Shown: positions 1 to 64,000 of the stretch, piece after piece | How the letters are laid out: each line of letters opens with the position of its first letter | Numbering within the stretch: the first letter of the stretch is position 1 | DNA from: the human T2T-CHM13v2.0 reference genome, Homo sapiens | Strand: one strand, 5' to 3' | Length of the DNA stretch: 64,000 bases | Assembly (NCBI RefSeq): GCF_009914755.1 | Contig: NC_060938.1 | The notes under the pieces: model-generated | What the model saw: the letters and a program-made list of their open reading frames with translations, nothing else | Told to the model about the DNA's origin: nothing | Database searches by the model: none | Made by a program: the position numbers and the translations under genes

Positions 1-1500
1 TTCATACTTGTCTAATATTTTTGATATGTACAAATATGTATCTACCTTATTACTTTAGTGAGATGGGACTCATGTTCTCTCATACACAAATACATATATC
101 TTATGTATTTAAAACATATCCATATCTATAAATTATATTTTATAAGACTCACATATCCATATCTATAAATTCTATTTTATAAGACTCTAGCTAAAACTGA
201 GTAGTGTTTTAAGAATTGTTAAAAAGGCAGACACGTCTTGGGATGCTAGCAGGTGGGAAGTATGATCTGTCCTTAATAAAACATGATTAATCTCACAAAA
301 AAGGAAAAACTCTCCCATTTAAGGCCCAGAGAACTAGGCTAAACCAGAAAACAGAGAGGCTTGTGTTGGGGAGTACTTTTGACAGATCCCTCACCCCCAT
401 CCGCACAGCCACCCACAACATAGGTGTATATTGTCTCTGTATGATTTCGTATCTGGTGCTGTTCTGCACTTCTCAGTTTGGGGGCTGAATTCCTCAGCAT
501 CCTTGCCACATTACAGAAATAGAAAGCCCAATATCATAGTCACACCACCACCCCACTTGCCACCCACAATGTAACAGAAGAGCAGGCAGCCCTCAGTTTC
601 CGAAAGGGTTGTATTCTCAATGTTACTTTATAAATTCTCAGAGCTCAGATTATATTTTCCAGAGAAATGGTATATTCTCTTTCCAGAACTCAAACACCTA
701 CTAACCCAGAATATTCCCAATGTCCTAGTCAAGAGATACTATAGTCAAGTACCTGGCCACATAGGAAATGCTTTCTAAAAGGGTATGTATTTGGAATTTT
801 AGGTTAGGATACCAATGACATATTTTTCACCATTACAGATTTGATAACAAGATCTGGGCTACCCAAACACCTACTTGCTGTCTGCAAAGATCCTAGGCTA
901 GTTAGTTCTTTATCCAGGTTCATGGCAAAGTTTGAGAGGAGATTCAAAGGTAAGAAAGGGGCTCCAGCTGGAAAAGGACATGGTGAGGTGCTGGACTTGA
1001 TGTGCTGGGAAGGGGTGAGGAGGAGGGTGAGATATATGTGAGGGGCATAATGGGAGCAGTGGGAATTGGGAGACACAGGGAGAAGAAACGAAAGCTGAAG
1101 GAGTGGACTTTGAGGGTTAACAAAGAAGAGAAGCAGAACATAATTCAATTCAATTCAACATACTTTGTTGATCACCCAATCTGGTATGTGCCAGAAAAGT
1201 GAGCAAAGTTGAATGAGATATGTTCTCCACAGGCGAGATCTCCTGTAAGGGAAGGAGAAAGGGACATATGCAGATTTGCATTCTTGGAGCAGATCTGTTC
1301 GGTTCCAGACTAGAGATGCAGAAAGGGCACAGAGAAGGAGAGATTTATCCTGACTTGAAGATGAGGGGACGTCTCATGGAAGAGGAGGCAGTTAAGCTAG
1401 ACCTGAGGATGCTAAGTGCCTCACATAAGTAGGGAAAGAAAGCATAAGTCCAGTCTGGGAAAATGGTGAGTGAGATGAAATCCCACAGATAAGAAAGGTG

Positions 1501-1501
<1 letters not shown>

Positions 1502-1545
<44 letters not shown>
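1502..1545. repeat. (TG)n microsatellite
   Basis: About 22 perfect TG units. Confidence 0.95.
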
Positions 1546-1546
<1 letters not shown>

Positions 1547-2217
1547 TGGGGTGGGGGCGGGGGGATGACAACATGCCTACAGAATACAGGGGGATGTGAA
1601 AGAACAATTTACCTTCCAGAATAAACTTCCTTCTTTAGCACTATGCACATATTATCTTGGCCTCTAATGAGACTGCAATCCTGCGGGCAAGTTGTGGTTC
1701 TCATGGGATAGAAGAAGTGAGGATGGGAGAGGGTACCGAGGAGGGGCTCTGGGACTTTGAGAATTTGGCAGTTTGGGGCTAGTGGGCAAGGAGATTTTTC
1801 CCACTTCTTGCTTCTCTAGATCAACTACTACCTGGCCTATTGTATGACTCTCAGATGCTAATGTGGTGGGAGTAAAGAAGGAAGCATGTCCTTGGAGCCC
1901 AGATTATATTTCAGGGTATCCAAGGCATCAGAGAAGGGAAACACAGGGGAAGGAAATTTTTAGAGGAAATGTGGAGGCTTGGAATGCTCCACATTTATAC
2001 AATGTTTACACACTCAACATTGTATAAAACCAGTATGAAAGACAGGATTAGTCTGAATTTCATGAAACATTCTCTTGGGCCCCTCCTGCCCACAACTTCT
2101 TTTAAAAGGAAAAATGAAGTGCCCAATCCTCACATTTCTTCCCATGCAAGTGAACCCCTGAAGAATGGATGCTGAGGTTGGGGCTGCTCTCTGATCAGCA
2201 AATTCTGAGATACTAGA

Positions 2218-2500
2218 AAAAAAGAAGGAGGAAGAGGAAGAGAAGCATGAGGAAGAAAAAGAAGGATAAGAGGAAGAAAAAGAGGGAGAAGGAAGAAGAA
2301 AGGAGGAGGAGGAAGAAGGAAAAGGAGAAGAGGAAGGAGGAGGAGAAAGAGGAGGAGGAAGGAGGAAGGAGAAAGGAGGAGGAGAAGGAGGAGAATGAGG
2401 AAGGAGAAAGGAGGAGGAGGAAAGAGGATGAGGAAAGAGAAAGGAAGGAGAGAGGAGGAGGAGGAGGAAGAAGAAGAAGAATAACAAGAAGGAGAAGAAG
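2218..2500. repeat. GA-rich low-complexity polypurine tract
   Basis: Mosaic of GGA/GAA units, almost no pyrimidines on +. Confidence 0.9.
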
Positions 2501-3914
2501 AATCATTTTTCCAAATATTTGTCAAAAGCATAATGCTTCTATTAAAATGTTGAAGTGCATATTTATGTTTCAGGAATTTGGGGAGAGGACAAATGTGTAC
2601 AAGGAGGCAGTCACTCCTGTAAGTGCTGCACACATACAGGGCCTTCAAAGCAAAGAGAGAGTTCTGCATTTCAGGGAAGGCAAATGGCTATGGACATTCA
2701 CAGAAACCTGGAGAAAGTGGATGGCTCCTGGGTGGATAGCAACACTGATAGGTACAAAGCGAAGAAGGAGGTGGGTAGCTTTCGGACTCTACTTTATCAT
2801 CTTTTAGGGCCTGTGTATCTGACTACTGCTGGGATTGAATCTGCTGGATGTCTACAGCTGGAGGTTAGGGGATTTCACACTTAAAGTATGGGTGTGTGCA
2901 TGCATGCTGTCTGTGGCCTGTTTGTTTGACCTCAGTCTTAATGATGAACTACCAGGAAAATGGAATTTGAGGCACTCACTACCTCTTGGCCATTCCTCAA
3001 GTGAAAGGACACAAAGACTTTATATTAAGATTTATAGCAACTTCAAAGCTATAATTTTGGGTCTTGAACACATCCTTTAATGGAATTCTTTTGTTAACCA
3101 CACATATAGAAATCTCCATGTTTTCAGCCACAGAATACCACATCTATATAACAGACTAGGCAAATATTGGCATATTTCTTTTAAAAGATTACCAATCTTA
3201 CCATTTAAATGAATATGCTGAAATTTAAGTATTATGTTCATATCTTTACACTTTGAAAAACAGGAAGACATCCCTCTGCCCTAGCTCAGGAGCTCAGGTG
3301 AAATGATAAAATCCGGGGAAAACATGTTTTGGTACTTTGGTAAATGTGTGTGTGTTTATCTCATTCATTAGTAACCAGAGACAAGCAGGAACATGTTAAC
3401 CATCAAATCAGGAGGTGGGAGATCCTGGATCTGATTTTTACTTGTTTCTATCCATTTTTGAGCACTATGCCTTTCTAGGATTTGAATTTCTCCTCTGTAA
3501 AATGAGGGAGGTAATAAATGGCTCTTAATGAAAGGTAATAAATAGTAATAAATGAAGTAATAAATGGTTCTTCAACATTTCTGGGTCACGAAGTTCTTTA
3601 AAAATATAAAGAAATCTTTGGACTTTTTTTCCAGAAAAAAAATGCATACCCAAAGTAAATTGAATATAGTTTTGGAAAGGAGTTTTTATCTTATCCTACC
3701 ATAGATATTATGTACTACACAACTCCGGGGGCACAATTCACAGACTGTGGTGTAAATGACACCACCTTGGAGGTGGGCAAAGAGGTGACTCTCTTTATAG
3801 CAGTACCTTGAACTCCAAGCTAAGAACTCTTTTGCCAGATGAGCTTTAAGATTCTCTCTGGATCTGAATTTCTTCAATTCCAGAAATGTCATTATTATTA
3901 CCAACAACCCTATA

Positions 3915-4423
3915 CTAATCTGGTTAGGCCATCTTTACAAAATACTACAGAATGTGTAGCTTAAACAACAGAAATGTATTTATTTTATTTTTTATTTTTA
4001 TTTTTTTGAGACAGGGTCTTGCTCTGTTGCCCAGGCTAGAGTGCAGTGGTGACTCACATGGCTCACTGCAACTTCCGCCTCCCAGGTTCAAGCGCTTCTC
4101 CCACCTCAGCCTCCCAGGTAGCTGGGGTTACAGAAGCCCACCACCATGCCTGGCTAATTTTTGCATTTTTAGTAGAGACAGGGTTTCACCATGTTGGCCA
4201 AGCTGGTCTCAAACTCCTGACCTCAAGTGATCTGCCTGCCTTGGCCTCCCAGAGTGCTGGGATTATAGGCATGAGCCATCATGTCCGGCCAACAATAGGA
4301 ATTCATTTTCTCACAGTTTTAGAGGCTGGAAGTCCAAGCTTAAGGTGTCACAAAGTTAGGTTTCTTCTGAGATCTCCTCTCTCCTTGGCTTGCAAATGGC
4401 TGCCTTCTCTGTGTGTTTACATG

Positions 4424-4466
<43 letters not shown>

Positions 4467-4635
4467 CATGTATGTCCCCAAACTCCGAGTGTTTCTTTGC
4501 CTTCTTATAAGGACACCAGTATATTAGATTAGTGCCTCACCCTTATGACCTCACTTAACCTTAATTACCTCTTTCAAGGCTGTATCTCCAAATTCAATAT
4601 AGGAATTTTAAGAGAACACAATTCAGTCTGTAACA
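3915..4635. mobile_element. MaLR LTR (MLT1-type) interrupted by an Alu and a (TG)n
   Basis: Typical MLT1 motifs (CTTAAACAACAGAAAT, CTCACAGTTTTAGAGGCTGGAAGTCCAAG, CTTCTTATAAGGACACCAG). Confidence 0.7.
3980..4290 (-). mobile_element. AluS
   Basis: Full dimer reading as reverse complement, T-rich tail at left. Confidence 0.9.
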
Positions 4636-5131
4636 AATCCCAAACTGATAAACACATTGCAGAGAGTAACTAGAAAAATCAAAACATCTTTCAGATCCCT
4701 TCTACATGCAAATAAGTCTATCAAAAATTAGAATGAAGTATGCTACTTTTCAAAATGGGAATTTATGATAAATAACCAGAATTTATCTGCTACTATGCTT
4801 ACTAAAGGGGAAACTGTTACAGAGGTTTATTTAGTATTACATATACACGCATGTATATATCTAGTATATATGTGTGTGTATATATACATTTATTTAAAAA
4901 CTAACTTGATGTTGTATAAAATAAATTAACTTTTAAATTAACTGGCCAAATGTCGTATATAGTAGGACAAAGAATGAGTTAAGATGGAAAAAATTTTAAT
5001 AACCTATAAACATTCTTAGTTTTTGTTTTTCTTTGGGTCCTCCAAGTGATCATCTTCGTGTAACATAAATCAAACAACCAAAAATCTCTTCCACATCTGG
5101 TAAGTGAGGGTAGGAGGAATGGGGGTTGCTC

Positions 5132-5162
<31 letters not shown>

Positions 5163-7260
5163 CCTGATTTTTCTTTAACTATAATGGAGGATCAGGGGCT
5201 GAGAAGAAAAGGCCAAGAGTTTCTTGTCATTTTTATTTATGTATTTATTATTTCTCCCCCAGTGCCACATATAGTAACCACCACCTTCTGAGTAATTCCC
5301 GAAGCAACAACCATTCTACACCCCACCCCCAGTTACCCTAGTGCCAATGGTAGCTAAAGAAGAGAAATGTTCAAGAAGAAGATTTACATATTGCTGGATG
5401 TTCTTATTCTTAAAGCCTCACCACGATTCTATGGCTGTATAGTCCATTCAGCAATGAGTCAAGCCTGTGAGTTAGCAGTGTTACAGACTCACCAAGAATG
5501 TATGGCACCACCCAATAGCATACTGTCCTTTCATCCTTTTTTGCTTTGCATGTACTGACCTTTTTCTCTATTCATCTTCTGTACACCGACAAGGTATACA
5601 TTTTAGGAAATTACATCTATCAGGCACAATGACTCCCTCTGTGATGTTTCACTCCCACGCAACACTCCCTTGGATGAAATGGCTTGCTCTCTGCCTGAAT
5701 TGGGCTAAGATATATGCCTGCTGAGGGCTTCTGCCCTCCCATCTCTCTTCTACCACCCCTGCCTTGTGAATTATCTTCTTTATTCCTAGGGAATCTACAG
5801 TAAATACTTTGTCATCTATAGTCATTTGCTTGAAATTAACAGGTGGGTGGTTGGCCAAGCAAGGCAGGAGAGACGTGGGACAGGAAAAATAAATAGTAGG
5901 CACAAGCATACCAGCAGGTGTTATTATTCCAAAGCTGTGTAGCTCTTTAGCCCCTGTTTCTATTATAAAAATTAAAATTTTTAAAAGGCACCTGGGAATC
6001 TATAGGAGAGAGTCAGTGGTTAAGTGAGTTGCCTGATATCTGGCAATTAATGTTTGAGCCAGGGACTAAAATCCAGATATTTTTGATTCCTAAAGTGTGA
6101 TTAAAATATGTCTCAACCATGACATATTAAACTATTGGAAATCATACGTAATACAGTCCTTTCTATATTACTTCAAAACCTGGTTTAAAGAAACAAAAGT
6201 ATGATTTTTTTCATGACTTTTCAAAAGCCTTCTGATTTTCTCCAGCTATAAAGGTTATATATATATATAACCTTTAGAGCCAAATATATATGCTTTCTCT
6301 TCTTTCTCTTAAAGGTAAGCTTTATGCTCATTATTGGGACTGATGTTATTGATCATATCAGACTTCTCTTTTGGAATAATGTTTCCAGGATTTTCACTTT
6401 GAGAGGATCAAAACCCAAAAAACATCAGATGCATTTTTCTGGCATTTAGTTCCCAGGTTGGGCAGTACATTTTCAAAGTATAATTGATTTTGTCAAGGTC
6501 TTGAGTTTGGGAGTGAAGACTGGAGTATCAGGAAATGTACATCTCTAGCCATCAACTAGTAACAAGAATGGCGTAAATGTTCTAGGGACTCACTCTGACA
6601 TCCAAAGGGAAGGGAGCAACTTCTGAGATTAAGAGACCTTTGGTTTTGTGATGGGAACACAAAAAGTAAACCTATTTGTCCATATCTCCTAAGACTCCAA
6701 CAAATTATATGAACAACTGCAAGTTATCTGAATATGGAATGAATTATGGATCATCAACTAATTTAATGTAACCCCAGGTTGCAATTCCCGTTTTTAGAGA
6801 GGTAACACAAAATATTTTTAATCTCTAAATTGTAAATTGCTCAAGCACCATGTAATAAATATCAATATCTAACACAAATGTTTTGGTCATCACTTAACTA
6901 TCATATATATAATTGAAAGTTGACTGTAAGTATTGCACAGGAGGGCACAAAAGATATGTAAACTAATTATTATCCAGTAGTCCACACTGACTATCATTTG
7001 TATGTCATTTGTTTTATTTTATTGCAAAGTAGGCATGTTGACACGTGTGTTGGGTGACCTGTTATAAACATATAGAAAAACAAAAGGAGAGAAAGAGAGA
7101 TAATAATTTGATCACAGTTCTCTTTCTAAAAGCATTGCTTTAATATTCTCTTATATACAGGTAGTGATAATTAAGGATATAGAATTATTTTCTAAACACG
7201 CATAAATTTATAGTTAAGAGAAAGCATCTCATTTCAATGATAAAATGAGAGATCATTTAA

Positions 7261-7673
7261 TTTTTTTTTTTTTTTTGAGACAGAGTCTCTCTCTATTTCC
7301 CAGGCTGGAGTGTAGTGGTGCAATCTTGGCTCACTGCAACCTGCACCTCCCAGGCTCAACCGTTCTCATGCCTCAGCTTCCCTAGTAGCTGGGATTACAA
7401 GCATGCACCACCACACCCAGCTAAGTTTTGTATTTTTAGTAGAGAGGGGGTTTCACCATGTTGGCCAGGCTGGTCTTGAACTCCTGGCCTCAAGTGATCC
7501 CCCTGACTTGGCCTCCCAAACTGCTAGGTGAGCTACCACACCCAGCTAAGTTTTGTATTTTTAGTAGAGAGGGGGTTTCACCATGTTGGCCAGGCTGGTC
7601 TTGAACTCCTGGCCTCAAGTGATTCCCCCTGACTTGGCCTCCCAAACTGCTGGGTGAGCTACCACACCCAGCT
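7261..7673 (-). mobile_element. Alu with tandemly duplicated left monomer
   Basis: TSD GAGATCATTTAA on both sides; ~125-bp unit repeated at 7410-7534 and 7535-7660. Confidence 0.9.
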
Positions 7674-8064
7674 GAGATCATTTAATTTTTGATCACAACT
7701 ATTGGGAGTATTTTAAAATTGTAATTGACGTAGACTGGTATGACATTGGGGACTGATGATATGGAATGTTATTGCTGATTCTTCAGTATGTGGACTTCTT
7801 GCATTATGTTCCATATATTCTTAAAAGAATGGGGCTCTCATATAATTTTATTTCAGATATGTCCATTATTTCTGGACTGTTAGTTATGCCATTTAAATTA
7901 GGTATAGCCTTGCTACCTTTTTCCAGCTTATCAGTTTTAAGAAAGATATGGTAAATTTATTCAACTAATGGTAAACACTTTTTCTAAACATTGTTCTAGG
8001 TTCTGAAGAATCGACAGTGATTGAAGAAACAAAAACATTTACTCCCATGGAACATACATTTTAG

Positions 8065-8300
8065 TGGGTTTTTTAAATCACAGATTTGTCATTTTTTTTA
8101 GTCAGTGTGTGCTTTATATATTTTGAGGTTATGTTATTAGGTGATACAGATCAGGACTGTTACAGCTGATCTAGTTAATTGTTTTTCTTCAGGATATAAC
8201 GATGTTTTTAGATGTAAAGTCTATTTTGTCTGGCAATAATATTTCCGTATCTGTTTTCTTTTGGTTAACATGTTTCAAGCATATTAGTTAGAATATTTGT
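8065..8300 (-). mobile_element. Old L1M fragment (endonuclease region)
   Basis: Degenerate motifs TGCTTTATATATTTTGAGG and AAAGTCTATTTTGTCTG typical of antisense ancient L1 ORF2. Confidence 0.55.
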
Positions 8301-8803
8301 TTGACAGTATGGTAGTTCTGCTTCTCTAGGTCACCTCCAGATCCAGGTTGCCTTTTTCTTGTTGCTCAGCCACAGCACATTGGGCAACCTATCAGTTCAG
8401 CAAATGTTAACCAGAAGAAAACATGTGGTAATGTCCACATGGGCAAAGTTGGCTCATCACCTCATCCACATTCCAGAAAAGGGGCAAAGAGAAAGCAGAA
8501 AGAAAACGTCAGCCTCTTAAGGTATGACTTAGAACTTGCACACATAAATTGCATAGGATTTAGCAACAGAATAGTAATGCCATTTAGACCGTAGACACAG
8601 TAGATAGGTGGTTTGGGTTCAAATACTGGCTCTGGCACCTCCTGGCTGTGTGAGTATAGACAAGTTACAATCTATGCCTCATTTTCTCCAATTGTAAAAC
8701 AGAGATACTTATAATAATATATATCTTATACACATTAATCAAGTATTGGTTATTATTATTACCTTTATTTTTCTTCTGCAGTTTCTAGAATGCCTTTGTT
8801 TAA

Positions 8804-9249
<446 letters not shown>

Positions 9250-11254
9250 TATTTTTCTTATTTTGTACTGAAGTTTATGATACTGTAGGAGCTATGCATG
9301 CCTCACTCTAGAAGAAAATTCCAGCTATTCTGACATTAATATAGCATATGATACTAAACAAGTCACTCTCTTCTGTATCTGAGTTTATCCTAGGTATCTC
9401 CTGAATAGCTAACATCCTTCTTTTTCTTACCGGCGACTGAGGAGAGATGGCCTTGTGTTGGTTAGACAGAGCAAAGTAGTTCTGCAGTCTGTCCCACGGT
9501 TCTCAGGCTACACGTCTTTATTTAGGGTGATTCATTTTTATTTATGTTTAGCCCACCATAGTTCCATGCTGAAGAGGTAAGGAACAATAGGGTAAGCAAG
9601 CCAGCCAGCATATTCTTCCCATACCGATGAGCTTTTCACCAGAGGAAAATGCCCTCTCAGATCACAGAAACAGTAGCTGTGTAGGTGTTGCTAGTGGAGA
9701 AAAAAAAATGTTTGGTATTTAAAATAGAAACATAAAATTGTTAATAAGTCTACAGACAACTTGTATTGCATGCAGAAATAAAAAATGAAGTCCTAGTACA
9801 ACAATACTGCTTAGTCTTGGATTCATTTTACAGAAGTTTAAGATTCCTCACCTCAATGAATGAGATTTTAATAAACAGAAGTGTATTAGAATATTTGCAG
9901 CATCCAGGCATTGGGTTTGAGCCTCAAAATAAGGCCAGGGATGACATTTAAGTAAATTCAGAAGTAAAAAGCAAATGGAAAACACTTTTAATGATGTGTC
10001 ACATAATGTAAAATGTGAAAAATAACTTAGAGGTTATATACTCCATCCTCTTGCTTCAGGGTCCCTAACAGGCATCTCTCACTTGAGCATACCCTGTGAT
10101 GGGGAGCTCACTGCCTTGCAGTGAATCTTTGATTTTGCTGTGGCTCCAAATGTTGGAAAGTGATTCCTTATGAGATAATTGCATATTTTGGAGGTTCCCC
10201 CACCACACACACATACACAGAAGAAATGTTCTCCCCTATAGTAATTCAAAATATCTCGATAGTATTGCACAAATATCCATTAAGTGTCTCCTATGGGCCT
10301 AAAACTGTGGACAATTGGAGATAAGGAATATTGTCGTTTTCATTTTGCCTGTGAGAAAAAGAGTTTTCGGAGGCTAGGTAACTTGTCCAAGGAAACGATT
10401 GAGCAGAGATTTGAACTTAAGCTCTCTGGCCCTGGAATTTAAGCTGTCTGGCTCTAGGACTAGGCCCTCATTCCCTGCATGATTTCAGAATTCATGATTC
10501 CATGAATCATGTAGGGAACCCAGATATAAATCAACTGATAATAACAGAATGTGGCAAGTGTGAACAGAACTGTACTTTAGGAAGCTAGGAAAGAACAACT
10601 AATTCTGCCTGTCCAGATTGGAAATAGTAAGTTTTGAAGACATAGACACCATCAATGCCAAAGTATTGTTATCATAATGTTGTTTCACCTATTTTAAGAA
10701 AAATCTGTTTCTTCTACCTATGACATAAACTTACATTTCAGTATCCCCCACCTCACCTCGTCATCAGTTTTAGAATGTGCTAAATTCTCAATACTACTGA
10801 GAAATGCCCTTATTCCCCATATTGCAAAGATTTCTGGGGCTGCTTAATAACACTTTGTACCTTCTGTTCAGAGAACATTCATCTTATTCTCCTCTCAAAT
10901 TCTCTGTTAAGTAAATTTAATACTACATAGCATCAAGAGGAAAGTGACCATTTATTTTAGATCTGTATCTATCTTAGACGATGTACTTTTCATGGAATAG
11001 TGAGTGAGACAGACACTTGAGTCAGGTGATGTTTGAACTAGGATGTTCCCAGAATTAAATGGTAGTCTCTTAAATTGGATCTCATGAGTACTTTAGTATC
11101 TGAAAAGTAACTACATGGAATAAATTAAACAGAGGAAAACTCCTGGCTATGCCATTATTAAACTTTTTTAAAAATATGGTCTTTATTTGACATTTCTGAG
11201 TATGGCAACCCATTCCTTGGAAATAAAGAATGTGGCTTCCAACACATGAGTTTC

Positions 11255-11520
11255 CCCCTCCCTCTCCCCTCCCCTCCCTTACCTTCCTCCTTCTTCCTTC
11301 CCCTTCCCTTTCTTTCCCTTCCCCTTTCTTTCCTTTCCCCTTTTTTTCCCTTCCCTTCCCTCCCCTCCCACCCCTTACCTTCCCCCTTCCTGTCTCCTTT
11401 TTTCCCCTTCCCTCCCCTCCTCTTTCTTCCCCTTCCCTTTCCCTGGCCTGCCCTTTCCTTCCCTTTCTCCCTTCCCTCCCTTCCTCTTCCCTTCCCTTCT
11501 CCTGCCGTGCCTTGCCTTTC
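11255..11520. repeat. CT-rich (CCCTT/CCCCT-like) polypyrimidine tract
   Basis: About 265 nt of nearly pure C/T on +. Confidence 0.9.
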
Positions 11521-12791
11521 TGTATCCCATGGAATACCTCTCTTTTGCATTGGAAGAAAAACTTGATCCCTTTTGGAGCTCTTTGGGCTTTAAAGGTTTA
11601 AGTGCCAAGTGAACGCTGGGCTTGTTTGCCTCCTTTAGGAAGCCCCGTGTGGATGATTCCACCCCTCATTGATAATCTTCTTACTTTACACTCCCCTTTC
11701 TCTGCCAATTTAAAATCATTCAAAATCAAGTTCATCATAATAGTGAACGTCAATTTACAATGCTCTTTTCCAAGATAACTTCTTTTCAAACCCTCAAAAC
11801 TATTCTATGAGGTAGAGATGATTCATAGTTGTACAGTTGAGGAAGCAGGCTCAAAAAGTTTAAGGTAACTTGTTCAAAGTCATATAGCCAGTGGACCCAG
11901 GATTTGAACTCTAGTCTTTTAACACTCAGTTTACGTGTTACCTTGTCTATGAATCCTTCTTGATGGTCCCTGCTTTCCCTGCCGTAGATCAGTAGATCAA
12001 TTCCATTCTCTATTCCCCTGTGTGCTTTGTTTATACCTTTGTTCTAGCACTTATCACATTGTATTTGGGAAGCAGTGTATTTAAATGGATTTGTGGCTGG
12101 TCTAATTTGGTTTAGGTTTTTTTTTTTTTTTTTTCCTGTTAGTTTATTTACTTCCTAAGGCCTGAAATCTCTTCTTCATTATTTGACCTGCTGGACTTCA
12201 TGCAGTGCTTTGCCCATAGTATGTATAAATTTAGTGTTCATGGAGAAAATGAATCAATGCACCAAAGTGAAGGACAGGGGCTGCGGTTTCTTTGTATCCT
12301 GAGTGGAACCTAGTTCAGAGGTACAGTCACAATCACTTTTAAAAAAATGTTGAATAATAATGAAATACTACATAAATCCAATAGAAATTCTTAAAATATT
12401 TAGAAGGCATGTTTTCTAGGAAGAAGGCTAATTATTAGAATTTATTTTTTATTCTAGAGAAGAAAGAGAGAAAATAAAGAATTAAAGAAATAGGAAAGAG
12501 AAGTCACTAGAGAGCCCTTTCACGTCCCAGAGCAGATTAGGATCTTGAGAGCTCTACCCTACTCTGACAAATAATTACTTATAAAACAATTCTGGGGTTT
12601 CATAGCCTGCATTACCTGGTTCCAGGGACCAATCATGAGCTTCGTTGTTTTGGAGTTGGCTTGGAGGACATTTATAAGAAACATGTGATGAAGTTGCCCC
12701 TTTTTCTGCAGAAGATAGGCAAAGAGAATCCCATGAGTTGGGTAACATGTGGGACAGATTTTGCATTCCGTGATTTGAAATTATGGGTGGG

Positions 12792-13119
<328 letters not shown>

Positions 13120-13252
13120 TTACTCCCTGCCCTGGAGATTTGTATAAACAGGAAAAGAAGACTGTTTTCTTGTTTAGTCTTTTAAACTAAAGACTTTTCT
13201 CTCATCTGGAGAAAAAAATAATAATGGTAGTAATAATAATAATAATAAAATG

Positions 13253-13575
<323 letters not shown>

Positions 13576-13713
13576 TCATTTTTGTGTGTCGGGTACTATT
13601 TCTAGACAATTTACATGTATTAACTTTAAACTTGACAACAAACCTATTAGATAGATGGTATGATTACTCCCATTTCACAGATGAAGAAACTAAACTACAA
13701 AGAAGCTAAGATC

Positions 13714-14043
<330 letters not shown>

Positions 14044-16769
14044 TCACAGCAGCTAACAAGCAGAATCAGGATTTGAACCTAGGCCGTGGAGCACCAGAGC
14101 CCATTCTAAATCTGAATGCACTCTCAAAGTGTCTTGCAGGGAGGTGAGCCCAGTCTGTCTCTCTCAGACTTCAAGACCATTTGCAGTGGTCCCCATACCT
14201 ATTGCAATGATTCTGAATAAAGTCTCCTGTACCAAAAAAATAAAAAGTATTCTCTAAATCTTTAATATTTTATCCTAGAAACAAATGAGATTATTCCTTC
14301 TTTTATTGTGATAACATATTATGATAACTCATTTTATTTGATTCCCTAAAACCGGACAGAGATTTCCATGGTGCTGAGGATACGAAGTTTAGACCTTCGA
14401 TAGCTAGTCTAAGCTTAGTGGAGATCTGATATCCAATCTAAGCTTAGTGAAGACAAACAGGTTGTAAATGCCCAAATCTCTCTATGAGAAACTAATTAAG
14501 CCCTGCCTTTGAGTAAAAGAGAAAAAAAAAAAATGCTTCTATATTAAAATAACTTCATTTGGAGTTCAAAGGAAGCTAAATAAGGTTTTCACAGGAAGAG
14601 TTCATATTTTTTTAATCCTTAAAGTAATGTGTATAAGTTTCAATGAAGTAAATGTCCCAGCTACATTATTCAAACTCAAGAGATTAAAAATATTTTTTTT
14701 CCAACATCCAAACTCCTGATATCCCTATTTCAGCCACAGGGAGGACAAGGGCATAACTATGGATGTTTATTAGAAGGATAAGTTAAAGAGGCAGAAGCAG
14801 TATATACATTCTCTAAACTATACATTTATACAAGGATGCCATTGTCTTTTTTTAAGCAAATACTTGTAGAAGTGATGTCTAAAAGAATAAAGCTTCTCTT
14901 CTATATCTCCAAATAGAAAATATAATCAAAATCCGCTTTTATGTAGGATGGCTTTTTTAAATAAATAAGCAGAAGGATGAATTATGTGGCTATAAATAAA
15001 TCTACTGACATGTAATAAAGCAAAGTCGAACTGTTTTATGGTGTCACTGAAACCCTTAGATATATTTATAGCCATGTTAACAGTCCCCAGTATTTTTTCA
15101 GGACTTTTATTTCATTTCACATTATGAGAGTTTAGTTGTTTGTTTTTCTCTCCCTAAATTGCCTTCTGGAGCCCTTTGTAGAGATAGAAAGTAAGGATCT
15201 CTACTCTTCATATTTGGAAAAAAAAAGGGTCTTCACCGAAAAAGCTTAGGGCTCACACAGAAACAGTCGGTTCTGATGCTTTCTGGTCTGCCTGTTTCTG
15301 TGCAGTTCATATGAGATGTGCCTGCGAAGAACAACTTGACAGGTAGCTCCTGCTGGCAGCAAAGTGGCAAGTCAGAGTCTATACAAGTGAGGAGAGGCCT
15401 GTGCAGAGATAAAATGTACAGTACTGTAGAAAACAAGCAGATGGACAGAGCAACTTTGCATTAGATTCCTGATGCCTGACACATTTAAATACAATCACAA
15501 GGCTTATTTCAGAAGCCAAAGAATCTCCAGACTATCACATAGCCGAGGCACAGACCAAAACAAGATAAAGGGTCTGATGGGTAAAGATGCTCACACCTTA
15601 CCCTGGGACATTCTCTTGCAGGGTGAGGATGGGGGGGGGGACATTTAAAAAGCAAGAGGAGAAGGTTTATAATACCAGTTCTAAAGCCTGAAGTAATATA
15701 GGGGTTTTTTAAAATTGTATTCCATTTAGAAATTTCAGGATCCAAAGAGTATGGTTAGGATTCCGTGGGGGGTTTATTCAAGTGGAGCTAAGCGTGGTTG
15801 TTCCTGTGAAATTATTTATATTTTTCAACTTGAAATCTGGGTGAGCATAGTGTTTCTAAATCTATTTCTCTTCTTTTCTATCTTAAAAGTGGACTCTCAT
15901 TTTCATCCTGTAGCTATACACTTGATTCCCAAGTGTTATCACTCAAGGGACCCACTAGAAAAGCCAACTCAAGAGGAAGAGGAGAGCTTTTGATGGTAGG
16001 ACAAGGGATGACAAATCCTTCAGCTGGAACTCTAGCTACAGGCAGTATTTAGAAAGTATCACTGGAGCTAAAAATCTTTAAAAATGTATTTAATGTGTTA
16101 GACTAATATAGGCTCTAAAAGACCTAAAAAGAACAGGATCCAGAAAAGAAGTCGAAATAGGAATGTGTTAACTAGAGGGAGGGGCAGGAGGGATAAGAAA
16201 CACATGAAAAAATTAACAGTGGGGTAAATTGGAGAGGGACATTCATTTTATTAGGATAATTGGGGGTTGTCTCTTTGTAGTGGAAGAAGTAAAATAGACC
16301 TGTCTTACATTTGTCCTCTGAAGAGTCTTCTCAGTATTTAACTGTGTTCCCAAATGGAATCAGCCTTACCAAAATTCACGGTGACTTCTTTTGACATTTT
16401 GCAAAAAGTAAATAAATAAATTATAAGTATGACAAGTGAAATGAATAGTTCCAGCTGTGATGCACCAGCAGCATTTCCAGATTTTGTACTGCATTAAGGA
16501 TTTATTTTCTCTTTATTGCCTAGCAGAGAATTAATTGGAAGGTCCATCTAAGCTTCCCACACATCCTCAGAATGAAGTCAAAGCAGTCTCCAATGCTCAA
16601 TGCCAATTAAAAAAAAAAAAAAAAAAGAAAAACAGTAAGTGGGTAGGTGGTCAGTTTATCAACTCTGGAAAAGCTTGTCTTTGAGGATTCACACTGCTAA
16701 AGCCAGACAAACGCATCAGCAAAATTAATGGCATAAGGAAAATGTGAGTATGAGATTGGCAATTGATTC

Positions 16770-17360
16770 ACTGAGTTCGTTCATTCAGCCAGTATTTACT
16801 GAGCCCGTATGATGTGCTACCTATTTTTTCACACACACAGAAAACAGGAGAAAATGAAGACTCAGCCCTCAGAGAGCTTATAACCATTTTAAGGAGATAA
16901 ACTATGAACAAGTATACAGATAAAATAATTTCAGACACTGGAGAGTGCTGTCAAGGAAATAAAACAAGGTAATGGGAGGGGATGCCTTCCAGGGGTGGTG
17001 GTCAACTTTAAATGAGGACCAGAGAGGGTCTCTGAGGAGGTGACATTTGAAATGCACCCATCACATGAAAATCTTGGGGAAAAGCCTTCCAGACAGAAGG
17101 GGCCAACAATGCTATAAAGGCCTTGGGATGAGAAAAAACTTCCCACGATCAAAGCAGAAAGACCTGGGGAACTAGAGAGTAGGGAGGAATGGGGCATCTG
17201 GCAGGAGATGGAGCTGAAGCATTAGAGTTAAGCAGAGTCATCTAGGCCGCCTTAAGGCCAAAAGTGCAGTGGAAATCCACCTGGGGACTAAATCAAGGAG
17301 TGGTTGAATTGAGTGGAAATTATCATGGATATTTAGGATATTAAGAATTTTTTCTGGCTT
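16770..17360. mobile_element. L2 3' fragment
   Basis: CATTCAGCCAGTATTTACTGAGC end motif and L2-like body (CTCTGAGGAGGTGACATTTGA). Confidence 0.65.
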
Positions 17361-18699
17361 TTCTAGCAATAATAGCATAAGACCCTAACCATGTACTTAA
17401 CCTGTTCTTCACCTTTTTAGAGCTTCAGCTTATTTTTCTAGTGGACAAAGAATATTGCCACTGTTTGTCAGGTGCTCTACCAGATACTGTATATTTTCTC
17501 ATTTTAAACCCCCAACAACCTCGAGAGGGAGGCATATTCCTCATTTTACAGAGGAGGAAACTGAGGTTTCAATGGAATGTCCATAAACCACCCCTTCCCC
17601 TTGCTGTGGTGTCCCTGAGAGCATGCTGCTGGTTTAAGACACTGCGTGGGGGCACACCCAAAAGTATGCAAGACCTTGTCAGAGGGCCATTTCCTGGGGG
17701 GCTGTGGATCCTGGACCACCCTTACAAATGAGAGCCAGGGCAGTTAGGGTGACTGTGTGCATCATTTACTACGGGCAGCTTGAAGCTTTTGGAGGACACC
17801 AATTTCAGAACCAGAATACCAGTTCACTGCCATAAATTCTGAAATGGACTTGATGTATGACCTTGAAGGCAAATCACCTGTAGGTTTGGTCTTTTTGTTA
17901 GAGAGACATAATGCTGTTTCCTCAACACCTCCTTGGGGTGTCTCAAGGATGAATAGGGCTGTCTTAATCCCTGTTCTTTATCCTCAGGGGGTTTGAAATG
18001 AGAGTGGAGTATATAATAGGTGCTATAAGCTCCTTTTAAAAAAGCCTCCTAAATACAACATATATATGTTTTAACCAGCAAGTATTGTTCACTCACCTCC
18101 CCTTCCTCCCTGCAAATGTAATGGGCTTTTTACCCAAGGTGAATGGTAGGAGGGAGTCAAAGCTAGCAAGACCTGTGTGGACAACAACCTGGCCTGAGAG
18201 GGCAGCCTGTTGGGTTTGTCCTTCCTGCGCATGAGACATACTGGAGGGGTGGATGCCGCCTAGTCCACAGTGTTACCGTGTCCTGGCAGAGCCTTGGGTC
18301 AGTCCCCTCCTGGAGTCACAGATGGCCACGACAGAGGACAGGTGCTGCCATTCTGGCTCTCCCCTGCGTGTTCAGTCGTGAGGTAAACACCGTGCTGTCT
18401 TTGATGCCCAGCGCCCAGGGGACTTCACCCACCTGGGGCAGCCCTTCTGCAGCCAGTTCCGGACAGGCGCCAGTCACTTCTCTTTGAGCCAGCCGACTTG
18501 GCCCTCTCCCCTTCTGAAGTTTTTTGATCAGGACTACAGGCGCGGACGATAACCTCTGGATTTTGAATCCCAACAGTGTCCTATCCACCACCGGGGGTGG
18601 CAGCCACCTTCTGGAAGGACTGCCAATCACGGAGCCCTTCACCCTTTGGAGTCCCCAGGCCACCGCTCCACCTTCACTTTTGGGAGTCCGGACTCAGAT

Positions 18700-20340
18700 T
18701 CCCATCATTCGCCCTGCGGGAGGGGCCCTGGGCATTTTAACCCCGGGAGACACACGCGCCTGGAGAGTGGTCGCCCAAGCCACCGCCAGGCAGGGAGGAG
18801 CGCGCGTGCGGCACCACCGCGTGCAGCAGCTCCAGCGCTCGCGCTGCCTCAAGGGGTTTATTTTTATTTCTATTTGGAGCTACTTCGGCCTTAGCCGCCG
18901 CCCTTACTTTTCCTCCGAAATTGTGAGAAGGTGCCTTCATGGCTGGAGTTTGGTTTCACGCGCCTGGGAGAAGAGCAGGGCACGGGTGATAAAGAAGGCG
19001 CAGTGTCGGTCTGTCGGTGTCACACACGCGCGCACACACGGCGGGGCGGGAGCCGCGCGAGCGAGAGGAGGGCGGGCGGCGTGTGCTGGAGGCTCGCGCG
19101 GGTGTATACGAGCCTGTGCTTGAATGGGAAGGGCCGGGATTCCGGGTCGCTCTGGCCCCTCCTTCCTCCGGAGCCAGCCAGTCCCTCGGCAGAGCGCTGG
19201 GGCTGCACTGATTTGCTCTCGGGAGTGCGCTATTTGCATATGACTTGCCCATTTGTGAATTTGGCTCCCCAACTCCTCGCTTCACTTCACCTGTGCCTCC
19301 CTGGTCCGCGCACTTCGCAGGCGCCCGCCCGCCTCTCGGCCACCTCTGCAGCCTGCCAGGCACCTCCTCTTGCGCTCTCGCTGATTTCGCCCACCCACCT
19401 CCCTCCACCCCGTGCCACGTTGGTTTGGGTGGCTGCTCCGCACCGGGTTCCTCCTCCTCTCCTCTTTCCCTCCAGTCCTTCTTATTCTCTTCCTCTGGCT
19501 GCGGTGGCTGCTGCTGCTGCTGGTTTTCATCCAGTTGGGAAACCCAGGAAGCCGGCGGCTGCTCCGTGGCGCTAGTCCAGCACGCCCAGGGTTAAAAGCC
19601 TCGCGCCCTTCCGCGGAGACTCCCAGGAACACCCGAAGAACTCTTCCACCTGCAGCCCCCTTTTGCCTGGCAGTTCTGCATTGCATCTCATGGAAGTGGA
19701 AACAGGAAAATAAAAATGTTCAAACTCCTTGGATGTTGGGATAAACTCACCTGAACCCACTTGGGTTCGGGCTGCCTCCTTCTCTTCCTTCATTGCCACC
19801 TTTCCTCTGTGTGGCTCCCGGGAGTGTGCGGTTAAGTCATCAGACTCGAAGTGCCTAGAGATCCGGAGGAAGCCGCGCCGGTCTTCCCCTGACATGCGTG
19901 GCATGCCGGGGCTCCGTAGGAGGTTTGCTATACCTGGGAGGACCCTGGCATTCTAAATTTCAGCTCCGGGAAAGAGAAGGGGCTTTTTGCCTTTTATCTT
20001 TTTTTTTTCTTTCTTTAAGTAGTAATTTTTTAACTGATTCATTGTTTGGAAAGCGCATATTGCTTCCCTCTTCCCCGAATTCTGGCAACTCTTCCTCCTG
20101 CTATGATGGGCCCTTGGGCATCATGAACTTCATTACTCCTCACTGGCTGGAATTCAAACTGCCCATCTGTAGTGGTCCCGTGCGTTGACCATGCACCTGA
20201 GAATCCACGCGAGACGGAGCCCTCCTCGCCGGCCGGCCTGGACGCTTGGGATCTGGTTCCTGTTCTGGGGATGTATCGTCAGCTCTGTATGGAGTTCTTC
20301 TAATGTAGCTTCCTCCTCCTCCACCTCTTCCTCGCCGGGG
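18700..20340 (+). promoter_or_regulatory. NRXN3: CpG island: NRXN3-beta internal promoter and long 5'UTR
   Basis: Sharp rise in GC and CpG (runs such as GCGCGCGTGCG, CACGCGCGCAC) immediately upstream of the beta ATG. GC boxes near 19043 and 19070, CCAAT near 18622, octamer ATTTGCAT at 19232-19239. The exact TSS cannot be determined from sequence. Confidence 0.85.
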
Positions 20341-20437
20341 TCTCACTCTCAGCACGAGCACCATTTCCATGGCAGCAAGCATCACTCAGTGCCTATTTCT
20401 ATCTATCGTTCCCCTGTTTCCCTTCGAGGAGGACACG
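20191..20437 (+). CDS. NRXN3: Neurexin-3-beta specific first coding exon (signal peptide plus His-rich N-terminus)
   Basis: Translation [36 protein letters not shown]...[28 protein letters not shown] matches the recalled NRXN3-beta N-terminus. ACCATG Kozak at 20188-20193; donor CACG|GTAGGT at 20437/20438 (phase 1, consistent with the known continuation ...GGHAGATY). No downstream exon was recognised in the window. Confidence 0.96.
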
Positions 20438-20825
20438 GTAGGTCTCTCTGCTCTTTATCCTTTTAATGGGGCATAGCAATTCGCTAACCCACTAGCCTTG
20501 CAGGTAGTGTCAAAGGTGGGAAGGGAATTTAAAAAAAATGAATTTAAAATGATGAAAAGCATCGTATGTCCATGAGGGAAGCAAATTTCTACTTTCTCAT
20601 AAAGGTTAGTGTTTTCTGCCCCTAGCCTCCGACAACCATCTCCACTTTTCTCTAAAGGGTTCTTTTCCCCTTAGCTCCCTCATTCATAGCTGCACAGACA
20701 CCACACTCTCTCTTTTGCAACCTTCTACTCTCTCCACCCCCACGGAGACAGGCAACTTATCAGGTGAGTCCCAGTGCTGTACTTGGAGAAATATTCATTC
20801 ACCTTGCTTTCACCCTTCTTTGCTG

Positions 20826-21651
20826 TGGTCTTGCTTGGGAGCTAGTGGGGGTGGGGTGGGAATAGCTGACAACAGGAATCAGGTTTTCAGCCTGAAGTTG
20901 ATTGAACTGTTATAAAGTAGCCTGTGTGGTAATGGTCAGGGAAAAGTAGCCGAACATAAGAAGGCAGAAAATATAATTAACAACCTGTGGCCATTTGTGT
21001 TGAATTTGGCAGCTTTATGTTTGTCCACATATCTAGTGGAAAAAGCAGCTATCTCTAAAACTACACATCTACTATTGCTATCAGAAAGGAAGCAATATGT
21101 AAGATAAGGCTAAGTTCATTTATAATTTACCCAAGTGTAAATGACAGTAACTTGGATTCCCCGTGTATGCAAATGTTATTTCATCTTTAGGTAGCAGAGA
21201 TGGGCTTGTTCACACAATACAGGTACGATGGGTTTTACTCCAAACAACCCTCCTTACATGGCTATTGAGGGAAGAGATCTATGGCTCTGAAAATGATACT
21301 CAGCTGTTAGCCGGCTGCCTCTAAAAGGGCGATGTCTGCAGCTAAGGTAGGAGCTTGCTGTGGTAAACTGTTCTAAAGAAAGGAGCTTCTTAATTTGTTT
21401 ACTATGCACTCCACTCTGATGGTAAGGAGAGTAGGACACACAGAAATGGAGACTGGTCTTGCTTGGGAGCTAGTGGGGGTGGGGTGGGAATAGCTGACAA
21501 CAGGAATCAGGTTTTCAGCCTGAAGTTGATTGAACTGTTATAAAGTAGCCTGTGTGGTAATGGTCAGGGAAAAGTAGCCAAATATAAGAAGGCAGAAAAT
21601 ATAATTAACAACCCGTGGCCATTTGTGTTGGTTTTGGCAGCTTTATGTTTG
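20826..21651 (+). repeat. 198-bp local direct duplication (20826-21023 / 21454-21651)
   Basis: Two copies, 5 mismatches by eye, 430-bp spacer. Confidence 0.95.
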
Positions 21652-24101
21652 CAGGAACAGCCCTCCAGGGAACATGAGCGTGAACCATACTAGGGGGTTC
21701 CTGCCCTTGTATTTTGAAGACTGATAACATCCAGACCCTATTTGGAAAGTTGATTCTTCCTGCTGCCTCCTAGCCCTGAGCTTTGGCTTTATGCTGTCTG
21801 TAGTGTAAGTGGAAGCACATTGAGAAAATGCCAGCACATACTCTGGCTCTTTTTGACTCTGTCTTTAAATTTTATTTGATGGAGTTGTCAAGCAGCTCAC
21901 AGCTTGTAAGGTTGGTGGAGGGGGATGGTGAAAAGAAGGGATTGCTTGATCTTGATCTGGTGGCTCTTTTCTCTGTGACTCCTGCTGGGTCTGGTGTTGG
22001 CTCCCTTAAAAAAGAAAGAAGCAAACAAACCTAGGAGAAAAAAGAGCCACAACCACCAAAAAAGCAATTTCATTGACATGGAAACTTAGCTCCTAAGGGG
22101 GAGAGGGACTGGGGGGAGCGGGTAAGACAGGAAAAAAAGAGGGAGTGGGAGATAGGGGAAGCCAGAGAGACTGTTACTAATAGCCATAATTAAACACGGA
22201 AATGCTCAGAGATTAGCTAAATTTTGCTAATTACTGTAAATGATCAGCAGGGAGAGGAAGATTATGCATTACAGGTTATGGGTGGCAGGGTCTTGATATC
22301 TTTTGTTCGGGTTGTAAACAGTTACAGCAGATACTAGTAAGTGATGGAATTTGCAGAGCAGTACTTCCCTAGGGTCCCTAAGTCAGAGTCAGTCTCTCTC
22401 TCTCTCTCTCTCTCATAAAGGGGTTGAGCCTTGCACAGGTTAAACATGACCCTTTATTTAGTTTATTTCTTCAACGATTGGTTGCTCAGTCTCCTTTAAA
22501 TCTTTTTGACTGGTCCCCAGTCTAGTTTCTCATTAACCTACATCTGATAAGGTTCAGTGTGATGGAAAATAAGAAGAAAGTAAGTAAATGGCTAGAGACC
22601 CCAGAAAAGGCCCTCAGACTCACCAGAGCTGTAGAGTACAGTGAACTCCATCCAGGGTCTGGCATGGCTGAGATAAGAAAACTCATGAATTCAGCTCTTC
22701 AGAATCCTCTTTCAATCCTGAAGTCCCAACTCATTGATTTGGGGCTTGGAGAGTGAATGCATCTGTATTAAGTAGACTCCTTGCATATTTAATTGGTGTT
22801 TTTGAGCATAAAATCAAGAGAAGCAGCAATCAACAAAATATCCCTACCTCTGGCTTCCATCCTGCACCCAAGCTGTGACCCTTTGCGTCTCTAACTAAAA
22901 GGACCAGAAGACCCCACAGAGCTTTGCTAATGCACTTCTCATTCTTACTTGGTGTACACTTGCTTTTTCCTAGTCCAAGACAAAGACCTAGCTAACAGCA
23001 ATTGTTTTAAAAAATATTTTTGGATGGAGGTGGTAGGAGGCATGGCACCAAGAGACTGATGGTTGTTATTGATGATTTACTGCCAATCTTATTCCAGAGT
23101 TAAAGGCAGCACTCTCTGTTGTCTGTGAAAAAGTAAATGCCCTTGATTTTGGTATGAAAGAAAACTAGAGCCTTGAGTCCAAGAATCTTCTTTGGACTTA
23201 AGAGATTGTTGTTTTTTTAACTACACTTGCTCTTCCCTTGCCCATTTCCTGAGAAGCCAAAGTCCTCAAAGCTGCTGTTCATCAGTTGGTGCTCCCACCC
23301 CCTTTCTCTACTATCCAGACCTATAGAGAGATTCATGCTAAGACAGATGGAAGAAACAGAAATCCTCCAAATAGCTGATATTTTACCTACACTTTTGCCT
23401 GTGCTTGGTTCCAAGCTTTAGAAAATTGGTTATATTATAGATTTGCTTAAAGCCTTTATCCCAGGACAGCCTAGAGGATGCTGGGATTCTTTGTAAATTA
23501 GGGAGACTAAGGCCACACTTACCTGGGGTGCCCCCAAAAAATCTCACATTAGGATTGTGTTTCAGGATAGGATTAACCTTCTTCTTAATGGGAATCTAGT
23601 AGGCTCTTCCCCATTCTGTTAGAGTCCTCACCCCACTTTCATGCTCTCTTCTGTTCACCAGTCAGTCAATACTCTTTGAGCACATACTCTGTGCCAGGCT
23701 GTGGGCTACTGCTGAAGATACAGAACCGAATAAGACATTGTGGTGTTCAGCTAGGAATAATTGCAAAAGTATATATATATATGCTTCCATATTTTAAAAA
23801 GTGCAAGGAGTGGGTGGAGATCCAAATACCAAGCGAAATTAATACAAAATCAAAATATCCTTTATAAAATGAAGGTTTACATTATCCTGTTATTTAAAAT
23901 ATCCCTCCAGGTTCCTTTTCATCCTTGGCTTTATTTCCATATGTAAATATCATTTTTTATCAAAGTGCAAGGTAGTTTAGTGATTACAGATATATAAATA
24001 GTAAAATATATTTGTTTACCAAGCTTTAATTACATAAGCAACTTTTGTATATTTTTTCCTTCTTTTTTTCCCTCTCTCTCTTAAAGGTCATTGGACCTTT
24101 A

Positions 24102-24329
<228 letters not shown>

Positions 24330-25315
24330 TTAAATGCAGGTTTCTCTAAGGATTCAAGGTTTTATATGTACCTTAAATGCTATTCTCTATAAAACAGCAG
24401 ACTTTCCTGCCTCTGTAGACGATTTGTGGGGACTAGTTGAGGACATGGAACTCTTGGAAAGCTCAGTTTTAAAAGGGAACACACCACGCTATATTTGCAG
24501 GAAGAACTCTTGCTCAGAAACCAGGGTGTGTGAAAAGGGGGAGTATAAAAGTCCTATTCAAACCATCTTAGCAGAAGTGGTGGTGATGGGCCCCCTTGTG
24601 ACACATGATCCTGGAGTCTTTCTTGGACTCATTCCTTGTCCCAGGGATCCACCCCCAAAGTTTTTTCAGCCTTGGGGGCTTGTTTTGCTTTGATCTATTG
24701 AGTGCCTTCTTCTGCTCAGCCAGCTGCTTTCTAACCACTTTCTTTATGCCTGCCTTCTTGAGATTCAGGGAGTTGAATAATTCATAGTGTTGGTTGACAG
24801 ATCAAATGATAAGATTTATATATCTTTGGCCTTGGTGATGAATTAATTAGATTGGTTTCTCCGTCTTTGGCTCCTCTAGATGCGTTGTTTTTCTTCTTTA
24901 AAATTCACTGGTGAGTGGTGGGTCTGGAGATTAACTTGTTCTTGAGAGACCACCATAGGATGATTATAATATCCTAGTGTCAATTTCTTCAGGACTTTCA
25001 ACATGGATCACTGGGTGGTGTGGAGTAGGGGCAGCTATATCATAGAGAGGAGAGATAAGATCATCAGAACAAAAAACAAGACGCACACACACACACAAAA
25101 ACTTGCCGATACTGGCTGCGGGATGAAATTTTACAGTAAGAACTTGATTGCTTTCACCTCAGATTTTGAATCTAAAAGAGAAATGTATTTCATTTTACAT
25201 TTTAGTAAATGAACTTATCAGCCCAAAGAAGTTTGCTTTACTAGAACTCTGGGTGACCAGGGAGGGAAGCAAATCTCTGAAGATAAATCTTGAACTTACT
25301 CATACTTTCCTCCTT

Positions 25316-25727
25316 GTATTAGTTTGCTAGGGCTGCCATAAAGTAGTAAAGTACTATAGACTGGGTGGTTTAAACAAGAGAAATTTGTTTGCTCAAGGCT
25401 CTGTAGAGTAAATGTCTGAGACCAAGGTGTCAGCAGGTTTAGTTCTTTCTGACATCTCTCTCCTTGGCTTGCAGATGGCTGTTTTCTCACTGTGTCCTCA
25501 TAGGGTCTCACCTTGATCTACATGCATGCATCCCTGGTGTCTTTGTGTGTCCAAATTCTCCCTTCTTATAAGAACATCCATCAGATTGGATTAGGGTCCT
25601 CCCTAAAAGCCTCATTTTAACTTAATCATCTCTTTAAAGGCCCTGTCCTCACATACACTCACATTTTGAGGTACCAGGAATAAAGCTTTGACATATGAAT
25701 TTTGAAGAGACACAGTTCAGCCCCTAA
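25316..25727. mobile_element. MLT1 LTR
   Basis: TGTATTAGTTTGCTAGGGCTGCCATAA start and CACAGTTCAGCCCCTAA end. Confidence 0.8.
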
Positions 25728-28700
25728 TGCTCTTTCTCCTCACCGTGCGCTGCCCCCCACCGCCCCCCACCATCCCCCGCCCAGTTATTGGGAAAGAAGT
25801 AAAACTGTACTGTTCAGTGAATACCCATTGGACTCAAACTTTCACAGCAGAAAAATAAAACTTCAGTGACAATGGTTGCAATTTACAAAATTCATAAGAT
25901 AGTGCCCTAAGAGGTAATGTTGTGTTTACAGATATGGGGAAAAAAACAGCTATTGGTTCAGTGAAGACTTGTGTTTTCTTTCTTCTCAGTTTATCTTCTG
26001 TGACTGAGTCCAGATCTTTATTTGCACATAGACTAATTCTGTCTGACTGCAGACACATGCTCTAATGTCCACACATTAAAGCTTTCTTTACCTAGACCTG
26101 CTACCCTTCTGACCCAGACCCTCCACTCCTGCCACTGACTCCTTTATGAACTACAGTTGTTTGCTCTTTGCCTTTCCTGAAACACAAATTACCAACTACT
26201 TTCACATCTCAGCCTTTGGTGAAAACAAGAGAAAAAATAGGTTAACTAAGTATAAATTTCTCGTTTTTCAATTTTCATATTTCTCAATTGAAAAATATGT
26301 TAAATAGGCATCAGTTTAATTATTTTTCTCTTCAATTTTATTTTTTGAAAGTTCATCTGAAAATATAAATATGAGGTAAATTGTCTACTTCATGACATGG
26401 TTATGAAGCTTGGTGAGATGATTGAGAGAATAATATATATATATATATATATATATAGTGTATATATAAGTTCTGGTTGTTCTAAATCCTAAGCAAAGCA
26501 TTCCATCTTTGGGGAAAGGGTATACCTTTCTTTGTCTGTTTGTTTCTGTGCTCAAAATGCGTGCTGATGTTGATAATAGATAAATAATAATGGCATTCTG
26601 GTGGACAGTGTGGTGTTAGGTGAGGTGGGAACAACTATGGTTGGAGGAAATAGCCTTCAACCTCAACCTTTGGTTCTAAGAAACTTTGTCTCTAAGAAAC
26701 TAAGTTACTAAGAAACATTGTGAACTTAAGTCACAATGAATAAGTCACTTGGTTTCACTGAGACTCAATTTCTTCACCTTTAAAGTGAGCAATAATAATA
26801 GTTAACCATACTTATATCACAGAAATTGTATGAGAGATTAAACAAGTTGTATTTTGTACATTCTAAACCAATGTGTACAGGTTAAATATTTTATGAGACA
26901 TATTTTCATGATAAGGCTGCCCTCTTTGAATTCCTTGCACAAAGAGGAGCTTCAATGTTGATCATTTGCTGGTTGGTAGATAGTGGTTAAAGAACATGCA
27001 TCTGCTGGTTCTCCTCATTTTCCTATCTATACATACACTTTTTTGCCTCCTAGAGATTATTTCATTTACATAGTACTCTGAGTAAATGTAGATGAGAAAC
27101 ACTTTACTGTATTTTCATGTTTATGGCACTAGAACACAGCATGGGACAAAAGTCAGCTTGTGATTTTTGGTAATGGTCTGCTTAGGTAGAAAGTCATGCC
27201 AGGCAAATTTTAGCATGGACCAACACATTATAGCAAATCATTTAGAAGCTCAGGGATTCAGTAAAGTGAAAAGAGAGGACTCCAAGAAATACTCTGAGAT
27301 CATTTTGGAAATTCAGAATTGGATCCCATTTGCAGTAAACCTGTGCAGAATTCAAACATTCCTACATGGTTCTCAGTGTCCATTGTAAACTAAGATTTTT
27401 AATCTGGTTTGTGCTGGGAAGAAGCAGGTGTTTTTAGGGACAACTACCTTCAGATGTGGAAGTGAAGTACTTCTTTTAATGCAATTTCTTAGGCTTACTA
27501 GGGCTCAAAGTTTGTAGAGCAGATAGGAGCACAATATTATGCCAGAACTCTTAGAATTGACTTTGTGAAGCCTGAATTTGAAACAGAATTCTTACTGAGA
27601 GACATGGTCCTGATACATAGATTTTGCCCCAGTTTTCTCCCTGACCAGCTCTGTAACTTTGAATTATAACATTATATTTTTAAATTATATTCATCTTTTA
27701 ACTTTTAGACATTCTGTGTGATACCTTGATTTCCTAACCTATATTCTTGGCTTTACCTGTAGTTTTCTGCATGGCATGTAGTATGAAAGCTCCTTAATAC
27801 CATAGCTGGGGAAAACTTTCCTTTTCATATCTTCATCATTTGTACAATGAGAGATTTGAGTGAGATGATCTCTCCAAATGTTTTCCAGCACTGGAACTGC
27901 ATGAGTCTCTGATTTGTATGTCTTTAAAGACACCACTGTGCATCTTAAACCTATCTGAGTTCCACAAGTCTGCCAGTATTTTATAGGTCTATTTTCTTGA
28001 CTATCATAATAACTTATGCCAAAGCCATAAGCCAGGTTTTCTCTTTTCCCCTCAGACAGAAGCAGCATAATGTACCAGAGTGGCACACTGTGATGTTATA
28101 AAGCCCACAATCCAACTTCAGTGCAGTCACGCTGAGATGGGAAGAATGCAGCTTTCATTTAAACACACCTTAATAATGCTAGAAAGGAGCTCTATGTTAT
28201 GTTTAAAATATTCTGCTGTGTTTAGCCATATCAGAGCAGGGGGCAGACTAGCAACTGGGTTTATAAAGAGGAAATGGTTTATTTCTATTTACAGTTAGGA
28301 TTTTGAGAGAGACTTGCTTGAGTTATACACCAACACATAATGTACACCCACTGTGTGACAGGTACTCTTCCAAATGCTTTACATATGTGACTTCATTTAA
28401 TCCTCACTAGCCTTTGAACCTAATAAAGTGACTATTTTACGATTAAAAACATTGAGACTCAGAGAGGTTAAGTGGCTTGATTAACATGGTGTTAAAGCCA
28501 GGATTCAAACCTGGTTGTGACCAGAAAACTCTTGGTCTTTCTGCTGTACCACACAGTCTGTCAACTCAGGAAACAGACTACACAAACACATCAAGCTCTT
28601 TTGTCAGGAATCAAGTACACAGATTGATGAAGCACTTTGATTAATGCAGCTAACACACCTTTCCAAAGCATCTACAAGACTTTCCAATTCCTAATAAGTA

Positions 28701-29235
28701 TTTGAATGTTTTCCAATCTGCCTGAACCCGTTTCAACCCAAGGAGATAGTAAATAAAAGGAGCAGACTGATGAAACACTCACACTTGATATGTCTTTTTT
28801 TTTGAATGAATGAATCAATGAATAAATGATTGAGTGAGGTTCCACATGATCAAATCTCTTGCACTAGGAAAGGAGGGATGCTAGTTTATAAAAGAAGCAA
28901 AGGCACAGGAAGTTATGCACCCTTCAAAAGCACACCAATGGGCTCGTAGAACTTAGAGATATAAGAGAGCTCAATGTTCCAGGTAGGCAGGGTGAGGACT
29001 CAACTAAGAGCATCCAGTTAGTGTCAGGACTGGTCAGGAGCACAGACATCATGACTCTGAGTCCATTGCCTTTTCTTTCCTCTACTTCTCAGTCCTTCAA
29101 GACACTTTCTTAAATTACAAACTTGTTCCCCATCTCTCTTTCTTCAGAGAAATCTCCCCTTATCCAGATTATGTCCTGCAGGCACATATTCTGCCAGTGT
29201 TGGACTTGCCAGGCCTTCCATTAAAATTAATTATT

Positions 29236-29740
<505 letters not shown>

Positions 29741-31274
29741 TCATCTGGAAGTTGTGACCAGGATCTTGTTTGAAGACCTGTCCCCAGCCCCAGTCCTGAC
29801 CTCTTGCTTACCAGCTATTGAGTGGCTATGAAAACATAAAGCCCCTGGAAACCAGCAAGCCACATTTTCTGAGATACTGTCCTGCCCTCCCTTTTTTATT
29901 GTTTTGAAATATTCCTCTCACCCCCCCACGTTAAAACATAACCATGTGTATTCACTCCTGAGTGACTTTCCCCCAAACTATGAATTTCAACTATTTCCGA
30001 GGCAGTCGTTCAGAATTTGAATATAATTACACTCTTTGGGTGAAAATTGTGGTTTTTGCTACATAAAAAACTAATGGAAATGATCTGCCTGTTCCTGTAG
30101 TTTACAGATTATATGCTTCAGAACTGACGATATATATTTAGGCTGCTTTTCTGTGTGGCACATTTAAATGAAAATGAACTCGGGGTGAGCCACCATGGTT
30201 GCTAGGCAATAGAGCGGGTTGATAGAGCACGGTATTAAACTGAACCCACATTGGTGTTTTACTTAACATCTATTTGCTTAGCACCTTTGTCATCTGTGGT
30301 GTCATAGAAGGGAAAGGAGGAGGAGACAGGCAGAGTCTGGTTATCTGCAGAGACTCAAACAAGTAGGAGAAATAATCATCCCAAACACCAAAGTGACATG
30401 AGCATTTTCAAAAATTTGAGGTTGCAGCACAGTCAACTCATTTAATGAAGAACATGCAAGACCTGAAGAAATGCATAAGCATAGCAGACATATTCATGGA
30501 TGTGGTAGCAAGAGGAACTAAAGAGATTCCCCAGGCTGGGTTTTGCTCTGGTGGTTCCAGAAAAAAAAAAAAAAAAAAAATAGCCACCACGCTGGTTGAA
30601 AATTTTAAAAATGCGTCTATGGGTCATTTAATTTCCTGGCCTAAAATCCCAGATTTATCATGAGCAAGCGGTGATAGGCAGCAAAAGCATTGCGGCTTCT
30701 TTACAATTGATAACTAATAGAGGAACTCCAATTGCTTTGAAACCCTGGTTTTAATAAAAGCTGAAAGTCTCTTATAAGAAAACAACTGGATCACAATAAA
30801 GCAAAACCTCGTCAGACTCTTTGGGTCCATTCTAGCCACTTTCTGATACATTTAAAAGTTTGAAAAGATGATTAAAGGGTTAAAACTCAGCTGTGGGGAG
30901 AATTTGGTCTCATGAATAATTTGGGCAGAGAGAGGATCCTGTGATTTGGATAGCCAAAGTTTTATTGTTTATTTTTTCCAGGAGCCAATTATTATATATC
31001 TTTTTTCATTGAATCAATATCTCTGCATAATGGAATGGTCACCTTTGAATGTTCTCTTTTCTTAAAACAAACTTCTTAGATAAGTTAAACACAAGATGAT
31101 AGGAAACCTCTATTTTCATAAGAATGACAATAACATCTACTTTGGTTTTTATTATAGCAATTGATCACTTTTTATTATGCCTAACATTTTTGCCTTTCAA
31201 TATGCCTGACATTTCTATAAACGTTATAGTTCATTTAATTCTCCCATGAAGTAGGTGGAGTTGTTTTCCCATTT

Positions 31275-31416
31275 TTTAAGTTTTAGTTATTTATTTTAGC
31301 AGAGATGGGGTCTTGCGGTATTGTCCAGACCAGTCTCAAACTCTTGGGCTCAAGTGATCCTCCCAACTTGGTCTCTCAAAGTGCTGGGATTACTGGCATA
31401 GCCACCATGCCCAGCC
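31275..31416 (-). mobile_element. FLAM/Alu monomer within a MIR
   Basis: Single monomer with T-rich tail at left, flanked by TTTTCCCA repeats. Confidence 0.75.
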
Positions 31417-31479
31417 CATTTTCCCACTTTAAAGAGGCAGACTCGGAGGCATGGAAAGTTTGAGTCAGTTGCCTAAGGT

Positions 31480-31588
31480 CTTATAGGTAATATAAGGCAC
31501 AATCAGGTTGGGTATTTAAGCAGTTTGAACCTGTCCTGTTCAAACTGCTTAAATACCCAACCTGATTGTGCCTTATATTACCTATAAG
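31480..31588. repeat. Perfect inverted repeat, 51-bp arms, 7-nt spacer
   Basis: 31480-31530 is the exact reverse complement of 31538-31588. Confidence 0.97.
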
Positions 31589-34500
31589 TATATACTGAAA
31601 TTATACTGAAAACAGTATACTGAAAACAGTACAATATTTCATAAATACTCTTAAAATTTCAGTATTTATGAAATATTACCTGAATGGTGGGAAAAAATTT
31701 CAAAGTGGTATTCTTAAATGGAATACTGGGCCATTTTTAAAAGGACCTCTTAGGGTCTACCTAGATACAGGATAAATTATGAAGACAGAATATTTTCTAA
31801 ACAGGTAAACACCTACCTCATATGAGGTATTCTAACAAATACTTTAGCTTACTGCATTTAATCTTTACTGACCATCCTTCAAGGTAGGCACTATTGTTAT
31901 CATGAATTTACGGGAACAGAAACTGAGCCCCAGAGGGTTAAGCAACTCACTCTAGTTCTTCCACTTACTAAGCAGTTAGCCTATAGCATCTGTTGAACTC
32001 TTAGGTCAGGTAATCTGTGCAAATGTAGAACAGTTCCCGGATACTGAAAGCAACTAATCAGAATGCTTCCCTAGATTCACAAATTCTATTACATTATAGG
32101 AGAGGCTTTTCAAAACAGCCTTTGGAAACTCACACCAGTTCCAGAATCTGCTGGCAATGAATAGTTACATCTTTACATCTTCAATCAAGGACCCAAGAGT
32201 GAGGGACCCCCTCTCCTTTGACAGGGAAGCCCATTGGTGCCTCATTCTCCTCATGTTTAATTCACTCTAAGAATCCGTTTTTTTCAGGAAGTTTCTTTTC
32301 CAGTAATTACGATAGGCTTTCTCCCCAACTTATGATTTTAGGCAAGCAACCAAACTTTCCTGATTTTAATTCTCTCACCTGAAAGACAGGGAACTGTGAG
32401 GTGGCCTGCCAGCTTTGCTTTCAAAAGTGTGGCATTCATCTTTCATTAATGCCAAAAGGCAAAATTCCAATGATTTCTAAAATACTTCCTCACCCTTATC
32501 AGATCTTATTAGATCACCTTGAATCTACTTTTAATCTTGGCCCTTCATACATATGGTAGTAGTTCTTTAAATATGAGGGTGAAACTAATGAATACGTTAA
32601 GAGGGGCAGTGGGTTTCCAACTTGAGTGAATATGTGTGTGTTTGCTTTCACATGTAGGTAAATGTGTGAACCAAAATAAACGATGTAACAGAAAACCTTC
32701 ATAGCAGCCCAATTAGTTCCTAGCTTAGAATGTAAAGATCAGACATGAGAACTAAGTCTGCCGTGCATTACAGACGTAGGGAGGTTTCAGTACCTGCTTC
32801 TTACTGCTCTGGTATCATTTATCAGTGCAGTGTTGTCACAGGCTCATGTCAACATGTCAATAATAATCTCAGGAGAGGATAGCTTTTATGTGAAATAGGA
32901 AGGTAAACCTAGAGTCTTGGCCTTATACAGACAACCCCCTTCTTTGGGATGACTAGTGTTTTCATGTTTCTTGTTTTTTCCATGCCAGGGAGCCATTTTA
33001 TGTGTGTGTATTGGTAACCTCATCAACTGTTAGCTATTAAAGACTGGTTAAACTAATTATTATTAAGAACTCTCTTTCAGAAAATCCTGAGATAGTTCCT
33101 TTTACTTCCCTTCACAAAGTAACTTGATATTGGTCCCTGAGAAATAGATCCACAACCTCATCACCAAGTTCTCCAGGCCCTGAGGAATGATCATGCCCCT
33201 AAAATAATGTTCTGATGAAGGACTTTCTTTGGACTCAAAATCTGCTTTGCATTTGTGGAATCATCAAATGCGAAACCTGCAAGAGGTCTTTAGAAGCCCT
33301 TTTCAATCAAGTTATTTTTCATGTGAAAAAGCTAATAGACCAGAAGTTTGTGAATAGTTTTCCCAAATCACACTTTTCAAATTAGAGGCAAGGCGAGGGC
33401 AACGTGCAAGCTTTCAGCTTCGCTGTTTAGTCTCTTTCTAGTCTCTTTCTACTGCATCACAATGTTAGCACTCAGGCTTTCCAGGTGTCATCTGTTTTGC
33501 TGTGGACTGGGAAACTGGGATTGTCTCCAGCACCACTTGGATAACAAATGAGCACAGAAGGAGCAGAGAGCAGCATGACAACCAAGATACTCCAAACACT
33601 CGCACTGTTTCCTGTAATTACCATCCAGAGAGCAGCTCCCACTCCGTGTCAGGCATGTCACCCCCTCACGGGGTCTCCTGCTTTCTCTCTGCCCCAGCAG
33701 CCTAGAGGGGAAATTCAGCATGCTGCATTTCAATCAAACTGTTTGATGAGAGCTTTTGAGCCTAATTACATGGAAGGTTTTATCCAGTGAAAAGAAAGAG
33801 GAAAGAGAAAGAGAGAAATTAAATTGAAGTATAAATCAGTCAAGAGCTTAGATCCCGCGCTTGCTTTCTTTTTAATCAAGAGTGAAATGAGAGGAGAGTT
33901 TTAAGGATCATCACAAGACACCATTAACTACCCAAGGAGCTCTTGGCTGAAGATGGTTTGTCATAAAAAGAAAAGTGTACAATCTGTCCATAAAGAGGAA
34001 GTATCTGAGGGTCGTGCTGCAGTTTAGGAGCATGACACTAAAAGGAAGGACGCTTGGTTTTTCCGTGATTATTTTATCTTTATTTCCCCTAGATACCTAG
34101 CATATTTTCTCGCACACATTAGGTGTTCTTGTTCTGTATTTTAAATCAATGACTTGGTAAATAACGTAGTGTGTTAACTCAGGTAATTATTACATAGGAA
34201 AGGGTATGTTATCAACTCATTCAATATTAGATACAACACATGAAATCAGTATTCAAAGTTTTGGCCAGTTTCCCTTTGTGGTTGATGTAGTTTGGGCATA
34301 TCCCTCTAATATTACTGTTATTTATAGAATGCTTTACAGTGTTACAGAGAAAATTCACGGTAATTATTTGATCCACAGCACAGCCTTGTGTGGTAGGAGG
34401 ACAGGTAGTATGATTGTTATTTATTCCATTTTTTTAAGCTGATGTAATCAAAACCAAAGAAGCATAAATGACTTGATCAGAGTCATCCAAGTATTAAGTG

Positions 34501-34769
34501 ACAGAGCAATAACTGCTACCCAGCTTCTATTACATCACCCTGTATGACCTAGAATCTTGTACAGAATTTCTGGGTTCTTCAGTATAAGAAGGATAGGTAA
34601 ACAGCAGAGAGGAGTGTTTGCAAAAGAAATGCATTGGAATTCATACTTTATTATTGAGTACTTATGATGAGCAATGCAAGGCACTGGTCCATGCTCTGAA
34701 CTGGAATGTGAAACATGAGCTTTGTCCCCAAAGGCTTACAGTGTGGTTACAATTCATTAAAATGATACT

Positions 34770-35545
34770 TAGATCTATCCTTTCCATCTCTATTGCATTT
34801 TCAACCATATCACCTAAACAGTTGTGACAACCTCCCTTAACAGACCTTCCTTAGCTTCTGTTTTTCCCTCCTGTCCATGTTTCCCTCACCATTGGAGCCA
34901 TCCATCTGAAACACCAGTCTGATCATGCCGCTCTTCCATGGGCTCTTCGTGTCATTTCCTCTGTACTCAGAACAAAGGCTGGCCCCTTATCTTTATGATC
35001 TGGCCCCTGTGTATCCCCAACTTCACCTCCTAACATATTTGACTACCTTGGCCTTCATCTTTTTCTTTTTCCTTTTTTCCCCCCTTGAATATATCAATCT
35101 TGCTACTACCATAGTGCCTTTATTTGATCAGTTCCTTTTCTCTGGGATGTTTTCATCCAGATTGCCGTATGGCCACTCCTTCTTCTTATACGTCAGGCTT
35201 CAACTTCAATGTTATCCCCTCAAGAGCCCTTCCTTAATGACCCAGTCTAAAAAGCACTCTTTTTTAGAAGGATCAAGATTATATGAAAAAATTTAAAAAA
35301 ATAAAAAATAAAAAGCACTCTTTCAAATGTCTCTCCAGCATACCACCTTGTTTTGTTTTCACTGTAGCTTGAATATCTCTGTTACAGTTCCTTATGTGTG
35401 TATTGCTTCCATTAACCCACTAGAATGAAAGTTCTGAGAGCAGAGACCTTGCTGATCTTGTTCATGGCTGGACTCCCAGTACCTAAGGCAGTGACTGGCA
35501 AAGACTGAGTTTTCATAAATCTTGCTGAGTAAAGGGATGGATGAA
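34770..35545. mobile_element. L2 fragment
   Basis: Degenerate L2 3' region ending ...GCTGAGTAAAGGGATGGATGAATAAATG. Confidence 0.55.
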
Positions 35546-36557
35546 TAAATGGCATAGATGCTTCACAAATATGGGCTCCCACCTAGCATTTTAACCTCAA
35601 TACTCAGTAGGCCCTTTAAAAACATCAGTTTTAGTTTGTACTTTTCCCTTGATTGAGAATCTCTCCTATTTGGTAGACTGCTACTAATTTTTCACGTTGC
35701 AGCTGACTCCATAATATCTGGTCTGCAAAGTTTTCCCTATCTCCCACTGCACAGTGAGTTTCCCAGCCTTCTGTGTTTACTTTTTTCGCTATAGAAGTTT
35801 TCTCATTGAATAACAAAAATTATTAAACATATATTCAGTCTTCTACTGTTTTCCAGGCACTGTCCAGGGTGTCAGACTCTTAAACATACATCAGATTTGG
35901 GCCTTGCCTACAAGAGGTTCACGCCTTGGTGGAAGAGCTCACTCTCATTTTATTAAACATGTAACATTGCATTGCTGTTATTTATTGATGGTGATTGTTT
36001 TCCTCATTAGGCTCTGCCTTTCTTAAGGGTAAGGAATGAGTCATTCATTTCTATATTTTGATTGGCTGACATAGTTCTTCTTTTACAAAAGGTGCTTAAT
36101 GGCACTCATTAATGAAAAAATAGAGTGAGTGGGCTGAAAAGGTAAGAACATACAGTATTTTAATGCACGTTGTAGTGTGACAAACATCATGAGATAAGTA
36201 GAAACTACCGTGGGGATTTAGAGGGGAAGATGTCACAACCAATTAGGTCATTAAAAAGTGCTTCATAGCAGAAATAAACTTTATATCATGTTTTGAAGAA
36301 TTATTTCCACAGGCATGCAGGAGATGGGCTGAAATATACTTGGGAAAAAAAAAAAAAACAGATGTTCCAGAATCAGTGACTCCATTTGCTGAGTTATGGG
36401 CTTGTAGAGCTCAGTTGTGAGAAGGGCTGGTGAAGGAGTTTGGGGCTCTTTGATGGAGGACGTTGAGTAATAACTATAATTATAATGGACATCTTTGGCA
36501 TTTACAGTTTGCAGATCAGTAATGTAAATACTATATGACTTGTCCCTTTCAATTGCC

Positions 36558-39170
36558 CTGTAATTCTTTTATCATGATCACTATTTACAAGAGAAAAAAA
36601 GGGTCAAGGCTGAGAAGTTGATGCTTAAATCTTATAGGATGGTGCTGTATCTTTTCAAAATGTAAAACTGGTTTTGTAAATCCCTGGCTTAAAAAGATAA
36701 AACAAAAGCAAATAAATAAATAAATTAAGCCTCTTTCTTCACTGTTTCCAGTGCCCTCTAAATCAAGATAAAAATGTTTAATGTGGCCTAGCAGTTCCTG
36801 CGTGATCTGGCATCACTAGCATAGCACGTTTAGCCTCATCACTCAAAGGTCCTTCTGCCTTCTTGATTCCAGCGCCCTGGCCTTCTCCCAACCATTCATA
36901 TTCACCACTACAGACTTGCCTTTGCTTATCCTATTTAAGCAGAATCCTCACTTCTTCCTTTGATGGTCACCTACTCAGAACTAAGAACTCTTCTTTAGTG
37001 TAGCACCTCCTCAAGGAAATCCCCCTGCCATTTCTTTGAGAAATTCAAATTCCCAGGCCATAGGTTCTCATAACCTTCTAGAACTCTCTCCTGTTGCTCA
37101 TTTCACAATTCCTTTTTATACATTTGGTTGTGAGATTATTTGATTAATATCCATTTCCTAAGTAGATTCCACTGGGGTTAGACAGGGTTGTTAGAAAATA
37201 AAAATGCAAGACAGCCAATTAAATTTGTATTCAGATAAATAACTGACTTTTTAAAAGTACAGGTATGTCCCATGCAATATTTGGAATATACTTATAATTT
37301 AAAAATTTTGTTGTTTATTTGAAATTCAAAGTTAACTGGGCATCCTATATTTTATCTGGCAACCTATATTTTATCTCATCAGAGACTATATCTGTTTTTT
37401 TCTTCTAGCATAATCACTGGGGTTGTAACAAACAGGTAATCATCTAATGTTGGATGGATAAATAAAATGAGTTTAAAAAATATTCTGGCAGCGCATGTAG
37501 GCTGAATTGGAATGACAAGAGACTGAATTTGGAAGGACTCATTAGCAAACTTTGAAAATCATCAAAGGGAAAGTTAAGGACAGGGTGGTGGCATTGAGGC
37601 TAGATAGATGGAGATGTATAGAAGGAACATTTCCAAGTGGGGCTCAGAATTTGCACAGGTGTTATTGGGTAGCAACCCAGCACTGCGAGGAAGAGGCCAA
37701 AGGGCCATTTCAAATTATTAGTGATCAGGATTAAAACCAGTAACGGAGAGAAAAATAAATATAATGCCTCTCATTTATATAGTGCTTCACAACTTTTAAA
37801 GTGCTGTTTTATGTTCCCCATTATGCCCCTTGGTAGGAGAGTATTGTTTCTAAAAAGACAGCCATTTAATTATCACTTTTCTTTATAAATTCAATTACAT
37901 TTCCCAGTCCATGTAGTTCATCAGTTCAGAGATGTTTGTCTTCATTTCTGTCTATTTTTTAACAGGTTTCTTTTATTTAAGTTCCTCATTTCTCAGTCCT
38001 GAATCCTTTATTTCTGAAGCACCAGGTAATTTTGTATTACGCATAACAAATCTGAAATTTATTTGTATGAGCAGATTGATTTTATATCCATCAGATTTTC
38101 TAAAAATGGGCTATAACTGGCTTATAATGACATGACCAGCCAGAGGCTAATTTCTGTGGTATTTCTTCCTGATGCCAGAATAGGTAGACAAGTCAGAAGC
38201 ACCCACTTCAGATAATAAAGATATAATTCCAGTTATTCAAATTTGTGTTGAAAGCAAATCCTTTCACTGCTTATTTTTCAATTAGTGCCAAGTGTGGCTC
38301 CATGGCTTCTAGCTACAGAAGGCCAGGTGATCGAGCATTCTTAACCAGATACATGAATAGGGAGACCACGGTTCTGCAGTTGACATTTCTTCAGCTGCTC
38401 TTTCAGAGGTCTTAACATTTTTTCTCACCAGATACTTGCCTGTGAGCTGCTATTTGAAAGATAAGGTGTGCTGAGTAAATGATTAAGCAAGTGAGACAAT
38501 AAGAAGCAACGTAATCTCATCAGAGACTACATCTGTTTTTTTCTTCTAGCGTAATCACTGGGGTTGTAACAAGCAGGTAATCATCTAATGTTGGATGAAT
38601 AAATAAAATGAGTTTAAAAAATATTCTAGAACAGGGGAGAATTCTAGAAGGTTATGAGAACCTATGTTCTGGGAATTTGAATTTCTCAAAGAAATGGCAG
38701 GGGGATTTCCTTGAGGAGGTGCTACACTAAAGAAGAGTTCTTAGTTCTGAGTAGGTGACCATCAGAGGAAGAAGTGAGGATGCTGCTTAAATAGGATGAG
38801 CAAAGGCAAGTCTGTAGTAGTGAATATGAGTGGCTGGGAGAAGGCCAGGGGGCTGGAATCAAGAAGGCAGAAGGACCTTTGAGTGATGAGGCTAAACGTG
38901 CTATGCTAGTGATGCCAGATCACACAGGAACTGCTAGGCCACATTAAACATTTTTATCTTGATTTAGAGGGCACTGGAAACAGTGAAGAAAGAGGCTTAT
39001 TTATTTATTTATTTATTTGCTTTTGTTTTATCTTTTTAAGCCAGGGATTTACAAAACCAGTTTTACATTTTGAAAAGATACAGCACCATCCTATAAGATT
39101 TAAGCATCAACTTCTCAGCCTTGACCCTTTTTTTCTCTTGTAAATAGTGATCATGATAAAAGAATCACAG
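36558..39170. repeat. ~540-bp inverted duplication (36558-37095 / 38630-39170) plus 114-bp direct duplication (37373-37486 / 38514-38627)
   Basis: Inverted arms differ by about 13 substitutions and one microsatellite indel; direct copies differ at 4 of 114 positions. Confidence 0.95.
37183..37366. mobile_element. MER53 palindromic hAT MITE
   Basis: CAGGGTTG...GGCAACCT termini and central GTATGTCCCATGCAATATTTGG typical of MER53. Confidence 0.8.
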
Positions 39171-39246
39171 CCATGTAGAGGACGAAATGTGAGCTTTTAA
39201 CTCCACATACCTGAGTGTCACTGATCACTCTCTCAGTAGGTCACCC

Positions 39247-39448
39247 AGAGGTTAGCAAACTTTTCCTGTAAAGGAAGAGAGTAAACATTTCCAGCTTTGC
39301 AAGCAATATAGTCTCTGCCTCAACAACTACTCAACACTACCACTGTAATGTCAATGCAACTACAGACAATATGCAAACAAATGAGTGTGAGTATATCACA
39401 GTGAAACTTTATTTACAAAAACAAGACCACCTAGTCTGCAGACCCCTG
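39247..39448. mobile_element. MER58A-like hAT-Charlie element
   Basis: CAGAGGTTAGCAAACTTTTCCTGTAAAGG ... AAACTTTATTTACAAAAAC ... GACCCCTG. Confidence 0.75.
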
Positions 39449-40199
39449 CCCCCAGATTTCAGCTTCCTGTTATGAAAATGGCCATTATAAAACCTATATG
39501 GCACAGTTGTTGTGATTAAACATTTTTACATACCCAAAAAACTTAGTAAAGAATCAGGCATATTAATGAGAGTTCAGTAAATGCTAACCTGTATCATGAT
39601 TATAAGTTTTAGGGCTGCAAGGAATCTTGGGTGTGACAGACAATTTTCTCCTTTCAAAAGATACCTAGATGGAGGATTCAAGAAGTATAGGGACTTAACC
39701 AGGGTTACAGGATCTATTTTCCCGCAATCCTATTTGTATACCACTTCCAGAAACCCCAAGAAATATGATGGCATGAAGCCAAGCTATATATTGCGGGATA
39801 TTTGAGCATCCATTCAGCATGTATGCATTGAATGTCAGCCATGTATAAGACATTGTGCAGTATATTGCAAGTGACACAAAGATCAATAAAGTTCCTGCGT
39901 TGGAAAATCTAACAGTTTAAGTCACCCTAGTAACTATAATGAGGTGGAAAGCGACAAGTATCAAAGGAATGAGTGACCCCTACGTGCCAAGCACTATGTT
40001 GAAGTGCTTACATGTGTTGTCTCATATGATCCCCCAGCAGGTGGATTTTTAGCATTTCATCCTCAATGACATTCAAATGTTAAGTAATCTGCTCTAGGTC
40101 AAAAGTTACTAAGTGATAGAACAAAGATTTAAACTCGTTTCTCTAATTGCACAGTGTGCTTTCTACCAGACGCTGGGGAAATCCTCATACATGAAGTAT

Positions 40200-40750
40200 G
40201 GTTTAGTTAGCTATTGCTACAAAACAAACAACACTAAAAAGTTGTGTTTAAAATGGGCATGTTATTTGCTTGTGATTCTGTGGGTCAGCAGTTTAGACTT
40301 GACTCAGCTGGGTAGCTTGGATGATCTCACATGAGGTCCCTCATATAGCTCCAGTTATCTGGCAGATAGACGGGGGATGATGATGGTCTAATATGGTCTC
40401 ACACACATATCTGCCAGTTGGTTCTGGTTATTAGGCTGAGGAGCCTCACGTGATATCTCTGTGCTTTGTGACCTCTCATTTGGCTAATGTTGACTGCTTC
40501 ACTTGGTGGTCTCAGGGCTGCCTCCCAGAGAGGTATATAACAGGAGCAGCAACTCTTGAGAGCTTGGAAATCATACAAGAACACTTTCGCTGTATTCTGT
40601 TGGTCAAAGCAAGTCTCAGAATCAGGCTAGATTCAATGGGCAGGGAAATAGGTGACGTGTCTTAGTGGGAGGAACAGCAACATCATACTACAAAAGGGTG
40701 AGCGTGCAAGGATGGGAGGGTTTCTTGCTGTGTTTGCCAACAATTTACCA
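40200..40750. mobile_element. Old MLT1 LTR
   Basis: TTAGTTAGCTATTGCT, GATTCTGTGGGTCAG and TATTCTGTTGGTCAAAGCAAGTC motifs. Confidence 0.65.
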
Positions 40751-42148
40751 TAAAGTGATAACTGAGTTGGACCTTCACAGAAAATAAAGATTTGGGAAAT
40801 AAAGACTTTGCCAGAGCAGGGATTATAAAGAAGAGCATTACTTCAGATTAGCTGAGAATGAGGCCACACGCCTATATTGCATTATTGAGGAAATTTCCTC
40901 TTGCCTTTGCTCCACAAGCACATTGCTTCTACTAGTTGCAGGGACATAATTACCAATTTCATATATATAATACTTCTAACTTTTCAGAGGATTTTTATTT
41001 CTCCTATATAACGTTTAATATGCTATATAGTTTTGTTGCATTGTTTTACTCTGCTCATTCCTTTCCTCTCTGTAAGTTGGTGTCGTCATTGCAACAAAGC
41101 CCAGGTTCCCAGCTCACTTCCCAAAAGACAATCATGTGGACTATCTGCTGTGATTGACTGTGGCTGAGTGTTTGCCCTGGCAGCTTTTTTGTTGCTGAAG
41201 ATGAAAGTTTGATGGACTTTAAGATGGAAAGGAAGGAAGAGGAGAAATTTGATTTCATCGGCAGCTGTCTTACTCATCTTCATTAAGATGGGTTGTGGAC
41301 ACTTCAAGGCCATTCTGAACCAGTGGTCATAAAACTAATAGGTGCCACTCAACCTGCGCTGCTCGTATTATTGCCTGAGACCTGTCATCTCGGTAGTTAT
41401 TGCAAAAGGAGAAGGAATCTACTGTAGGGAACACAATGGTCCTTGTGTGACAGAAGTGAAACTGAAAGAAATAGATTTTTCTATTAGCTGCAAATCAAAC
41501 CCTTGCACATCATCCCTTGGAGGTGACAGTGCCTGATTCTCTAAGGCAGGGTTCAAACAAATCATTTGGGCTTGCAGAAAATAATATGAGATTAATATCC
41601 AAGTGTGTGTGTGTATGTATTTGTGGGGTGTGTGTGTGTGTGTGCGCGCGCGTGCATATATGACAACTACGTGGCTCCTCACTTGAAGTTTTGGAATTAG
41701 CTACTAATATATGTGTATGTTTAAGGGATGCATTTGTGGACTTGAAGTTGAAATAGGGAAACTGAGATGTATTCTGAAGAGGGAAGGAGAAGAGGGAATC
41801 CAGTCCTGATTAGGGGAATATTGAAATAAGTAGGTGAATAATATTCAGTCTCCCAGGTTTGTGGCTATGAGCTCTTTTCTTCCAGAAGTATTTGCTGAAG
41901 GGAGGGAAGAAAACACTCCTTTTCTTCTGACAATCAAACTTTTCAAATGTCAGCATGCATGGGTGTTTCTCTCTATTCTTGAGGCTCCTTTTTGTTTCAG
42001 TCTAACACCTCACATCCTGTGGGTTGTAATAATAATGGTAGCAGTTACCATTTATTAAGCCCTTGTCATATGCCAGGTGCTTTACATATATTACAGTGTT
42101 TGTAATCCATACAAGAATTATTACAAGATAGATATCACTATGCCCAGG

Positions 42149-42927
42149 TGTGTTAGTCCATTTGTGTTGCTATAAAGGAATACCGGAGGCTGGGTAATTT
42201 ATTAGAAAAAGAGGTTTATTGGGCTCATGGTTTTGCAGACTGTACAAGCATGGCATCAGCATCTGCTTGGCTTCTGGTGAGGCCCCAGGAAGCTTTTACT
42301 CATGGTGGAAGGTAAAGAAAGGGCAGGTACGTCACATGGCAAGAGAGGAAGCAAGAGAGATAGGGGAGGAGTTGTCAGGCTCTTTTTAACAATCAGATCT
42401 CATGGTAACTACAGAGTGAGAGCTCAATATTTCAAGGAGGGCATGATATGGTTCGACTCTGTGTCCCCACCCAAATCTCATCTTGAATTGCAATCCCCAT
42501 GTGCAGAGGGAGGGACCTAGTGGGAGGTGATTGGATCATGAGGGCAGTTTCCCCCATCCTGTTCTCATGATGGTGAGTTCTCAGGAGGTTTGATTGTTTA
42601 AAAGTGTGACCCTTCCCCTCTGTCTCACTCTCCTGCTGCCATGTAAGATATGCCTTGGTTTTCCCTCACCTTCTGCCATGATTGTAAGTTTCCTGAGGCT
42701 TCCCAAGACATATGGAACTGTGAGTCAATTATACCTCATTTCTTTATAAATTACCCAGTCTCAGGTAGTTCTTTATAGCAGTGTGGAAACAGACCACACA
42801 GACCACCAAGCCATTCATGAGGGATCTGCCCTCAGGATCCAAACACTTCCCTCCAAGCCCCACCTCCAATGTTGGGGATCACATTTCACCATGAAATTTG
42901 GAGGGGACAAACATCCAAACCGTATCA
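42149..42927 (-). mobile_element. MSTB-like MaLR LTR split by a THE1 LTR
   Basis: TGTGTTAGTCCATTTGTGTTGCTATAAAGGAATACC ... GGACAAACATCCAAACCGTATCA, interrupted at GAGGGCA|CCAAGCC. Confidence 0.8.
42444..42800 (+). mobile_element. THE1D-like solo LTR nested in opposite orientation
   Basis: TGATATGGTT...TGTGTCCCCACCCAAATCTCATC start and AAATTACCCAGTCTCAGGTAGTTCTTTATAGCAGTG end. Confidence 0.82.
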
Positions 42928-43505
42928 ACAGGGAACTATAGCTCAGGGAGGTTAAGTAACTTACCCAACAACACACAGCTTATATGTTGCAATGTAGGAA
43001 TCCAAACCCCCAAAGCTTGTGCCCTCCTACTGCGCTACCCTGCCTCTTCCAGGCTTGGGGCTTTAGGGAATGCCCTTTACAAGCAGTATAAAGACGCATT
43101 TAGGAATTTTTCAATCAGCTCTTGTCTAGATCTTCTTTGGAAAGTCTTCTTAGTTACTGGCAGGTCAAAATACCAGCTACTTGATCTAATAGTGTTATCA
43201 GCAAGAAACTAAAAATCATGAAGCAATGCAGACTTTTTGAATCAGATAGGACTTACTAGGCCATCTTGTGATTCTAATCTAACATCTTATCTGGCCACTT
43301 TTTCTGCCTTGTGCAGGAAGTGAGGTCTGGATAGGTCAAAGGGCATGACTAGAGCATTGGAGTTAATGGGAATGGGGAATGCCTTCTTTGCTTCTTGACA
43401 TTTCTCCTCCACAACACTGCACATCCCTTGTGAAATAATTTACTATTTTTTAGACATCATGTCAAAGACTGAAGTGAAAGCCACCCTCTTGTGATCAACT
43501 GAGGT

Positions 43506-43730
43506 CAGAAGTTGGCAAATTTTTTTGTTGGGGGTGGGGGGCTAAAGGGCCAGATAATAAATATTTTTGGCTTTTCACACCAGAAAGATCTCCATTGCCA
43601 CTAGTCAATTCTGCATTTATAACTGAGAAGCAACCACAGACAATAAGTAAAGAAGTGGGCAGCACTGTATCCAGTATAATATTATTTACAAAAGGCAAAG
43701 AGGGCTGGATTTGGCTTCCCAATCTCTGCC
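43506..43730. mobile_element. MER58A-like element
   Basis: GTTGGCAAATTTTTT...TAAAGGGCCAGATAATAAATATTTTTGGC...TTATTTACAAAA. Confidence 0.7.
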
Positions 43731-44312
43731 TTAGGCCTTTAAAGATATAGCTTCCCTGGGGAAATCTCTACACTTTGAGATTTATACTCCAGTACTAATA
43801 ACATAGTAAGAGAATAGTAATGGTGGTGGTAATAATAGCAGTAGTGGCATCAGCAGCAACAACAATGGCACCTTTTAACATTTGCTTAATACGTTAAGGT
43901 TTACAAAGTCTTTTTACAATTATCATCTCACATAAACCTTTTAAATTCCTACTCAAGAACTACACAAGCAAGGGAAACGTGCTAGCTGAGCAGTGTGGTA
44001 CAATGAAAAGAGAATGGGATATACTGCATTTAGTCATAGAGATTGGTGGTGTGGGATGAAAATGCCTAGAGAGTAGGTGTGTGTCTCCTGGCCCCATTAG
44101 GGGACAGTTCATTCAGCAGCAGGGTGAGTGTCGGAGTTCCCAAATACATGGCTGCTAATCAGTTCCCTCACTCTGTAGGCATTTTGCATTTAAAGCTGTC
44201 CAGAAAAGAGAGGCTTGGTCTAAGAGGTTATGGTGTAAGAAAATCTCTACATTTCCACCCATTGCCTTTTGGGATCCCTGTATGTTAGTGAGCAACAGTA
44301 AAAAGTGACCTG

Positions 44313-44734
44313 TGTTAAAAAGGTAATGGAAGCATGGTACAATTTTAGAGTTCATTTGAGCAAACAGAGATTCATGAATTGGGCAGCTCCAAACCAGAAG
44401 TGGTATGGGGATTCCAATGAAGAAGTATGAGAACTAAGCTATTATAAAGAGAATGCAGACCTAATACAAATAAAATATTTGATTGATTACAGTTATAAAG
44501 CTGTCTTTGCTGGGAAATTCCTAGTTATGTAATTATAAGTGTGATTGGTTGAGCTTAAGTTCTGTTTGTCATTATTATAGGCATTTACAAGAAATAGCTC
44601 AAGTTAAGTTCTGCTGATGTTTGCAATTCAAGCAAGTCTAAGGCCACTTATGAGGCCTAACTGGCTCTGTCTGCTCAGGAATTCTTGCACCATTGAAGCA
44701 TTCTTCAAGGTCTCCATTTTAATTTAGTTTAACA
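44313..44734. mobile_element. ERV1 solo LTR (MER31/MER67-like)
   Basis: TGTTAAA...TTTAACA termini and ATTCATGAATTGGGCAGC internal motif; subfamily uncertain. Confidence 0.6.
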
Positions 44735-47315
44735 CCTCTTAACACCACGCCTTCAATAACATTTATTTAACACAGGTCTTTGCTTCGTGCTAAAGGCAAA
44801 CATGTATATGAGACTCTGTCCCTAAAGCATCTGTAACTCTCCAAAGACATACCCCTAGGAACATCCTGAAGATTCTGAATCTTGCAGCCTGCCAGAAGCA
44901 CAGCAGTGCTGTTGGCATCTCTAGACCACTGTCTGTGATTGACTTCTGGCTCTGCTACTTGTCAGCTATGTAACCTTGGGCAAGTTTCTTTTTCTAGTCT
45001 CTTTGTCATGTTCTTCATCTGTAAAATGGGTATTTTTTAAACTACCCATTTATGTAGTCTGTGATGATTTAAGAGCTAATATGGTATGTGTAGTGGTTAT
45101 TTATGAGCTAATATGTGTATATTAGCTTAATGCCTAGCATTCGTAAATACTCAGATAAATGCCAGTCATTATTATTATCATAATTGCTGGTGAAATTAAC
45201 ATACAAAGTCCTGTGCAAACCTTAATTTTCTCACTATGGACTTCATACATTTTCAGAATCCTAGCTACTTGGTTCTCAGAACATTCTTCTAACACCTAGA
45301 GATTCCACAGCCAATGTATCTTTGGGAACTTATTGACTAACACAGAGCTAAATGAAGTAAGCAGCATTTGTACCCTGACATTTTACAGATGGAAGGAATC
45401 ATAGAGGTCATCTCAGCCAGAAACACATTTTCAAGATAGGGAACTGAGGTTCATAGAAAGTAAATGACTTTGCCAAAGTAATACACTCAGGACAGAATGA
45501 GGGCTAGAACCCCGGGGATTAGTTTTTTTCCTCTGGCCTCAAAACTCTTCCTTCTGCCATTTTTAACTTACCAATTTCACCTAATACCTTCCACATATTT
45601 TTGTGACTGTTTCAAAGATTCCACTAGCTACCATAGAAGAAGTAATGAACTAACCTTATAATTCCATCCCAGTGGCTTCACCTCACCTGCCCTCAGTTTC
45701 CTCACCTGTCCAGTGAGGCAAACTTACATTGGAAGATCCCTAAGGTGGTTCCCAGTTCAGATAAGATACAATCCTAACAAATAAAGTGGGGTCGGAGTGG
45801 AATGTTCTTGAAATCCTGGTATCAATGGGACTGGGATATTACTCTAAATCTATGGAAACTTCAAGAACAATATATTTGTTTTAACCTGAAAAGACAGTTG
45901 CGTTCCAGTGTGAAATAGCCACCAGGCTGGATGAAAATGTGTGATGTGATTCCATCATTGAAATGAGCATGTGTTGACCGTAAGTTCTTCTCTTTCTCTC
46001 TGGGGACATTTGCAGTGCTGCAGAGCTTCTCTGTGAGCTGGGATGCTCTGTCAGCTTAAATCCTTTCCAGAGTGATAAATATACATTGATTTTATTTGAT
46101 TTGGCCCATAGGTGGGGGATAAAAAACAAGACATCACAGCCACACTATACTGTATATTCATTCCCCCTGAAGACAACGCACACATCCTTGTTGAAGTCTC
46201 CTCATTTAGACAACTCTTCCTTTTTATGCTTCATTATAATGCCACTTTCATGTCCCTTCCCCTCAACATCGTGCACCTTGTTCCACATCCAGCACTCTGT
46301 GTTTTTAAATTAAGGGAAATGCCATTTAAATATGGTTTTTCTCTTTGTAATATACTCACCTATAAAAAGTCTTTAAAGGTAATGCTAACTGCTTTGGCAG
46401 AAATTCAGGCATATATATAGTTATTTTAATACAAGGCTATTTGTTTGCTTGACTGTTTTTAATGACTACTCATTAACACCATGATCTTATCCTCATTTCC
46501 TCTGCACAGAGCTTGAGAGGTGCTGTTCACAGCCCCTGCTGCCTGCTTTCTGAGGTCTCCAAGATGCTAGCTTTCTACTTTTCCACTCAGCCCTGACACC
46601 TAGTTCATCATTTGAGATAAGCCCCAGTTGTCGGCAAATTGCAATCTCATCAGGTCTGCAAGATAGCATCTTGTTTGACTCTTTTCAACACCTTCCATTA
46701 ACACTTTGGGACTAGGTCTTTGGGAAGAGCCAGGCCTCACCACATGGGCGATTGTGGTTGATGAACAGATTCTAGTTTTCCCCATTATTGACTTCATTAA
46801 ACTTGACAGCCTTTTTAGTCTCCAGATAGGGTGAACCTTTTTTCACTGACCCTTATTAAGAGCTGTCTCCTTAAGAAGGGTCATTCGAGAAGGGATAGTG
46901 GGGGCCACTCCTTCTACTTCCAGGAAATAGCTGATTTTGGTAAACAACTTTGATTTAGTTTTTAGAGTTCTTTCACCTCCCTAATTAGGACAGCCACAAT
47001 TTATCAAATGTTAGCAATGCACCAAAGCCTAAGAATGATCTTATTTCTTCCTCCTTATTCATGGGTTTTATTACTACTATCCTAATTTCCTCATATGGAA
47101 ATGAGCCTCAAAAACATTAAATAAGTTACTCTAGGTCCCATATCAATAAATTGACAGAGCTGGAATTGGAATCAACTTAAGTCTGACTTCAGAGCTTAAG
47201 GTTTTAACCATCATATTCTACCACCTTCATAATACCTTTAGTTACTTTATTATATTTTAGGTTTACCCCTTGTTATTGGTCTTCAAAATCCATGAGTTCA
47301 TTCTGATTTTATGAG

Positions 47316-48130
47316 GTGTATTGGTAATCTATTGTTTCATGAAAACTTACCCCAAAACTTAGCAGATTAAAGCAATAAACACCTATTATCTCATTCAGGC
47401 TTTGTGGGTCAAAAATTCAGGAGCAGCCTAGCTGGGCTCAGGGTCTCTTATGAAATTGTAGTCAAGATATTGGCCCAGGCTGCAGTCAGTCACCTGAAGC
47501 CTTGACTGGGCTGGAAGATGTACTTCCAAGTTTCACTCACATGCCTGGCAAGTTACTACTCATTATTGGTAGAAGGCTTTCGTTCTCCAGCAATGTCTGA
47601 TCCTAATTTTATTTTACCATAGATTAGTGCAGTCTTCACATGAGGTTTCATTTCACCTCTCTTTCTCTCTCTCTCTCTTTCTCTCTTTCTTTATTTTTTT
47701 TCTCTCTCTCTCTCTTTTCCCCTGGCAGTCTTCTTTTGGTCAAGCCATTTGTATTAGTTTGCTAGGTTTGCCATATGAAAGTACCAGTGGCTTAAACAAC
47801 AGAAATTTATTACAGTTGTGGAAACTAAAAGTCCGAGATCAAGGTGTCATGGAGCATTGTTTTCTCTGAGGCCTCTGTCTTTGGTTTATAAATGGTGATC
47901 TTGTCTCTCTGTCTTCACATGGACTTTCTTCTGTCTCTGTGTCCTAATCACCTCTTCATATAAGGATACTAGTCATGATTGAGGCTCATGCATCTGAGCT
48001 CATTTTCACTTACTCACCTCTTTAAAGGCCCTGTCTTCTAATACAGTCACATTCTGAGGGGTGTTAGGACTTAGGGGGTTAGGACTTCAACATATGAATG
48101 TTGAAATGAAGTAATTTGGCTCATAATACC
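47316..48130. mobile_element. Two MLT1 LTR pieces (about 47316-47600 and 47750-48130)
   Basis: CCCCAAAACTTAGCAGATTAAAGCAATAA and TGTATTAGTTTGCTAGG...GTTAGGACTTCAACATATGAAT motifs. Confidence 0.7.
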
Positions 48131-49046
48131 ATCTTTGTCCTTTGTATGTCTTGAGAATTTCCTTTTACACTGTCTTACCTATTACTTATGTCATTTCTCC
48201 ATTCTTAACCTCTCTTTGCCTCAAGTTCCCAAAGCTATTGTGCAGCCAACTTTAAGAGTTAACTGCCTGCCTTTCTGATTGCTCGTTACACTTGAAGGAC
48301 TTAGGATGCTATACCTGAAGGTCTTAGAGAGTTAGACTGGTCCTCCAAGCTTATGAATTTTCTAGAAACTTTTTAACTTGCATATGGTATTCTCCTGAAG
48401 AAGCTGTGGCTAAAGTCAGATATATTTTTATAAACTATTCTTTGATCATGTATGAGTGCCAAAAAAAGGAGTCTTTAATTACTTTGAGGGAGGGGTCTGT
48501 GCATCTTTCTTAACCCTTTTCCTGGCTGCCCTGTAGATATTCCAGAAAGATTTGATGTCTTGTGGAATGGTCTGAGAACCAGATGGAAGCTAGATGAAGA
48601 ACAAAATCAAAAGTGTCTCTCTTGTCTTGCATGATAGAAACTAATATCACTAAGAACGCAATTGAGAGCAAATTATTAAGAATATGCACTGAATGTGTAC
48701 AACAGCCAGTGTTTGTTCCTCATCAGCACAGGGAAGCATTCTTTTTTTTTTTTTTTTTTTGTGAGTAATTTTATTTTATTTTATTTTATTTTTTTTTATT
48801 TTATTTATTTATTTATTTATTTATTTTTTAATTTTTTTTTTATTATACTCTAAGTTTTAGGGTACATGTGCACATTGTGCAGGTTAGTTACATATGTATA
48901 CATGTGCCATGCTGGTGCGCTGCACCCACTAACGTGTCATCTAGCATTAGGTATATCTCCCAATGCTATCCCTCCCCCCTCCCCCGACCCCACCACAGTC
49001 CCCAGAGTGTGATATTCCCCTTCCTGTGTCCATGTGATCTCATTGT

Positions 49047-52898
<3,852 letters not shown>

Positions 52899-52937
52899 TC
52901 ATTAGTTGATGCAGTTTCTTCCTAGTCTCGATGGTCT

Positions 52938-53954
52938 TTACATTTTGGCATGATTTTGCAGCGGCTGGTACCGGTTGTTCCTTTCCATGTTTAGTGCTTC
53001 CTTCAGGAGCTCTTTTAGGGCAGGCCTGGTGGTGACAAAATCTCTCAGCATTTGCTTGTCTATAAAGTATTTTATTTCTCCTTCACTTATGAAGCTTAGT
53101 TTGGCTGGATATGAAATTCTGGGTTGAAAATTCTTTTCTTTAAGAATGTTGAATATTGGCCCCCACTCTCTTCTGGCTTGTAGGGTTTCTGCCGAGAGAT
53201 CCGCTGTTAGTCTGATGGGCTTTCCTTTGAGGGTAACCCGACCTTTCTCTCTGGCTGCCCTTAACATTTTTTCCTTCATTTCAACTTTGGTGAATCTGAC
53301 AATTATGTGTCTTGGAGTTGCTCTTCTCGAGGAGTATCTTTGTGGCGTTCTCTGTATTTCCTGAATCTGAACGTTGGCCTGCCTTGCTAGATTGGGGAAG
53401 TTCTCCTGGATAATATCCTGCAGAGTGTTTTCCAACTTGGTTCCATTCTCCACATCACTTTCAGGTACACCAATCAGATGTAGATTTGGTCTTTTCACAT
53501 AGTCCCATATTTCTTGGAGGCTTTGCTCATTTCTTTTTATTCTTTTTTCTCTAAACTTCCCTTCTCGCTTCATTTCATTCATTTCATCTTCCATTGCTGA
53601 TACCCTTTCTTCCAGTTGATCGCATCGGCTCCTGAGGCTTCTGCATTCTTCACGTAGTTCTGGAGCCTTGGTTTTCAGCTCCATCAGCTCCTTTAAGCAC
53701 TTCTCTGTATTGGTTATTCTAGTTATACATTCTTCTAAATTTTTTTCAAAGTTTTCAACTTCTTTGCCTTTGGTTTGAATGTCCTCCCGTAGCTCAGAGT
53801 AATTTGATCGTCTGAAGCCTTCTTCTCTCAGCTCGTCAAAATCATTCTCCATCCAGCTTTGTTCTGTTGCTGGTGAGGAACTGCGTTCCTTTGGAGGAGG
53901 AGAGGCGCTCTGCGTTTTAGAGTTTCCAGTTTTTCTGTTCTGTTTTTTCCCCAT
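52938..53954 (-). CDS. L1 ORF1p, open 338-aa frame
   Basis: MGKKQNRKTG...QNHAKM, 1017 nt. The ORF-track start at 53963 is a TTG created by the inversion junction. Differences from the recalled active L1HS sequence include R98P and R159H. Confidence 0.93.
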   Translation of the reverse strand: MGKKQNRKTGNSKTQSASPPPKERSSSPATEQSWMENDFDELREEGFRRSNYSELREDIQTKGKEVENFEKNLEECITRITNTEKCLKELMELKTKAPELREECRSLRSRCDQLEERVSAMEDEMNEMKREGKFREKRIKRNEQSLQEIWDYVKRPNLHLIGVPESDVENGTKLENTLQDIIQENFPNLARQANVQIQEIQRTPQRYSSRRATPRHIIVRFTKVEMKEKMLRAAREKGRVTLKGKPIRLTADLSAETLQARREWGPIFNILKEKNFQPRISYPAKLSFISEGEIKYFIDKQMLRDFVTTRPALKELLKEALNMERNNRYQPLQNHAKM

Positions 53955-53958
53955 CTTT

Positions 53959-54840
53959 GCCAAGATGGCCGAATAGGAACAGCTCCGGTCTACAGCTCCC
54001 AGCGTGAGCGACGCAGAAGACGGGTGATTTCTGCATTTCCATCTGAGGTACCGGGTTCATCTCACTAGGGAGTGCCAGACAGTGGGCGCAGGCCAGTGTG
54101 TGCGCGCACCGTGCGCGAGCCGAAGCAGGGCGAGGCATTGCCTCACCTGGGAAGCGCAAGGGGTCAGGGAGTTCCCTTTCCGAGTCAAAGAAAGGGGTGA
54201 CGGACGCACCTGGAAAATCGGGTCACTCCCACCCGAATATTGCGCTTTTCAGACCGGCTTAAGAAACGGCGCACCACGAGACTATATCCCACACCTGGCT
54301 CAGAGGGTCCTACGCCCACGGAATCTCGCTGATTGCTAGCACAGCAGTCTGAGATCAAACTGCAAGGCGGCAACGAGGCTGGGGGAGGGGCGCCCGCCAT
54401 TGCCCAGGCTTGCTTAGGTAAACAAAGCAGCCGGGAAGCTCGAACTGGGTGGAGCCCACCACAGCTCAAGGAGGCCTGCCTGCCTCTGTAGGCTCCACCT
54501 CTGGGGGCAGGGCACAGACAAACAAAAAGACAGCAGTAACCTCTGCAGACTTAAGTGTCCCTGTCTGACAGCTTTGAAGAGAGCAGTGGTTCTCCCAGCA
54601 CGCAGCTGGAGATCTGAGGACGGGCAGACTGCCTCCTCAAGTGGGTCCCTGACCCCTGACCCCCAAGCAGCCTAACTGGGAGGCACCCCCCAGCAGGGGC
54701 ACACTGACACCTCACACGGCAGGGTATTCCAACAGACCTGCAGCTGAGGGTCCTGTCTGTTAGAAGGAAAACTAACAACCAGAAAGGACATCTACACTGA
54801 AAACCCATCTGTACATCACCATCATCAAAGACCAAAAGTA
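53959..54840 (+). promoter_or_regulatory. Inverted L1 5'UTR: sense promoter facing +, antisense promoter facing -
   Basis: Starts GCCAAGATGGCCGAATAGGAACAGC (YY1 site 53961-53970 intact, first ~9 nt missing) and ends ...AAAGACCAAAAGTA. CpG-rich. Confidence 0.9.
54185..54400 (-). CDS. L1 ORF0 (71 aa), intact
   Basis: MAGAPPPASLPPCSLISDCC...RCVRHPFL, 71 aa, lying antisense to the 5'UTR. Because of the inversion it is now co-directional with ORF1/ORF2. Confidence 0.85.
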   Translation of the reverse strand: MAGAPPPASLPPCSLISDCCASNQRDSVGVGPSEPGVGYSLVVRRFLSRSEKRNIRVGVTRFSRCVRHPFL

Positions 54841-56624
54841 GCACAGGGAAGCATTCTAAGCTTTTGCCAGGACGCCTGCTTATTATATGCTATGGTCTGT
54901 CCAAATCTTCTGTGGCTGCCACTACAGCCTGATTTCCCTTGGAAACTTGGCAGCCCGTGAGTTATGATGGAATTCCCAGGTGATAATGTATCTAATTTCC
55001 CTCATTGTACTTCTTTTATCCTGTAATGTGCTGTTGATTCCCACGGCTGAGCTGTGATGGAGAATAGCCATTATTATTGTAATGGCATTATTCAGTCCAT
55101 TAAGACTTAAAACATACCTGGTAAAAATAGTGAAAGCTTACAAGTCTTCATAGCAATCTCAAAGACTAATAACTTAGTTGTTAGTCTTTTCCTCAAGTAA
55201 ACTTTGACAGGTGTTTGGGAATAATTCTTTCCTGGGCTGATAGTATTTGATTTGTACTATATATTGTTCTAAGTAAATGCAGGACCAATGCTCCATCCTA
55301 TTCGAAAAAAGAAAAGGGGTCTCTGTAGAGAAACTATTAAAAAAGTTTAAACAGCCTTTACAGAAACGTGGTTTGGTGGCAAAGAAAGGGAAACCACCAC
55401 CCCTTCCAAAGCTCACCAGGAGAAAAGTGAGAAATAAAATATCAAAATGAAATTGACTCCACACAAAGATATCTGATCACCAGACAAAACAAGTACCAAA
55501 GTGCAGAAAAATATTACAATAAATAACATCAGATTCTTTATTCAAGCCAGGCAAAACTTATGTAGTTTTTCCTAACCAGGTTAATTATTTTCCTCATCTT
55601 CTTTTCCTTTAATATAAAAAAGGGATATAAGAAAGCAAGCCTGAGTATATTCTTGGTTGCTCTGTTTCTTGTGTTAGCCTAGCCAGAACGAGCTACAATA
55701 GAAAGAAGTTATACTTTAGAAAACAATCTATTTAATATAATTCAATGCTACACAAAGCTTTATTTCTTAATATGGACAATTATTTGCTACTGGAAAGAAA
55801 GCAGAGCGAGATATGGCCCTTTGGGGAGATGGTTAAATAAGAAATACATTTCCAGATGATGTCACATGTAAATAGCACTCCGAAATCACTAGGCATCAAA
55901 ATTAATCAGGCTGAATCCATTGCTTTGTAAGGTGTAAATCGCTAGCCTTACTTAACCTTACTTCAGTGCTGGGACTCCCGAATCGCGAGGAAGGTATGAT
56001 TCTTATTTCTTCACACACACACAGACTGAGTGTTCTCAAGACAGGAACATGATTGAGAATGCTGGAAAAAACATTACATTAATCTACATTGTAAGAGTAC
56101 CATGCAAACATTTGCTTGTTTCCAACACCTTGTAAATGTATCTCGTTGTTGACTCAAAATGAACATTTGGTGCAGATACTGAGAAAAAAGAATGTACTTA
56201 GAACAGGGATTTCATTACTTCTCTTATAGGTCTCAGCTGTGGAGATTGTTTAGCCAACAAGAAACCCAATCTCTGTTAGGTATCTTGTCTGAGATGATAT
56301 TAAAAATATTCAACAACCAGTAGGAAATGGAACCAATGAAAATGACTCAGGTCCCCTGCTGAGACTGGCATTGACCTGTTAGTTGTTGAATTGTGGAAAG
56401 AGGGGAAAGGGACCGGATGATCGGTGGTAAGGGTATGTTTGAAGCAGTGACATTCATCATCTATTTATGCAAGTATTTTAACATTTTAATAATTGATACA
56501 GTTATCTGGGTGCATGCCAGTTGACAACTTGCCCTGCATATTGATAATTTTACCATGCAGACTCCACTCCTCAGGTAACTCTTGTTCTATTACACTGGAC
56601 TTTATCATCATGTAATCTGTCCTG

Positions 56625-56661
<37 letters not shown>

Positions 56662-56726
56662 TGAATTCTGGGGGTGTAGTAGTCCATTGTTTAGAGGGAA
56701 TTTAGAAGTTTTCCTATATTAGGAAG

Positions 56727-57520
<794 letters not shown>

Positions 57521-60500
57521 AGGAAAAGCCCCGGCAACCGAATTGTATTGTTCTGCTAGATGATGACAAGTCATAATGTAGAGAAGTTGCTCCAAAGTGG
57601 GATACATACATTGGAGGGCAGCATAGAATGAAAGTTTTAGAACATCTATTTATATTTATTTTAATCGTATTCCTTTATATTTTTGTTATAGTCTGTTTCA
57701 TAGCACATTTAGTGTATAAATATAATAATACATGTCTACGTGTTAAAAATGAATGAAAATACCTACATTGGGAGTGGGCTGAATCCACAGAAAGTTTTAC
57801 TGATGGTGGTTCAGGGAATGTAAGCAAAAGGATTTCAAACCAATGTAAGAGCATGAAATATTAATGACATGTTTCAGATAAAAATCTCTGTGTAGGTTTT
57901 TCATAGCCCCAATTCAAGTTAGACTGGGCAAGAAATGAGATTATTTAGGCAAAAAAAGGGAGGAGCACTAAATTCATCCACAATTTTAAAAGTATCTTCT
58001 TTCAGGAGGCTTTTGGACAGTAACATTTCCAAAAAAATATAGTGTTTTATGCCACAGAGAATCAAGTTGCATTGTGTATACTAAATGGTCAAGCATTTTC
58101 AAGAACATGACAAAATAAAAACATACAAATTTATATCTCAAAAGGAAAGTATCTTCTTTCATGTCAGATCATCAGCACAGAAGCCCTCGATGCATGCAAA
58201 GGCAAGCACAGGCTCTGCAGATGAGATGTGAAGAAGCAATTAGGGAAGGAAGGAAGGGACAGTTTGGATGCTGGGTCCTGACCCAGAAACAACACGGAGT
58301 AGATCTCGGATTTGCTTTTTCTTAGGTCCAATGCTAGGACGATTACTTTATCTGTGGTGAGGAATGTTATAAAAAACCATTGTTGGAATGCCACCAAAAT
58401 ACTTCTTTCCCTTTTAGCATCATCACCAAGATTCTAGAACGAAGTAATAACAGTTGCCAACCTTGAGCCATTCTCCAGCTGTTGTCATGTTTCAGTCAGA
58501 CAGGAAGTGTTGGCGAGTAATATGGGATTTATTGGGAGTGTTCCTTTACGTGAGTCCAGGAAATAAGAACTAGAGATGAGCTTGGGTGCCTCTGCTTCTT
58601 TTATTTCTATGGAACATTCTTTGGGGTCAGTTTTGAATAATCACTGGGCATTATCGGATTTCTATCACTATTTTTTGCATGTTCTTGTGATTATTCACCA
58701 GGGAACATTTTATAATACTCATATTAAATTTTTATTTCTTAATTTCTTGCCTCATTACTCCCATTTGCATTGGCTGCAGACTCTCTAAGTATTACTTTCC
58801 CTTCCTTGTGGTTCATACCCTAATCATTGAATATTGATGTTCTATTTATTTCTATGCACTCACTTTGTTTTTGACCAAGTTATATAGTTATTTGGTTTTC
58901 AGGTAATGCTTTCTTACAGTTACTCAAGAATGTATGCTAGAAAATGTTGCCCATAACTGCTTAAACATAAAAGAGGATATGTTTTCTTGTTTTCCATCTA
59001 TGTTACAGTCTGTTTCTGAAATATCCTTTATTATGAGTAGAATAAAATCTACTGGACTTGGAATCCACATTCCCTTTTAAATTAAAAGTATTCCCAGACT
59101 TTCAAATTTTACATTCCTTAGCATGATCTCTTCTCTATAAAGACAGAAGAGGGGACAGAAAATTCTGACTGATCATTTCTTGAGCTAGAAGCAGCTATAA
59201 TATTCCTGTTCTCCATCCTTTATAATTACTTTCTCATAAATACTAAACTACACCCCCCTGAGCATCTAGAAGATTTAAACACTGATCAAAGGCAGGTTTA
59301 GCTGTATCCTCAGGACAAGCTGATTCAATGAAGAAAAGCTCAGGCTCTTGGAGAGCTTTTAGAAAGAGAAATAAATTAACAATTAGCATTTAACAGCAGT
59401 AAAAACTGCTTAGCGGAAGCAGACTTGATGTTTTAGGGGATTTGAGATATTCGGAGTGATGAGATGAATAGGAAAAACTGTGTTCCAATTAGGAAGACAG
59501 AGTGAAAAGGTGTGAGATGTGGTCTTCTAGTTCATTCCACTGGTGATATAGAGCCTTTCCTGGACAGATTTTTATCTTTTTTGAGTAATTATTATCCACG
59601 TTATAATTTCATGCCTGTTGCTTTTAGGTAAGCTCAGAATTATAGTCATGGCTTGAGTAAAGATCTCATTGCAGTTGAGTACTAGCAGTACCACTACTCT
59701 TGCATGAGTTGCATTCTCTCTTGACCAGCTCTGTTAATGGGTGTCCTTATGTATGAAACTGATTTTCTTACTAATGGCAGGATTCTGTCTGGTTAGGATA
59801 TTCCCTGAAATGCCCAAGGGTGTATTTTGCTTAAAAGCAAGGCTGGCCAGAGAGGTTTGGTTTATGTATTTATTTTTAAATTTCTTTTGTACCTAGGATA
59901 ATAAATATATTCCTCTAGTCTTGGATAATAATATAAAATTACAGCCATACTGACAAAATTAAAGAAGACATTAACAAAAAATTCAGATTAAAATATAAAG
60001 TTCATGTCTTTGGCAAGTACACACAGGATTGTGGTTTTGCCCAAGGTGTCTAATTAATTACTATAATTTTTCAATTCCCTGTGTTCAATAAAAACACGTC
60101 TATGAAATGCTATTCATAAAAGCAGAACTCACTGGTCATTAAACATGCAAATATCCACGAATAAATACACAATTCTCTCTTGCAGGAAATGCTATCAGTA
60201 GACTAAATAAGTGGTGGACATTTTTCTACAGTAAGTATTTACTTTTCCTACAGTTTGATCTTAAAATACCACAGTTGGCCAGGGCCTCATGTGTTGCTGG
60301 TGCAATCTCCGCATTGTTAATGGGTATATGAAGCTCATGATGATGTCCACAAGATGATACCGCTATTGGAAAACTTCCTCATTCTTCCTGTCTAACCAGT
60401 AGCATAATGGATATGTGAATAGTGCCTGTTTTGTACATTTTCCCTCAGGTAAACTGTGATAGGCCTTTGGGAATAATTCTTTTCAAGGCCTGAAGCATTT

Positions 60501-61046
60501 AAAGTGCACTGTATATTGTTCTAAATGCAAGACCAATGCCCCATTCTATCAGAGAAAAGAAAAAGGGTATCTGTGGGAAACTATTTAAAAGATTAAAGGA
60601 GCTTTGACTGAAATGTGGTTTGGTGGCAAAGAAAGGGAAACCACCATCCCTTGGTACAGTATTAAGGCTATATCTGGGAAAACCAACAAAACGTGTCATA
60701 TGTGGATAGATCATGACACTGACACCATTAGCAAGGACTTTTTTTTTTTTTTTAACAGCATTTCTTGTGCTAGTTTCCCAGTGCCAAGAATGGCTTCTTT
60801 ATTTATTCTTGAACTCCAATACCTATCACAGTACTTGGTCCTTACTTGGTACTCAATAAATGTTTGTTGAATGAATCTATTTTTTATACTTTTGTATCAA
60901 ACTATCACATCTGAGCGATTTTGTAATTTTATTCAGCTGATGATATTCTTTATACCAGTGCAATTTTCCATATGCTCATGTGTGTTTTATTTCTCATGAT
61001 ATCAGTTTTTCTTTCTTTGAACTTTGTAGTTCCCTGAATTGCTTAG

Positions 61047-61271
61047 TATTGTTTATATATGACTAAAGGCCCAGGTGGATAAGATGGTATCTTTCTTTGT
61101 TTATTGTTTATATATGACTAAAGGTCCAGTGAAAGGTAAAAAATGAGTTTGTTAGATTTCAAAATCAGTCAAAAGGTAAAATCAGTGTGAAGATAAGATA
61201 CCATCTTATCTAACTGGACCTTTAGTCCAGTGAAAGGTGAAAAATGAGTTTGTTAGATTTCAAAATCAGTC
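61047..61271. repeat. Nested short direct and inverted duplications
   Basis: 28-bp direct pair, 47-bp direct pair and 33-bp inverted copy within 225 bp. Confidence 0.9.
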
Positions 61272-61850
61272 CTAACTAAAAACCATTTCCCCTACTGGAT
61301 GTTGTAACTCACATCATTACAATTTATGGCTTAATGAAACATTTATTTTTCTGAACAACTTGGATTTCAGTGAGCAGATTTCTTAAAATAAGGACATTCT
61401 ATTTTTCATTATAGTACTAAGAATGCTGGAACAAATATTTTTTCTACTTACATACTTGAGTTCAGTTGAATTATTTTATCAGGTATTTGCAAGATGACCT
61501 GGAATATCTTGGAAGTTATTATATGTAAATTATACATACACATATATGTGTATAGTTCCTGGCATTGGGCAACTAGTATAAGGAATGCTGCAAAAAAAAT
61601 CCTTGCTAATGGTTTCAGCATCATGATATATATATACATATATATGCATATGTGTAATTACACATATCTATATGTATAAATAACTATATTAATATACTTA
61701 TATAAGCTACTACATATTAATAAATGATCAACATACCTATATTATTTATATATAAACTATATATAAATATAACTATATATATACACACACACACATATAT
61801 ATATGTAGTTGTAGAAAGGGTCTTTTTTAGTGAATTAAGACTTCATGAAA

Positions 61851-61974
61851 GGCCAGTTATAGTGGCTCATCATGCCTGTAATCCCAGCATTCTGGGAGGC
61901 TAGAGGATCACTTGAGCCTAGTAGTTCAAGATCAGCCTGGGCAACACAGCAAGATCCCATCTTAAAATAAAAAA
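61851..61974 (+). mobile_element. FLAM/Alu monomer
   Basis: Single diverged monomer with short A tail. Confidence 0.75.
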
Positions 61975-62930
61975 GATCTCATGGTAACTAATATTTGATA
62001 TGTATGATATATGACTTTAAGCAATATTACGTGACATCACCTTTCTCACATTCTAGGTTGCTGTTTACATTTTTTGTTCAGTAATGAAACAAACTCACGA
62101 GGAAGTAAACCAATCAACATTTTATGCATGGAGTTTTCTAAATCCTTCATGTGGCTTTGGTAGCATTTTGATTAGAAGCCCTTGAATTCTGTCCTGAGTG
62201 CTTACCCATTATCTAGTGATTTACAGAGTTTACAGGAGGACACCGAAATCACAGGCTTGACCGCATTTACGGATGGCACAGATACCAGATCCAAAAAGTT
62301 TTTAATGATCTGGAACCATGAAGTGAAATAAACAAGGAGCCCAGATTTCTTGAAGACCTCCTCTATGCCAGGCATTTTATGTCTCTCAATTCTTTGAGAG
62401 AACCTATGGCATGAAGTTATTAATTTTTTTCTAGATGGCAAAACTGAAAATAAAGTATATTCAATTAATTTCTCAAGGTCATGGGATTGAAAATACTGTG
62501 ACTGAAAAAAATATTTTAAGTCTTCCTGATCCTAGAGTCTATCTTCTTACATTAAAATAAACATATTAAATAAATAAGCACAATCAGTTTAGGAAAGATT
62601 TGTTTTGATAGAAATCCATGCAAAGCAGGTCAGGGAATTTCAGTTGACCACAGATTCAATGGGGAACATCAGCTAATGAGAGAAATGTACAGTGCAAATT
62701 ATTTCATTGTACTTAGTGCTAGTCAGGCTTAATAAAGGGTATGATACTTTGGCACCTCATTGCTTTCACAAACAAGAAGGCATTCTGAGTAAGAAAACAT
62801 GAAGACAAAGATCCTAAACCTTTATCTTGTGGATGACAGCTAAGAATGCTCAGGTAAGAAATGACTGTAGTGACGGCAGGGGATGGATGAGGGCTATAAC
62901 ATCTGTTGCAATACATACACTGAATGGTGA

Positions 62931-63337
<407 letters not shown>

Positions 63338-63473
63338 TAAAAGGAAGCTCTTTAGAACACTTTGAACCTGAAAGAGTTAATGAAGCATGAGACATTAGGG
63401 TTCCCATATTTAGTTTAGATCTATGTGGCACTATTTTTAGAAGGTTACATTGTTTTTAATATTTTATATAGTA

Positions 63474-63764
63474 GGCCGGGCGTGGTGGCTCACGCCTGTA
63501 ATCCCAGCACTTTGGGAGGCCGAGGCAGGCAGATCACAAGGCCAAGAGATCGAGACCATCCTGGCCAATGTGGTGAAACCCCATCTCTACTAAAAAATAC
63601 AAAACGTAGCCGGGCGTGGCGGTGTGCGCCTGTAATCCCAGCTACTTGGGAGGCTGAGGCAGGAGAATCACTTGAACCAGGAGGCAGAGGTTGCAGTGAG
63701 CCTAGATTGCGCCACTGCACTACAGCCTGGGCAACAGAGTGAGACTTCATCTCAAAAAAAAAAA
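63474..63764 (+). mobile_element. AluSc-like
   Basis: AGAGATCGAGACCATCCTGGCCAA; TSD TTATATAGTA. Confidence 0.88.
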
Positions 63765-64000
63765 ATTATATAGTATAATTCTAATAATGGGATGCTCCAC
63801 TTCACTTGCAAGTACTTGCATATGGAGGTGTTTTTTTCCCCAGTATGAGGAGAGATCAACAGTAAATACCTATATTATTTCTATTGCTGGTCAATGCAGA
63901 AAATATTTGTTAAGCACGAAGAGTGTGGATGTGTTTGATGACTACAGAACTAAGGATTTCTCAAAGAAACAAAGAGAGAAGTCTAAGTTCAGGTGTGGAA

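What the first reader, a model, noticed from the sequence alone, without database searches (positions are those of the whole stretch)
52938..54840. Promoter-swapped L1HS: inversion of the whole 5'UTR puts the antisense promoter and ORF0 upstream of ORF1-ORF2
Seen: the 5'UTR from about nt 10 to 890 is flipped, the break falls 4-5 nt before the ORF1 ATG, only ~10 nt (GATAAAACCA) are lost there, and one TSD pair brackets everything. Known: twin priming gives this geometry, but such insertions are usually also heavily 5'-truncated. Inference: on the minus strand the order is now ASP > ORF0 (71 aa, intact) > ORF1 > ORF2 > polyA. This is a naturally rewired, potentially tricistronic unit, antisense to NRXN3. 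Caveat: ORF0 and a junction-spanning out-of-frame uORF (ATG 54138 to stop 53917) should suppress ORF1 translation.
Basis: partly seen in the sequence, partly recalled or inferred. Interest (0 to 1): 0.85.

Follow-up and report, generated by a model that had tools for sequence, protein, structure and literature searches.

The report
Twin-primed L1 with flipped promoter
A young human L1 retrotransposon in an NRXN3 intron was inserted with its whole promoter region back to front, a rare outcome of a well-understood insertion accident, and because its ORF2 is cut short it is a curiosity rather than a working new unit.

Summary
The described geometry is real. A 6.1-kb L1HS-type element lies on the minus strand (window 48743-54839) between a perfect 18-bp target-site duplication. 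L1 positions ~10-892 (the 5'UTR) are inverted, 8-9 nt are missing, and the sense part resumes 4-6 nt before the ORF1 ATG. Short microhomologies sit at the flank/L1 boundary (2 nt) and at the inversion junction (1-2 nt). This is the signature of twin priming, here with the internally primed cDNA reaching almost the RNA 5' end. On the minus strand the order is antisense promoter region > ORF0 (71 aa, open) > junction > ORF1 (338 aa, open) > ORF2 > poly(A).

- ORF2 has an in-frame TGA at codon 890, so it ends after the RT domain.
- ORF1 carries two near-private substitutions (P98, H159). Residue 159 is one of two residues changed in a double mutant reported to impair retrotransposition.
- The stronger sense promoter now points outward, in the NRXN3 sense direction.

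The junction 30-mer is unique in this genome, so there are no progeny. No RNA evidence could be consulted. Verdict: a new member of a known kind, a near-full-length 5'-inverted L1. It is non-autonomous and of modest interest, mainly as a uniquely mappable single-locus reporter of antisense-promoter activity.

The parts
48725..48742 (.). Target-site duplication, copy next to the poly(A) end
   Evidence: Perfect 18-nt direct repeat with 54840-54857.
48743..48840 (-). A-rich 3' tail. It has an A run, a (TAAA)-type microsatellite, an 8-nt non-A block (48761-48768) and a pure run of 18 A next to the TSD.
   Evidence: Read directly. The only other exact genomic match to the 21-mer spanning the non-A block is not beside an L1.
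48841..49046 (-). L1 3'UTR. The diagnostic trinucleotide reads ACG.
   Evidence: ACA is the Ta-defining state (PMC7026601 passages). That ACG marks pre-Ta L1HS is recalled.
49047..52874 (-). ORF2 frame of 1275 codons, interrupted by an in-frame TGA at 50205-50207 (codon 890). The N-terminal 889 aa keep the EN and RT domains.
   Evidence: Pfam Exo_endo_phos at 11-230 and RVT_1 at 517-773; no family matched the 385 aa after the stop.
52875..52937 (-). 63-nt inter-ORF spacer
   Evidence: Coordinates. The length matches the 63-bp spacer described in PMC5860796.
52938..53954 (-). ORF1, 338 aa open frame, with P98 and H159 nearly private to this copy
   Evidence: Pfam trimerisation, RBD-like and dsRBD-like domains. 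28 of 29 nearest copies have R at each position.
53955..53960 (-). Last 4-6 nt of the sense-oriented 5'UTR and the inversion junction (53959/53960), with 1-2 nt of microhomology
53959..54841 (+). Inverted 5'UTR (L1 nt ~10-892), now in sense orientation on the plus strand. It holds the complete YY1 box (53961-53971) and the sense promoter, which points out of the element into the NRXN3 intron.
   Evidence: YY1 box sequence and its role from PMC2912911 and PMC4908685.
54185..54400 (-). ORF0, 71 aa open frame, now on the same strand as ORF1 and upstream of it
54300..54560 (-). Approximate antisense-promoter region. L1 nt ~350-600 are mapped onto the window by the offset, and the published primary start site at ~nt 400 corresponds to about 54349.
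   Evidence: Position inferred from PMC4908685 section 7. No private substitution falls in this stretch. No activity data.
53917..54138 (-). Junction-spanning upstream ORF (73 aa). Three further in-frame ATGs (54060, 54042, 54036) use the same frame, which is out of frame with ORF1 and ends 37 nt past the ORF1 ATG.
54840..54857 (.). Target-site duplication, copy next to the inverted 5'UTR. Its last two bases (54841-54840) also match L1, giving a 2-nt primer/RNA microhomology.

Best explanation
This is a single L1HS-type retrotransposition event resolved by twin priming.

Shown:
- The bottom-strand nick primed reverse transcription from the poly(A) tail, and that cDNA stops at about L1 nt 901.
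- The 3' end of the second (top-strand) nick paired through 2 nt with the L1 RNA at about nt 891-892. It primed a second cDNA that ran almost to the RNA 5' end (nt ~10, past the complete YY1 box).
- The two cDNAs were joined through 1-2 nt of microhomology, with 8-9 nt lost.
- The product is a 6.1-kb element with exactly the 5'UTR inverted.
- ORF2 stops at codon 890.

Inferred:
- The copy is not autonomous. The sense promoter is uncoupled from the ORFs, ORF2 is cut short, and ORF1 has two unusual substitutions.
- When the locus is unmethylated, the antisense promoter would transcribe ORF0, the junction, ORF1 and truncated ORF2 to the L1 poly(A) signal.
- ORF1 translation from that RNA would be damped by the overlapping upstream ORF.
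- The orphaned sense promoter would transcribe outward along the NRXN3 sense strand.
- The most likely biological effect is none beyond that of an ordinary intronic L1.
For: - TSD and tail: a single perfect 18-bp TSD brackets the whole element, and poly(A) is present at one end only.
- Segments: the inverted and sense segments are contiguous and non-overlapping in L1 coordinates (L006 610-1492 against 1501 onward), with an 8-nt gap.
- Orientation: the L1 base next to the TSD is the internal one (~892), and the 5'-most base (~10) lies at the inner junction, as twin priming predicts.
- Microhomology: 2 nt at the TSD/L1 boundary and 1-2 nt at the inversion junction. In Kojima 2010 only 28 of 605 5'-inverted L1s lacked 5' microhomology and about 70% had 2-5 bp (PMC2912911 passages).
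- One source RNA: both segments are 99.3% identical to the same canonical copy.
- No recombination substrate: none of the 5 inverted-repeat pairs found in 53800-55000 lies at the breakpoints.
- Frequency of the mechanism: 5' inversion is seen in 344 of 1120 human-specific L1s and in 165 of 897 germline polymorphic L1s (PMC12016303).
- Non-autonomy: ORF2 has a TGA at codon 890, and ORF1 has P98 and H159 against R in 28 of 29 copies each. A N157A/R159A double mutant is reported to impair retrotransposition (PMC2951350 passage).
- No propagation: the junction 30-mer with up to 3 mismatches has 1 hit in the genome, the gapped junction pattern has 1 hit, and of 40 scored BLAST matches only the locus itself spans the junction.
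Against: - No sequencing reads, population data or other assemblies could be examined. An assembly artefact or a later rearrangement is therefore excluded only by the neatness of the hallmarks.
- An internally primed cDNA that reaches the 5' end is unusual. PMC12016303 reports twin-priming breakpoints spread over the 3' part of L1. I could not count how many such near-full-length inverted copies exist.
- Against 'inert': the flipped 5'UTR is barely decayed. It has 38 CpG against 41 in L006, and its only 3 private substitutions all lie outside the ORF0 and antisense-promoter stretch. ORF0 and ORF1 are open, so transcription and some translation remain possible.
- The effect of the two ORF1 substitutions is untested. 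The published mutant is a double alanine change, not H159.
Confidence: 0.88

Rival explanations
1. The element is a functionally rewired unit in which the antisense promoter drives an RNA that expresses ORF0, ORF1 and ORF2.
For: - The order on the minus strand is as claimed.
- ORF0 and ORF1 are open.
- The antisense-promoter stretch carries no private substitution.
- L1HS antisense starts map within the first 600 bp of the 5'UTR, with the primary site near nt 400 (PMC4908685 section 7). Such RNAs would run through the junction into ORF1.
- The ORF1 ATG keeps A at -3 and G at +4.
Against: - ORF2 stops at codon 890, so the unit is at most ORF0 + ORF1 + a truncated ORF2.
- Four upstream ATGs in one frame overlap the ORF1 start.
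- If the primary start is near nt 400 it lies downstream of the ORF0 ATG (nt ~451), so many transcripts would lack a complete ORF0 (inference).
- The antisense promoter is described as the weaker one (PMC4859970 legend).
- No progeny carry the junction.
- RefSeq lists no transcript or functional element here (hub annotation).
- No RNA data could be examined.
Confidence: 0.1
2. The main consequence is on the other strand. The orphaned sense promoter, now oriented like NRXN3 and lying about 33 kb downstream of the exon at 19279-20437, acts as an alternative intronic start for NRXN3-sense or chimeric transcripts.
For: - The flipped 5'UTR retains the complete YY1 box at 53961-53971 and 38 CpGs.
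- The GAG|GT donor, at the position of the documented 5'UTR splice donor near nt 97, is present on the plus strand at 54045-54049 (donor described in PMC5860796).
- The first AATAAA/ATTAAA on the plus strand comes only at 55336, about 480 nt past the element.
Against: - No annotated transcript starts here (hub annotation).
- NRXN3 has 0 occurrences in the main text of three L1-transcript surveys. Their supplementary tables could not be opened.
- The sequence upstream of the normal start is now ORF1 antisense, which may alter initiation.
- Young intronic L1s are usually methylated (established knowledge, not tested).
Confidence: 0.05
3. A standard full-length insertion whose 5'UTR was inverted later by a DNA rearrangement.
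For: An inversion of exactly nt 1-892 would give the same order of segments.
Against: - One breakpoint would have to fall by chance within 0-2 nt of the TSD/L1 boundary.
- There are no inverted repeats at the breakpoints.
- Loss of ~9 nt at the L1 5' end and of 8-9 nt at nt ~893-900, with microhomology at both joints, is what twin priming predicts.
Confidence: 0.03
4. An assembly artefact in T2T-CHM13.
For: None found. Young L1s are hard to assemble in general.
Against: - The junction is clean, with insertion-type hallmarks.
- Both parts are equally similar to other copies.
- A misjoin would not create a matching 18-bp TSD around the composite.
Confidence: 0.02

Closest known systems
5'-inverted (twin-primed) L1 insertions. 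Ostertag & Kazazian 2001 is recalled, not held. Kojima 2010 (PMC2912911) and PMC12016303 were read in passages.
   Same: Single TSD pair, a single poly(A), an inverted 5' segment contiguous with the sense 3' segment, a small gap at the inversion point, and microhomology at both joints.
   Different: The internal priming site lies just upstream of ORF1, and the second cDNA reaches the complete YY1 box. The total is therefore full length (6.1 kb) and exactly the 5'UTR is flipped. Published breakpoints are described as spread over the 3' part of L1.
L1 antisense-promoter / ORF0 chimeric transcript loci. Criscione 2016 (PMC4908685) was read. Speek 2001 and Denli 2015 are recalled.
   Same: The same promoter and ORF0 sequence, which would transcribe whatever lies beyond the L1 5' end.
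   Different: What lies beyond the 5' end here is the element's own ORF1-ORF2 in sense orientation, not a host gene. No RNA evidence exists for this locus.
SpIREs, full-length-derived L1 copies with crippled promoters (Larson 2018, PMC5860796)
   Same: A by-product of one retrotransposition round that keeps the ORFs but loses normal sense-promoter drive. The authors call SpIREs evolutionary dead ends.
   Different: SpIREs delete promoter sequence by splicing. This element keeps all of it but inverts it.

Membership tests
Twin-primed (5'-inverted) L1 insertion | One TSD pair flanking the composite, with poly(A) only at the sense 3' end | tested here: met
   18-bp perfect TSD at 48725-48742 and 54840-54857. 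The A-tail lies at 48743-48840 only.
Twin-primed (5'-inverted) L1 insertion | Inverted and sense segments adjacent in L1 coordinates with a small gap or overlap; the internal L1 position abuts the TSD | tested here: met
   L006 1492->610 inverted and 1501-> sense, with an 8-nt gap.
Twin-primed (5'-inverted) L1 insertion | Microhomology at the 5' junction and at the inversion junction | tested here: met
   2 nt at 54841-54840 and 1-2 nt at 53960-53959. Frequencies in PMC2912911.
Twin-primed (5'-inverted) L1 insertion | Endonuclease-type first-strand cleavage site (T-rich / A) | tested here: inconclusive
   Read, the bottom strand at the TSD boundary is TTCT/AAG. This is T/C-rich followed by A, but it is not one of the three motifs counted in PMC12016303 (TTTT/A, TTTT/G, TTTC/A).
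L1HS (L1PA1) subfamily | Near-identity to other young full-length copies, and the 3'UTR diagnostic trinucleotide | tested here: met
   ORF1 differs by 3-4 of 1017 nt from each of 29 copies. The 5'UTR is 97.7-99.3% identical to 28 copies. The best non-self match over 4078 nt of ORF2-3'UTR is listed at 99%. The trinucleotide is ACG. ACA is Ta; ACG as pre-Ta is recalled, so the sub-lineage call is not independently tested.
Retrotransposition-competent L1 | Intact ORF2 (about 1275 aa) | tested here: not met
   In-frame TGA at codon 890.
Retrotransposition-competent L1 | Sense promoter upstream of ORF1, in the same orientation | tested here: not met
   The 5'UTR is inverted.
Retrotransposition-competent L1 | Functional ORF1p | tested here: inconclusive
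   338-aa open frame with all three Pfam domains, but P98 and H159 differ from 28 of 29 copies each.
L1 antisense-promoter transcript locus | Capped RNA starting in the 5'UTR antisense strand | not testable with these tools
   No expression data are available. The sequence of the region is intact.

The most novel reading that the evidence does not exclude
In cells where young L1s are unmethylated, this locus is transcribed from both orphaned promoters. The antisense promoter makes a polyadenylated RNA that carries ORF0, ORF1 and a truncated ORF2 and yields some ORF1p (P98/H159 variant). The outward-facing sense promoter makes NRXN3-sense transcripts inside the intron that follows the exon at 19279-20437. 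Because the junction 30-mer is unique in the genome, this would be a natural, uniquely mappable read-out of antisense-promoter activity at one locus, and a natural test of whether that promoter can support L1 protein expression.
Probability: 0.15. Interest if true: 0.5.

Novelty: new member of a known kind. Interest (0 to 1): 0.27.

Why it matters
Mechanism: this is a clean textbook-grade example of twin priming in which the second cDNA ran to the RNA 5' end. It shows that internal priming can occur as far upstream as the ORF1 start.

Practical use: the unique junction lets short or long reads be assigned to this one locus. Antisense-promoter activity of a young L1 could therefore be measured without multi-mapping ambiguity.

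Limits: the copy does not reveal a new kind of element. With a truncated ORF2 and no progeny, it is unlikely to matter for L1 propagation. Any effect on NRXN3 is untested.

Tried and rejected
(1) Genome-wide scan for other copies with ORF0 upstream of ORF1 on one strand.
- Only a narrow pattern could be run: the inverted 5' end within 0-11 nt of the ORF1 start. It found this locus alone.
- The frequency of near-full-length inverted L1s in this genome therefore remains uncounted.

(2) Source element via the 3' tail.
- The 21-mer spanning the non-A block has one other exact match (C4:174471973), which is not beside an L1.
- No source was identified, and a short 3' transduction is neither shown nor excluded.

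(3) Is the ORF2 stop private?
- The 31-mer containing the TGA occurs at 96 places in the genome, so the variant recurs among L1 copies.
- By my comparison of the coordinates, none of the other 95 places falls within the 35 best non-self matches to this element's ORF2-3'UTR.

(4) Junction hairpin.
- The junction forms a 7-bp stem that includes the ORF1 AUG.
- The 56-nt fold is -15 kcal/mol with z = -1.6, and 15 of 200 shuffles fold as well. This is not significant.

(5) In-frame ORF0-ORF1 splice fusion.
- The two CAG|GT-type candidate donors inside ORF0 are in phases 1 and 2.
- The documented ORF1 acceptor opens in phase 0 (acceptor from PMC5860796), so no simple in-frame fusion is predicted.
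- I do not know which GTs are the published ORF0 donors, so this is inconclusive.

(6) Literature for this locus.
- NRXN3 + L1HS gave 2 papers. The passage I read concerns a different, 5'-truncated somatic insertion.
- NRXN3 + LINE-1 + 'chimeric transcript' gave 1 review (listing only).
- NRXN3 is absent from the main text of PMC10619931, PMC4908685 and PMC9396940.
- Searches on twin priming with antisense promoter or full-length (listings only, apart from the papers cited) showed no title or abstract about a promoter-swapped L1.

(7) Sources that were unavailable.
- Ostertag & Kazazian 2001 and Speek 2001 are not held.
Full report
**Anatomy**

On the minus strand the window holds a 6.1-kb L1 (48743-54839) between a perfect 18-nt direct repeat at 48725-48742 and 54840-54857. 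That repeat is the only 100%-identical pair among four direct-repeat families found in 48600-55000.

Reading the minus strand from the high-coordinate TSD, the parts are:
- the reverse complement of the L1 5'UTR;
- a junction at 53959/53960;
- 4-6 nt of sense 5'UTR;
- ORF1 (53954-52938, 338 aa);
- a 63-nt spacer;
- the ORF2 frame (52874-49047);
- the 3'UTR;
- an A-rich tail.

**Check against a canonical copy**

A junction-spanning 121-nt query against the window's own genome returned 40 scored matches (of 923 first-look candidates), and only the locus itself covers the whole query. The others match one half or the other.

One of them, L006, is an ordinary full-length copy. The window aligns to it in two blocks:
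- 54841->53959 to L006 1492->610, inverted, 883 nt, 6 mismatches;
- 53960->52400 to L006 1501->3061, sense, 1561 nt, 11 mismatches.

L006 position 610 lies 9-11 nt inside that copy's 5' end, and its ORF1 ATG is at 1507. It follows that:
- L1 nt ~10-892 are inverted.
- L006 1493-1500 (8 nt) are absent. This becomes 9 nt if the source had the upstream variant seen in all 29 nearest ORF1 copies.
- The last two TSD bases also match L1.
- One or two bases at the inner junction could belong to either segment.
- The inverted part includes the complete YY1 box, which Kojima used to define full-length copies (PMC2912911 passage).

**Origin**

Every feature is what twin priming predicts:
- one TSD pair and one poly(A);
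- the internal L1 position abutting the TSD;
- the 5'-most position at the inner junction;
- a small gap between the two cDNAs;
- microhomology at both joints.

Kojima reports 5' inversion in 344 of 1120 human-specific L1s. Only 28 of 605 5'-inverted copies had no 5' microhomology, and about 70% had 2-5 bp. A long-read study reports 5' inversion in 165 of 897 germline and 328 of 1495 somatic L1 insertions, with gaps or overlaps between the two cDNAs and breakpoints spread over the 3' part of L1 (PMC12016303 passages).

The unusual point here is only where the second primer annealed (just upstream of ORF1) and that its cDNA ran to the RNA 5' end.

The rivals are weak:
- A later inversion would need a breakpoint at the TSD/L1 boundary by chance, and none of the 5 inverted-repeat pairs in 53800-55000 lies at the breakpoints.
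- A fold-back copy would duplicate sequence, whereas the two segments do not overlap.
- An assembly misjoin would not create a TSD around the composite.
- Reads and other genomes could not be examined.

**Age and subfamily**

- ORF1 differs by 3-4 of 1017 nt from each of the 29 nearest copies.
- The 5'UTR is 97.7-99.3% identical to 28 of them. The 29th aligned over only 261 nt and was set aside.
- The best non-self match over 4078 nt of ORF2-3'UTR is listed at 99%, with 7233 bits against 7355 for self.
- The 3'UTR trinucleotide is ACG. ACA defines Ta (PMC7026601). That ACG marks pre-Ta L1HS is recalled.

**Coding state**

- ORF0 is an open 71-aa frame. This agrees with the ~70-aa ORF0 with two splice donors described in reviews (PMC4859970 and PMC13517631 passages).
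- ORF1 is open and has all three Pfam ORF1 domains. It has P at 98 and H at 159, where 28 of 29 nearest copies each have R. One other copy shares P98 and another shares H159.
- Residue 159 lies in the RRM. A N157A/R159A double mutant is reported to impair retrotransposition and ORF1 foci (PMC2951350 passage). The effect of H159 itself is unknown.
- ORF2 has one in-frame TGA at codon 890 (50205-50207). The 889-aa product keeps the endonuclease and RT domains, and the 385 residues beyond the stop match no Pfam family.
- The same 31-mer with the TGA occurs at 96 genomic places. By my comparison of coordinates, none lies within the 35 best non-self matches. The stop therefore recurs among L1 copies but is not shared with this element's nearest relatives.

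**Promoters**

The flipped 5'UTR has 38 CpG against 41 in L006. Its only three positions that differ from all 28 compared copies are at L1 nt ~670, 716 and 849, outside ORF0 and the antisense-promoter stretch.

Criscione et al. place L1HS antisense starts within the first 600 bp. They give a primary site near nt 400 and YY1 sites at 13-21 and 448-453 (PMC4908685 section 7, read in full). Mapped onto the window, the primary start is near 54349. This is downstream of the ORF0 ATG (54400), so many antisense transcripts would not carry a full ORF0.

Such RNA would cross the junction and meet four upstream ATGs (54138, 54060, 54042, 54036) in one frame that ends at 53917. That frame overlaps the ORF1 ATG, which itself has A at -3 and G at +4. 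A 7-bp hairpin formed by the junction includes the ORF1 AUG but is not exceptional (z = -1.6).

On the other strand, the sense promoter now faces out of the element in the NRXN3 sense direction. The donor motif at the documented 5'UTR donor position is present at 54045-54049, and the first poly(A) hexamer follows at 55336. All of this is inference. No expression data could be consulted, and RefSeq lists no transcript here.

**Propagation**

The junction 30-mer with up to 3 mismatches has one genomic hit. A gapped pattern allowing 0-11 nt between the inverted 5' end and the ORF1 start also has one hit. There are no progeny or duplicates in this genome.

**Comparison and novelty**

The element is a member of the known class of 5'-inverted, twin-primed L1 insertions. 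It fails two tested criteria for a retrotransposition-competent L1: an intact ORF2 and a sense promoter upstream of ORF1.

It resembles SpIREs in being a promoter-crippled dead-end product (PMC5860796). It resembles antisense-promoter chimeric loci in what the antisense promoter would read into.

My searches found no paper describing this locus or a promoter-swapped L1 (main-text checks).

**Verdict**

- The novelty grade is a new member of a known kind.
- Interest is modest. The value lies in a clean mechanistic example and a uniquely mappable junction.

Noticed in passing
window 19279-20437 (+): The RefSeq 'exon of other transcripts' is GC-rich (0.66 at 19000-19499). It holds an ATG-initiated frame from 20191 that runs past the exon end, with a hydrophobic stretch, a Ser-rich run and a His-rich run. 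From memory this looks like the beta-neurexin-specific first exon. If so, the L1 lies about 33 kb into the first intron of the NRXN3-beta transcripts. The identification is recalled and was not tested.
   Followed up: partly
window 48743-48840 (-): The 3' tail is composite. It has a short A run, a (TAAA)-type microsatellite, an 8-nt non-A block (48761-48768) and then 18 pure A next to the TSD. It could be a very short 3' transduction or a decayed tail. The only other exact genomic match to the 21-mer is not beside an L1.
   Followed up: partly
window 50189-50219 (-), and 95 other places in G000: The exact 31-mer carrying the in-frame TGA of ORF2 codon 890 occurs at 96 places in the genome (58 forward, 38 reverse). 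This stop therefore recurs, or is inherited, among other L1 copies. Which subfamilies carry it was not examined.
   Followed up: no
L040 (G000:C5:13354233-13355249) and L044 (G000:C4:81447444-81448460): Among the 29 nearest ORF1 copies, L040 alone shares P98 and L044 alone shares H159 with this element. Neither shares its three private 5'UTR positions. Common descent versus parallel change was not resolved.
   Followed up: no
window 53945-53972: The ORF1 start context and the YY1 box share a 7-nt word, so the inversion junction creates a perfect 7-bp inverted repeat with a 4-nt loop that includes the ORF1 ATG. The fold is not better than shuffles (15 of 200 fold as well).
   Followed up: yes
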